Source: Fimbriosthenelais zetlandica
Taxonomy: Eukaryota
Assembly (NCBI GenBank): GCA_977030845.1
Contig: OZ365110.1
Span: 41,168,001-41,232,000 of the forward strand
Reading direction: 5' to 3'
DNA: 64,000 bases
Position 1 is the first letter of the stretch. Each line of letters starts with the position of its first letter. This document shows, piece after piece, positions 1 to 64,000 of this stretch. A model generated the notes under the pieces. That model was not told the origin of the DNA and searched no databases. It worked only from the letters and a program-made list of their open reading frames with translations. The position numbers and the translations under genes are program-made.

Positions 1-14700: not shown

Positions 14701-17700
14701 CCAGGTTCTACGATGACAATAACCATGCTCTCTTTGTTTGCCGAGGTCGGAGACAGGTAACAGTTAAACTGCGCCATTCCAAAGCGCCATTTTCCCTCCT
14801 GACGGCCATGCATGTTTGGAAGATGAGAGCGGATGTGCGCTTATCAAGCTTGGCTGTAGCTTCCATAGATTAATAGATAAAGTGTTATAACAGGGTAAAA
14901 AAGAGATAATGATACCCAGTGGTTTCATTGTTCCTACTGACAATTTAGGCCCATGCCTTTCAATGTATGATTAGTCATACATCCAAATTATCCTATATTA
15001 AGGATTTGTGGGGTCATATTGGGCGACTGATTCATCGTAAGGACCTAGGAAGTTACCCTTTGATGGACCTTATAATATTGTCATGATAGAGCAAAGACCT
15101 TAAAGTATATAGTACAAATGTTTAGCTATAAGATGCAGGCACAATTTATTATGTTTTCTTGATTCCAACATCAGAAATTTAATGACGGCTCACAGCAAAG
15201 AAATACCTCGCAATATTGCTGATACTTCAGTCTTACATCTTCAGAAACTCTAATGACTCTAATGAGTAAAATGTACATATAAAAATATTACTAGCTGTTA
15301 CATGCACCATTAGACACCATTATTTTAACAGTAGTAACAACTATACAATTAAGACCAATGGATAAAAGATGTACACAAGATCTTTTATCATTTAGTGTTA
15401 ATTGGATCCTGTTTCATGAACCGAACAAAGTATACTTTTTTTAAAGTGGGGACCTTGTTCTATTCTTATGCTGTTCATACGAACAAGGTATACTATCCAT
15501 TCCATGTACATATGAACTTTGATTCCCAGATCATGGTTTAGTATGATAGTTATATTAAGTAGCCTGAACCATTCCATATTAATATGCTTTGGAAGGGAGC
15601 GTACCCTGGGCATTTTCCCACTTCCCCTATACTTCTAACTGCTCCCCTCCTTTGAAAGGATCAGACACGCTTCGCTTCCGGTGTCGTCGTTACGCTCTAA
15701 TGGCTTTGAAGTGTGTAAACCTTCACCGTGAACAAAGGTCGATATCCCAGACATGTGTATCATAGGCAAGCTTTATATTATTTTTTTTCTAATCCGGGCC
15801 TCCCTTGTTGTTATGATTAATAATGATAAGTGTGTTCACGGGAGTGGGTTGATTGGGAGATGTGATATGTGGGTGGCGTATTCCACGCGCCAGGGACGGC
15901 AGCGGGGCTATGACGTGGGTATCCTCCGCCGGTCCATCCAGGGTTGGTGGTCCCGGGTAAGGCCTGGTCGCCTGCTGCAGGCTTTGACCAGTGTATCATT
16001 AGGTTTCGTCATGCAATTGGTTCTGTAGGGGATCCTTAATGCCAAAAATACCATCAGAAATGAATATCCCTACTTGTGCAAAAAAAATATTTTGAAGAAG
16101 AATGGCTGCTAATATAGACCTATTTTATTGAACACTCGTAGTCTGAGGCGACTCCGGGACAAAATTGATAAATGGAGTGTCCTATTAGTCAACCCAGTGG
16201 ATTTAAAAAAAAGATCCAGTATTTGTAATTTTAAAGCTGGTTTATGTGGGTGGTTTTTCAACGACCTGCTGTGATTAATAGTCTCCTAGATTGCACTCAG
16301 TCCAACCCAGAGCGAAATTATGAAGATTAAAATGAGATTATAACAGTTTTACGCTTGAAGGGTTGTGCGTAAAGGTCTCGTTGAAGTACATTTGCTCACA
16401 ACAAAACCACTGACTTTAGATAAGAATGGAGATTGACGTTATGCGATAGTAAAGATAATTATTCATAATTGGTGCCTGGGTATATTGACATTGATCTTAT
16501 TGTATGTACACACAATTTTCTGTCTTCTCTTTGCTGTTGATTCTCCACATCCTTCCTTTATTTCTCACACTCTCTTTAACTTCCTTTCTCTTTTTTCCTT
16601 TGTCAGTATCTTTCTCTCATTGGCCTATATAATGATGTTTCATTAAGTATTGAAAAATACCCTTTCAATGAAAGTCTGCTGCAAAAATTTAATTTTTGAT
16701 AAATTTGAATTTCAGCTGGAAAGCTTCTTCTTTTATTACTTGTTGGGGTTGGGGGTGGGGGATGGAGGGGGCAGTGTACATGTATGCAGGGCGCTTTGAC
16801 TGCAGACATGCGTTAAACTTGGTCACAGGAAATAATTTGATCTTGACTCGCTTTCACTGGTCATCAGATACCCCTTGTTCACTCCATTCACATTGTCTTA
16901 ACGGCACCTTTTGCCTGGAGGATTCCGGATTAGTGGCAATCCCGGTGAAACATAAGCAAGGTTATTGTCTTCAGCCACAAGCGTTTACCTTGTAAACCGC
17001 CCCACTATTCAAAACCAAGCGAGTAAGACAAAACCCGGTGCAAATGTTTCCGCCCAAGGGGATTGGAATCTAAATCACTGGCCTAACCTAACAGAAGTAA
17101 GAGGTTGTGATTTCATTGTTGATGTAAGTAAGTCTGGTTGTGAGGGGGAAGGTTGATGAGCTGATGGAGTGGATTTATTCTCTTGGTTAATAAAGCTTGA
17201 TAATAATGACCAGTTACATACAGGTCATTAGCACCGCACAATGCGTACAGCTGCTTCCGCACAATTAATGCGTCCTTGCTTAGACTCGGGTCCAGCTTAT
17301 AGGGGATAGAGGAAAATGTTATTCAACATGCCAGGCGCCACTTTTGTGTATGTGTACTCATAGATGAATACTTTCTCTTGTGTCATGTTAAGTCACTGCC
17401 TCCCCGAAATTCAACAATTTGCTTTCCTCAGTTTGCTGCAAAATTTTGCTTCCGAAAATTACCCAACACGTTGCATTCATTATGGCTAAAATGGCTATAT
17501 ATTATGTGTAATGAGGATATGCGGATATTATGTGTAAATACTAATGATTATGTATAAGAAGAAAATAGTTTGATATTGCAAAAGGCAGTCGAACTAAGCG
17601 TGTACAGTGTCATACATTCTTCTTCACAAACATAAGCTTTCATATTTTTGTCACTGCCTCCTTATCCTTTGGTCCTGGCTTATCTTTTATCACCTTTTTC

Positions 17701-20700
17701 ATTTCCTGTAATAGGCCGACCTGTAACAGGAACAAAATATGACACCAAAGGTGGGATACGAAATGAATCTTATACCACTAATGAAAATGATGGAAATTCC
17801 CCTATTTCCAAAGACTTTAAAGATGCGGAAGGGGAGATGGGGGTTAGCCAATGTCACGGGCAAAGTGAGTGAAGAACTGGCTGACAAAAGTGAAGCAGGC
17901 ACTAATTCATGATTAGTTTCGAATTTGTTGGTTTGCTCTGTTGTAAGGCAATCTCTCTGTGATGACTTGTATTGAAGGACTTGGCTTTGACTGTACCCTG
18001 TGCTATGCCATGGGGGCAGGATGAGTGGTTACTTGATACAATGGAATGCTTCTGCAACTTTTGTGTTTCTTGCCCTCCAGTGGGAGAACCCAGGCAGATC
18101 AGTTACTAATTCTGGCAAGGCATATAGGAAAAAATCCTTTGCTTTATGGAATCATTTTGTCATCAGAGAGGAATGCATGGGTTTGTGGGAGACTGTATTG
18201 GCCGGGGTGGGGGGTGCTGGTGGGTGGGTGTTGCAGAGTGGGTTCTATTATATAACAATTAAATTTTAAATTAAGAAATTCCGGTGGAACATGATCCACA
18301 TTTTATTTCTAATTGTACCTTGCAACTTTTTCAATGAATACTATGATTTTCATCTATTAGTAATCTAATTAGGTACTTTTGACATTAGGGCGTAGATTGA
18401 AGGAATATTTTCCCTCCGTAATATATCTGTCTTTCTGTTCACTTCCCACAGCTTTTATGAACATCTGAAAACATAAAGACAGTATCCAACATGTATACAT
18501 CTGAGCCAAGTTTGGACGCAGTTCATCGATTGTACATTTGTGTGATATTGTTTCTACCCCTCTCGGTCCTTTCGTTTGGAAGGCGCTATTCCTGCCTTTG
18601 TAACTTTCACCCAAAGCTACAGACCTTGTAAGCGCAGAAAGGGAATTCTCACACAAGGTTCCCTTGACAGACACACATTTGATTCCATTTCTCCCCTGGG
18701 CCACAGCCACCTATGATCCGGGGTATTTGTACGGCGCACCTGTAGCGTTCGCCTGTATTGGTTGCAGGACAATGCGTGTACCACAAAAGACATCTGCCCA
18801 CAATGAAAGCAGATATCTCATTGCCTTTTATAATGGCTTTTTGCCAATAGAAGGCATCACCTCATTATTCATATATATACCCACCAAATTTATGGAGAAA
18901 AAGAGCAACATATAATCTTTCCCACAATGAAAGCTTGATCTCATTTTCGATAATATTTTGACGCCAATCATGCATTAGGAAACATACTATGGCTGGAACA
19001 GACCAGAGCGTTTTTGCCGCACCAGTTTAGTTTTGTGCAACTGAGCTAGCACGCTCGGTTCTTGCTTTTGTTCTGAAGTCGCATGACAAAAGAACGCAAG
19101 CAACTGGAGGCGTTTGCAATCTGTTCCAGCCATTATTTGAAGGGGTTAGATTTATGTCAAAATAGAAAGATGAAGATGGTACTTATTTGCTGTCGTGACC
19201 CGGGCCCGTTGCAAAGCAATGTTAAGTCTATGAGAAATGATTGCGCTGAAACGGGCCCGCGGTACCGTGGGATGAGAGAGTGAGATACGGGGGCAGACGT
19301 TCATCTCTTTGAATTGCCCACAAAACACAATGGCTTCTCCTGAGACCTTCGCCATCATGACAACCCTCTCCCACCACTGTGAGACCCATTGATCCCCTGC
19401 GGACCTGATCACAGGATCCTTACTATAATTGCAATGCACAAAGCTGTGCACAACTCTGAGGAAAGCCTTTAGACAATAAAAGCTGCCTTTTCTTCATACA
19501 TCTATCTCTTTCTTCGATTTCTTCCCCTGGCATAAGTAGGAACCGTACAACAGTTGCCCCCCTTTCCTTTTGTTGTGTGCGTGAAAAGATGCGTCGGGGT
19601 GAGATGGTCGGTGCGCGAACTCTAAGAACGTATCGGCAAGAATTTAATTGGTTTCTCCTTTTTATAAAACAGTTTCGAAATACTCAGGCCTCCCTTTAAA
19701 GTTATGCCCGTTTATCATTAGAAATTTCTTATATATGCATATGTGAGCTTTATTAATGCTATACATAACGAGTGTTTCATATGAATTATTATAATCATGA
19801 AAGTTTTTCATAAGGATCGCGCATCACTTGGCTTAATATGAAACATCTTCAGTCACGACACGGCTAATTAATACGCCATTATACTGCCCCATCAATTTAA
19901 ATACCAATAATTTGTGGTATTTAACACCTTGAAGAAGTTGGTCTCTTGATGAATGTATTTGATGTTTTTAAGATGTTATTTAATTAATCTAATTGATTCA
20001 GATTGTGGATCACAATCAATTAGAGATGTTTTAATGAGTCTTTGCGGACTGTTATTATCATTATACTATTATGTTTATTACATCAATCCAGCTGAAAGTT
20101 GAAACAGGTGAACTGTTTAATGGCCAGATTCCCACATCAATGCGACCCTTGAAAAAGTGTTCTGTGGATATTTTGATATACTAGTAATGAGCACCATTAT
20201 AAAATATAATTAGTGTATTATTCATATTGTGGATTTCATTTAAAAGATAATAGCTGATTGCAAAAGCTGATTAGAATATGAACAAAATATATTGGAAGGT
20301 AAGTATAAAAGTACCTTCTCGCCTGACACATTCCAAAACTTGTCCTTACGGGCCTACATTTTTGGCCATATAGACATGATACTCGCGTGTCCAAATTTGA
20401 GATGCATGGTTCACCGAAACTGAAACACCCTTCCATGATTTTCACGGTTAATAACCAAGCAATATGTCCTCGTGTATCTAAAACATACATTGTTTATTAA
20501 AAACTCTTGTAACGTCATATCTTGAGGGAGTGCCATGCTATAAGTACACTGAGTCTATATTCATACGTCAGTATAGGTAGGACACTGGATCATGGTGTAT
20601 AGCCAGCAGCCGATGCCTGGCAAGGCTTTAGCACTCACCCATACATGAAACAAGGCCAAAATGCATGTCAAGCGGGGTGAATCTGATGAGCAATACATTA

Positions 20701-21483
20701 TTTTGAAGGTCAAGGAACCGAAATGACCTTTAAAAATGAAAAAGATTCTATTTTTGATTCGGTCACAGACTTTGAATAGTGTTGGGGTGATCTTCTGGTC
20801 GTCTTTTTCCGCTTTGAATCCTTTCATTTCTCATGCTCTCGCTTGATAGAATTTCTTATCTGCCGACATTTTTGCTACAAATCTTTGATGAATCTATACA
20901 TGAAGGATAGGCCCCTATGCCCATTTTCAGCAGTCACTTTATTTAAAACTTTTTCATGACAAATGAATGGACGTTACAATATACAAATACATTTTTTTTT
21001 AATCCATGACAAATTTCAGTGGTTAATTCTTGGAACATGGAAAACTGCATGGGTTTTGTATTAAGAAGATTCTATTAATGTTTTCACCTATGATTATTTA
21101 TATTGTTTATTTATTTGATACGTGCATGTTGTGAGAGGCATGTAAGAGAAACATTACTACCGTTCCGGGACAGCAGACATATTTTGTGCCAACTACGCGT
21201 TTCCTTCGCGTCCTGAGATAGCAGAGATATGAGTGCTGTTTGGACATTATACAAATCCAGTAATGATATTATTTAATCATTTTTTTCAGATGGTGCGGAG
21301 CATTTTTTATACTATTACCCACGCTTCTGCCTCGTCTATTGGAAAGATCATCATCGTGCTGCTTTCTACCCCGGTGTAGAGGTGGCACCACTAGTCCGCT
21401 ACAAGCATAAAGATATTCTCGCCTTCGTGCGTTCTGCCATCTCCAAGCCCGAGAGCGCATTCATCGAAACTGAACATTTCTGA
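294..21483 (+). CDS. Multi-thioredoxin-fold, PDI-like protein; 5'-truncated gene model, 13 exons in the window (~651 aa)
   Basis: Exons: 294-480, 731-814, 954-1102, 1316-1462, 3055-3213, 3895-3979, 5475-5662, 6494-6580, 8311-8387, 8814-8955, 9958-10293, 12174-12294, 21290-21483. All have AG/GT boundaries and compatible phases, giving one open frame. Trx-like motifs: [49 protein letters not shown] and [25 protein letters not shown]. The orthologue cannot be named from sequence alone. Confidence 0.8.
731..814 (+). CDS. PDI-like gene exon ([28 protein letters not shown])
   Basis: gtcattcag acceptor; phase 1 in and out with the donor at 815 (gtacgg); an alternative donor at 820 (gtaagc) is possible. 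Confidence 0.65.
954..1102 (+). CDS. PDI-like gene exon ([13 protein letters not shown]...HTAPSE)
   Basis: ttgtttcag acceptor; GAA|gtaagt donor; open only in phase 1. Confidence 0.75.
1316..1462 (+). CDS. PDI-like gene exon ([13 protein letters not shown]...QTQDK)
   Basis: tttttctccaccag acceptor; AAG|gtatga donor; 147 nt, phase 0/0. Confidence 0.75.
3055..3213 (+). CDS. PDI-like gene exon ([31 protein letters not shown]...QVTL)
   Basis: atctttcag acceptor; CTG|gtaata donor; 159 nt; start of a Trx domain. Confidence 0.8.
3895..3979 (+). CDS. PDI-like gene exon carrying the CxxC motif ([21 protein letters not shown])
   Basis: tttctcattgtcag acceptor; G|gtaggt donor; CASC at the canonical Trx active-site position. 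Confidence 0.85.
5475..5662 (+). CDS. PDI-like gene exon ([33 protein letters not shown]...)
   Basis: acattttcag acceptor; CTG|gtgaga donor; typical Trx VDC..C....GFPTL motif with cis-Pro. Confidence 0.88.
6494..6580 (+). CDS. PDI-like gene exon ([19 protein letters not shown]...WDET)
   Basis: cctttatccag acceptor; ACG|gtaagc donor; 87 nt, phase 0/0. Confidence 0.8.
6698..7464. repeat. ~175-bp tandem satellite, ~4.4 copies, intronic
   Basis: The block ttcgagtaagccccgggtgtgtcgaga recurs at 6831, 7006, 7181 and 7355 (spacing 175/175/174). Confidence 0.97.
8311..8387 (+). CDS. PDI-like gene exon ([26 protein letters not shown])
   Basis: ttttcttttag acceptor; AG|gtacgt donor; phase 0 to 2. Confidence 0.75.
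8633..8718. repeat. (CTTT)n microsatellite
   Basis: Uninterrupted ctttctttcttt run. Confidence 0.97.
8814..8955 (+). CDS. PDI-like gene exon ([23 protein letters not shown]...TITQ)
   Basis: ttttatttccag acceptor; CAA|gtaagc donor; phase 2 to 0. Confidence 0.82.
9958..10293 (+). CDS. PDI-like gene exon (VILERRDGL...EAKFYK)
   Basis: 336 nt open, GC-richer codon-like sequence; tctgaag acceptor; AAG|gtgatt donor. Confidence 0.82.
11757..11808. repeat. (GGAT)n microsatellite
   Basis: ggatggatggat run, preceded by degenerate GACT/GACA-type repeats at ~11590-11670. Confidence 0.95.
12174..12294 (+). CDS. PDI-like gene exon ([30 protein letters not shown]...RIF)
   Basis: ctttttatttcag acceptor; A|gtaagt donor; phase 0 to 1. 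Confidence 0.82.
18989..19133. mobile_element. Small inverted-repeat element (MITE-like)
   Basis: atggctggaacaga (18989-19002) and tctgttccagccat (19120-19133) are exact 14-bp reverse complements, with further imperfect internal pairing; no clear TSD. Confidence 0.5.
19198..19263. mobile_element. Short hairpin MITE, PIF/Harbinger-like TIR (GGGCCCGTTTCA), core AATGTTAAGTCTATG
   Basis: acc-cgggcccgttgca ... tgaaacgggcccgcggt; related copies at 22655, 36688 and 37344. Confidence 0.65.
21290..21483 (+). CDS. PDI-like gene terminal exon ([18 protein letters not shown]...SAFIETEHF*)
   Basis: catttttttcag acceptor; phase 1 matches the 12294 donor; TGA at 21481-21483; additional exons inside the ~9 kb intron are not excluded. 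Confidence 0.7.
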
Positions 21484-22653
21484 AGAATTTATTCTCAGGA
21501 GTTGTTAGAGAAAACCCCCAAAAAGGAATATGTTGGAGTATTGTATGACATACAGTATATTTCATTCCCCATTTAGTTGGAAAATGAATTCCTCATTTCA
21601 TATACCAGGGAAAATTGTATACATATTCTATGCACAAATATTAACAAAATATTGTTCTTATTTATGCAGCTACACATATGATTCCTTTTAGGATTTAACT
21701 GAAATCCGGAATTCGTGATTAATCGTTTCTGTTTGAATTTATGTAGGATTGCTTATTTTCTTATCATCTGCGTAGTGATGGTATAAACACTATAGATTCA
21801 TTTGTTTCTATGTAGGGAAAATTTACCTGAGCGTTTAGTGAATGAGTGATAATGAGCAATATTATACCAAATTCGTGATAAGATTATGAGCTTATTGGAA
21901 AGTCGCAGGCTAGCATATAGACGAACTAGTTTGCTATAGATTGTGTTATTGGCTCGGATGGTTGTGGTAAACTGAAGACTAATCTGTCAGCAAATGTACC
22001 ATAGTTATAGTAATTAGTGAGAATAATGATGAAAGTATGGAGCGAAAATGTTTCCTCCGACCATCTGATGATAATGATGGTGATGACAGAGGAAGAAATG
22101 AACAGTGGCTACAGCTTAACGACCTAACATACAAATTAGATTTCCTACACATCTTAATTGGATTAATTTGAGTGTATGTCCAGGTGAGGGGAATAGACAC
22201 GTGTTGTACGGGTTTAATTTATACAGGTGACATAAGGGGGCGGCAGGGGGTAATAAGGGGGTTGACGGTAGGAAGGGTGAATGGGTGCGAGCGGGAAGGA
22301 TGGAAGAAGAGGGTAATGAGGGTGTATAGGGCAGGTATATAGGGATGCCACGGTCCACCTGTTGGTTGTCAATTCACACGAGGTAACTGGACAATGTGTT
22401 ACCTCATTACACACAATAGTGACCACCTCGCGTGGTCAGTTCTAGCCACAATGTCCAGGTCCCTATATAGTCTAATGTGCCGTCATTATGAAGGCAACAG
22501 GCTGCTACTGTGATGAGACAACCTTGGCCCAACGTGTGCCGCTGGCCTTTCTTTTGTATCGTTGCCAATGAAGTTAATGCAGGATAATCAGAATGGACCT
22601 TACATGTATAATAATGCATCGCTCTCATTCAATTATACCTTGTCACAAGTACA

Positions 22654-22702
22654 TGAGCTTGTTTCGAAACAACCATTACCAATGTTAAGTCTATGGGAAA
22701 TA
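22654..22702. mobile_element. Truncated copy of the same hairpin MITE family
   Basis: gagcttgtttcgaaac...caatgttaagtctatgggaaat; right arm absent. Confidence 0.5.
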
Positions 22703-24898
22703 TAAAGGCATAAAAGGGATCTAGAAAAAATATTTCCAATTTTTGGCAACTGGTTATCCATTTTGGGTTCTATTTACAATAAATCAATTATTTGAATCAA
22801 TTATTAGAAAAGAACCATAAACATAACTTCTTGTGAGTTATGGTTTATGCAGCCTGATGGATTGACCCTGATTGTATCTGTTTGTATTGAACATTGGCAC
22901 CCCGTGCGTGTGAGCAGTACACCAGTGTTAATCGTGTAATCTTCCAAAGAAGGGCCAAGGGTAAGCCTTGTGTATTATATGGATAATCCCTTAGTTAATA
23001 TTCTCCCTACTGATTCGCCACCAGAACTGTATAATCTATCCATATATTGAATGCTGGCCATTTTCTGTCAGATCAACTGTGATGCTTGGTTGTATGGTGG
23101 TTGGGGGTGGGGGTATTATAGGTGATGGGGATGGAGGGGTGGGGGTGCATGGGGGTTGGTTTCAGGGGAATTTGGTATACAGAAGTAAAAGCGGAGGCGG
23201 TATAGAATCATGTCATACTTGAACCTCTTCAGTATGTATGGTGTATACCTATCTTCCCAATAACAGGGGACGAGAGGATAATGATGACCTGTGTAAAAAA
23301 GTGAAGAGGAATTGGCTGAAAATCGTGCGGTGGTGAGAGATGAGAAAGGCTTATTGTGATGCAGTAAAAACTGTATGATACCAGCATTATATGAGCAGCT
23401 CTGTGATGAAATGATGAAAACTTACTTATACAAATACCACGTCTACCCGTAGTTTCTAGCCTAATCATGGAAGTCATGCTATATTTTTAATACATCTTTC
23501 AAAAGTAACTGTAATTTGGTGAGAATTGAAAAGGATATTTTAGACTAAATTTATTGTTATATGTATGCCCCCATATATATGATCACACTGTGTGTTTGTT
23601 ATCCGGTCAAGTGATTGACTACACTCTATGGGGAGATTTTCTTCAGTACATATTCTAACATTGAGTGTTAAGTGTGCAAATGTTTGAGCGCATATCAAGG
23701 CTAAGCATGGTCGGTCCCTTTTATAACCTAGATATTCTCATGGTCCCTAGGCCTACATGGGCTAGAAAATAACCCTTCTAGCAGGGCCCAGAAGTGTAAA
23801 AGAGCTTTGCCAAAAAGTTGTGTTTAAGATGTAAATCGAGGTTTTGTGGAATGCCGAATCGGCCATGTTTTCGGCTTTGCATATTATGTGTGTTTGAATT
23901 TGCCAATCTTCGCTTCTTCATTCACTTGTTCCTTCCTGCCTTCCTTCTTATCTTCTACCTAGCTACATCCCTCCCGTCCTAATTTCCATTCCCCATATTC
24001 CTTCATTCCTTCTCCAGCGCTTTCATTCTTCTCCTTTTTCTTCTTTTCCGTGGATCGTTCGCAACAACACTTTGTTTTTGTATTGATTATGCCTATTACA
24101 TTGTATATATGTACATTTGTACACCTAACATTTCCCTCGCGAACTTCTCGCCTACCTTCTCACCCTCTCCTGTCCCCAGTTCATCATTTGCACCCCACTC
24201 CTCACCCTTCTCTATAGCACCTATTCTCTTTTCCTCCATTTTATACATCTCCCAAGGACAAAGGATGATCAAAAGTCGTCTCGTACATTCATTTCCTTCT
24301 CCTTGGCAGATCCCCATCTCTGATATGTGTATTCATTTGCACAGTCATCTATACCAGCCTGCTTCCACCACAAAGACTCGCGACAAAAACAAAATCATCA
24401 TTTTCTTTAATGCCATATCTACCTAGTCCATATGCCTCGCTTTACTAACTTTAATGATATCATTTTTGTCGCCCCAAGTTATACAGACCTGTTAACCCCA
24501 TCGCTAAAATTTGTGGCAGTAAAACTGCCATATCGCCCTAATGTAACGTCTTTAATGATGCCTCAAACACTTTACCTACCAGTTAACTTTGTCTCTCATC
24601 TACATATATACACTTAGCGCTGCTTTTTCCTCACCTTATCGAGACAATGCTTGGCGCGCTGGAGGCTATACTTTGGGTGAAGTACATTAATGGGTGCCGC
24701 AGTGAAACCAATATCTCCAGGTTTTAAGGTATTATATTGAAATAGTTTTGTTTCAGCCAAAGCTTTTTCTTTTCATCCAAGGCTTTGCCTCTAGTTTTTG
24801 TGCATGCAGATTCTGGGCTTATTCTGCATACCCCGAATCTTGCCCTCCGGAGTCTACTCTCCAGCTTCTGATTTTGCTTTATATCCTATTCTTCCTTC

Positions 24899-24990
24899 AT
24901 CCATCCATCCATTATCCATCCATCCATTATCCATCCATCCATCCATCCATCTATCCATCCATCCATCCATCAATACATTCATCCATCTAT
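24899..24990. repeat. (CCAT)n microsatellite, interrupted
   Basis: ccatccatccat with ccattat variants. Confidence 0.93.
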
Positions 24991-27183
24991 CCATTCTTCT
25001 TGCTCTTCTTTTTTCTATCTCCATGTCTCTTCTCCCTTACATACTTTCCACCTCTTCTCTTCTCCTGCTCCCCTCTCTCTCTCACCCATCTCTCTATCTT
25101 TAACCATACTATAGAAGAAGGCCATTGTTCCAGGCAGAACAATCAAGACCTGCCAGAGCTAATCCGGCGGCAGAGAAAGAAGTCGGAGATCGTACCTGAT
25201 CGCTTTGAAAGGCAGTAGAAGCGTGCTGGGATCCGCTCCCTAACTTTGATCTCTGTTAGAAGTGTCAGGCATTCGCACGTGCACGTGCGCCTCTTTTTTA
25301 ACCACCTACTTTTTAACCCCCCCCCCCCCCCCTCACCCCCCCTCCCATCACCCCCATCCCGACCACCCCACTGTCTTATTCTCTTATTCCTCTACTCTCC
25401 TGTCACCATCTTTGCATACCCGACTACCTTTGATATCTGCAAGGTTTCTAGCATATGTGGAATCTTATCAATCAATACAACTGTCACATTTAAAGAAATA
25501 CCACTTTCCTGATGCTAAATATTCTTGATGTATTTTGTATATACATGTATCAATAATTTAAAAGGTTAATGAATTTTGATATGGAAAATCGAAAGAGCAT
25601 CGGTCTGATAAAAACAATGGGAAAATCAGTTAAATAAATACTAATTGTGTGAAATCTAGTAACTACAAAATTTCTCACCTAAATTCATATAGAATTTTAT
25701 ACTGTCATTTACTGTATACATGTGCAGGTGCAGGGTTTGCAATGTTCTAACACTTCAGATACCATTAAATATTATTGAGTCACAATATTGAGCGAAAATA
25801 ATTAATTTAATATTTGAGTGAAAGCAATATGACTATACATGATTGTGACTTGTAGAGGCCACATATACCACAAGTGTCAAAGAGATCATTGAAGAACTAT
25901 ATCATTGCAAAAATACTGTTTCTAACCTTTGGTCATTGGAGAATGAGCAGTGATCGAGTTACATGGGATTCCAACCATAAAGTATAGATAGATAGGGACT
26001 GTGTTCTCAGGTGCACCGAATCAGTGCGGTCTCCTGTAACTTTTCACTGCATTAAACAGTCATTTGTAAGGATGTACTGCACAAAGCTTGCCCGGGGGTT
26101 ACACACTTTATATATGCTGTAATTCAGGTTCACAGTAACAGAATTCCCCACCTTTTGTCGTCGGTTTTGATTATGTATTTCCTAAGATGTGCATTTCACA
26201 GTAAGGCAACGTGGGGACGCAGTCTCCCAACATGAGACGAGAGAGTCTATGAAAGGAGATCTCATGGTTACAAAGAGTTACGAAGGCGGTTCATTCTAGG
26301 TAAAGTTCAAATATCAAAGTCAAAATCAGATCTGCCCACTCCCATTCCCTCAGTGTCGCGTCAGGTGGGGGATGAGGATGGGGAGGACATTATATAATCC
26401 TCATCAATGATTGACAAGGAAACTACTTTATCTTTGAAGGGATGAACTCTCATCACAAAATATGCAAATATTGTGGACGGAATTTTGAGAGAGAGAAATA
26501 AGGAAAGAAAACCCTCAAAAAAAACTTTTAATTATTAAAGTGGACAGGGAAAACAGTCTCAATATGAATACATGTTGTTATGGTAAAAAGGTTCATTAGC
26601 ATGTGTACGTCAATGACCATTAGTGACGTTCAGATGACGTTGAGAAATGTATTAATTAAATAACTAAGGATGTTCTAGTGTGAAATTTGTACCAGACAGG
26701 AAGTAGCGGAGCAGGTTGAAGACTCGACCTGTCACCCTTTAACGAGGGGATATTGCAATGTTTGCTGTTTGTATTGCAAAGGCCTAAGCACAGCTTTTGT
26801 GTACGTGCCAAGGGCCAATTTACACATGCATACAATGCCTTGATTGGCCTCAGGCCCTCCTTAGCCAGGTGTGAAAGTAGATTGTATGTATACTGCATCT
26901 CTATAATGGGTTAGTTAAACGTCCTCTGTCTGTATGAAGCTGGTCTTCATTCTACATGTAGCGCCAAATGCAAGGTCCCTGTCTTTTACAGGAACAAAGT
27001 ACAATTTGATGTCTATAGTAATTATTGTGCATGTTATTTAATAAAATTACTATTGTTATAATATTGATTAAGTAATAGTGTAATAATACGTGTATTTGGT
27101 GATTTTTTATGATTATTTTTTCCATTTGTTTTTTAATTAGTTATTTTCTAACAAGAAAGATATGACGAAATGATCCACTTTTT

Positions 27184-27225
27184 TAATAGATATGCTCGTT
27201 ATTAAAATAACGAGCATATCTATTA
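27184..27225. repeat. Perfect 20-bp inverted repeat with a 2-nt spacer
   Basis: taatagatatgctcgttatt-aa-aataacgagcatatctatta. Confidence 0.97.
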
Positions 27226-41465: not shown

Positions 41466-41531
41466 CATCTACACGCATGGCTGAACCTTGGAATCAACAT
41501 ACAAGTAGAGCCAATGACGGCGGACCAAGTC

Positions 41532-41548
41532 AGGTCAGTGTGAGGTCA
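41532..41548 (+). promoter_or_regulatory. Perfect DR5 nuclear-receptor element (RARE type)
   Basis: AGGTCA-gtgtg-AGGTCA, ~1.05 kb upstream of the KLF2/4 ATG. Confidence 0.6.
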
Positions 41549-42223
41549 CATTCACGCGGCTTTCCCCAAAATGTAGACACATGGTCTCACACACACCTAC
41601 ACATTATAGACGCACGTCATCACTGCTCCAGGCTTCCGCATGTCTATGCTTTTCCAGGGCGCCCTGCTCCAGTGACCTTATTTATGCATAGCATGTGTAC
41701 ACTAGTATCTAGAGGCCGCTCTATAGATGGTTCCATCTCGGTGCAAACTTTGTGGCCCATTTTCAGTGCAAATAAAATTAAATTTCTCACAGCCGAACAG
41801 AGCAGAAATAATTTGTTATGCACTGGCCTTCACTTTATGCCTGTGTTAATTAATTCGGAACTTTAATTAACGTTTTGAAATTAAACAGATATTGCATTAA
41901 TAGAAAGAAACGTATATAGATTTCGATGTTCGAGGTCGTGCGTCTATAGTGCATATGGGATGAGTACTTGGTATAGGCTAGTGGTGGAAGAGGACTTTTC
42001 AGGACAGGATAATAATTAAATTTGATGATAAAATGTTTCCATCTGCTACCATTAACGCAGGAATATATAATGGTCATTTGCAAAATTTGCTGATCTATTT
42101 TTTCAGAATTGGTAGGGAAATTACAAGGGAGTTTTGTGGGAAAATATGAGCGGGGGAGCAGTGGCCTACGTCTTCACACGGTGGCGGTCTGACTCGATCT
42201 GCCAGCAGCCTGAATGCCTGGCG

Positions 42224-42265
42224 GACTTATATAGCGGTCTAAAAATAGATTTTCTCTCGACCAAT
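42224..42265 (+). promoter_or_regulatory. Proximal KLF2/4 promoter element: CTTATATA-GCGG-MEF2 (CTAAAAATAG at 42239-42248) plus CCAAT box (42261)
   Basis: gacttatatagcggtctaaaaatag...accaatcagcg; canonical MEF2 decamer ~350 bp upstream of the predicted ATG. Confidence 0.75.
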
Positions 42266-42600
42266 CAGCGTTGAGGAACAGAGGGATCCCGGTCATACTG
42301 CAGAGTAATAGCAATTTACTAGAAATTCCATCGTTATTCACTCACAAATGGGTTCCTAGATGGGTAGAAGAGAGTCACGCTTCTGATTTGGAGAGTTTTT
42401 GGAGAGCTATAAGTAATTTTACACGAGGGATTCCGATCAGTTGTTGATTTGATCTTGACATAGAGACATTTGTGGATAGAGCAATAGATTGACAAACATT
42501 TTCCAGCCTGCAAAGCAGCAAAGGACTTTTGCATTGGTGAAAGTTTGGACTTCGGTTGTTGATATATACATTCAGCCTCCCCAGGTTTCATCAAGAGAAA

Positions 42601-42693
42601 ATGACTTCAATGGTTGATCCTTTACTTACTTCTACTAACGACATGTATTCTTCAGTGTACAACAAATCAGAGGATACCATCGACCTACAAAGT
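42601..42693 (+). CDS. KLF2/4: KLF2/4 first coding exon (MTSMVDPLLTSTNDMYSSVYNKSEDTIDLQS)
   Basis: ATG at 42601; 93 nt; strong AGT|gtaagt donor; phase 0 joins VWADVESFL to give [13 protein letters not shown]; an upstream non-coding exon is possible. Confidence 0.75.
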
Positions 42694-44393
42694 GTAAGTA
42701 TTGACAACCTTTTTCAAGCATTTACTTTTTTAAAAGCATTTTCGCAAAATATTAATGTTACTCTGTCAATACAGCAATAGTTGGATATCAGGTGAGGAAG
42801 TGATTGTAAATTAAGCTAGGTGACATTATTTAGATGTGAAGCTAATAATTAGTGGTAGAAACCAGGTGGTAGCAGCTGGGGATGGACAGACAGTGACTGA
42901 CATAAATGATTTATTTCCCCATGTCCATCAAGTAAGTATTGTGTCTCATAAGATAAAGGACATTAAACATCGATTCTCTATTATTATGAAACGCACACTT
43001 GGTTTTAATAAAACTCACTCTTTTGATCACAACAAAAGCCGCGACTTTAGTACATTAGATAGGCTGGGAGACAGGGAGCGCGTGGTGGTATAGCGTTTGT
43101 TGGCAATCCTACGTCAGAGATTCCCACCCGCTTGGGAAAGGAACATAGAACGCTACACTTGTGTCCCGTCTCTGCATGGCCATGGCCGTTCAAGCGAATG
43201 TTCCACCAGAACTTTCATGAATACTCTCCGCTTGAGATAGTTTACATGCCTAAATCATCCTATAAGCTGTTTATTGACTCAAAAAACAACCATGCCTTAC
43301 AGCCCTTATCATTCAAAATGTCGCTAAGTGCAGCGAGAGTGAATATTTATCGATTATTTTGTGCGCAGATGACTTTTGAATGACTGAGTGTTGTGGCGCC
43401 AAAAATACAGCACTTAATCATCGTCTGCTGGTGTTTGGTTTTGGAGAGGTGGGGGATTTCCTCCCAACTCCTCTCAGCGGTACAGTACCGCCCCCTAGTT
43501 GATGCGACTGAAACTATTGCGGTATAGCATCGTATAGTCAAGATGAGTTTCCCCATAAACTAACCTAGTACCGTTAGCACAGTATCCAAACATGTGGTAC
43601 CTTAATATGGGGTACTAGTCTTCATTGTGGGGCACTGTTTCAAAAGTAAAATTACCAATGCAAAGTCTATCGCTCAGCCTCTATGTCAGAAGCCAAGTGT
43701 ATACACATGGCACCTGGTTTGTTGCCGTATGTTGGTTGTGTAACTTGACTGTAGGTGTCGCTAGCGTCTGTAAGTTTGGGACGCAGCTTAGCTGTGGTTG
43801 GCTAATGGGGGATGACTGAGACACAGGTGAGAGACTGATTTACAATAAAAGAAAAGGTGCGCGCTCCAGCTGTCACATTACAATCCCGGGAGTTAAAACA
43901 GTAAGTCATCGAGCTTAACACTTAGGATTAGTAGGAGAATCTTAGAAGCATTAACATGGAAGGCGTAAACAAACAGGGCACCATGTGCCATGTCATGAAG
44001 GTTAGTCTTTGTAACTAATATACCAATAATATTGGTGGACCTTTATTTTAGGTTTCGTTTCATATTTACTCATCTTTAAATTTACTTTAAGGATGAGAAC
44101 TTTACCTGTTTTCTAGGAAAAGGAAGTTTTGATTTTTAAAAATTATTATCTTCCTTGGATAATTAAATAGGGTTCACCACTTGTTGTGAAGTACATGATT
44201 GTATACTTCCCTGAGATATGTTTTAAGTCATTCGGTTGTAAGGCAGTTTGAGGGTCTAGAAAACTAAAATGAACATAATTGCATTATAGTTTATATTGCG
44301 AGAGTAGGATGATGTTTGGAGATTGATATATTTTTTATGTTTTCATTTGTATGGCCGAGTTATTTATGTATGTTTTTATTTGTATTTTTTTAG

Positions 44394-45728
<1,335 letters not shown>

Positions 45729-46426
45729 AGTGGGACTTTTTGCATATAATATAAAAACTCTCATCCCCTACACACTTACACACACGCTACCAATATTGGT
45801 GTCTCGTCGATGGTGTTGAGATTTTCTACTAAAACCAACTCCTACAGACTCACAAATTGTCCTTGCATGAAATGGGTGTTGACTTTTTCAACAAAAAAGA
45901 AAGTCAATTCAATTAAACTTTCTAAGATGAGCTACAAGGACTTGATAAAAAGCTCTAGACATTTTTGTACTGCCATTTTTGTACATTGCAAGCTGACGAT
46001 GCTTCAAAGACATTGTCACACATGAACATGAACGGTCAGGAAGAAATGTTGAACGCTAGTGCCTTGTTGGCGAGTTCTCAAGGACAGTGGTTGGGGCGCC
46101 ATAGACTGGGTTGGTACCTCTCGAGCCCCAGTAAAGGGCCGCGTGGCCCTTCTTATGTTCTGCTACATAAGGGGCGGTAGAAGAGGTGCTCTGGATATGG
46201 CCAATCCCATTCCAAGAAAAAAAACAGGGCGCAATGCCCTCCTAAGTTAACCATCCGATGTATTCCCTCCGTTCAATAATTAAACCGGATGGGTCGGCGA
46301 CTACCGTGAGTCGTGCATCGGACGGTAAAAATGTCTGCTAAATGTTTAGTGACGTGGTGAAAGCGCACTTCTAGTTAACAGGGAAAGTTTTCAATGAAAA
46401 TTCTACCCCAGTCTTCAAGGTGGTGA

Positions 46427-46448
46427 TGCCTTAAAGATTAATGCCTTA
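46427..46448 (+). promoter_or_regulatory. Two tandem miR-124 7mer-A1 seed matches in the KLF2/4 3'UTR
   Basis: TGCCTTA at 46427-46433 and 46442-46448. Confidence 0.5.
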
Positions 46449-46616
46449 TAACAAGGTCCTATTGTATACATGTATGTATTCCCATGCTTACAACCCGTGC
46501 AGGTCACGAAAGCCTTGCAGATCATATCACTTGTTATATAGTTATGAAAATGATCGTTATTGTATAGAGAAATGTTTATGTATATAACTATTTTAAAGGA
46601 GTAACATCAACTCACT

Positions 46617-46626
46617 AAGTGCAATA
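46617..46626 (+). promoter_or_regulatory. miR-92/25-family 8mer site in the KLF2/4 3'UTR
   Basis: AAGTGCAATA is complementary to nt 1-10 of miR-92a (UAUUGCACUU). Confidence 0.6.
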
Positions 46627-47421
46627 CATTTCTAATGCTTTTTTCTCACCCTAAGGGGTTTGATTGCCACACGATTTAACGTTCCTAAATCCATCCGTCG
46701 CTCAATATCACTGCCTGTTTGTACCTAGTGATTAGTTCAATTTTTATCCGGTTAAGATTATTGTGAAGTTTCACTACAAGAAGATGTAAGACCTTTTAGA
46801 TATTATTTGTTGTTTTTTATTTGCTATTGTTACCGAATGTTGTCTCTTGGAGGTTACTCTTGCTTTGTTGTGTTGGACTATATACTTTGCACATTTCATT
46901 GGTACTTTAGAAACCTTTATAACACTAGTTGAAGAATTCAGTTTGAAGTTCGAACTGTCAATTCTTCTGTTGATCCCGGCTTGTACTGACATCAAAATTA
47001 TAATGATCACGGTGCCTTCTGTACTGGTATTTTGTACGTGCGAATTACCAGAATCTCATTATGGCCCACTCTTGCACGCTTCAATTGCGTTGTACATAAG
47101 GTGCTTGTAAAGTCATATATTCAAAATGTATCATAAAACAAAAATAAGGAGTCTCTCGTCAATTGATATTTTTGTAAAGAGAATTACATATGAAATGCTA
47201 GTCATATACAAAGTGAATGTTTGTCTACTCAAAAAGTATATATATATGTTTGTATAAAATTACTCGAAAAGAAAAAACAAAATGTTAATATATGTTGAGA
47301 TGTTTTGGATCGAACATTTTATTGTGTATATTGTTGTACAGAAGTTCTAGCCAAGCTAGCCATCCGTGAAGAAAATCCATCCACCTGTCTATAAAATGCA
47401 AATGATATATCATTGTTTTAT

Positions 47422-47427
47422 AATAAA
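47422..47427 (+). terminator. Probable KLF2/4 polyadenylation signal
   Basis: AATAAA followed ~30 nt later by a GT-rich tract (gtgttctggtctgtc), at the end of an AT-rich UTR-like stretch. Confidence 0.55.
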
Positions 47428-49125
47428 ATGTTGAAGATGATAAATGAATATTAATGTGTTCTGGTCTGTCTCAGTTGTCCCTGTATGAACTTAACACGCC
47501 TGTCCTAACCTGACACTATGTAGAAACATATTTAACACCTCAGTTGCCACCCATCCACACGCACCACGAGATCCTCTCTTGTCCAAGTATCTCTAAGCAA
47601 GAACAGGCGTAATGATAACTTAACCTTAAAGATCTAATTAGCCGAATGCCCCCCTTTGAAGTGCGCGTACCCATGATTTCCTGGAATCTTATGAAATTGT
47701 CTGGTGGCATGCCCATAGGCGACAAAACGTTAACACTTAGCAAATCTATAATATTACCATAACATGAAAAAGAAAGTCACTTAAAACAAAAGATTATATA
47801 CTAAGATGTTTGAAATGACATAGGCTATTACAATTACATGTATTGTAATTATGTTCCATCATTTTAGATCTTTCTGAAATTGCAAATAAAATATGTGAAA
47901 GGAAATACATAGTAGATAAACCTTTCCGACAGTCTCCTAAAATTATTTATTGAGTGCGTGACAAGGACAGAAATGTAGTGTATTTTATGGAAGAAAAACC
48001 TTAAGATTAAACATTTTACAATCTCTACAGATCAAATTTCTCCATGCTGTTGAAACCCTGGCCCTTGAATACAATTCCAAAACATATGTGCTTGGATGCA
48101 TGCGATGGGTGGGATTTTTCTCAGGGGAGTAGCGCAGTAAAAGTGACATCTCTATGCATATTTTTATGTACATAACTCCCTTCTGCTTTCATCATCAGCC
48201 ATCAGGAACAGAAAAGAAGGAACAAGTTCACATTTGATTAACTCAGAAAAACATCGAGATTGTATAACAGTGATGGTTTAAACACCTGAACGGTTTAAGA
48301 TGATTTCTAGATAAGCTCATATTGGATTCGATCCGGGGGCCTGCAATTAAACTAGTCAACTGAAACAAATATCAATTGTGAATAAATAATGATAAAGTAT
48401 TTGAAACAAATAACTCAGATGAGTTAGTGCACTTAGTAAGGTAGATAAATGCGTTACGTAAGTACACACAATTATAAATTTATTTTCTTTTTCAAAGTGG
48501 TCAATGAATGTAATGTGTTTATTTAGACTTCCATGGAAATCTCTGGAAAAATTGGAGAAAAGCTCAATCTGAAGGTTTCTCGAATTTAAATCACCGCAAT
48601 AACGTTCGCGTTCTCGGTATATTACCAATTCGCAATTTTCGCAAGGGCAGAAATAGATAAGAAACAGTCACCTGTGGCAATGCAACCATCAATTACGATG
48701 TAAGGGAAAGATAAGAACAGTAAAGAAATGCCTACATCCATGCATGCCACATACACATAGTGTGCTTTTCACAAACAGGAAATTGATCCGAAACACGGCA
48801 AGAAAGATGAAATCCAAGAAGGCAAAAGCCATAATTGGAAAAAACGATTATTGTCCTATAGTTTTGTTATTGGTGCCGTGGAGGATACCTTCAGATATGG
48901 GTACCTCTAATCTTATTAAAGGTGATCGGAAGATCAAAGCAAGTTGTTTACTCAGTAAAGCAGAGATGCCCAGAAAAGGTAAGCTGTATACTATACAGAA
49001 ACATTGGGCGTGTCCCTTCTCTCATCTCAAAATGATAGAAACTCTATCTTTTAAAGATGGCTGAACGATTCTGTGACGTCAGATTCATGCATGCTGGGAG
49101 TTTCTGGAGATGTGCAGGGTAGGGA

Positions 49126-49135
49126 GAGAGAGGGA

Positions 49136-49177
<42 letters not shown>
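49126..49177. repeat. (GA)n microsatellite
   Basis: agagagagag run. Confidence 0.95.
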
Positions 49178-49182
<5 letters not shown>

Positions 49183-50325
49183 TGCCTGGAATTTCGGTTT
49201 TATAACCGTTGTATACACATTCTTAATTATTACAGAGCTCTATTTTCTAAATTCAATGTTTTATAATAAAATCATTGCACTTAAACATCATATATTAGCC
49301 TACATAATAATATTTTATTATCAGAATTTGTCACGTAATTTAACAATATTTCAAAGGGATTATTAAATGTTTTATTGGGAGTTTTCTTTATGGACTGATG
49401 CATGAATCTTTCACGAATCTTTCTCATCTGAAAAACTTCTTGTCCCACCCTTGTTTTCATATGTATACTTTCATGTTTTTTTTTCGCGGTGGGCTATTAT
49501 AGTGAGGCGATACTCATATTGTTCTATAACATCCCACATATAATATGTAGAGCACGACACGTGCCTAACCTCACGTGGACTATTCTGGGTGATTGATTAT
49601 TGATTATTGGTCACTAGTCCGGCCACAGCCACCTTGTACTGTATATAAGTGGATTAGTCTATGCCTACGTTAGTAGAAAATTCCCCATCATAACCTATAA
49701 ACGCCAAAATCCCCACCGCTGACTGGTATAGGCTATACGTGGGCTGGCCGAGCTGCTGAGAGCCAAGGGCAATCCTCTCTATCCACGTGGGCTATTAATA
49801 CCATACACCCAAACATTGTCAGCTATTGTTTTTATTTTCATGAGACCTACATACATTGAGAGGGGTATAATTATAGGCCTAAATAATGGTGGAATGGACA
49901 GTGCTGGTGACACCACAACCGGATCCATAATTATCCAAGAGGGTGGCAGCTTTTCATTTTTCGGGGCTGCTTTTGATGTGGGAGTGGGTATATTTACACC
50001 TCTCCAAAAGCCCATGTTCTGTTTCTTCTTTAAATATCCCATGGCGAGAAGCCTTCCTCCACATACAACAAAATGGCTGCACACATTTTAACACACATAA
50101 TTACTGTTCATCCATTTAACTTTTTAAGCATAATTCAGATTACCGTATCTTTCCTAATTGAATAGCACAGTAGCTTGGTTTATTTCTGCTTTCACTGTTT
50201 CAGTTTCAGTTTCAGTTTCAGTGCCGTAGGTTTTTGCGAATATTTCCAAACGTTTTGATTGAAAAGTACAAACTTCGCAGCTTTCAGAATCTTAGAGATG
50301 TGATCAATGGAGGGGAATCAGGGCA

Positions 50326-51025
50326 CAGTGTTGCCACCTGGGTTGTATCGAGTGAAAATGCATCAGTTAGGCTCCCAAAACGGGGACTGATTAGGCCTAC
50401 TACATGTGGCTATGATTAGTTACACTTTCTTATGATCTACTATTTATGAGCGGCCTATGACTATTTAACAAAAGAAGATTAACCGTTCAACTTACTTTTC
50501 CCACTACACTCCCTTGGGCTTGGCAAGCTGGTCCATCTCGGCACAGAATTGTTGTGAGAGAACAGTACTGTTCTATGATCTCGGCTAGCGGTCCCCACAC
50601 CGCTCGCTTACTCCCCCAAGCGGACGGGAGTGGTACTACAGTATGGCGCATTCCAGATTTCCCCGCTCTACTCCATCTTACGGGAAGAGTGTGAACTAAC
50701 TTCTAATGCTAAATCGTTCAGACGTCGTTTGTGGTGGGCGATAATAGGGGTTTTGACCGCTTGGAATATTCAGACAACGTTTGCAAATCTATGAAAGCAC
50801 CCAAATGAGCCAAAATCGAAGTCCGTGGGTATATTTTCATGAAGAATTCTTCGCATGTAAAAGAACAGAGGTAGGTTGTTTGTGAGCCTGTAAACGGCGA
50901 GATAATAGAAGCTTTGTTTTGTTTTGGGCGATAATAGGGGTTTTGTGCTGCCCCTGGTGTGTAGCGAGTAAACTAAGCTCTTCCGTGCCGTTACTTCAGT
51001 GGGAATCCACGAGGTGGCAGCCCTG
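50326..51025. mobile_element. Possible non-autonomous hAT-like element
   Basis: CAGTGTTGCCACC ... GGTGGCAGCCCTG (11/13 inverted match); internal 21-bp exact direct repeat tgggcgataataggggttttg at 50735 and 50925; no 8-bp TSD. Confidence 0.35.
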
Positions 51026-52234
51026 TTTCTTGTCAGCACCATGAGCTTAGCTATCAAGCTGCGCATGGTGCCTGTCTAGCTTCCCGATCGGATCTGTCAA
51101 TGGTAAACAAACCCACTTTCGGAGGAATTAACTCTAGCTAATCAGTAAGACAGTTATCTACTTTCCAAACACTATCGATCATATTTATGGACCTCGGGGA
51201 AATTATCACAATTCTATAAATAATTATTAATTTTAGGTCATGTATTCAGGTATACGTACATATAATTGTCATCTATTCATATATTGTATTTTGACTCCAT
51301 TGAAATGTGTTTTCTCTCAGAAAACACTCGGGAATCTTCTCAATTTCTCCAGTGCTATTTCAACGTGAGCAAACTTCAGGCATTATATAAGCCTATGTAC
51401 CGGTAGGCCCTATAGAGTATTTAGCTATATTCTGGTCCGAAACTTCATGCATAATTCTAGATACACTTTTAATCTATTCACATGTTGGATTTTGACTTAA
51501 TTGAACTGTAATTTATTTCAGAAATGGCTCCTGAAAGGTTTCCCCCCCATTGATCGAATATTAAGGAGTTCCCTGGAAAACAGACGGACAGGTGGGATAA
51601 AGTTATTCCTTACCAATGCTGGTAAATTTTGAAGGATTTGACTGACTGATTCCTCTTTGCTACAATTAATCACAAACACAACTAGGATGTAGGAGGTAAG
51701 ATCTTTATTTTCTTAAAAAAATATCACAAAGTTTTCCCAATACGTATCTGGTAGGCTATGTGCAAACTGGATGCTGTGAAACCAATGTGAGATTAAAATA
51801 AAAACTTTTTTAAGTAAACATGGAATCGGGAATCAATATGTGAGTTTTGGAGAACACATTTTCTTGTGTTATGAAATCTGGAATCAGATTTATTACTCAT
51901 AAGTCGATTCACTGCTAAGCACATGTGCACAATCATGATAAACTTGTGATATGTGAATTATACCTTGAATAGAATCAACTCAACAGAGTATAAACAGACA
52001 TTATAACCCTGAGAACTGAAAAAAAACCTGCAAAATATCTACGTAAAACCCTGATAAAATCGGAGGGATAAAATAGAAGTACAACTCCAAAATTTTAGAG
52101 AACTCGCCCCTACTATTACACACATATAAATTTTAAAATGAGTGACATTTTAGAGTGTAAATTGTTTCGAAATTAATACATTTACGTGATAAAAATAGAT
52201 CAATTTATTCCACAAAACCATGGCTTTGTGAGAG

Positions 52235-55195
52235 TCATTTCTCCTTCTCCTCGTCGTTCACTGATGGTGCACCATCGCCCTGCGGTAATTCCAGGTACGG
52301 TTGAGCGCCACGGTAGAGGACGTAGTGTTGAACCATAAACAGAATATCAAACAAGACCGAGAAAACTCCAAGACCAAACTTAGTGGGATTCCCAAATACT
52401 GCCTCCCAGTCATCTGTAGAAAAATGAGAGGGCAAAACCGATGATTAGTAATTCAAGAAAGGTTTTTTGCAGTAAAAAAATATATAAAAATTATAGCAAG
52501 TATGGATTGTCCTTGGTCAGCTAGTTTCAAACTTACCATTGTTAATAGAAAGTAGGAACATTTGGATGATGCTAAGAGATCCACCAGTAAAATCGAGGAT
52601 TATGTTTCCTATACTCCAACCCATAGTGCTCTTACGGCGATAATTCATATAAGCCTAGAATTTAGAAATAGTACATTTAAATATGATTTGTATAATAATA
52701 CTATATTTAATATGAATAATATATCCTAGAAAACATGCACAAAGACATCCTAAGGTTGGAAAGTACTATTAGCAATTATGGTCAGTTGGGGCTGCGGGTT
52801 TTGGGGGGGGGATGTATGAAATGCAATGACTGAAGGCATAAGGCATATTGACACAATTTGGAGGTTAAATTGTTTTTGAATAGAGACAGGTTACGCCTGC
52901 AATTCCTAGGATATGCCCAGGATACGAACGAACGAACGAATGAATATAATTCATTTACCTGGGGGACATACTTGATGAGTGTAATGCCGAGTTTAATGTA
53001 AGAGAAGAAGTAGAGGAAGTTGAGCCAGCTGATAACTTTAAAACAGGCAATAATGAGTGAGACGACAGCGAACAACCAGCAACCAGAAACCACCGCTATA
53101 CAAACTTTAGACAGTCGTTGATTCCCCCGCTGTAAAATAACATATTATGGCTATAAATCAAAATAATATTTTGAAAAAAAAACTAAAATCATGAAATTAA
53201 TTACTTGAAAAACCGATTTCTATTTCTGAATTGACATTATACTCATGTTTCGAGTTGGATTTCTTTCAAGTTTGTTAATTCAGCCATTTGCTTATTATTC
53301 AATACACTAATATAGTAATTTAGCTGACATAGTAAATGTTACTGAGGAGCACTATAGATGTAGATCTATGAACTTACGTCATATATAAAACATTGGGATA
53401 TTGTGACGAGTGTTAAGGCGGCCGCATGGATTGAAAAGAAAACATCATTCGGTTCCACAGGGATGACACTTCTAGGATGAAGTTCGTGATACTGATCCTA
53501 AAAGAAAAGAGGGTAAACTAATTAAGTTAAGTTACCGTAACCAATTTAATTAAGTTAACCAATTACGGTAAAAGGTTTGTGATATAAAGTGTGTGTTGTT
53601 CTTTACCACTGAAATTTTGCTCTCGCGAAGAGAACTTCTCTTATAAATATATTACCTGAATTGCTGGGATCCAGAAAAGCCCAACATTAAATAGCAAATA
53701 GCAGATGAAGCCAGTCGCGTTGTAAAGTAAGAAGTCAAAGTTGAGCCCAACCACACTGTAACGAATAAACACAAATTATAAATTATCTCAAAGTATTTAT
53801 ACATTTTTCTAGTCGTTTTGAAACATCATAACTAAACACAAGGACGTGAATTTTTAATGGTCCGACATTTCGACACCGGACAGCACTGTGCCTTTTTCAC
53901 GAACATTACTTTACTATTTATATTAAATTGAACTTTGTACCGGTATTTAACACTGAGATATGAGGAGTTCCTCTTGCCTTTTGCGTTTCCAGTTAATGTA
54001 GACTTGTGGGTAGAAGGACACAGACCAAGCCACGAAATATATCCAACCTATGACTACATTAATGATAGAAATGGCTCGACTCCGTACCACTGTTACTCGC
54101 AGGAATGTATTATCCAGGCTGGAATATTTTAACAGATATTATAAGATATTCTCAGATTTATAGATGAAGTTCCCTGAAAATCCCCAAAATCCATTTACCG
54201 GTACATGTATTGATCTATAGAAATAATCATACATGTATAATCACTCCCTGCCACTTCGAAATTGTGATGAGATAGTGCCTGGGCTACATAATATAACATG
54301 AGTAATAGATTAATTTATAATTTGGCCTGGAATCCAAATCAGTTAGCTGTAAACTTATAATAATCTAGAACACTACCTGGTGTAATTGACATCAAGTGAG
54401 GATGAATTGGCCACGACTAGTACAGTACCAGGGCGTTGGGGAATAATGGAGATGTTGCCTTTAGTGGTGTTAACATTAAATGCGACATCAGGAATGTTTT
54501 CTATGACATTAATGCTCTGATTACGGCTGAGAGCATCTCCCTCTTGGTACAGGAATTCAAATATTATCCTTTCCTGAGGTTTCTCACTGTAAAAAATTAA
54601 TTATTTAGCCAGGGAAACTCAAATTTAGTTAATTATGCAGGTTACCGTATATGTATTATTTTATAACTATAAGTATATTACCGTACGGGTCTACTTTTAT
54701 TAGGTATAGTACAAAAGAATCGTGATGGAAGGAAATCAAGAAATACATTTGCTGGAGAATTTGCATGAGTATAACTCAAGAAATACTCACTTTAGATTGA
54801 TGAAGATAGTTTTTTGGGGGTCATGAAGTTGAAGTGTGTCAGATGTTTCACTGAATGTCAAGGTGATGGTCCCATTTCCAATAAAGTCTGGGGAAAAGGT
54901 AATGGAAAGATAATAATTTATTATATTTTATTAAAATTATTTACACTGTACACTGGGGTACACTGTACTTGTATTGTAACACAGTACCCGACAATTCCAA
55001 TTTCACTACACTATCGTTGCCTTTGCCTTTGGTCTGACTCCGAGTCTGAGATCTAAACTAAAGTCTAATAAAGAATAAAAATATAATTTCTTCAAATCAT
55101 GAAATTGACAACAGCCACAAAAGTTAATACAAACCCGCAGAAGCGTGGACTGCAAAACAGAGGGAGAATAAGACGAAAGTCTTCTGCAGATCCAT
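52235..55195 (-). CDS. CTNS: Cystinosin (lysosomal cystine/H+ symporter, PQ-loop), complete 9-exon CDS, 398 aa
   Basis: Exons: 55195-55135, 54887-54791, 54586-54377, 54118-53978, 53755-53656, 53497-53378, 53129-52959, 52654-52537, 52413-52235 (1197 nt). Signal peptide [20 protein letters not shown], then an N-glycosylated lumenal domain. Conserved motifs [67 protein letters not shown] and [10 protein letters not shown]. Confidence 0.97.
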
Positions 55196-55608
55196 TCCAA
55201 ACGATGTTCTGTTTAATCTCGTGACACAACACCTCCCACAAAAACAAACCTCTATTATCGCTCAGACACAAGTTGATGATACGCGAGAGAAAGCGAGGAC
55301 TTCCTGTGCCCTCGAAAATAACGCTGCCTAAACCGTGATTTTCTGGCTAGTAAGAAAGTTTCCCAAGTGAATTGTAAATGAGGGGATACAAAAGTATTCA
55401 GTTATTGTGACCTTCTCGAACATTCTACACAGAGAACCCGATTAATGGTCTAAACATTGTAGGCAGTGTACCGGTGCGCGTCAGAGATGTGAGCAGATAT
55501 GAGCGCCATCAGTCTGGTAACGGCGGCTTAAGGAACTAGAAACTACAACAGTTTACAATTTTGGATATTTGCGATTGTACCGTTTTCCACTTAAAATCAG
55601 CAACAGAA
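55196..55608. promoter_or_regulatory. Compact bidirectional promoter region between CTNS and TRNAU1AP
   Basis: Divergent ATGs 413 bp apart; locally CpG-richer; ETS-like cttcctg; CTNS acceptor-like site 13 nt upstream of its ATG. Confidence 0.7.
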
Positions 55609-55641
55609 ATGTCGTCACAGGCTACATTATGGATGGGAGAT
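55609..55641 (+). CDS. TRNAU1AP: tRNA selenocysteine 1-associated protein 1 (SECp43), exon 1 (MSSQATLWMGD)
   Basis: ATG at 55609; GAT|gtaagt donor; matches the SECp43 N-terminus (SLWMGD). Confidence 0.9.
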
Positions 55642-55974
55642 GTAAGTAGACCATTGTTTTCACAATTTTAGTGTAATCAATCCTTATTTTTCTATAAATT
55701 ATCCACTAAATCTCGGTGGCGCTTCTAGAAGCCTGCTACTTTCATTTATTATCGCTCACTATTTACACGCTTGGCCGACGCTTACACTACGATAGCACAT
55801 GGATCATGTTTATAAAGACGTTTTTCTGAATATGTAAATACAAAGAAATCGAAATATTCTCACCCGTGCCAAAATATAATTATAATTCTCTAGACTAAAA
55901 ATTAAAATACCGACAGCATGGCCATGGCATGCCAGTGGCAGTGTCCAGTGATGCCATCTGTGCGTATGGCTATA

Positions 55975-56070
55975 TATGTGGCCTATGCTATGGCTATGGC
56001 TATGCTATAGGGTTAGCCAGTATAGGCCTAATAGTACTCTGTCTACCTATGGCTATGCTATGGTTGGGAT
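55975..56070. repeat. Low-complexity (GCTATG/CTATG)n tract
   Basis: cctatgctatggctatggctatgctatag...ctatggctatgctatgg. Confidence 0.7.
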
Positions 56071-56944
56071 TCATAGGAATATGTGACAGACCTATACTAC
56101 AGACTGCATCTGATGATGACATGCTTGTCCATACCCATCCCTGTACTATTATAAATTTATCTATTATAATAATAGCCATATGATATATTATAGCCATATC
56201 ACATATCTTACTCAACTATCATGAATTATGTACCGGTATGTAGCCTCACCCTATATTTGATAGACTAATGATTTCAAAAAGAACATGTTTCTGATTGTTT
56301 TTTTTTTTATGTAAAATTAACCCCCCCAATTTTTTTTTGTACCTGTCCCTATTATAGGAAACAATAATTATTGTGTATTGGCGCTTCTGCCTCGGATCAT
56401 TCAGATTCCAATTGAGGCCTGCATGTTATGAGCCAAATTAGTTATTACAGTGCCAATGATGTGTCATAAAAGTATCCCCTAAAAGAGTGAACAGGAAGAA
56501 GGTATCGACCATTGTCTTAAGTTAACCGTCGGCGTGGATATTCTTAGACGTACCGGTAGATTTGACATCCAGACTTATAATAAGGCAATGCCTAGGCCTA
56601 CAGTAATGCTCGTATCTCATAATAAATAAATGTATCAATTCATAACGTGGGCCTTAAGATTATCTGTTTTTATAATATGATCTGAGCCTGGCTATTTATC
56701 ACCTAATGTAGAATAGATTGATGAGTTTTTAAGTATTAATAATCCTTCATAAACTTTACTCTCACCCAGTCCCAACCCAATAAAAAACAGAAGGATTGTC
56801 TTATATTCCTGTGATAAAGTGAATATTAATGCCTTTTGTTGTTGTATAATATTTCGAGTCGGAGACAAATATAAATTTATACATACCAAACTGTTTATAA
56901 GTTAACATACTGATTTCCTGACTGGGCTTCTTCTATTTTCACAG

Positions 56945-57042
56945 CTGGAACCTTATATGGACGAAAAGTTCATTGAGGCCGGATTTAAGTCCATGGGAGA
57001 AAACGTTCAACATGTGAAGCTAATTAAAAATAAACGGACGGG
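56945..57042 (+). CDS. TRNAU1AP: TRNAU1AP exon 2, RRM1 first half (LEPYMDEKFIEAGFKSMGENVQHVKLIKNKRTG)
   Basis: ctattttcacag acceptor; GG|gtaagt donor; 98 nt; matches [33 protein letters not shown]. Confidence 0.92.
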
Positions 57043-58752
57043 GTAAGTGAGCCTTTATTGCTTACGGTATAGGAACAGTTTACCTAATACTGATGTTCAG
57101 AGTGAATGACCGCATTTTCCAGAAATATCTAAACAAAATAATGGATTCACATTGCATGACGTACATATGTAATTCTGCCTCAGATGAATTTAGGGAGTGT
57201 AAGGTAACTGGAAGGGATGTAATTTTCTGGGTCAGCTACATACAGCAAATGGTTTTACACTGGGTTTCAAGTTGTAAATAACAGGAAATGTCTAAGACCT
57301 AGTCTAGGCCATACTGGATCAAATGGCCGTATACCCTGGACTGTTTACAAAGTTAGTGAGATAAGGAATGTATCGGGAATAATTGATACTTGAAGGTTGA
57401 ATTGGTGTTTTCAAGATTTCAAGACTAATGGTGTGGTCATGTTCTGAAAAATGTTAGGAACGTAACGTTAGATCTACATTTATTTCTCTCTCGCAATAAG
57501 AAATACCATTTAATCACATGCACTATTTAAGTTACCTGTATGTGTTTCCGTGACTGAAAGACTCGCCCAAAAAATGAATCTATATAAAAAGGACTTGCTG
57601 GGGGCCAGCTGACTCAACAAAAACATCCCTGCCACCATGATCCGTTTATACATTTAGTCCGAGCTTAATCTCATTCCAAGTAATGAAACGTAAGATTGTA
57701 AAAATATGTCACGATAGGAGAGCTCCGAAGCAGGTTGCTGATATACGGAGATTTATTGTCAAAGGCCGTCTACGTAGGTTAAACAAATAAAAACCTTAAT
57801 TGACCCATATCTTTGGAATGCACCCAAATATATATATATCTAGCATGATGTTTGTTTTGAAGGCGTCAATATTAATTTTTCATTATATAAAATATTAAAT
57901 TAAAAAAATAAGTGAGAAAGGAATGGGAAAATGAGACACGGGACCAAATACTTTAATTAATTTGAATTTAGATTTAGATTCAGACCCTCGCATGGATTGG
58001 CTATCATTTGGAGAAAATGACGGTAAAAGTCAGGGAATGGAAAACCCCGGCCGGGGAAATGCCTTATTTTTCGTAGAGTTCATTTCCGAATTATGACTTT
58101 TTTCGCTTGTCGGCCCAGTTCACTGTCCTGACATCAGAGATAATGATGTACCTGGAATGGAGTGCGGTTAGGTTATGGATTTTCAAGCACCTTGATTAAG
58201 ATTGATCTATATTTGAGTCAATTAGGGATCAACTTTCATGAAATTCTTAGTTGTTATTCATTATTCATAAAACCTTCTACAAATTTAATTCCTTTCACCA
58301 TTTCTTATTAGGGGCTATAAATTATACTGTGTTATTTAAAGGATGGTTTTTTTACTCTCTGCAGCTGGGGCATCGTCCTTTCTTCTGTTTTGTTGCTCCA
58401 TATTCAATGTTGTACATATATATAGACTATTATTAGTATACCATTAGTAGTATACTATTCCTTATAATGATATCGCCAATATCTAATGTCTGATTTATTG
58501 TATTTATATATCATGATTAGCCACAGAAACTTTGGTTTGACTCTCTCTCTCTCTAGTCCTGGTATGGGATGGTCTTTCGGGCTAGTATCATAATGTGACA
58601 TATACATATCGATTATGTTTGAAATTATTACTATTACAACTATAATTATCATATACCCTACCCATGAAGTGTGGGGGTTTGTGTAAGTGTCCTTGGCGCC
58701 TGTGCAAAACTATATACCTGAGATATTTGATTGAACCGTATAAAATTATTGC

Positions 58753-58851
58753 CTTGTATGTTATGAGTGATACTGTTATTGTTTGTATGTAAATTATTTT
58801 CTTGTGTGTTATGAGTGATACTGATATTGTTTGTATGTAAATTATTTTCTT
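58753..58851. repeat. 48-bp tandem duplication
   Basis: cttgt(a/g)tgttatgagtgatactg(t/a)tattgtttgtatgtaaattatttt at 58753 and 58801. Confidence 0.9.
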
Positions 58852-61338
58852 CTATATATATCACAATAACAATGACATAACATGGTCACACACACACACT
58901 GTCACATGCACACACCCACCCCCTGTCATACCCACACACACACATACACATATATATACCCAGCAGGAACGACTGGTGGATCAATACATCTGCCAAGTTC
59001 ACACATGTACCCACTCATACGCTTACACACCACGCACTGGTCCACTCCCACTCGGTGAGAGAGCTCCAGTATTACAAGTCTAGCTTCATATTTCTCCTCC
59101 TGGCTTGTACAGGAATTAACATGAAAGCCAAGAACTCATGAGAACTCTAACCAGAATTAAATTACAAGCCACAGAGCGAGTGCTGCACGAGGAAGGTGAG
59201 CATAGCGTGTCGCAGTGTCAATATTGCTCTCGCCTGCCTGTGGTCGTCTGCCCATATAATATATACCACTCACCTCCTACCTCCAGCCAAGCCAAGTCAG
59301 TCAGTAGGACTGGCTGCATTTAGCCAGCCAGCCAGTCACTCACTCAGTCATTTCTCTCTCCCATCACCACACACCGATACTCATCACTCAAGGAGAATTG
59401 AAGCCATTATTAAAAACTCAAGGACCATTTATACTGCAAGTTTCACCAATAGAATACATGAACTATATATGAATATCGGGAGCCGGAATACACACCAGAC
59501 AGGATAATAATACAGAGAGTTAAAGGCCACAGGATCGACGTACAACAGGCCCCACAGCACGGACATGACCCACACAGCAGCTGCCAAGGCCTGGGTAGGT
59601 TAGATGCTCACTATACCTAATCATCACATCCTTTAAACCTCTCATCCAGGTCAATTAATTAGCGCTAGCTTTTTTAATGACATTATTACTCATACAGCTT
59701 ACTTAGTTGGAGAGAGTAGACCACTTTGGACTAGCTCTCATACACTTTCAGCTCTACTATAGACTGCCATATGTTACATTCATATCTTTTTTCGGCCTTT
59801 CAAAGCTGCTATTGTTGTATGATTTCTCTCTTAATAACTACCATATGGATCACCCACATCTCTATTCTAATTGCTTGAACTTTTACTATAATGTTAAAAG
59901 CCCAGTTTTATATCAAATGCTTTTGTTCCAAGAATGTCAGACGTTCCTCTTTATTGCATTACCCCGCATTTCGGAGTTAAATCAGAAATAATATGGAAAG
60001 CCCCATGGGGGCTTTTCATTTGGATCATAATATTTTATGTTCTTTAACATTATACATATTTTTAAAATTCTACTCTAAACTTGTATTCTACTCTAAACTT
60101 ATATTCTAAACGGAACAAGCCTAAAACTGCATGGGATCAATTTTAAGTATTTCCACGAATTCATATCTTTTATTAACTTAAAAGTTGTTTTTTTTCTGCC
60201 GGACTGGTCTCAAAATTTGTCATTGGACCTGGACCGTCCAGTCTGCCTGGTGCTCAGTGATGTTTACTGACCGGAAATAAATAATGAAATTAACTCCCAG
60301 CATATACATATCTGCATACCGGTCCCCTCCACATTAATTGAATCTATTCTGGTTCTGCTAATCAAAAGTGCAGGGCCTTCGGTTCGCCAATGCTTTTATG
60401 AGAATAACTACAATTTCCATTGAGCCCTCAGGGCTGAGAATAGACTAATGATATACCCGTGGAAATGGTACAGCCGGTCCAATTCCCACACTCTTGGATC
60501 GGATTTTCAATATTTTACATATGAGGATTTGAGAAAACGTTCACAATTCCTTTTGTTTCTAAACATAATTTAATCATTAGGGTTATATTTTGTTCTTCTT
60601 TAAAATACTTTGTATGTTATACATTTTCTACATTTACTTTCGGGCAAAAGTCAGTACTGATAATTGGTAATTTTGAATCTATGAGCGAGTTATTTGAATG
60701 CGGGTTAGTTTAGGCTACCTATTTTCTGGTATAAATTCTGGTAAAAATTACAAGTATGAAGTAATGCACTAGGTTGAACGGACTTAATTTACATGATAAT
60801 TACATGTTTTGCCTGTTATGCAAGCATGAGTTGAATGGCATTATCTTATGAAATTATACCACTGAATGTCAGCCAACGGATTCTACTTAAGAAAGAATTT
60901 GGAGGAATCCTTGTAATTATGCATTCCTCCAATGTAATTTAAATTGTTCTGAAAAATTGTTGGCAGCTCCTTTCCAGCTTAATAGTCAGAATTTGGATAA
61001 TGTTCACCAAACCATTTTATTTACAATTCCTAATTTACTAAATGCTGCCGTCATAAAAAGTAAATTCCGTTATCATATCCCTCCCTCCCTAACTCTCTCC
61101 CAACCACTCCCACTCCCTCTCACGATTTAAGCAGAAGTAATTATCATAAATTAAAAAAATGTATAAATGGTGGTTTTATCGAGCTTCTACTAAGGTTTTA
61201 TCCATAAATTATGTGCCATGAATCTTACAATGACCTGGAACTATTTTTTTTATTACTTTAGATGAAACGTCTGACAATCTTAGGTGTATAATTATGATGA
61301 TGAGCATAACCTATAACCGGACTTTGTTACTGTTTCAG

Positions 61339-64000
61339 ATTTTACTGTAAAAAGTCTGAAAGAAGAGATCACTGCTACCAAATCATAGAGTGGATGTCGA
61401 TCACCAAGGAGGCTGCTAAAGCCAAGGGTGGAAGCGACAGGGAGCCGATCACAGAAGCTAGGAAATCCACAACAGAACCCAATATCTGGGACCAAGTCTT
61501 TGAGCCCGAGACACCAACCCTCAATGGAGGGTCTGGGAAGAATAAGCTAAAACAAGGAAATGTTGAAAATGGAAGAGAAAGAACCGATAATGATGCACAC
61601 AATCATGATGTTACGTCAACAAATGGAGGAAGTAGAGAGGAGGAGGGGAAGAGGAGAGATAATGGTGGAAATGATAAAGAATCCGATCATTCCTGGCTTG
61701 TAAGTCAGTTATACGGGGAAGAAAATGAGGAAGGAGAGGTTGGGGATGGACAACAAGAGAATTCAGAAAGTGGCCATGTAAGCCTGACTGATGGAAACAA
61801 TGGATTGGGTCAGGAAGCATTGTCACAGTCTCCCAATACCGGAGGGATCCACCACTCTACCGATGGACAGGTAGGCGGGGAAGGGATGACCACTGCCCCT
61901 CACACTGACCAGTCCAGCAGCTGGTGGAATGCTGGACAGTGGACTGGAAATTGGATGGGTGGATGGCCTGGCGTTGTTCCACCACATCCGCATCCATACA
62001 CTTCTAATAATACTGAAAGTACACAAGCTTATAACGCATGGCTTTCTGAATACAACCGGTCTCAGGCTAACCACTACTGGAGACAGGGGTCCTGGGATGG
62101 GAGATATCGGGACAGGAGTCAGGATAGGAGGTACAGTCGTGACAGGAGCCGTTCACAAGAGCATGACTGGCGGGATCATAGGAGGAGAGAGACCTCTGAT
62201 AGGGAAAGGGATAGAAAAAAGGAGAAGGAAAGGAGCTCAAGAGATGACAGGGACAGGAAAGATGGTAGGAGAAGTGGTAGGGATTATGACAGGTCGAGGA
62301 GTAGTACTACATCAGGTTCACACAGTGGCAGAAGTAAAAGTTACCACACTGATAGTAGGCGAGAGAAGGAGCCTACAAGGAGTGACTCCTATCGGGCCAG
62401 AAGAAGGGACAGAGACAGCTACCAGGAGGACAGGAAGGACAGAGATCAGTCACGACACAGTGAACGCTACTCTTCGAGACGTGAATCCAACGAGAGGGAA
62501 TCCCGGAGCAGAGATACAAATGGGGAAAACTCAAGTGTGAAAGATAGAAGGGATTCCCGTTCACGGAGAGACAATCGGGACCCAGCGTACCGGGATAGGA
62601 GCAGAGGCTCTAATGAACCCGCTGTATTGGACCAAACAAAGGAGAAAAGCCTCGAGAAGGCAAATGAGTGCTTTCTTAATGATGAAGTTACCTTGAAAAA
62701 GCAAGAGAATAATAGGGACCCTCCGAAGTCTTCGAGACCGGCAGAAAGCAAAAGTGATGATGGAGTTAAGATGGATGTCGGTCTGAAAAAAAGTTCTGAA
62801 AGAGAAGTGCCCAATGCCACTGTTCAAAAAGAGGAAAAGAAAAGAGGTGACAAGGCAAACCAAAGTGGAAAGGTTAGTGAGACGAAACGGACAAGAATCA
62901 GAATTAAGAGTTCATCTGACTCAGGATCAGAATCCAGCTCCTCTTCCTCCTCCTCTTCATCCTCTGGTTCAGGTTCCTCTAGCTCTGGATCCAGCTCCAG
63001 TTCAGACTCCAGTTCCAGTTCCTCCAGTGATGAGGAAGACGAGGATGAAGCAAAAGAGACTGAGGAGCAAGAAGAGAAAGGAAAGGTTGAGAAGTTAGAA
63101 TCTACAGCGACTCATGGGCATGAGAGAGAGCATCTTGAGAATGAGAAGGAATCTGCAAAAGTGACATTAGATGATGCACAAAGCAAAGGTGGACAAGAAA
63201 AGTGTGGTCTTTCCCCTTCCCATATCACTAGGAAAGAAAAGGAAAAAGATAAACTGCAGCAAGAAAAAGATAAGAGATCACAGCCATTCAACAATAGATT
63301 GCCTGTTCCTCGCCAAGTGGGTTTAAAAGAAAAAATAAAAATAAAACTGAAACCACGGCCTATGATTATGAAACAAGAGCTTCATATGAAGCCTGTTGAT
63401 CTTCTGGCTACAGATGATCTCACTACTGAGTGTTCTGAGCCTGACATTAAAGGAAATGTGATGTGTGTTGAAGAAAAGGACATACAAGAAGGGGAGAAAA
63501 TAGGAAAGGAGGAGGAGAAAATAGGACAAGAGGAGGAGAAAGTAAGAAAAGAAGAGATTGGAAACGATGTGGAGAACATGGGAAAAGAGGAGGACATAGG
63601 GAAAGAAGAGGAGGAAATAGGAAAACAAGGGGAGGAAATAGGAAAACAAGAGGAGGATATAAGGAAAAAAGAGGAGGAAATAGAGGAAGGGAAAGATGGA
63701 AAGAGCGAGAACCATGAAGTGCTTTATCCCCATGAAAGCATGGCTTCATCTTTAGATGTCCCAGAACAAGAAGATAAAAATGAATATGCATTACAAACAG
63801 TGGCAGAAACGAGCCTTGGTGCTAATAAAGCCAACTTGAATTTGAATCAACCAAGTGAGAAAACCAACCAAGATCCTGTAATAAACCCTGAAAAGAAGAA
63901 GGAAGAGAAACCGATTGTCTATGATGATCCACCCAGCCCTCGTATCCCTGGATTCATGGATTCACCGAACCCAGGGTCTGTAGGAGGTGACCTGAACTAC
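61339..64000 (+). CDS. Giant exon / long open frame (>=887 codons, 3'-truncated) encoding an intrinsically disordered RS/RD/RE-rich, poly-Ser, acidic protein
   Basis: tgtttcag acceptor at 61338; the frame starting at 61340 (FYCKKSERRDHCYQIIEWMSITKE...) has no stop up to 64000; in-frame stop upstream at 61307; first ATG at 61394; absent from the ORF track because it lacks a stop. Confidence 0.85.
63488..63690 (+). repeat. 21-bp coding tandem repeat (EEEKIGK-type heptad)
   Basis: gaggaggagaaaatagga(a/c)aa units with period 21, in frame in the giant exon. Confidence 0.8.

What the first reader, a model, noticed from the sequence alone, without database searches (positions are those of the whole stretch)
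41532..41548. Perfect DR5 retinoic-acid-response-type element next to the distal MEF2 module of KLF2/4
Seen: AGGTCA-N5-AGGTCA with no mismatch, 67 bp from the MEF2 site, plus an overlapping AAGTCA half-site just upstream. Established: DR5 is the canonical RAR/RXR element, and echinoderms have RAR and RXR. Inference: KLF2/4 could be a direct retinoic-acid target here, linking RA signalling to a pluripotency-type factor in metamorphosis or regeneration. A fixed 12-base match is unlikely by chance within ~1 kb of a given promoter.
Basis: partly seen in the sequence, partly recalled or inferred. Interest (0 to 1): 0.7.

Follow-up and report, generated by a model that had tools for sequence, protein, structure and literature searches.

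The report
Candidate hormone-receptor site upstream of KLF2/4
A textbook-perfect docking site for retinoic-acid-type hormone receptors really does sit beside a conserved switch of a KLF2/4 gene. The animal is a spiralian invertebrate, not an echinoderm; the site is missing at the same place in ten of eleven related loci and nothing yet shows that it is used.

Summary
AGGTCAGTGTGAGGTCA lies at 41532-41548 (+) and is the only exact DR5 in the window; AAGTCA overlaps it by one base. The DNA is single copy.

Position relative to the KLF2/4-type gene:
- 16 bp 3' of a CCAAT box
- 66 bp 3' of the distal MEF2 site
- 707 bp 5' of the proximal MEF2 site
- 1,069 bp 5' of the exon-1 ATG

- The genome is not an echinoderm. 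The KLF protein's best relatives are lophotrochozoan, and mitochondrial COX1 writes invariant lysines as AAA.
- The genome does encode RAR, RXR and COUP-TF.
- The RAR ligand pocket differs from human RARgamma at Phe230 and Lys236, so retinoic acid binding is uncertain.
- All eleven other spiralian KLF2/4 loci keep the MEF2-CCAAT module. Only one carries a DR5-like repeat inside it.
- No sequencing run was listed, so transcription starts and expression could not be checked.
- The genome holds 1,985 exact DR5s, mostly in 11-bp satellites, and the scan flagged DR5 motifs at two other loci in it.

Verdict: a credible but untested, lineage-specific candidate nuclear-receptor element (about 0.4). 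A functionless chance motif is almost as likely (about 0.38). It is a new member of a known kind: mouse Klf2 is already a reported direct RAR target.

The parts
41532..41548 (+). Exact DR5: AGGTCA, 5-bp spacer GTGTG, AGGTCA
   Evidence: Single copy in the own genome.
41527..41532 (+). AAGTCA, a half-site-like hexamer overlapping the DR5 by one base; together they read as a GTCAG-GTCAG micro-duplication
   Evidence: Read directly from the sequence.
41476..41481 (-). Additional RGKTCA half-site (GGTTCA on the minus strand), 50 bp 5' of the DR5
41673..41678 (-). Additional exact AGGTCA half-site on the minus strand, 125 bp 3' of the DR5
41443..41465 (+). Distal module core: TTTTATAGCGG followed by the MEF2 site CTAAAATTAG (41456-41465)
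   Evidence: The same roughly 27-bp core occurs in the proximal module.
41511..41515 (+). CCAAT box of the distal module, 16 bp 5' of the DR5
42229..42265 (+). Proximal module: TATATAGCGG, MEF2 site CTAAAAATAG (42239-42248) and CCAATCAG (42261-42268); present in all 11 other spiralian loci examined
42601..42693 (+). KLF2/4 coding exon 1: 31 codons, donor AGT|GTAAGT
   Evidence: Homologous block in L002 at 8129-8233.
44394..45728 (+). KLF2/4 exon 2: 444 codons ending in three C2H2 zinc fingers and the stop codon
41477..41533 (+). Hypothetical alternative first exon 1a: ATG plus 19 codons ending CAG|GTCAGT, in phase with exon 2. Under this reading the first AGGTCA would be a 5' splice site. Unproven.
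   Evidence: No RNA data were available.
43956..44000 (+). Exon-like block inside intron 1 (ATG to AAG|GTTAGT, 15 codons, phase 0), conserved in the closest relative
   Evidence: 94% identity to L002 9608-9640.

Best explanation
The motif is a genuine, single-copy, sequence-perfect DR5 nuclear-receptor element. It arose in this lineage beside the distal MEF2-CCAAT module of a spiralian KLF2/4 gene. The most likely mechanism is as follows. An RXR heterodimer binds the two AGGTCA half-sites head to tail; RAR/RXR is the best candidate, and COUP-TF-type receptors are likely competitors. The bound receptor then adds a hormone- or retinoid-dependent input, activating or repressing, to the MEF2-driven promoter.

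Shown here: the motif, its position, the conserved neighbouring module, and the presence of RAR, RXR and COUP-TF genes.

Inferred: occupancy in vivo, which receptor binds, and any effect on transcription. The confidence of 0.4 is for 'a functional nuclear-receptor site'. The narrower claim, 'RA-responsive through RAR/RXR', is about 0.25.
For: - Motif: it matches the consensus exactly, against an expectation of about 0.01-0.04 per window.
- Position: it lies 16 bp from a CCAAT box and 66 bp from a MEF2 site. That MEF2 core module is kept in all 11 other spiralian KLF2/4 loci examined. A randomly placed DR5 in this window would fall within 100 bp of either module about 0.6% of the time.
- Extra half-sites: two more RGKTCA half-sites lie within 203 bp, against 0.35 expected.
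- Partial recurrence: L035 has AGGTCAccgcgGGTTCA between the MEF2 and CCAAT sites of its proximal module. The expected number of such hits over 17 modules is 0.005-0.03.
- Receptors: the genome encodes an RAR (DNA-binding exon 76 bits to human RARs against 49.7 for the next family; ligand-binding exons best to 6EU9), an RXR/USP and a COUP-TF.
- Binding precedent: the annelid RAR/RXR pair bound a labelled DR2 probe, and unlabelled DR5 (like DR1) competed that binding away, which the authors read as DR1/DR2/DR5 specificity (PMC5821490).
- Vertebrate precedent: mouse Klf2 is a cycloheximide-insensitive RAR target with RAR/RXR ChIP signal on a DR5-like element about 1.3 kb upstream of its start site (PMC3331760).
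Against: - No conservation: 10 of the 11 other spiralian loci, including the closest relative found (L002, 58% protein identity), have no DR-type repeat near their modules. BLAST finds no similarity around 41.5 kb even though exon 1 and an intronic block align.
- The L035 repeat sits on the other side of the CCAAT box, with a different second half-site and spacer, so it may be independent or a chance match.
- There are no expression, transcription-start, accessibility or binding data; no sequencing run was listed.
- Most motif-defined RAREs may not function: about 14,000 potential RAREs in mouse, many perhaps never used (PMC7259794).
- The genome carries 1,985 exact DR5s, mostly satellites.
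- The RAR pocket differs at Phe230 and Lys236, and gastropod RARs bind no RA (PMC5821490).
Confidence: 0.4

Rival explanations
1. The motif is a chance, lineage-specific 12-base match with no regulatory role. It may have been created by a small slippage event (GTCAG-GTCAG) and simply happens to lie near the distal module.
For: - The AGGTCA hexamer is not enriched in the window.
- Composition alone predicts about 56 exact DR5s genome-wide; the reversed control gives 164 and 1,985 are observed. A whole-genome scan for many motif types will therefore meet some near promoters, and two other DR5 notes exist in this genome.
- The repeat is absent from 10 of 11 orthologous loci, and no sequence similarity with L002 surrounds it.
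Against: - Landing within 20 bp of a CCAAT box and 66 bp of a deeply conserved MEF2 core is improbable for a random site: about 0.6% given one DR5 in the window.
- Extra half-sites flank it.
- A DR5-like repeat recurs in the L035 module.
- Inside an active promoter region, a perfect DR5 would be hard for expressed RXR heterodimers to ignore.
Confidence: 0.38
2. The site is functional but is used by another AGGTCA-binding receptor, for example COUP-TF homodimers or another RXR partner or orphan receptor, and has nothing to do with retinoic acid.
For: - At least 30 nuclear-receptor DNA-binding-domain loci are present, including COUP-TF, TR-like, E75/Rev-erb-like and ROR-like sequences.
- From general knowledge, COUP-TFs bind direct repeats of varied spacing and often oppose RAR/RXR.
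- This animal's RAR pocket is altered at Phe230 and Lys236, and some spiralian RARs bind no RA.
Against: A 5-bp spacing of perfect AGGTCA half-sites is the classical RAR/RXR preference, and the annelid heterodimer shares it. The half-sites lack the A/T-rich or TCA 5' extensions typical of monomeric receptor sites.
Confidence: 0.13
3. The first AGGTCA is part of a 5' splice site (CAG|GTCAGT) that ends an alternative first exon 1a (ATG 41477 to 41533). That exon would be transcribed from the distal module and spliced in frame to exon 2, so the 'DR5' would be a by-product.
For: - ATG 41477 opens 19 codons that end exactly at CAG|GT, in phase 0, the same phase as exon 1 and exon 2.
- The distal module repeats the TATA-like/MEF2/CCAAT layout of the proximal promoter.
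- The gene seems to have another alternative 5' exon at 43956-44000.
Against: - C at donor position +3 is rare in animal introns (general knowledge).
- The phase match has a one-in-three chance.
- No homologue of exon 1a was found in other loci.
- No RNA data exist.
- It does not explain the second exact half-site.
Confidence: 0.07

Closest known systems
Mouse Klf2 upstream RARE (Berry et al., Diabetes 2012; PMC3331760)
   Same: It is a DR5-type direct repeat about 1.3 kb upstream of a KLF2-family gene. There, RA induction survives cycloheximide, and RAR and RXR occupy the element by ChIP. The distance, element type and target gene family all resemble the present case.
   Different: The mouse half-sites as printed are degenerate (AGTCCA / AGGGCC), whereas these are perfect. 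No sequence homology between the two is shown. The present element has no functional data and is not shared by most other spiralian KLF2/4 loci, so common descent of the link is unsupported.
Canonical vertebrate DR5 RAREs (RARbeta2, Cyp26a1, Hoxa1 type)
   Same: Two RGKTCA half-sites in direct orientation with a 5-bp spacer, close to a promoter.
   Different: From general knowledge, those elements are conserved across vertebrates and validated by mutation, and they mostly use GTTCA-type half-sites. This one is exact AGGTCA, lineage-specific and unvalidated.
Platynereis dumerilii RAR/RXR system (PMC5821490; PDB 6EU9)
   Same: It is a spiralian RAR that heterodimerises with RXR. The pair bound a labelled DR2 probe, and unlabelled DR1 and DR5 competed that binding away. 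This genome's RAR ligand-binding exons are most similar to 6EU9.
   Different: The Platynereis RAR keeps all four carboxylate-contacting residues (PMC6947571). This animal's RAR has Lys236>Ser and Phe230>Val. No KLF target was reported in Platynereis.
Vertebrate KLF2 MEF2 promoter element
   Same: The adjacent TATA-like/MEF2/CCAAT module is the conserved context, found here in 12 of 12 spiralian loci.
   Different: The DR5 is an add-on to the distal copy in this lineage only. It is not part of the conserved module.

Membership tests
DR5-type retinoic acid response element (RARE) | Two RGKTCA half-sites in direct orientation separated by exactly 5 bp | tested here: met
   AGGTCAGTGTGAGGTCA at 41532-41548.
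DR5-type retinoic acid response element (RARE) | The organism encodes RAR and RXR able to heterodimerise on the element | tested here: met
   The genes are present. RAR lies on G000:C29 (L042/L015): its DNA-binding exon scores 76 bits to human RARs against 49.7 for the next family, and its ligand-binding exons score best to 6EU9. RXR/USP lies on G000:C1 (L009) and has ligand-binding exons. Heterodimer formation itself was not tested.
DR5-type retinoic acid response element (RARE) | Physical binding by RAR/RXR (EMSA, ChIP) | not testable with these tools
   There is only indirect precedent: in the annelid RAR/RXR EMSA, unlabelled DR5 competed away binding to a labelled DR2 probe (PMC5821490).
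DR5-type retinoic acid response element (RARE) | Retinoid-dependent, protein-synthesis-independent change in transcription of the linked gene | not testable with these tools
   No sequencing runs were listed for this locus.
DR5-type retinoic acid response element (RARE) | The receptor's ligand pocket is competent for retinoic acid | tested here: inconclusive
   The equivalents of Leu233, Arg278 and Ser289 are kept, but Phe230>Val and Lys236>Ser (residue list from PMC6947571).
DR5-type retinoic acid response element (RARE) | Evolutionary conservation of the element at the orthologous position (a supporting criterion, not a definition) | tested here: not met
   Of 11 other spiralian KLF2/4 loci, ten have no DR repeat near their modules and one (L035 8059-8075) has a DR5-like repeat in a different slot. 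No close relative was available.
KLF2/4-type Krueppel-like factor gene | Three C-terminal C2H2 zinc fingers, with best full-length matches to proteins named KLF2 or KLF4 | tested here: met
   Pfam zf-C2H2 and zf-H2C2_2 at residues 391-443. Full-length hits are mostly labelled Krueppel-like factor 2 in UniRef.
   COX1 writes all 10 lysines as AAA, including the invariant NHKDIG and TGIKIFSW positions. Echinoderm KLFs match only 22-28% of the protein, while lophotrochozoan ones match 100%.

The most novel reading that the evidence does not exclude
A retinoid/RXR-heterodimer input onto KLF2/4, acting next to the ancient MEF2 switch, is an old bilaterian wiring. On this reading it is shared between spiralians (this animal and the L035 species) and vertebrates (the mouse Klf2 DR5-like RARE at -1.3 kb), with the binding site turning over in position rather than being conserved base for base.
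Probability: 0.08. Interest if true: 0.6.

Novelty: new member of a known kind. Interest (0 to 1): 0.3.

Why it matters
If the site works, it would be one of the first candidate direct targets of a spiralian RAR/RXR pair. It would also suggest that the retinoid-to-KLF2 link seen in mouse preadipocytes has a counterpart outside vertebrates, beside a MEF2 switch that is conserved across phyla. As it stands it is a good, cheap candidate for EMSA and reporter testing, not a discovery.

Tried and rejected
- Repeat or transposon origin: rejected. The 321-bp stretch is single copy in the genome, TRF finds nothing at the site, and there is no Rfam match.
- Duplication of the proximal promoter carrying the DR5: rejected. 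Only a roughly 27-bp TATA-like/MEF2 core is shared, and a MAFFT alignment of the two modules shows no wider homology.
- RNA evidence: two run searches listed no run, so read laying could not be used. The transcription start, exon 1a and expression remain untested.
- Close-relative conservation: the nearest protein relative is only 58% identical (L002), and the second (P0002) had no retrievable DNA. An exact-pattern scan of metagenome contigs found nothing.
- Species identification: searching genome-note papers for the assembly size found nothing. COX1 breaks into pieces of 74 residues or fewer under the standard code, too short for the length-limited protein search, so the phylum is left unresolved. 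It is a spiralian, and the RAR is nearest to the annelid structure.
- DR elements at the RAR locus itself (possible autoregulation): none were found in the 8 kb examined; one DR4 lies about 10 kb away.
- The paper on the mollusc RAR pocket (PMC4197984) is not held. Residue information was taken from PMC6947571 instead.

Full report
**1. The observation**

The sequence at 41532-41548 (+) reads AGGTCAGTGTGAGGTCA, an exact AGGTCA-N5-AGGTCA.
- It is the only such match on either strand of the window, and none of 100 dinucleotide-preserving shuffles produced one.
- The relaxed RGKTCA-N5-RGKTCA pattern also matches only here, against 0.16 expected.
- AAGTCA at 41527-41532 overlaps the first half-site by one base. 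Locally the sequence reads as a GTCAG-GTCAG micro-duplication.
- The MEF2 consensus CTAAAATTAG lies at 41456-41465, 66 bases upstream.
- AGGTCA as a hexamer is not enriched in the window: 32 observed, 32.9 expected.
- The 321 bp around the site are single copy in the animal's own genome, are not tandemly repeated and match no Rfam family.

**2. How rare it is**

- From the observed half-site frequency, about 0.008 exact DR5s are expected per 64-kb window and about 56 per genome.
- The genome actually holds 1,985 (955 + 1,030) against 164 for the reversed-pattern control. Most of the listed ones lie in 11-bp tandem arrays.
- In the ordinary part of contig 1 I counted about 5 clusters in 7.6 Mb, roughly one per 1.5 Mb.
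- For one pre-chosen promoter the motif is therefore improbable (about 1e-4). But a whole-genome scan for many textbook motifs will meet a few by chance, and the scan's first readers flagged DR5 motifs at two other loci of this genome.

**3. The gene and the context**

- The ORF 44394-45728 (+) ends in three C2H2 fingers. Its full-length relatives are mostly labelled KLF2.
- Coding exon 1 is 42601-42693 (31 codons, donor GTAAGT) and is homologous to L002 8129-8233. Exon 2 starts at 44394 after a polypyrimidine-AG acceptor.
- A proximal module lies at 42229-42268: TATATAGCGG, MEF2 CTAAAAATAG, CCAATCAG. A distal copy of the roughly 27-bp core lies at 41443-41465, followed by a CCAAT at 41511-41515.
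- The DR5 therefore sits 16 bp 3' of the distal CCAAT, 707 bp 5' of the proximal MEF2 site and 1,069 bp 5' of the ATG.
- Two more RGKTCA half-sites flank it, at 41476-41481 (-) and 41673-41678 (-).

**4. What animal this is**

The evidence points elsewhere.
- The KLF protein's full-length matches are lophotrochozoan: Lingula, many molluscs, Owenia, Tubulanus. Echinoderm KLFs align only over the zinc fingers.
- The mitochondrial COX1 on G000:C79 writes all ten lysines as AAA, including those in the invariant NHKDIG and TGIKIFSW motifs, and writes Trp mostly as TGA. In the echinoderm mitochondrial code AAA is asparagine (established knowledge: NCBI table 9), so this is the general invertebrate code.
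- The RAR ligand-binding exons score 71 bits to the Platynereis RAR structure 6EU9 against 44 bits to human RARgamma.

The animal is a spiralian. I could not resolve the phylum.

**5. Receptors**

- A Pfam zf-C4 search found 55 matches in the genome.
- By sequence, L015/L042 on C29 is an RAR. Its second zinc-finger exon scores 76 bits to human RARalpha/beta/gamma against 49.7 for the next family. The hinge carries the KAHQET motif, and the ligand-binding exons match RARs best.
- L009 on C1 is an RXR/USP with ligand-binding exons nearby.
- L003 is a COUP-TF: 149 bits against 116 for the next family.
- TR-, E75- and ROR-like DNA-binding domains are also visible.
- In the annelid Platynereis the RAR/RXR heterodimer bound a labelled DR2 probe. 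Unlabelled DR1 and DR5 competed that binding away. RA activates the receptor only at micromolar doses, and gastropod RARs do not bind RA (PMC5821490).
- Using the residue list in PMC6947571, this animal's RAR keeps the equivalents of Leu233, Arg278 and Ser289 but has Phe230>Val and Lys236>Ser (WEQVSELSTSG).

Binding of the heterodimer to a perfect DR5 is therefore likely in vitro. Whether retinoic acid is the ligand is open.

**6. Conservation**

I fetched eleven other spiralian KLF2/4 loci: L002, L033 (Lingula), L034, L035, L036 (Owenia), L038, L039, L043, L044, L045 and L046 (Tubulanus).
- All carry the TATA-like/MEF2 core, usually followed by CCAATCAG. Six of the twelve loci, counting the window, carry two modules. 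This agrees with two earlier notes of the scan.
- Ten of the eleven have no direct, inverted or everted RGKTCA repeat near a module.
- L035 has AGGTCAccgcgGGTTCA at 8059-8075, between the MEF2 site and the CCAAT box of its proximal module.
- With the half-site rate measured on these 300 kb, 0.005 such hits are expected over 17 modules; with the empirical DR5 rate, 0.03.
- That single recurrence is suggestive. But the slot, the spacer and the second half-site all differ, so it is not evidence of descent.
- The closest relative, L002, shows no similarity around the site although exon 1 and an intronic block align.
- All available relatives are distant (58% protein identity or less).

**7. Precedent**

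- In mouse preadipocytes Klf2 is induced by RA and by an RAR agonist in the presence of cycloheximide, and a pan-RAR antagonist blocks the induction. RAR and RXR occupy a DR5-like element about 1,300 bp upstream of the start site (PMC3331760).
- Klf4 is also RA-induced, but through RARalpha acting on GC boxes (review PMC11477379).
- So 'KLF2 as a direct retinoid target' is already known in vertebrates.
- On the other side, about 14,000 potential RAREs are reported for the mouse genome, and many may never function (PMC7259794).

**8. Weighing**

For function:
- the exact consensus;
- close apposition to a module that is independently shown to be conserved;
- extra half-sites nearby;
- the receptors being present;
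- one partial recurrence in another species;
- the vertebrate precedent.

Against:
- no conservation in ten of eleven loci;
- no expression, accessibility or binding data, because no run was listed;
- a high genomic background of AGGTCA repeats;
- an RAR pocket of uncertain competence.

A further rival is that CAG|GTCAGT at 41531-41539 is the donor of an alternative first exon (ATG 41477, 19 codons, phase 0 with exon 2). It cannot be excluded without RNA data. It is weakened by the rare C at donor position +3 and does not explain the second half-site.

My estimates:

| Reading | Probability |
|---|---|
| Functional nuclear-receptor site | about 0.4 |
| ... RA-responsive through RAR/RXR (the narrower claim, within the 0.4) | about 0.25 |
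| ... used by another receptor, with no retinoic acid role (listed separately as a rival) | about 0.13 |
| Functionless chance motif | about 0.38 |
| Splice donor of an alternative exon | about 0.07 |

**9. Verdict**

The motif is real and sits in an interesting place. It is a testable candidate, not a finding. It is a new member of a known kind (a promoter-proximal DR5 element; KLF2 as a retinoid target). The echinoderm, metamorphosis and pluripotency framing is unsupported.

Noticed in passing
window 43956-44000 (+); L002 9608-9640: Inside intron 1 of KLF2/4 there is an exon-like block: ATG to AAG|GTTAGT, 15 codons (MEGVNKQGTMCHVMK), in phase with exon 2. It is 94% identical to the closest relative's locus while the surrounding intron is not alignable. 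It is a candidate conserved alternative first coding exon.
   Followed up: partly
window 41443-41465 and 42229-42248; L034 7946/8236; L035 7648/8014; L038 7466/8365; L044 8607/8891; L046 9482/9731: Two TATA-like/MEF2 modules, 250-900 bp apart, recur upstream of KLF2/4 in 6 of 12 spiralian loci. The dual arrangement itself looks old or repeatedly re-invented.
   Followed up: partly
L036 about 9790-9800; L035 about 8048-8058; L046 about 9775-9785: CArG-like boxes (CCATATATGG, CCATATAGGG, CCATATACGG) lie between the MEF2 site and the CCAAT box in three loci, suggesting an SRF-type input in some lineages. None was seen in the window.
   Followed up: no
G000:C1:838954-839876, C1:2455012-2455230, C1:730376-730436 and others: The genome holds 1,985 exact AGGTCA-N5-AGGTCA against 164 for the reversed control. 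Many lie in 11-bp tandem arrays that share the AGGTCA hexamer but differ in the 5-bp spacer, and they are concentrated in the first 3.5 Mb of contig 1.
   Followed up: no
L042 (G000:C29:6143001-6151000), minus strand: A compact RAR gene, with exons at L042 6735-6944, 6056-6253, 5119-5298, 4393-4590, 3810-4088 and 3404-3568. Relative to human RARgamma it has Phe230>Val and Lys236>Ser but keeps Leu233, Arg278 and Ser289. The helix-12 exon was not located. A roughly 45-bp tandem repeat fills the intron at L042 5288-5890.
   Followed up: partly
L037 (G000:C79:9182-13522): The mitochondrial COX1 has 13 TGA (Trp) codons, and all lysines are AAA. This fits the invertebrate mitochondrial code and rules out an echinoderm or flatworm code.
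   Followed up: yes
window 8490-8831, 11561-11928, 24748-25218, 63323-63791: Long 'ORFs' here are translations of short tandem repeats ([29 protein letters not shown] motifs), not genes.
   Followed up: no

Follow-up and report, generated by a model that had tools for sequence, protein, structure and literature searches.

Previous studies of the vertebrate KLF2 promoter have described a "MEF2-TBP double motif" as its shear-stress and MEK5-ERK5 responsive element, one that needs both of its halves and binds more TBP under fluid shear stress (Fleisinger et al., bioRxiv 10.64898/2026.02.04.703710). It is very rare across the genome, and its conservation extends from human as far as zebrafish; copies are present at the promoters of KLF2 (-110 to -134), KLF6, and KLF7, at two enhancers of KLF2, and at one KLF4 enhancer lying at -148 kb (bioRxiv 10.64898/2026.02.04.703710). 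In human, the KLF2 promoter copy is printed as GGCTTATATACCGCGGCTAAATTTAGG (longer form CCGCCGGCTTATATACCGCGGCTAAATTTAGGCTGCGCC); CTATAAGG follows about 77 nt after its MEF2 site, and the gene starts 110–134 bp downstream of the motif with its own TATA (bioRxiv 10.64898/2026.02.04.703710). Citing Sohn et al., the preprint equates the TATA-like half with their "A/T-rich motif A," and its authors view TBP at the enhancer copies as an ordinary factor and not as part of an initiation complex (bioRxiv 10.64898/2026.02.04.703710). In mouse, the Klf2 MEF2 core reads ctaAATTtag (PMC4108324). The word "invertebrate" does not occur in the preprint, which shows conservation from human to zebrafish only, and our literature search found no work on the MEF2-TBP motif at invertebrate KLF genes.

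Two other described systems come close. In Drosophila, MEF2 and TBP cooperate on the A/T-rich DNA of a compound MEF2-TATA box of antimicrobial-peptide genes, where one overlapping site is the gene's own TATA at about -31 (Clark et al., 2013, PMC3807682). The locus studied here lies in a 64-kb stretch of DNA (hereafter "the window," i.e., the whole stretch analyzed), and its two TATA halves, CTATAWAAG, resemble the fly consensus CTATAWAAGM (PMC3807682). Unlike the fly box, however, the window has a separate, full MEF2 site 4–6 nt from a TATA that faces away from the gene; identity with the fly element was rejected, as its final M is unmatched and its 5' C is absent in other species.

The other system comprises the reverse core promoters of divergent transcription, together with focused promoters of the TATA/Inr type; an example is reportedly given by Duttke et al. 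2015. Here a TATA is followed, ~30 nt downstream on the antisense strand, by a CA initiator, the presumed sense start lies 100–250 bp away in the downstream direction, and NF-Y/CCAAT stands between the two. The window module resembles this layout, with a CA that is initiator-like and a spacing 2–5 nt longer than the textbook value. We know of no reverse core promoter that has been described as conserved across phyla.

A MEF2-TATA module upstream of a KLF2/4-type gene

The features of the window that bear on the comparison are as follows.

35328..35349, minus strand: possible third copy, CTTTTATA-CCGG-TTATATTTAG, gap 4, 7.25 kb upstream
41444..41465, minus strand: distal full copy, CTTTTATA-GCGG-CTAAAATTAG, gap 4, 1135 nt upstream of the ATG
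42198..42201, minus strand: initiator-like CAGA, A at 42200, 34 nt from the first T of the TATA
42226..42233, minus strand: TATA box half of the proximal module, CTTATATA on the plus strand, canonical TATATAAG on the minus strand
42234..42238, no strand: spacer GCGGT, 5 nt, its length kept across species, its sequence not
42239..42248, no strand: consensus MEF2 site CTAAAAATAG, CTA....TAG invariant in the 10-species alignment
42261..42268, plus strand: CCAAT box of NF-Y type (CCAATCAG), 12 nt gene-side of the MEF2 site
42407..42413, plus strand: sense CTATAAG, candidate TATA box of the KLF mRNA by analogy with human KLF2pr
42601..42693, plus strand: KLF2/4 coding exon 1, 93 nt, 31 codons, ATG at 42601
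44394..45728, plus strand: KLF2/4 coding exon 2, three C2H2 zinc fingers and the stop codon

Exon 1 of the gene ends at a GTAAGT donor (42694), exon 2 is preceded by a polypyrimidine/AG acceptor, and the protein carries three Pfam zf-C2H2 domains. Among solved KLF structures its finger region is best matched by KLF4, ahead of KLF5 and KLF10, and membership in the KLF1/2/4 type is indicated by its full-length relatives, which carry the UniRef name Krueppel-like factor 2. The top full-length matches are from Lingula (44%) and from abalone, scallop, oyster, and mussel (40–44%), with an annelid also present, while similarity to echinoderm proteins is confined to the fingers; vertebrate, amphioxus, and cnidarian proteins are absent among the matches listed in these protein searches. 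A maximum-likelihood KLF tree unites hemichordates with echinoderms (support 100/99) to the exclusion of the window protein, which falls with two ENA contigs inside an unresolved spiralian polytomy. On this protein evidence the animal is most likely a spiralian and not a deuterostome.

When the window is compared with its closest relative in our set (L001), only exon 1 (77% identity, at 8144–8233 of the relative) and a 33-nt intronic block align, and the promoter DNA does not. The block lies in KLF intron 1 and is 94% identical to the relative (about 9620–9640). In the window it reads CACC-ATG TGC CAT GTC ATG AAG-GT (43983–44000, donor GT at 44001): an ATG in Kozak-like context opens six codons that lead into a splice donor, and the phase fits that of exon 2. 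The block has the appearance of an alternative first coding exon (MCHVMK) kept in both genomes, which would point to a second promoter within the intron.

The first-pass annotation had placed an element resembling the vertebrate Klf2 palindrome at 42224–42265 upstream of KLF2/4, and this placement is exact: GACTTATATA at 42224–42233, GCGGT at 42234–42238, CTAAAAATAG at 42239–42248, and CCAAT at 42261–42265, with 352 nt from the MEF2 site to the ATG (42601). Its wording of the vertebrate element also agrees with print, both for human (the GGCTTATATACCGCGGCTAAATTTAGG of the preprint supplement, bioRxiv 10.64898/2026.02.04.703710) and for the mouse core (PMC4108324). It erred, however, in routing KLF4 through a proximal site, as the vertebrate KLF4 double motif lies in the -148 kb enhancer (bioRxiv 10.64898/2026.02.04.703710).

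A consensus MEF2 site, YTA(A/T)4TAR, is present both at 42239–42248, where the mouse and human equivalent is CTAAATTTAG, and at 41456–41465 (CTAAAATTAG), and each is adjoined by a TATA motif on the minus strand (TATATAAG at 42233–42226; TATAAAAG at 41451–41444). This TATA half corresponds to the "TBP motif" or "A/T-rich motif A" of the vertebrate KLF2 promoter, and in both window copies it precedes the MEF2 site on the 5' side and runs in reverse, just as in human KLF2pr-0.4. A second initiator-like candidate, TCAGA on the minus strand, has its A at 42190. By analogy with human KLF2pr, the candidate CTATAAG at 42407 would perhaps place the KLF mRNA start near 42437.

The distal copy has companions of its own, a CCAAT at 41511–41515 and a minus-strand CAGA with its A at 41419. 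Its alignment with the proximal copy is limited to the motif itself and the flanks are not alignable; thus, a recent segmental duplication of the two was ruled out. The possible third copy (35328–35349) has neither a CCAAT nor an initiator-like motif beside it, and from its sequence it is a weaker case that could be a distal enhancer or chance. It lies in a gene-poor upstream flank: between 20000 and 41500 of the window, a span of over 20 kb ahead of KLF, no long open reading frame of convincing coding character was found. Elsewhere, a TA-rich low-complexity stretch at 58417–58436 gives a formal MEF2 plus TATA match (CTAATAATAG..TATATATA) that probably arose by chance; the window has no other clearly off-target match. 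Rfam gave no match in window 30–48 kb.

The bare CTAWWWWTAG is not rare in the window (5 found vs. 2.2 expected). The composite of YTAWWWWTAR, 4–6 nt, and TATAWAWR, in contrast, occurs four times in 64 kb on both strands against 0.085 expected under an order-2 Markov null, and 3/4 of these composites lie upstream of the KLF gene and on the same strand.

Conservation across invertebrate KLF2/4 loci

We compared the window with up to 10 kb upstream of the orthologous gene in ten other invertebrate species (eleven in all): the closest relative, Lingula anatina, Saccoglossus kowalevskii, Patiria miniata, Haliotis asinina, Owenia fusiformis, Ischnura elegans, Diadema antillarum, Tubulanus polymorphus, and Antedon mediterranea, a sample without amphioxus, tunicates, cnidarians, or further ecdysozoans. 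Both strands were scanned for YTAWWWWTAR plus 0–15 nt plus TATAWAWR. The module occurs at most 1.3 kb upstream of the ATG in 10/11 species, window included, with carriers in six phyla (a brachiopod, a mollusc, an annelid, a nemertean, a hemichordate, and three echinoderms, besides the closest relative and the window). Sequence, spacing, orientation, and position are conserved across these phyla and match the human element. Specifically, these ten species hold 15 strict composite matches, every one (15/15) on the strand opposite the gene, and although gaps of 0–15 nt were allowed, those found are of 4 nt (4 copies), 5 nt (9), and 6 nt (2). In the remaining ~310 kb of the loci (328 kb), the only matches with gaps of 4–6 nt are the one at window 58436 and the third copy at 35349. 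The MEF2 site stands 154–260 nt from the ATG in annotated genomes, 352 nt in the window, and about 340 nt in the closest relative, where the ATG was set by exon-1 alignment with the window.

Chance is a poor account of this distribution. Per 22-kb locus, the Markov expectation is 0.005–0.05 composite matches; the highest rate gives a chance of ~0.0015 per species (one strand, 1.3 kb), and 10/11 species would then have a probability of <1e-20, a figure whose null ignores the TATA-richness of promoters, though the margin is very large nonetheless. A search of metagenome contigs for CTTATATA-N4-6-CTAAAAATAG returned at least 120 mostly AT-rich contigs, with no KLF gene among the matches listed, and is uninformative on this point.

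In the 10-species alignment the invariant columns are the TATA core and the CTA/TAG half-sites, plus one G, and BLAST misses the module even between the two closest species. Spacer sequences differ among species (GCGGT, GCGG, CCTAAG, CCCTT, GGAG, CGGG, CAAGG, and others), so that the GCGG which the first-pass annotation had taken for a shared middle part was ruled out as a conserved third part; what is kept is a spacer of 4–6 nt that is mostly G/C-rich. Counted from the MEF2 10-mer to TATAWAAG, the spacer measures 4–5 nt in the window and 4–6 nt in invertebrates vs. 6 nt in human; the preprint's own count is 3 bp, with 2 in one zebrafish element (bioRxiv 10.64898/2026.02.04.703710). The preprint's scan range of 2–4 corresponds to 5–7 nt here, which includes the proximal copy (5) and leaves the distal and third copies (4) just outside.

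Second copies were found in the window, Saccoglossus, Patiria, and Antedon; that of Tubulanus is slightly degenerate (TATATATT), and Haliotis has a possible degenerate one. The element is so short that the orthology of individual copies, unlike that of the module, cannot be established. Variable copy number and differing distal contexts point to turnover of copies.

The only locus where the scan gave neither a strict nor a relaxed MEF2-TATA match is that of Ischnura elegans (67 kb, with a 47-kb gene), which could reflect loss in insects or a distant first exon. In the tree, the KLF2-like protein of Ischnura sits with a cockroach protein on a very long branch. In C. elegans the ERK5–KLF-3 link does not act on the level of klf-3 mRNA, and together with the insect that lacks the module this suggests that the transcriptional link may have been lost or rewired in ecdysozoans.

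On what the first-pass annotation had proposed as pan-deuterostome conservation, the deuterostome part stands: the element was found in the hemichordate and in three echinoderms, and its presence at such loci had been set in advance as a test. The restriction to deuterostomes does not stand, since spiralians carry the module too; because the window KLF groups with spiralians, the conservation spans protostomes and deuterostomes and is wider than proposed. The further proposal that the whole element, and not just its MEF2 site, predates vertebrates appears to hold, to judge by the composite, orientation, and spacing at 10/11 invertebrate orthologues.

The companions of the module are conserved as well. 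A CCAAT or ATTGG lies 3–56 nt gene-side of the ATG-proximal copy in 10/10 species (at exactly 12 nt in the window, Saccoglossus, Tubulanus, and Antedon), where such a pentamer is expected by chance, on either strand, in ~13% of 70-nt stretches. On the other side, the TATA half is always a strong consensus (TATAWAAG/TATATAWA) on the strand opposite the gene, and an antisense CAG(T/A) with its A at 33–37 nt from the first T of the TATA accompanies 9/10 proximal and 12/15 of all copies. This motif was noticed post hoc in the alignment and then tested; when the downstream sequence was shuffled 2000 times, no 5-nt window gathered more than 5 or 6 sequences (5 for the proximal copies), so that the observed counts were unreached, and a gene-side control gave no comparable fixed-distance CA peak. 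Going by the printed supplement sequences, the human KLF2 promoter and the KLF2-41 enhancer carry CACT, its A standing at 34 and 37, respectively. In the invertebrate copies with CAG(T/A), the TATA begins at -32 to -36 from the CA, a distance longer by a few nucleotides than the usual -30/-31.

Several local identities were also seen beside the module. Saccoglossus (about 9836–9852) and Diadema (about 9833–9849) share the identical 17-mer CGCTGATTGGCTGAGCG around the CCAAT, a longer identity than an NF-Y consensus by itself would call for. Patiria and Diadema, the two eleutherozoan echinoderms, have an octamer-like motif immediately after the MEF2 site (ATGTAAAT at about 9790–9802 and ATGCAAAT at about 9807–9819, respectively). 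The distal copies of Saccoglossus (9546), Patiria (9391), and Antedon (9516) have a perfect AP-1/TRE site, TGACTCA, which on the minus strand begins 13–19 nt past the TATA box; going by its sequence, this site may mark a further conserved input, one confined to the distal copies of ambulacrarians.

Taken with the vertebrate motif, whose sequences here are from one preprint supplement, the invertebrate module shares a MEF2 site beside TATAWAAG, the TATA half 5' and reversed, a promoter-proximal place at a KLF gene, several copies per locus, and a spacer held to a narrow range of lengths in each. The two differ in their surroundings: every invertebrate proximal copy is flanked by a CCAAT box, in place of which the human KLF2 promoter has GC boxes. 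Like the deeply conserved non-coding elements of bilaterians, the module is kept at orthologous loci in protostomes and deuterostomes; unlike them, it is a motif grammar of ~22–70 nt with no alignable block.

A proposed reverse-facing promoter, its alternatives, and its meaning

Read on the minus strand, the module runs CCAAT, MEF2 site, 4–6 nt, TATAWAAG, about 25 nt, and an initiator-like CA, the textbook order of a focused promoter, here facing away from KLF. We interpret window 42198–42268 as the proximal copy of such a four-part promoter module, with a second copy at 41419–41515, and most likely as the invertebrate counterpart, by descent, of the vertebrate MEF2-TBP double motif. As the conserved initiator-like CA lies at a fixed distance, the TATA half probably works as a true core promoter in the reverse direction. 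We consider the whole of this reading—a four-part module related by descent to the vertebrate motif and working as a MEF2-aided reverse TATA promoter—to be probable.

Mechanistically, a MEF2 dimer on CTAAAAATAG would help TBP/TFIID to bind the TATA box, which lies half a helical turn away. This TATA, facing away from KLF, would probably start a short non-coding antisense RNA ~33–37 nt further on, while the cluster of MEF2, TBP, and NF-Y would keep the shared promoter open and raise sense KLF2/4 transcription from a start predicted between the CCAAT box and the ATG (42270–42600). From the sequence we infer occupancy by MEF2 and TBP, antisense initiation, and signal dependence; by analogy with vertebrates, binding of MEF2 and TBP would be co-operative, and activation would depend on MEK5/ERK5 and require both halves. 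A divergent protein-coding target of the antisense TATA was ruled out, with no tblastx matches between the regions upstream of the gene in the window and in its closest relative. No gene is called within 10 kb upstream of KLF2/4 in eight genome records, and with no coding partner, no tblastx similarity, and no long upstream open reading frames, any antisense product would be non-coding.

How the TATA half is used is where the alternatives diverge. TBP can bind a TATA in either direction, and the inverted TATA could in principle be KLF's own core-promoter TATA in reverse, with the mRNA starting ~30 nt downstream, in or just after the MEF2 site; in its favor, the ATG of most species is only 154–260 nt downstream. 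We find this scarcely credible: the CCAAT box would fall inside the transcript, loci have two or three copies, the control detected no fixed-distance CA on the gene side, and the human KLF2 gene starts well downstream of the motif from its own TATA (bioRxiv 10.64898/2026.02.04.703710). More weight, though still in the realm of the unlikely, goes to the suggestion that TBP, or another A/T-binding factor, is a conventional MEF2 co-factor that initiates nothing, the CAG[T/A] being the site of a separate factor. Such a role fits the weak Pol II and TFIIB signals at KLF2 enhancers despite strong TBP (bioRxiv 10.64898/2026.02.04.703710), earlier work in which other initiation factors reportedly could not be assembled there, and the absence of the CAG motif from both Antedon copies and the third window copy. 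It leaves unexplained why the TATA half should be a strong TATAWAAG in one fixed orientation, why a CA should stand at a fixed, initiator-appropriate distance in 12/15 invertebrate copies and two human elements, and why the minus strand should present CCAAT, activator, TATA, and Inr in the layout of a textbook promoter.

Descent itself has a competitor in convergence, under which functionally favored MEF2 plus TATA composites arose independently at KLF promoters and are analogous, not homologous. The element is short, its copy number ranges from one to three, distal copies sit in differing surroundings (in ambulacrarians, beside AP-1 sites), and the vertebrate motif is also found at KLF6, KLF7, and distant enhancers (bioRxiv 10.64898/2026.02.04.703710), all of which such an origin would accommodate. 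Retention is nonetheless far simpler given the same orientation in 15/15 copies, an ATG distance of 150–350 nt, and the accompanying CCAAT and CA, all at orthologues that are single-copy and come from six phyla, and we regard convergence as improbable.

By sequence, adjacency, orientation, KLF association, and conservation, then, the element appears to belong to a known kind, the MEF2-TBP double motif. Four features appear to be new: its reach past vertebrates into six or more invertebrate phyla, the constant presence of a CCAAT box beside it in invertebrates, an initiator-like motif held at a fixed antisense distance there and in human, and the repeated occurrence of two copies per locus. Cis-regulatory elements recognizably common to protostomes and deuterostomes are very rare, and here two sites, their order and orientation, the 4–6 nt spacer, the CCAAT, and the initiator-like CA are kept at the same gene. 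The link from MEF2 to KLF2/4 would accordingly be at least as old as the last common ancestor of spiralians and deuterostomes, and would thus predate endothelium and closed vascular systems. The data offer independent evolutionary support for the preprint's claim that the TATA half is essential (bioRxiv 10.64898/2026.02.04.703710), and the conserved antisense initiator suggests a concrete alternative to its TBP model. Sea star, sea urchin, acorn worm, and annelid are tractable invertebrate systems for the element.

More speculatively, and at a strength we would call doubtful, the combination of MEF2, TATA, Inr, and CCAAT might be an ancestral bilaterian signal-responsive unit that coupled MAPK (ERK5-type) or mechanical/flow signals to KLF2/4 before there was an endothelium. 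If so, a reverse-pointing core promoter driven by MEF2 would gate how the single KLF2/4 gene is induced, vertebrates would have co-opted this unit for their flow response, and "TBP as transcription factor" would be re-read as antisense initiation.
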